From contig CAVNZM010000071.1 in NCBI GenBank assembly GCA_963693365.1, positions 1-15,153 on the forward strand: a stretch of DNA of 15,153 nt. Direction: 5' to 3'. Position numbers and translations under genes: made by a program. Origin of the DNA: Amoebidium appalachense. Its lineage: Eukaryota; Protista; Ichthyosporea. Shown here one piece after another: positions 1 through 15,153 of this stretch (positions are counted from its first letter, which is position 1; the number at the start of each line of letters is the position of its first letter). The notes below the pieces were generated by a model. That model did no database searches, was not told where the DNA came from, and was given only the letters and a program-made list of their open reading frames with translations.

Positions 1-143
1 TTTTTTCCCCCTGATTACGTAACGCGTTGCTACGCACCCACACCGTACAACGAGTTTTGTGTTGTACGTTAACGCAGAGGGCGCACAACCCGAAAGAAAT
101 TTTTTCATGAAAAGAAACTACTTTGAATACATGACCTTTTACC

Positions 144-972
144 ATGGGTGTGCAGGGCTTGCTCCCAACACTCGGCGGTAGTGCCGAAAAAGCCACAGAT
201 GTTACTGCAAGAGTTGCAACGTGGGGTAGTTGCTTTTGACGGGATGGTGCAGGTCCACAAGTCCTTTTCAGTTTTCGCTGACACAGTAGCCAAACAGCAA
301 ATAGATGACGAAAAAGTCACAGACGAAACATATGCAGCTATTGCAAATCACTTTATGTCCAAAGTTAATACGTATAGGCTAACGGGGGTCCAGCCACACT
401 ATGTGTTTGATAGAAGCATGAATGAAAGAGGGGAAAACGAGTTGATAACGACCGTGCAGAAAAGGTGGTCAAAACCCGCCAAGAAATAGCCACAAAAAGA
501 GAGAAACAGAAGGAAGTAACTAAAAACAAATGGAAAGAGGCTAAAGAGTTGAATAACAGAGTTTTACATCACAATCATCCTTAGACTGAAAGATGAGAAT
601 GTCGATTACACCGTAGCTCCATACGAAGCAGACCCCCAGCTTGCCTATGATGGCACGTACCGGTTTGGCACACACTGTTGTCACTGGGGATGCCGACCTT
701 CTTCTGTATAACATCTCGCGGGTTGTATACAAACTCCGCATTGCGGATACGGCGGTCATCCCTGGGATAACTAATGCGAGTCCTTGCAATCCCAAACTGA
801 ACGGAGTGACAGAATTCCAACCCCCGCCAAATGCTTTTACCAGAAGCACAAAGTACAACTGAGAACGGATGGGATATAGAAATACTGCATTATTTTGCTA
901 TTGTGAATAAACAGCAGAAAACCTGTGAAGAAGCTCAGGGGAAGTGGCATGGGCACTTTGCACGCCGCTGTA
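144..972 (+). pseudogene. EXO1: Exonuclease 1-like (XPG/FEN1/Exo1 family) nuclease, disrupted by frameshifts and stops
   Basis: Motifs occur in Exo1 order across frames: MGVQGLLPTL (ATG 144); VVAFDGMVQVHKS and GVQPHYVFD (ORF 148-489, XPG-N); ENVDYTVAPYEADPQLAY (595-648, XPG-I); shift to MARTGLAHTVVTGDADLLLYNISRVVYKL; GWDIEILHYFAIV (867) and VKKLRGSGMGTLH (925), an H3TH remnant. In-frame stops at 487, 517 and 550. Confidence 0.85.
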
Positions 973-1569
973 AGTGAGGCGTGCCGGGCCTGGGGACGCG
1001 AGGGAAGGCCGGTAGCTGCGGGGGTTGTGTTCACAGATCTGCTCCAGCATATCCAACGGGTCAGAAAGGGGAAAAGAGGGAAGGAAAGAGACCGTTAAAA
1101 GCACAGAAAACAAACAGGGTGGGGACGAACGGGCAGGAAGAGTCGGAAATCGGACGGAAAGGAGGTGAAGCAGTGGAGGAAGAGGTTGAGTGGTGGGATC
1201 TTGAATACGAACATGGAACGTATGAAAACGGGGCTGAGGTGATGGGGTTATAGAGATGAAATGATGAGGGGTGAAGAGGTTATAGAGATGCAATATGCAG
1301 ATAATTTTGAAAAAGAGGCGGATAGTAGGACCAAGTGTGGAAGAATTGGCCCAATCATGTAGTACAAGCCTGACCTTGAAAGGCTCCGTGCATTTGTACA
1401 GCAAATAGACCCTACTGGACACAAGTATAGTTTTACCTAGAATGAAAAGTTTATGGTGCAAATGTATCCATCCTTGCAGGGCAGAAAACCACAAAAAGTG
1501 GAAGAAGAAGAAGGGGGGAACACGAACACTGAAAATGCAACTGAATGATTTCTGTTTTCCTTCCAAAAA

Positions 1570-1623
1570 TTTTTTTTTTTTTTTTTTTTTTGTTTCCGTT
1601 ATCTTTCATAATGTGTACTGTGT

Positions 1624-1654
<31 letters not shown>

Positions 1655-1923
1655 GGAGAGAGAGAGAGGGTTATTAATCTTATGACAAATCTGACTGAAC
1701 CTATGTGGACAGACCGAGAACCGTGTGTCAAATCTGAGAGCAATGTACCAGACCCTGGTGCCTGCATATGTTTCCTCCCGGGGGCCCCCCTCCCCCCGGT
1801 CCCTCCCCTCCCCCTTGGTGTTTGCATACGTGCCTACCTGCCCCCCCCCCCCCCCCCCCTCCCCACACACACGTGTGTGTGTGGGGGGGGGGGGGGGCGT
1901 GCATGCGTGCGTGTGTGTGCAAA

Positions 1924-1978
<55 letters not shown>

Positions 1979-2169
1979 TTCCGTGTGTGCGTGGTTTTGT
2001 GTGTGTGTGAAGGGGGGGAGGGGGGGGGGGGGGGGAGAACGACTCAAGGTTGTACTTGGCACACAAATACATAATAATTTCAATTATTATTATTATTTTC
2101 CTATACAGGAAAAGTGGAGCCCTACTGGCCGAATACATACATGCAAGCATTCATTCATATTTTTGCCCC

Positions 2170-2200
<31 letters not shown>

Positions 2201-2232
2201 AAAAACAAAAAAAAAAAAAAAAAAAAAAAAAG
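1570..2232. repeat. Low-complexity block: poly-T, (GT)n, poly-G/poly-C, (GCGT)n, poly-A
   Basis: Directly visible homopolymers and microsatellites, e.g. (GCGT)n ~1925-1978, poly-C 2166-2190, A-run 2191-2231. Confidence 0.95.
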
Positions 2233-2275
2233 CAGAGAAGGGGGCTTTAGGGAGAGGCAATCGAAAACGAAAATT

Positions 2276-2551
2276 CTACACCATGCTTTTGGTGTGCCCG
2301 GGCCCCACCATATCCTTATATAGTGGCTCTTGCATGTTACACAAGAAAGCCACAGCCTTAGCTACCATCCAATGGGTGCCTACCATCGACATCTGCACCT
2401 GATTGCTAAACAGCCGATAATTTTTCATGCGCCCAAAAGCCCTCTCACTGCTCGTCTCCCCCCGCTCCCTCGCTCGTTTCCGTGTTTGCTCATTATCTGA
2501 GGCATCCATTCCTACAGCTTGCATATGACTATTGGCCCTTTCCTCCCTCAA
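2276..2551 (-). mobile_element. C-terminal remnant of a PIF/Harbinger-ISL2EU (DDE_Tnp_4-like) transposase
   Basis: EQTRKRARER..SERAFGRMKNYRLFSNQVQMSM..VAFLCNMQEPL follows the C-terminal pattern TRxIAxxRIHVERAIGRxKxFRIL..CxxLxNLQxPL of this family, which contains the catalytic E. The upstream DD region is not recognisable and no TIRs were found. Confidence 0.7.
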
Positions 2552-2714
2552 TAGCTGTACCTTCTCTCTGACTTCCCCCGTTTTTTGGGCACAAGGACCT
2601 CACGGATCAATAAATTGATGACTGGGGGCTTGCCGTGGTTTACAACCATTGCAGGTTCACTTTCGTCCAAGGGGATGTCCCCCTAGAGGCAACACACGTC
2701 CCGGAGTAGTTTTC

Positions 2715-2882
2715 ATAGAAACCAGAATCCGAAGCTTGCCAAAAATAGAACAGGGGGCTTTTGAGCCAGGCCACCACAAAAGTGATGACGTCAACATGGA
2801 CTATAAATAGAAACCAGAGACCGAAGCTTGCCAAAAATAGAACAGGGGGCTTTTGAGCCAGGCCACCACAAAAGTGATGAAG
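2715..2882. repeat. Direct repeat, 2 copies, period 92 bp
   Basis: ATAGAAACCAGA..CCGAAGCTTGCCAAAAATAGAACAGGGGGCTTTTGAGCCAGGCCACCACAAAAGTGATGA starts at 2715 and at 2807. Confidence 0.95.
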
Positions 2883-2934
2883 TCAGCAAACGCTTACCAT
2901 CTCCACGACATTGAATTCTAACACACACACACAC

Positions 2935-2968
<34 letters not shown>

Positions 2969-2970
<2 letters not shown>

Positions 2971-3398
2971 CCTCCTGGGCGCGCGCCTTGGCAGCAGCGA
3001 TTGATGCATCCAATGCGGCTACAGCCGCCTCCTTGTGGGCTGCGGACAGACGGGCGAAGGCATCAGCGACGTCAAAGGCCCAGTCACGGACAGTGTGCCC
3101 CAGTAGGGTGCTGGAGGATGAAGATGCCATACGAAACCCCTTGGGCGTCAGGAGGTGGTCATACATCCGACGACCCGGTCCGGAAGTCTGTGTGGAAAGG
3201 TGTTCGTATTGTCAGTGACGTAACACAGCCAATCAGACAATTGACAGCCCAACTGGCTGTCAATTATGACCTCACACAGCCAATCAGACATTGACAGCCC
3301 AACGTCAATAGTTACTACTTGTCAAAGCACTTGAAACAGAACACACCTCGATCACTTACCTGCTCACTCAAGTGAATTCGAAGCACACAGATGTGATG
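2969..3398 (-). pseudogene. Inverted, truncated paralogue of the 9119-11048 gene: exon end 3398-3360, intron 3359-3188, exon 3187-2969
   Basis: DHLLTPKGFRMASSSSSTLLGHTVRDWAFDVADAFARL..AAA matches the protein at 10062ff at 41/57 residues by hand count. CAG|GTAAGT donor, CTGAC branch-like site and CAG| acceptor give a phase-0 join: HHICVLRIHLSEQ|TSGPGRRMYDH. No start-containing upstream exon is present. Confidence 0.8.
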
Positions 3399-3421
3399 GT
3401 GTGTGTGTGCGTCTGTGTGCA

Positions 3422-3474
<53 letters not shown>

Positions 3475-3596
3475 TGACGGTGTGGGGGATGGGGGGGGGG
3501 GGAGGGAGGGAGCGCAGATCCTTGCTTTGCACACTTTGTACAGTCTGTAATCACTTACCTGCTCACTCAAGTGAATTCGAAGCACACAGATGTGAT

Positions 3597-3687
<91 letters not shown>

Positions 3688-3810
3688 TGACGGTGTGGGG
3701 GATGGGGGGGGGGGAGGGAGGGAGCGCAGATCCTTGCTTTGCACACTTTGTACAGTCTGTAATCACTTACCTGCTCACTCAAGTGAATTCGAAGCACACA
3801 GATGTGATGT
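3352..3810 (-). repeat. Three copies (2 full, 1 partial) of the satellite unit, inverted relative to 7307-8558
   Basis: ATCACTTACCTGCTCACTCAAGTGAATTCGAAGCACACAGATGTGATG recurs at ~3351, ~3550 and ~3762, separated by (GT)n and G-runs. Confidence 0.95.
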
Positions 3811-3842
3811 GTTTTTTTGTTTTTTGGGGGAGAGGCATTTAG

Positions 3843-3943
<101 letters not shown>

Positions 3944-3966
3944 TGGGGAGGGGGGGGGATATGGGG

Positions 3967-4443
3967 ATATATACATGTACCTGTCTCTACATAGTATAAC
4001 ATCGGCATACATAGTGTACTTTTACATCCATACTAATGTTTATATTTAAAATAAAAGTATATGTTTATATATATATGTATGATGATAAATATGACTATGT
4101 CTTCAATATAGATAGTCATACAGAGCGCACCGATGATGTCATCGATAAGGTAGAAAGTAATAAAAAGCCTAATGTTTACCCTTTAATCTCATATTTATCT
4201 AATAGCGCTACGATTGGTAAGTGTGATGCCACTCACCGACTATCCAATCAAATCACTGGAATGACTTCATCGGCGCTTTCATTATTCAAACTGTCGGGAT
4301 GCGCGCGATTTGATTGGTGAGTTGAAGAGTTGCTACAGAAACCGACTTTCCATACCCCCACACACCACACACACATACATCTATATATATCATACACATA
4401 TACATACAAGCGTACATATTTTTATACATATACTTATATACAC

Positions 4444-4484
<41 letters not shown>

Positions 4485-4688
4485 CTTTGTATTCTAATTT
4501 TTATTTGTATACACTGACCTTTTCATATTCTTCTAACCTACTTCCAAAAGGATCATGTAGTGATACTACTGACTTCATCAGCGCGCGCTGGGTTGCTATA
4601 CTTGGAAGACTACTTCAATGTTCATTTATTATAAATATATAAATAAATATTTACAAAAGTGAAGTTCATATGTCTTTTATTTTAGTAT

Positions 4689-4724
<36 letters not shown>

Positions 4725-5115
4725 TATTTATATAGATACCTACATATACAAGAATGATACTGTAACATACGTATACATGTAGGTGTATGGTGTGTGGTGT
4801 GTGGGGTATGGAAAGTCGGTTTCTGTAGCAACTCTTCAACTCACCAATCAAATCACGCGCATCCCGACAGTTTGAATAATGAAAGCGCCGATGAAGTCAT
4901 TCCAGTGATTTGATTGGATAGTCGGTGAGTGGCAATCACACTTACCAATCATAGCGCTATTAGATAAATATGAGATTAAAGGGTAAACATTGGGCTTTTT
5001 ATTACTTTCTACCTTATCGATGACATCATCGGTTAAATATAAACATTAGTATGGATGTAAAAGTACACTATGTATGCCGATGTTATACTATGTAGAGACA
5101 GGTACATGTATATAT
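3967..5115. repeat. ~1.15-kb imperfect palindrome (long inverted repeat with AT-rich centre)
   Basis: 3967-4048 pairs with ~5034-5115 and 4129-~4372 pairs with ~4790-5033, with about five differences. The left arm has an extra 80 bp (4049-4128). The centre holds two (AT)n tracts and CAGCGCGCGCTG (4579-4590). Confidence 0.95.
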
Positions 5116-5283
5116 ATATATATATGTGTGTGTGTGTAGACAAACAATCGTTAGTGCAGCCAATAGGACTTCGGGGTTCGTGTCAAACCTTTGATGATCG
5201 ATATAATATAGATATCTCATCACGGTGGCTGCTGATCGGCACAGTCTCTGTAGTTTCGAATCTGCGCCTTGCTGTACTGCACG

Positions 5284-6243
5284 ATGACATCTCTCCTCCA
5301 TTTCATCAGAAGTAATGGAAAATCGTTTGAAGTACGAAAAAGAAATGGAGAATTCGATGTCGTCGACTGCTTTACCGTAGCTTATAACGGAACGCGCAGC
5401 ACGGCAACAAAGGCCCGGAAATTGGTGCTGGAGCGGAATCGTGCTCTGTTTGAAAAAGAAACCACGGTCTCGGGTGCACGTGGCTCCCACTATTATTTTG
5501 CTCCTGCGGACACAATCAGCCAAATGTTAATGGCCACCGAGAGCGCCACATCCGTGGAGTTTTTAGAGGCAGACGGCGAGCGCTTCTTCCGCGCGATAGG
5601 CACCTCTCAGACCCAAGTGGACCAAGTAGTTCAAATGCGCGAAAGAACCGCTCGACGCAGCCCACCCGGCCACCCTTGCGCTATGGATGTGCCCACACAT
5701 GATGTCTCTGCACACAACGCGAGTGCGTCGACAGCGGGTAAACAGAACACACTCTTGTTGCCACCCCCCCTGCCTAACTACGAGCAGGATGTACACCACG
5801 GTGAGCCTGGCGGCGAGCACAACTACCACTCCATACTGCACGTAGCGGCACAGCAGGCAGAAGCGACTGCACTCGCCGCGAAAGTAGCGGTTTTTCAACA
5901 CGAGGAGTTTAAATTAAAACTCCAACTTGAGCACGACGAGCGCGAGATGAAGCGTCGCCACGACGAGAGGATGATGGAACTCCGTATACAAAATACACGC
6001 CTCGAGATAGAACTGAGGAGGATGGGAACAAACGAACAGAGGGAACAGGAGACGGTGATGGATGGCGAGAGGGGGCTGTGGGATATGTGGCGGAGGTCGT
6101 GGACGGGGCAGACGGCGATGGAGGGACGGGGGCAGATGGGGAAATGGTCGAGGCGGATGGGGGCGGGGAGACCCAAATGTCTGAGGGACACGGGGAGGAT
6201 CATCCGTTGTGTAACGACTGTGATAACGAGGAGATGGGTGTAA
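5284..6243 (+). CDS. Gene A, 5' part: Bro-N-like/viral-type DNA-binding domain plus coiled coil; probably continuous with 6078-6983 through a 1-nt frameshift near 6070-6075
   Basis: Long ORF from ATG 5284. VRKRNGEFDVVDCF..FAPADTISQMLMATESATSVEFLEADGERFFRAIG..VDQV resembles Bro-N-related N-terminal domains of algal/giant-virus proteins (by eye). Charged heptad stretch EEFKLKLQLEHDEREMKRRHDERMMELRIQNTRLEIELRR. Confidence 0.65.
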   Translation: MTSLLHFIRSNGKSFEVRKRNGEFDVVDCFTVAYNGTRSTATKARKLVLERNRALFEKETTVSGARGSHYYFAPADTISQMLMATESATSVEFLEADGERFFRAIGTSQTQVDQVVQMRERTARRSPPGHPCAMDVPTHDVSAHNASASTAGKQNTLLLPPPLPNYEQDVHHGEPGGEHNYHSILHVAAQQAEATALAAKVAVFQHEEFKLKLQLEHDEREMKRRHDERMMELRIQNTRLEIELRRMGTNEQREQETVMDGERGLWDMWRRSWTGQTAMEGRGQMGKWSRRMGAGRPKCLRDTGRIIRCVTTVITRRWV

Positions 6244-6983
6244 AGGAGACGGAACACGAACAGGAGAGCACAGTGACAGAGGAACGGCGTGCCACGCAAG
6301 AGGATAAACTGAAACGGCTACAAGATATTATCAACAGTGCCCGAGGGTTCGAGCGGGTCTACCGCGATGAAATTTATGACAAACCCGTCTACGACGAAAG
6401 CGGCGTCAACCGCATCCTTGTATTTTATCAGCAGACACTGGAAAGCCTCATCCTACAGGTCGACGGCGTGTGGGATAGCACGGACACGGATACCGTCCGC
6501 GCCAAAGGAAAACGGGTTGTCGACGAGATCCTGGGGCTTCTCGCCAAGGCCGACGCACAGCACACAGCACCCCAAAAGCGCCCTGCTTCGGACACCCGCG
6601 CCGCCGACACCAGACGTGCTAAGCGCACCAAGAGGACGCCCACTCACAGGGAGCGGCTAGTTAGCAAATTCTTCGAGTGGCTCAAGGAATCGGCCCCCTG
6701 TGGTGCGGTCTGTCTTCTTCGTCACCTCAGGGACCTGTTCCACAGGGAGGCTAGCAGTGAGAGCAGGACTTTCGCACGAGCGCCTCTGTCTACGGATGAA
6801 GTAGCTAGGTTTTTGGGCAAGCAGGTATCTGTGTATTTTTGTACTATAAACAGGATAGAGGTGTTGCGTGATGAAAAAGGGGAAGTTTATGCCGTGAGAC
6901 TCCCTAAGAACCGTTTAGGAAAGCCCGGCTATCCGCGCCATAAGGCAAGAGGGTACTTTCTCGGGAATCTGGTGTGTGCTTGA
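6078..6983 (+). CDS. Gene A, 3' part: acidic linker, BAG-like domain (~6306-6554), basic NLS, possible winged-helix C-terminus
   Basis: QQTLESLILQVDGV..DTVRAKGKRVVDEILGLLAKAD fits BAG helices 2-3 (L..LL.LDGV..VR..RK..V..I..LL..LD). RRAKRTKR is NLS-like. The ORF has only a GTG start; one extra G in the G5 run at 6071-6075 fuses it to the upstream ORF. Confidence 0.7.
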   Translation: MGYVAEVVDGADGDGGTGADGEMVEADGGGETQMSEGHGEDHPLCNDCDNEEMGVKETEHEQESTVTEERRATQEDKLKRLQDIINSARGFERVYRDEIYDKPVYDESGVNRILVFYQQTLESLILQVDGVWDSTDTDTVRAKGKRVVDEILGLLAKADAQHTAPQKRPASDTRAADTRRAKRTKRTPTHRERLVSKFFEWLKESAPCGAVCLLRHLRDLFHREASSESRTFARAPLSTDEVARFLGKQVSVYFCTINRIEVLRDEKGEVYAVRLPKNRLGKPGYPRHKARGYFLGNLVCA

Positions 6984-7118
6984 TAAGGCCAACGGGCTTG
7001 GCGAAGTGAAAACGTGGTTGTAACAATGCATTAGACACCCCCTTCCGGTCCGGTCTGACCCCTTTGGACCGCAGTCTGGTCCGGTTCGGTCTGAACAGGG
7101 GTCCTCGCCCGGCAGAGT

Positions 7119-7235
7119 CCCCCCCTCCCCCCCGCCCGTGTGTATGTTCTTTTGTGCCCCCATATCCCCCCCCTCCCCCCCGCCCGTGTGTATGTTCTTT
7201 TGTGCCCCCATATCCCCCCCTCCCCCCCCCCGCCC
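7119..7235. repeat. 48-bp tandem repeat (2 copies plus partial)
   Basis: GCCCGTGTGTATGTTCTTTTGTGCCCCCATATCCCC starts at 7134 and at 7182. Confidence 0.9.
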
Positions 7236-7272
7236 CCACACACACACACACGCACACACACACACGTGTCAC

Positions 7273-8702
<1,430 letters not shown>

Positions 8703-8799
8703 TATACGGATGATAGCGCTATTATATATTAGAATGGAAAAGTTGGCACTTTGGAGTTACATTGGGGTTGTGACAGGTGTGTGAGCACCGTAAAGCAGT

Positions 8800-9028
8800 G
8801 CTTCATTGGGTGTAGAAGGAATGCAGCATTCGATTGGAGAGGGGAATGGCATGCAGCATATGTGTAGAAAGTGCATGTAGCGCCGAACAAGCCGAACAAA
8901 TCGACCCAATCATCTGGGACCAGTATTCTCTTGCAATCCTCTCCAATCGAATGCTGGATTCCATTCCTCTCCTCCTACAACCAATGAAGCGTACAACCAA
9001 TGAAGCGCCGGACGCCTCCCTATATAAA
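8800..9028 (+). promoter_or_regulatory. Pol II-type promoter of gene B: multiple CCAAT boxes and a TATA box
   Basis: ATTGG/CCAAT at ~8806, 8833, 8907, 8943, 8981 and 8997. TATATAAA at 9021-9028, ~90 nt before ACCATGG (ATG 9119). Confidence 0.65.
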
Positions 9029-9118
9029 CACAGCAAGCGCTGGACAGCCAGCACCTTTACGGTACACACACAGCACTCAACCCCCAAACCCAAAGCGCCA
9101 ACTCTTCCACCAGCGACC

Positions 9119-9421
9119 ATGGCTTCCACCTACGCCATCTATGAGCGCCTCAACATTGCCGGTGCCAAAGAGGCCGGCTTCCCTCCCATCTCTCCCGAGC
9201 TCGAGCGCCTGCTGGGCACCGTGGGCGACGACGTGGTGGCCAAGGTGCTGCGCTTCCTCGACCCGTTCCTGTATGACTGCAAGGAGACCATCTCCGGGCG
9301 CGCCGTGTTCCGCCTGCTGGGGTACGGCAACTACAACGAGTTTGTGAGAGCCATGTTCAAGGGGCAGAAGGGGTCGCCTGGTTTTGTCCCCGCTGGATGC
9401 TACAGTGTTGTTGAGATGGAG
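9119..9421 (+). CDS. Gene B exon 1 (join 9119-9421,10032-11048; 439 aa): N-terminal half of an AntA/MSV199-like antirepressor-type DNA-binding domain
   Basis: Kozak-like ACCATGG; strong GC3 bias that stops abruptly at GAG|GTGTGT (9421/9422). ISGRAVFRLLGYGNYNEFVRAMF..GF..YSVV resembles the AntA/MSV199 N-terminal pattern. Confidence 0.8.
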
Positions 9422-10031
9422 GTGTGTATGTGTATTTTTGTGTTTATGCGTTGCTATGACATAACCAGTTTGCCGTAGATGACATCAATTCATGGAAGCC
9501 ATCCAATCAAAAAACTTCAGCCATTTTGGCTGAAGTTTTTTTTTGCTTGGCTTAGGTGGTATAATGTGATGTCATCACTTCTCAGCCTCAGGGCTGAAAA
9601 GTCATTTCGTCATTTTTGCGTCATCACTTTAGTCTCTACCATAACTCAAAAGTCTTGTCGTCAAAATTACGTCACTTGTGTCTTGCCGGTAATCGCGTGA
9701 CAGCTTGACTTTTGATTGGCCTTGTGACGTCATCACTTTCCCGGCACCGTGCCGGAAAAGTTTTGATTGGTGAGGTGAGGTCATCACTTTTCAGCTTTGT
9801 AGCTGAAAATTTTGATGGTGTGAGTCATATTTTCAGTTTACTGAAAAGTTTTATTGGTGAGGTGAGGTCATCACTTTTCAGCTTTGTAGCTGAAAAGTTT
9901 TGATTGGTGAAGTGACGTCACAATGACGCATCAGCTCCAATAGCTGTGACGTCATAATGACGAATCAGCTACAAGAGCTGAGACGTAGCCGAATTAACTG
10001 ACCCCCCCCCCCCCCCCCCCCCCCAATACAG
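9422..10031 (+). other. 610-nt phase-0 spliceosomal intron of gene B containing an array of palindromes between TGATTGG / TGA(C/G)GTCAT linkers
   Basis: GT donor at 9422, CTGAC branch-like motif ~9998, poly-C tract, CAG acceptor ending 10031. The join is in frame: VVEME|TPKSGGSAPMDHH. Confidence 0.85.
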
Positions 10032-11048
10032 ACTCCCAAGTCCGGTGGTTCGGCCCCTATGGACCATCACATGACGCCCAAAGGGTTTCGCATGGCGTCA
10101 TCTTCTACCAACACTCTGTTAGGCCAGACTGTGCGTCTGTGGGCCTTTGATGTTGCCGAGGCCTTTGCCCGTCTGGCCGCCAACCGCAAGGACGAGGCCG
10201 TTTCTGCCCTGCGCGCCACCCTTGCTGCGGCCGAAGCAAACGCGGCCGCTGCGGCCTCCGAGCGCGACCAGGCCATGGGCGACAAGACGGCTGCCGAGTT
10301 AGCCAAGGAGGCCGCGGAGGCCGCCCAGGCCGAGGCACTCGCCACCCTCGCTGCCGCTCTCGCCCGCGTGAAGCTCGAACCACTCACCCTCCCGACCCGC
10401 ATGCCTCTCACAACCGGCGGCACGTACACGGACAACCATAAGTTCAAGCGCCTGACGCGCGCGTTCGCGTATGTGTGCGTGGACACGCTGTACGGCGAAG
10501 GCGTGCGCTGCGCCAGCACGTACACGGGCATGATCATGGCCACCACGGGCGTGTGCTTTGTGTTCCAGTCGGGGGAGATTTCCAACATCATCGCCACCAC
10601 CGGGCTGCAGAAGGCCATGAAGGAGCGCATCCGGCTGTGGACCGGCGAGGAGCCCAAGTACTCGACCGACATGACCACGCAGCAGCTGTACACCTTTGTC
10701 TACAACTACACGCGCTGGTACGTCGAGTACTGCAAGGCGCCGGTGCTGCGCCAGTCGACCATCAACAACGCGGACACGGGCGCTGCCGAGTACGAGGTGC
10801 ACGTCGAGCTGGCGTCGTGGCTGGAGGCCATCCAGGACAAGTTCCCCGACATCGAGCCGCTGGAGCTCGGGCGCACCGTCAGCCTCAACGACCCCCTTGT
10901 GGAGCGCGGCGAGCAGCTCAAGGGGCAGACCCAGCTGGACGTGTATGTGCAGCGCGGGCGGCTGGGGCGGAAGCGCAAGGTCGCCCGCCTGCAGAAGCCC
11001 GAGGGCCCCGTTGATGTTGTGGTGATTGCGGACAGTGATAGTGAGTGA
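10032..11048 (+). CDS. Gene B exon 2: C-terminal half of the AntA/MSV199-like domain, Ala-rich coiled coil, unknown globular domain, PIP-box/NLS/SIM-like tail
   Basis: Long open frame with very high GC3. GGSAPMDHHMTPKGFRMASSSTNTLLGQTVRLWAFDV parallels the AntA pattern GGRPxxDYxLTxxxxKxxxMxxxxxxGxxxRxYF. Ends QTQLDVYV..RKRK..VDVVVIADSDSE*. Confidence 0.85.
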   Translation, partial: TPKSGGSAPMDHHMTPKGFRMASSSTNTLLGQTVRLWAFDVAEAFARLAANRKDEAVSALRATLAAAEANAAAAASERDQAMGDKTAAELAKEAAEAAQAEALATLAAALARVKLEPLTLPTRMPLTTGGTYTDNHKFKRLTRAFAYVCVDTLYGEGVRCASTYTGMIMATTGVCFVFQSGEISNIIATTGLQKAMKERIRLWTGEEPKYSTDMTTQQLYTFVYNYTRWYVEYCKAPVLRQSTINNADTGAAEYEVHVELASWLEAIQDKFPDIEPLELGRTVSLNDPLVERGEQLKGQTQLDVYVQRGRLGRKRKVARLQKPEGPVDVVVIADSDSE

Positions 11049-11165
11049 TATGAGAGTTGTGTAGCGCTGGTTGATTGGGGGTGTTAGTGTATAGCGCTAG
11101 AGTTGTGTGTAGCGTAGCTTTCGTAGCTTCGTAGTAGTGTAGCTTTCGAGTGTGTGTGTGTGTGG

Positions 11166-11196
<31 letters not shown>

Positions 11197-11249
11197 TGTG
11201 TAGCGCTGGTGGCTCAGTTGTGTCAGGCTGTGTTGCGTTAGTCACTGTG

Positions 11250-11376
11250 TAACCCTGACCAAAAACCAAAAGTGATGACACAACTCGGTGCAACCAGACC
11301 CAATTAAAAAAGTCCCGCTATGTCATGGCTAACCCTGACCAAAAACCAAAAGTGATGACGCAACTCGGTCCAACCA
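11250..11376. repeat. Direct repeat, 2 copies of ~47 bp, period 80 bp
   Basis: TAACCCTGACCAAAAACCAAAAGTGATGAC(A/G)CAACTCGGT(G/C)CAACCA at 11250 and 11330. Confidence 0.9.
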
Positions 11377-11388
11377 CCACACACCACC

Positions 11389-11481
<93 letters not shown>

Positions 11482-12129
11482 CTTACCAATGATAGCGCTA
11501 TTATAAATTAGAATTGAGTTGTGTGTGTGTGTGTGCTTGCTCGGAATTGTGTCAGGCTGTGCAGCGCTAGAGCGCAGCGCCAGCGCGCCTGCCGGCGGGT
11601 GTTCTTTGTTATCAGAGTAGATATGTCATCATATGCGTTGACGTCATTTTGACGTCATCCGCTTACTTAAATAGACTTGGTTGGCGCTGGGGATGATGGG
11701 CCATCTGCATCATGTAGTTCTGCGCTGTACGTGGGAATAACCTGTGCAACATAAGCTCTCAATTGTAATTACAATAAATGCAAAAAATCTTGAATTGTAT
11801 TTTTCATGGTGGGTGCATAAGCGTGAGACTTTCCATCATGGGTTCATCAATATGCAAATTGTTCTCTTGGGGCTGAGACTTCATCCAATCGGTTTTCGGT
11901 AGAATTTGATTGGCCTAACCTGGATTTCCAAATGTTCTCTTGGAAGCCGTTATTTGGTGGGGGGATAGATGCGTAGATGCGTAAAACACGATTTAATTCA
12001 AGCAAAATCGCGAGAGAGAAAATGGATTGCTGCGCCAAAGAGTTCATGGTATATTTGTAAACATTTAGGCAGTCAAGGGCTCCGAAATGGCTTCAGTCCT
12101 TTTGCACTCACTCCCAATACTGAGATCAC

Positions 12130-12283
12130 CAAAAAGCCAATCAAGCGTTACTGCCAATCGCGTGCACTCCAGGAACAAATGCAGCATCCAATTGTATCAC
12201 CGGTTGTTTCGATTGGTCATTCAATAACCAATAAAAAAACATGTTCTCAATTGGCTCACCAGGTGGCGCAGCCAGCTATTTAA
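12130..12283 (+). promoter_or_regulatory. Pol II-type promoter of gene C: CCAAT cluster and TATA-like box
   Basis: CCAAT/ATTGG at ~12137, 12154, 12189, 12212, 12229 and 12250. TATTTAA at 12277-12283, 65 nt before AAAATG (ATG 12348). Confidence 0.6.
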
Positions 12284-12347
12284 GTCAACATCTCGTAGGC
12301 CTCTGCCATCATTCTACAACCACAGACACTCAGGTGACACATACAAA

Positions 12348-13115
12348 ATGTACATGTCACAGACACTGCACACCGCGATGGAAATCGGCGCTCCTGGCGC
12401 TGCGCCTGTCTCCCAGCCGGCCGTATTCAACACCTTCACGTTTCCACCCACCCCACAACCCGACCTGGACATCATACAGAGTACCGACTTCATTCCGCTG
12501 ACGTCCGACGATTTTGCTGCTTTTGACAACCAACTAGGTGACGGCTCCATGCTCCATGCGCCCACCCCGACGACGGCTAAGAGCCACGGCCAGCACCACG
12601 TCTTCGACTTCGACATGGTCTGCGGCGAGACAATCCCCCCCTCTCCGGCGCGTCCTGTTCCCGCACGTCTGCATCTGCAAGCGGTCTCCTCTCACGCCCC
12701 CACGCTGCCACCCACCACAACCACGCCAGCAACAACATGGTTTGGCCGGCTCAGGTCTGCCGAGAACCAGGATTCCGATACGAGACAATGGAAGCGCTCG
12801 CGCGCTAACATCTCAATGACCAAAAAGCCACCTGGTGAAATCAAAGCCCTCGCCACTGCTGGTGATTGGAGGCGCCATCTTGCACCCCTGCCTGTTTCAC
12901 AGATGTTGGGCGAGGCGCTCGACAGACTTAGCCCGTTGTGCCTTGTACCGTTCATCAGCTGCACGCTCCCTTTTGCAGCTAGCAAAGAGCAGCTCTCCTA
13001 CCTCGACGCTGGTAGCATCTGTGCGCTTCTCGGCTTCAGGGACATCGATGAGATACGCGACCGTCTCGATCAGGCCAAAATCGCAAACGCCCGTGATGTA
13101 CCAGGCACAGAAGCG
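12348..13115 (+). CDS. Gene C exon 1 (join 12348-13115,13550-14272; ~496 aa): Pro/Thr-rich disordered N-terminus, then first half of a Bro-N-like domain
   Basis: ORF 12348 reads as protein up to GCG|GTAGGA (13115/13116), after which it runs into microsatellite. YLDAGSICALLGFRDIDEIRD resembles Bro-N FxxxDVCxxLGYxN. Confidence 0.7.
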
Positions 13116-13136
13116 GTAGGAGCCCCCCCCCCCCCC

Positions 13137-13358
13137 CCACACACGCACACACAAGGCTTCCACACACACACACACACACACGCACACACAAGGCTTCCAC
13201 ACACACGCACACACACGCACACACAAGGCTTCCACACACACGCACACACAAGGCTTCCACACACACACACACACAAGGCTTCACACACGCACACACAAGG
13301 CTTCCACACACACACACACACACACAAGGCTTCACACATGCACACACAAGGCTTCCAC
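13137..13358. repeat. Minisatellite inside the gene C intron (13116-13549): 8 x [(CA)n-AAGGCTTC]
   Basis: CAAGGCTTC occurs eight times, separated by CA tracts of variable length. Confidence 0.9.
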
Positions 13359-13549
13359 CGACACTTTATCAACACCCCTACTAAATGGTGGATCCGGGCA
13401 CCATAGTGGTCGTGGCTACGGTGGCGTTTTGTGTGGGCATGTTCTTTCTCAGTGTCCTTGACTATCTCTTCCCCGTGTTCTCGGATCCGATTAAGGGGGA
13501 CCCACCCCCGCCATACTCAATCCATGCTGATACTTGGTGATTCCTACAG

Positions 13550-14272
13550 GGTTCCCCGCACTACTACAAGGAGGGCAACTTCATGCTGGTCTCGCCCGCT
13601 GCGTTTCTTCACCTGACCACCCAGGTCTTGTACGAGTCCCCCCTGGCCCTCGATTTTCTGGGATGGTTTAACAGCGCCCGCAACAAGGAGCTGCACTTGC
13701 ACGAAACCCGGCTCTATGAGAAGACCCGCGGCGCGCCCCCTTCCACCACCCCTCTGGATGCCACCCGCCACATTCGCGCTACCTTTGTCGGTTTCCTGGT
13801 GGCCACACTCAGCTCGACATCCGTGCTTGACGTCCACAGCCTGGTGACCATCCTTGAAAAGGTGGCCAATGTGCAAGTCACTTCACGCTTCAAGACCCGC
13901 AACATCTGCGCCCCGCACGCCGAGGCGCTGGTTTTCAAGGTGCTTGCCCAGCGCATCAATATAGACACGGGCGTTTCGATAGCGTCTGCGCTCGACATCA
14001 ACACGTTGCACCTCTACACGTTTCTCTCGCGCGCCCTTGAGGCTCTGGATGTTGACGTACCCCATCCACACGGCGTCCCTGCCAGCAGCACCCACAAGGA
14101 CCCCCAGCTGCGCGACCTGAGGAAGCTGGGTCGCTCCCTCGAGAAGGACTTTGCCGGCATACGCCAGTTGCCCCTGGAGCCCAAGTCCTTCTTCTATGCC
14201 ATGCCGGAGCGCCAGGACACCCCGGCCGGACACGAAGTGTGCGCGTGCTTCAGGATGGATCGGAGTCTTTAG
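13550..14272 (+). CDS. Gene C exon 2: second half of the Bro-N-like domain plus unknown helical domain
   Basis: TTCCTACAG|GGT acceptor (13549/13550) is in frame with ORF 13583-14272. FMLVSPAAFLHLTT..SPLALDFLGWF resembles Bro-N xxxSEsGLYxLxxxSxxPxAxxFxxWV. High GC3. Further 3' splicing cannot be excluded. Confidence 0.75.
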   Translation, partial: GSPHYYKEGNFMLVSPAAFLHLTTQVLYESPLALDFLGWFNSARNKELHLHETRLYEKTRGAPPSTTPLDATRHIRATFVGFLVATLSSTSVLDVHSLVTILEKVANVQVTSRFKTRNICAPHAEALVFKVLAQRINIDTGVSIASALDINTLHLYTFLSRALEALDVDVPHPHGVPASSTHKDPQLRDLRKLGRSLEKDFAGIRQLPLEPKSFFYAMPERQDTPAGHEVCACFRMDRSL

Positions 14273-14561
14273 GTTGGGCGGACATGTACGGATGGATGCG
14301 TCGCACGAGTCCTGTGCACACGGGGCAGCGCCGTGCAAGCTTGCACGATTTGGAGTTGTTCGGGCACTTGTCCTGGGATACATACTTTTTTTTAGCTGGC
14401 TTGAGTGCGCTTGTACTGGTGGGTTTGGGCTTTGCTCCGTTTAGCTTCGGCATCGTAAGCGCAGCCGGTTTGGGCGCGCTTGTACTGGTGGGTTTGGGCT
14501 TTGCTCCGTTTAGCTTCGGCATCGTAAGCGCAGCCGGTTTGTGATTTTGTGTTTGCGCCAT
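14250..14561 (-). CDS. Possible small Lys/Pro-rich basic protein (103 aa) with a 23-aa internal duplication
   Basis: GCCATGG start context at 14561; TATATAAA on the minus strand at 14594-14587. An in-frame 69-bp tandem repeat (14407-14541) encodes KPAALTMPKLNGAKPKPTSTSA twice. No recognisable family. Confidence 0.35.
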   Translation of the reverse strand: MAQTQNHKPAALTMPKLNGAKPKPTSTSAPKPAALTMPKLNGAKPKPTSTSALKPAKKKYVSQDKCPNNSKSCKLARRCPVCTGLVRRIHPYMSAQPKDSDPS

Positions 14562-15153
14562 GGCCTCTTCTGTTGGGATTTCAGTCTTTATATACACCTA
14601 CATAATCATCAACAATAGCCGCTAAACATTGCGCGTTGTCTCGCGCGTGAGCTTTTGCAACCTTGTTTGTATTTGACAGGCCCGATGGCCCATGCCTACC
14701 TATCAAATGTGTAATAATCTTATCATGTCACGTGATATAAAGCTGACCAATCAGATCGTTTGACATCTGATAATCACCCTTTGATCGCTGAGGAGAAGGG
14801 GGAGTTTATCGATCTTGTCTGATTAAATCGCATTCCGTGGCGCGGATTGCCCTGTAAATATTGTTTCAATAAACCCCACTGTTTTTGTCGCTTGTGGGAG
14901 ATTTCCATGACGCAATGGCATTTTTTAATTGAAGATTGGGTGACAGGCAAACGGTGTCACATGGACATCAACTCTCACCTCAATCGGTTTCGTTTGTTCA
15001 CCTTTCGCTCACAGTGACTTCTCTTCACCCACCCTTGCAAAACATGAACGCCCCACTCCCCCCACCCACTCCCCCTCCCCTCCCTTCACCCCCAAAGCCC
15101 GTTGAAGGGTGTGAATGCACTCGTTGCACAGACCTTCGCGTCTGTGACGGCTC

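Follow-up and report, generated by a model that had tools for sequence, protein, structure and literature searches.

An array of palindromes in the predicted intron of a putative AntA/MSV199-type gene of Amoebidium appalachense

Gene B and the palindromic units of its intron

We studied a stretch of 15,153 nucleotides of Amoebidium appalachense DNA (contig CAVNZM010000071.1), called the window below, which is eukaryotic-looking and rich in CA repeats. Its gene B was read as two exons whose joining (Table 1) gives a product of 439 aa; this spliced product, given in the original prediction, and its phase-0 GT..AG intron hold computationally. The segment between the exons is predicted from the sequence to be a spliced intron; it contained 10 to 16 stops per reading frame and folded strongly as RNA (z = -8.0). 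Exon 1 is predicted to encode the first half of an AntA-like DNA-binding domain, with a putative recognition helix at about residues 70-80; the structure model of this exon presented a helix at residues 72-80. Models were built by halves, with a pLDDT of 68 for exon 1 and a mean pLDDT of 37 for exon 2, in which the Ala-rich long helix, possibly a coiled coil, had values of 50-62. Family searches of gene B found no transposase, nuclease or polymerase domain.

Table 1 Positions of gene B, its intronic units and the truncated paralog in the window
Feature	Position	Strand	Description
Gene B exon 1	9119..9421	+	101 codons; ORF and GT donor; homologs P0002-P0005 and P0007 at 31-51% identity
Predicted gene B intron	9422..10031	+	Phase 0, GT..polyC..AG; predicted from sequence
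Gene B exon 2	10032..11048	+	Putative GG wing and last domain helices, Ala-rich predicted long helix, C-terminal domain without family
Unit 1	9512..9538		27 nt; arms reach 9509-9541 (15-bp arms); CCAAT in front
Unit 2	9577..9602		26 nt
Unit 3	9626..9653		Degenerate; outer arms only
Unit 4	9735..9761		27 nt; symmetric inner variant; TGACGTCA before, TTTGATTGG after
Unit 5	9786..9811		26 nt; half-site ACTTTTCAGC
Unit 6	9828..9849		Shortened, 22 nt
Unit 7	9873..9898		26 nt; 11-bp arms without mismatch; copy of unit 5 by an 87-nt duplication
Unit 8	9926..9952		27 nt; different outer arms; 34-nt tandem repeat with TGACGTCA
Unit 9	9960..9986		27 nt; like unit 8
Paralog unit in intron remnant	3239..3265	-	CAGC core as in gene B; outer arms symmetrically changed; ATTGG and GTCA linkers as in gene B
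Truncated paralog, exon-2 fragment	2990..3188	-	79% identity over 39 aa; phase-0 acceptor as in gene B

The intronic palindrome array is a real feature: six hairpins scoring at least 7 were observed in 9500-9990, as compared with a mean of 0.48 and a maximum of 4 in 300 dinucleotide shuffles. The hairpins reported earlier at 9509-9541, 9577-9602, 9626-9653, 9735-9761, 9788-9809, 9830-9847 and 9873-9898 were all found there, as was CAGCT-n5-AGCTG at 9932-9946; its second occurrence, given as 9965-9981, correctly spans 9966-9980. Read with fixed ends, the intron contains nine units: seven well formed, of 26-27 nt with 10-bp arms and a spacer of 6-7 nt, one degenerate (9626) and one shortened (9828).

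The seven well-formed units were aligned with the unit of a paralog (see below), giving eight rows. In this alignment 80 of the 88 arm pairs were Watson-Crick and 14 of the 20 deviations in the left arm were still paired, in agreement with the early claim that symmetry is kept while the cores differ. None of 20,000 column shuffles matched the observed pairing, a count that yields no probability value since the units are related. The eight mismatches comprised three C·A and no G·U. Description of the cores as variable was partly right: the units differ mainly in spacer and outer arms, but CAGC occupied arm positions 7-10 in 7/8 aligned units, and those at 9786 and 9873 are copies within an 87-nt duplication. 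The spacer was 7 nt long in five of the eight. The linkers, described as constant, are not; the full AAAAGTTTTGATTGG tail follows only the units at 9735 and 9873 and is elsewhere degenerate or absent. Related peptides are indeed encoded by several units, but in different frames, SSLLSLRAEKS in frame 0 and both SSLSRHRAGKV and SSLFSFVAEKF in frame 2. Local duplications, of 34, 51 and 87 nt, have enlarged the array.

CRE-like words were present at 8.6/kb in the gene B intron vs 0.5/kb in the rest of the window, and CCAAT at 10.3/kb vs 2.7/kb. The unit pattern had 11 matches in the window, and all seven with at least 7/10 arm pairs sit in two paralogous introns. An Rfam search of the intron gave a best match of 22.5 bits, vs a gathering score of 90. 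Units as transcription terminators were considered and rejected: a T-tract stands before and an A-tract after the stem on both strands. The linker GTCATCACTTTT recurs on the minus strand at 2715-2885, where it opens a degenerate 27-nt unit with 7/10 arm pairs within a 92-nt repeat, and at 11250-11360, where the palindrome is absent.

Several other features were seen in the window. Inverted repeats of ~230 bp (4129-4358 and 4803-5033), 98-99% complementary around a 444-nt AT/CA-rich centre, resemble a foldback or MITE-like element, and their arms contain CCAAT words. A ~160-bp satellite with CA runs is present in about eight copies at 7270-8596 (+) and in three at 3340-3810 (-), the latter interrupting the intron of the truncated paralog. 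A motif of ~28 nt, ATGATAGCGCTATTATA..TTAGAAT, follows a CA run at ~8709-8740 and ~11489-11520, thus flanking gene B, and a similar word lies inside the 4129-5033 inverted repeat; the two flanking motifs are possible element ends. A two-exon-looking gene at 12340-14272 has an I[DS]A..ICALLGF motif that by eye resembles the AntA-like domain; its intron contains a 25-nt CA-rich repeat without palindromes, and our home-made AntA/MSV199 HMMs did not detect it. Weak XPG_N and XPG_I matches (E 0.08 and 0.0013) at 127-862 correspond to a broken or spliced FEN1/XPG-like nuclease, and two overlapping long ORFs of 329 and 350 aa at 5254-6983 had no family match above the cutoff.

Copies and homologs of gene B

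The array belongs to the gene B family. On the minus strand of the window a truncated paralog retains an exon-2 fragment and, in its intron remnant, one unit of the gene B type with a second, truncated unit just upstream (Table 1); its exon 1 is absent from the window. This paralog differs from gene B both in the outer arms and in the residues after GG. Diverged gene B copies were numerous in contigs from three of the four public runs examined. Run X1 had 481 matching contigs, distributed over the identity bands 99 and above, 95-99, 90-95 and below 90 as 240, 122, 82 and 37; joints such as 9771>9724 and 9768>9737, which enclose new letters, and the joint 9390>9724 place unit 4 in other arrangements, and some copies change helix residue 71. 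Runs X9 and X13, very small at 1-3 million letters, contained much of the gene B family, intron included, which suggests strong multicopy status or enrichment of the family. Run X23, presumed to be RNA, gave 0 matching contigs, a result that speaks neither for nor against expression.

A protein search with exon 1 retrieved six matching proteins, one of them (P0006) rejected as a false match to a repeat protein. P0002, a hypothetical protein annotated in a Daphnia sinensis assembly (we keep the source as annotated), was homologous to both exons, at 52% and 47% identity, and its gene model continues through an insert located where gene B has its intron. This insert matched the window intron in translation (E 7e-5). 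By back-translation, and hence inferred from peptides rather than read from DNA, it allowed a perfect 10+6+10 palindrome at 4 of 331 centres, two of them a tandem duplicate, and one of these palindromes has ACTTTTCAGC for its half-site, as units 5 and 7 do. Control proteins allowed such palindromes at 6/2,728 centres, none similar. An array of this kind is thus carried at the same intron by two further genes, the truncated paralog and, with the reservation just given, P0002. The ORFs of P0003, P0004 and P0007 stop shortly past the gene B intron position, as expected if the intron is common to them. Helix-face residues vary among the homologs and F75 is invariant; of five helix positions, three are not the same in gene B and P0002, yet the two share one half-site.

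Coding palindromes of AntA and MSV199-like genes and their possible relation to gene B

AntA genes of bacteria and phages and MSV199-like genes of giant viruses were collected by motifs downstream of the loop that precedes the GG motif. The 241 AntA and 242 giant-virus loci gave 216 and 190 distinct family domains, and Pfam confirmed all seven of the collected genes that were tested. The original prediction placed a short variable segment of antirepressor-type domains just before GG; this was confirmed, and the segment turned out to be a palindrome in the coding DNA. With at least 8/9 arm pairs it was present in 148/216 bacterial and phage AntA domains and in 141/190 giant-virus MSV199-like domains, and nine AntA and 14 giant-virus genes had two or more. 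In a first sample of 97 AntA and 91 giant-virus genes, left after removal of non-family and stop-containing rows, 54/97 and 51/91 scored at least 8. Synonymous recoding of the same sample gave means of 2.3 and 7.2 genes at this score (maxima of 7 and 12), and control windows gave 0-9 (AntA) and 1-16 (giant virus).

The geometry of the loop palindrome was fixed, with arms of 9-10 bp and a spacer of 6 nt, and its centre was even in 64/66 AntA and 55/56 giant-virus cases. It was read in three frames in bacteria (54/32/53) and in two in giant viruses, and its mismatches were G·U or A·C in 15 vs 11 cases (AntA) and 9 vs 14 (giant virus). Both the several reading frames and the missing preference for G·U indicate that the palindrome acts at the DNA level and that the loop peptide is a by-product. 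In the simplest reading, the loop palindrome behaves as a self-operator, each protein binding the palindrome in its own gene. A 50-aa phage ORF, not AntA by eye, also contains an in-frame 30-nt palindrome with arms like those of unit 7 (L001:601-630).

Covariation between protein and palindrome was examined in the 139 AntA and 127 giant-virus genes with a single palindrome. The terms recognition helix and wing are used here as inferred labels; searches by sequence found no solved relative for alignment A1 or for the AntA alignment. In both families the excess mutual information with the inner half-site (-7..-4) peaked on one face of a helix, in the pattern i, i+1, i+3, i+4, i+7/8, at consensus positions 17, 18, 20 and 21 of AntA and 28, 30, 31 and 34 of the giant-virus domains. 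Five helix columns predicted the inner bases with accuracies of 0.79 and 0.75, vs 0.52 and 0.35 for the rest of the domain, with relatives of at least 75% excluded and the columns chosen on those same data. When the sets were split, the top columns were shared in 6/6 (AntA) and 4/6 (giant virus), and the held-out accuracy of five columns was 0.80 and 0.70, as compared with 0.43/0.46 and 0.39/0.26 when control columns were used. In disjoint closest pairs, no change of the inner half-site accompanied an identical helix (0/15 and 0/21). Inner half-site specificity thus appears to track the helix and not the loop peptide. The outer half-site covaried with residues after GG in bacteria, a wing coupling that was not replicated in giant viruses, where the outer part hardly varies.

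The weakest step of the argument is the link of gene B, a putative AntA relative, with AntA. The AntA/MSV199 identity originally proposed stands as a remote similarity: a nine-row profile of the gene B family aligned collinearly with AntA over 90 columns (hhalign, 49%), a result that rose to 63% with E 7e-5 with a larger set. These alignments stood above all 60 column shuffles and all 50 block shuffles; with the larger set the score was 31, vs a maximum of 18.9 in the block shuffles and 14 on reversal. By part, 61% was reached with just the start of exon 2 and 8.6% with just exon 1; against the giant-virus profile the value was 2-4.5%. Exons 1 and 2, scanned separately as halves of a domain split by the intron, had no Pfam match to AntA (PF08346) or MSV199 (PF10553), and in hmmsearch with home-made HMMs the joined protein did not outscore 200 shuffles. 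Profiles compared exon by exon gave weak results as well. Searches of longer proteins with exon 1 or its alignment, of metagenome and viral contigs with exon 1, and of viral contigs with the exon-2 alignment gave no match; the ESM Atlas had no usable match for exon 1 or the C-terminal domain, PHROGs gave nothing significant for gene B, and fold searches with the exon-1 model reached at best a Foldseek E of 0.98 and a Z of 3.2.

The position of the intron is consistent with the relationship, as in this alignment with AntA it lies 21 nt past the Y codon of the loop, where the centres of the coding palindromes have medians of 18 (AntA) and 22 nt (giant virus). A palindrome of fixed geometry is thus found at the aligned loop position in gene B, but in an intron and in nine copies. 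Arms of the form ACTTTT..AAAAGT are common to gene B units and some bacterial palindromes, and unit 7 shares 15/20 arm bases with some of the latter. The spacers differ: 5/8 gene B-type units have 7 nt, whereas centres in AntA are nearly always even. The inner word CAGC occurred in 0/266 viral and bacterial single-palindrome genes, which represent two anchored subfamilies, and because of its absence from these half-sites the helix code cannot be checked for gene B. Unit patterns in viral contigs had 0, 0 and 1 matches, the last one unrelated, and the linker pattern was found at 119 metagenome loci, where neither an array nor a relative of gene B was present.

Possible functions of the array

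Two functions had been put forward for the array, and the autoregulatory one, interleaved with CCAAT/CRE activator sites, is favoured here. We consider it rather probable, from comparison of sequences, that the nine units arose by multiplication of the self-operator belonging to an AntA/MSV199-type protein, which with the CCAAT/CRE sites would autoregulate its own gene. Without leaving its ancestral position, the loop palindrome would have dropped out of the reading frame, by intronisation or by intron gain there, and, freed from coding constraint, would have expanded through the duplications described above. The array would then have gathered CCAAT and CRE motifs, likely read by host factors. 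The gene B protein would dock on the units, probably as a dimer via its predicted Ala-rich long helix, and once bound would exert negative feedback, either as a roadblock or by competition with activators. Units 8 and 9, with other outer arms that a pure self-site does not need, count against this proposal, as does the half-site common to gene B and P0002 in spite of their different helices.

The same two units, together with unit 4, deviate from the main half-site and would be explained if the units were sites for other family members, either paralogs in cross-regulation or incoming viral AntA/MSV199 proteins, the intron then acting as a decoy or sensor by which infection would switch the gene. 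Many diverged gene copies exist in the genome, including those changed at residue 71, which fits this idea. We find it rather unlikely, since half-site diversity is low, with CAGC nearly fixed, unlike a catalogue, and since the viral contigs searched gave no exact match to unit 4 and CAGC was not met in the two anchored subfamilies sampled. It is improbable that the array is an hr- or iteron-like handle of a selfish mobile unit, bound by protein for replication, recombination or mobilisation rather than for transcription control. Its architecture does resemble that of baculovirus hrs, where palindromes with CRE motifs form enhancers and origins (PMC13513840), gene copies are numerous and their arrays reshuffled, and gene B has a related 28-nt motif on either side; against this, gene B lacks the enzymatic domains searched for, and the intron position is conserved in a second species, which points to a domesticated gene.

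A neutral relic, that is, an old coding palindrome copied by slippage whose symmetry was kept by hairpin-templated repair, would account for the clear tandem duplications, for the degenerate units 3 and 6 and for the 14/190 giant-virus genes that already have two loop palindromes. We judge it very improbable because the half-site and the TTTGATTGG/GTGACGTCA linkers were kept, amid fast-changing repeats, between genes whose proteins are only ~50% identical. The other function put forward at the outset, in which the units diversify the protein or guide it, as micro-exons, donors for conversion or hairpin RNAs, is the least probable of all. The units do stand where AntA has its variable segment, the peptides they encode are similar to those of the loop, and the intron RNA folds strongly. 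However, none of the three in-frame AG..GT candidates encloses a unit in the frame of the SSL..AEK peptides, nothing at the exon junction looks like a recipient for units, and the half-sites vary little; no Rfam family matched, and the mismatches include three C·A but not one G·U. In AntA genes, moreover, several frames are used for the loop, and it is the helix that specificity follows. A CRISPR-like or silent-cassette library was likewise rejected, with linkers that vary, cores that recur and no recipient at the exon junction.

Known systems offer partial parallels to the self-operator array we favour. AriS of Listeria has an AntA domain that represses genes of its own phage, and for AntA-type domains in general DNA binding is only suggested (PMC9043618); the main text of this source has no occurrence of 'palindrom'. 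Gene B resembles AriS/AntA in its remote collinear similarity and in the loop before GG, and differs in that its palindrome is intronic and multiplied. Baculovirus hrs consist of tandem units with an imperfect ~30-bp palindrome read by the viral protein IE1, between which lie CRE/TRE sites for bZIP factors of the host, and their enhancer strength scales with both (PMC13513840). The gene B array is like them in its tandem palindromes and interleaved CRE motifs and unlike them in its units of 26-27 nt, its CAGC core and its place in a predicted spliceosomal intron; hrs are dispersed in the viral genome with an EcoRI-core palindrome, outside introns of the gene of their reader, and the parts of the source consulted mention no recognition code across family members (PMC13513840). 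At most, the array may function in the manner of an hr, without being one. The row of ~30-bp semi-palindromic iterons in PLE is read by the N-terminal domain of RepA/Odn and changes by local duplication, but it is a replication origin of a phage satellite and its reader is of another domain family (PMC8263062). Fungal SBF/APSES proteins are domesticated KilA-N, a virus-derived DNA-binding domain within a eukaryotic regulatory network (PMC4862756), a domestication parallel to that supposed for gene B, although in a different domain family and with no operator inside the gene reported in the abstract of that source. No description of loop-coded palindromes in AntA/MSV199 genes or of an intronic array was found in the literature covered, which includes few subscription papers; the intronic eukaryotic form of the loop palindrome would thus be without precedent there.

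A wider proposal, which we hold tentatively and with less confidence than that of autoregulation, is that gene B represents a domesticated virus-type gene family in which each paralog co-evolves helix and wing with its own array, forming orthogonal, self-regulating and expandable factor-operator pairs with a recognition code that can be read, and that possibly also sense viral members. If these ideas are true, a eukaryote would have retained, outside the reading frame, an operator which in phages and giant viruses is placed within a coding loop. This would be evidence from nature that it is as DNA, rather than as peptide or RNA, that the palindrome works, and would trace a concrete route from a part of an exon to an intron and an hr-like enhancer. 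The widespread and poorly characterised AntA/MSV199 family would gain a named target and a testable recognition code, and hundreds of natural protein-site pairs would become usable as orthogonal regulators.
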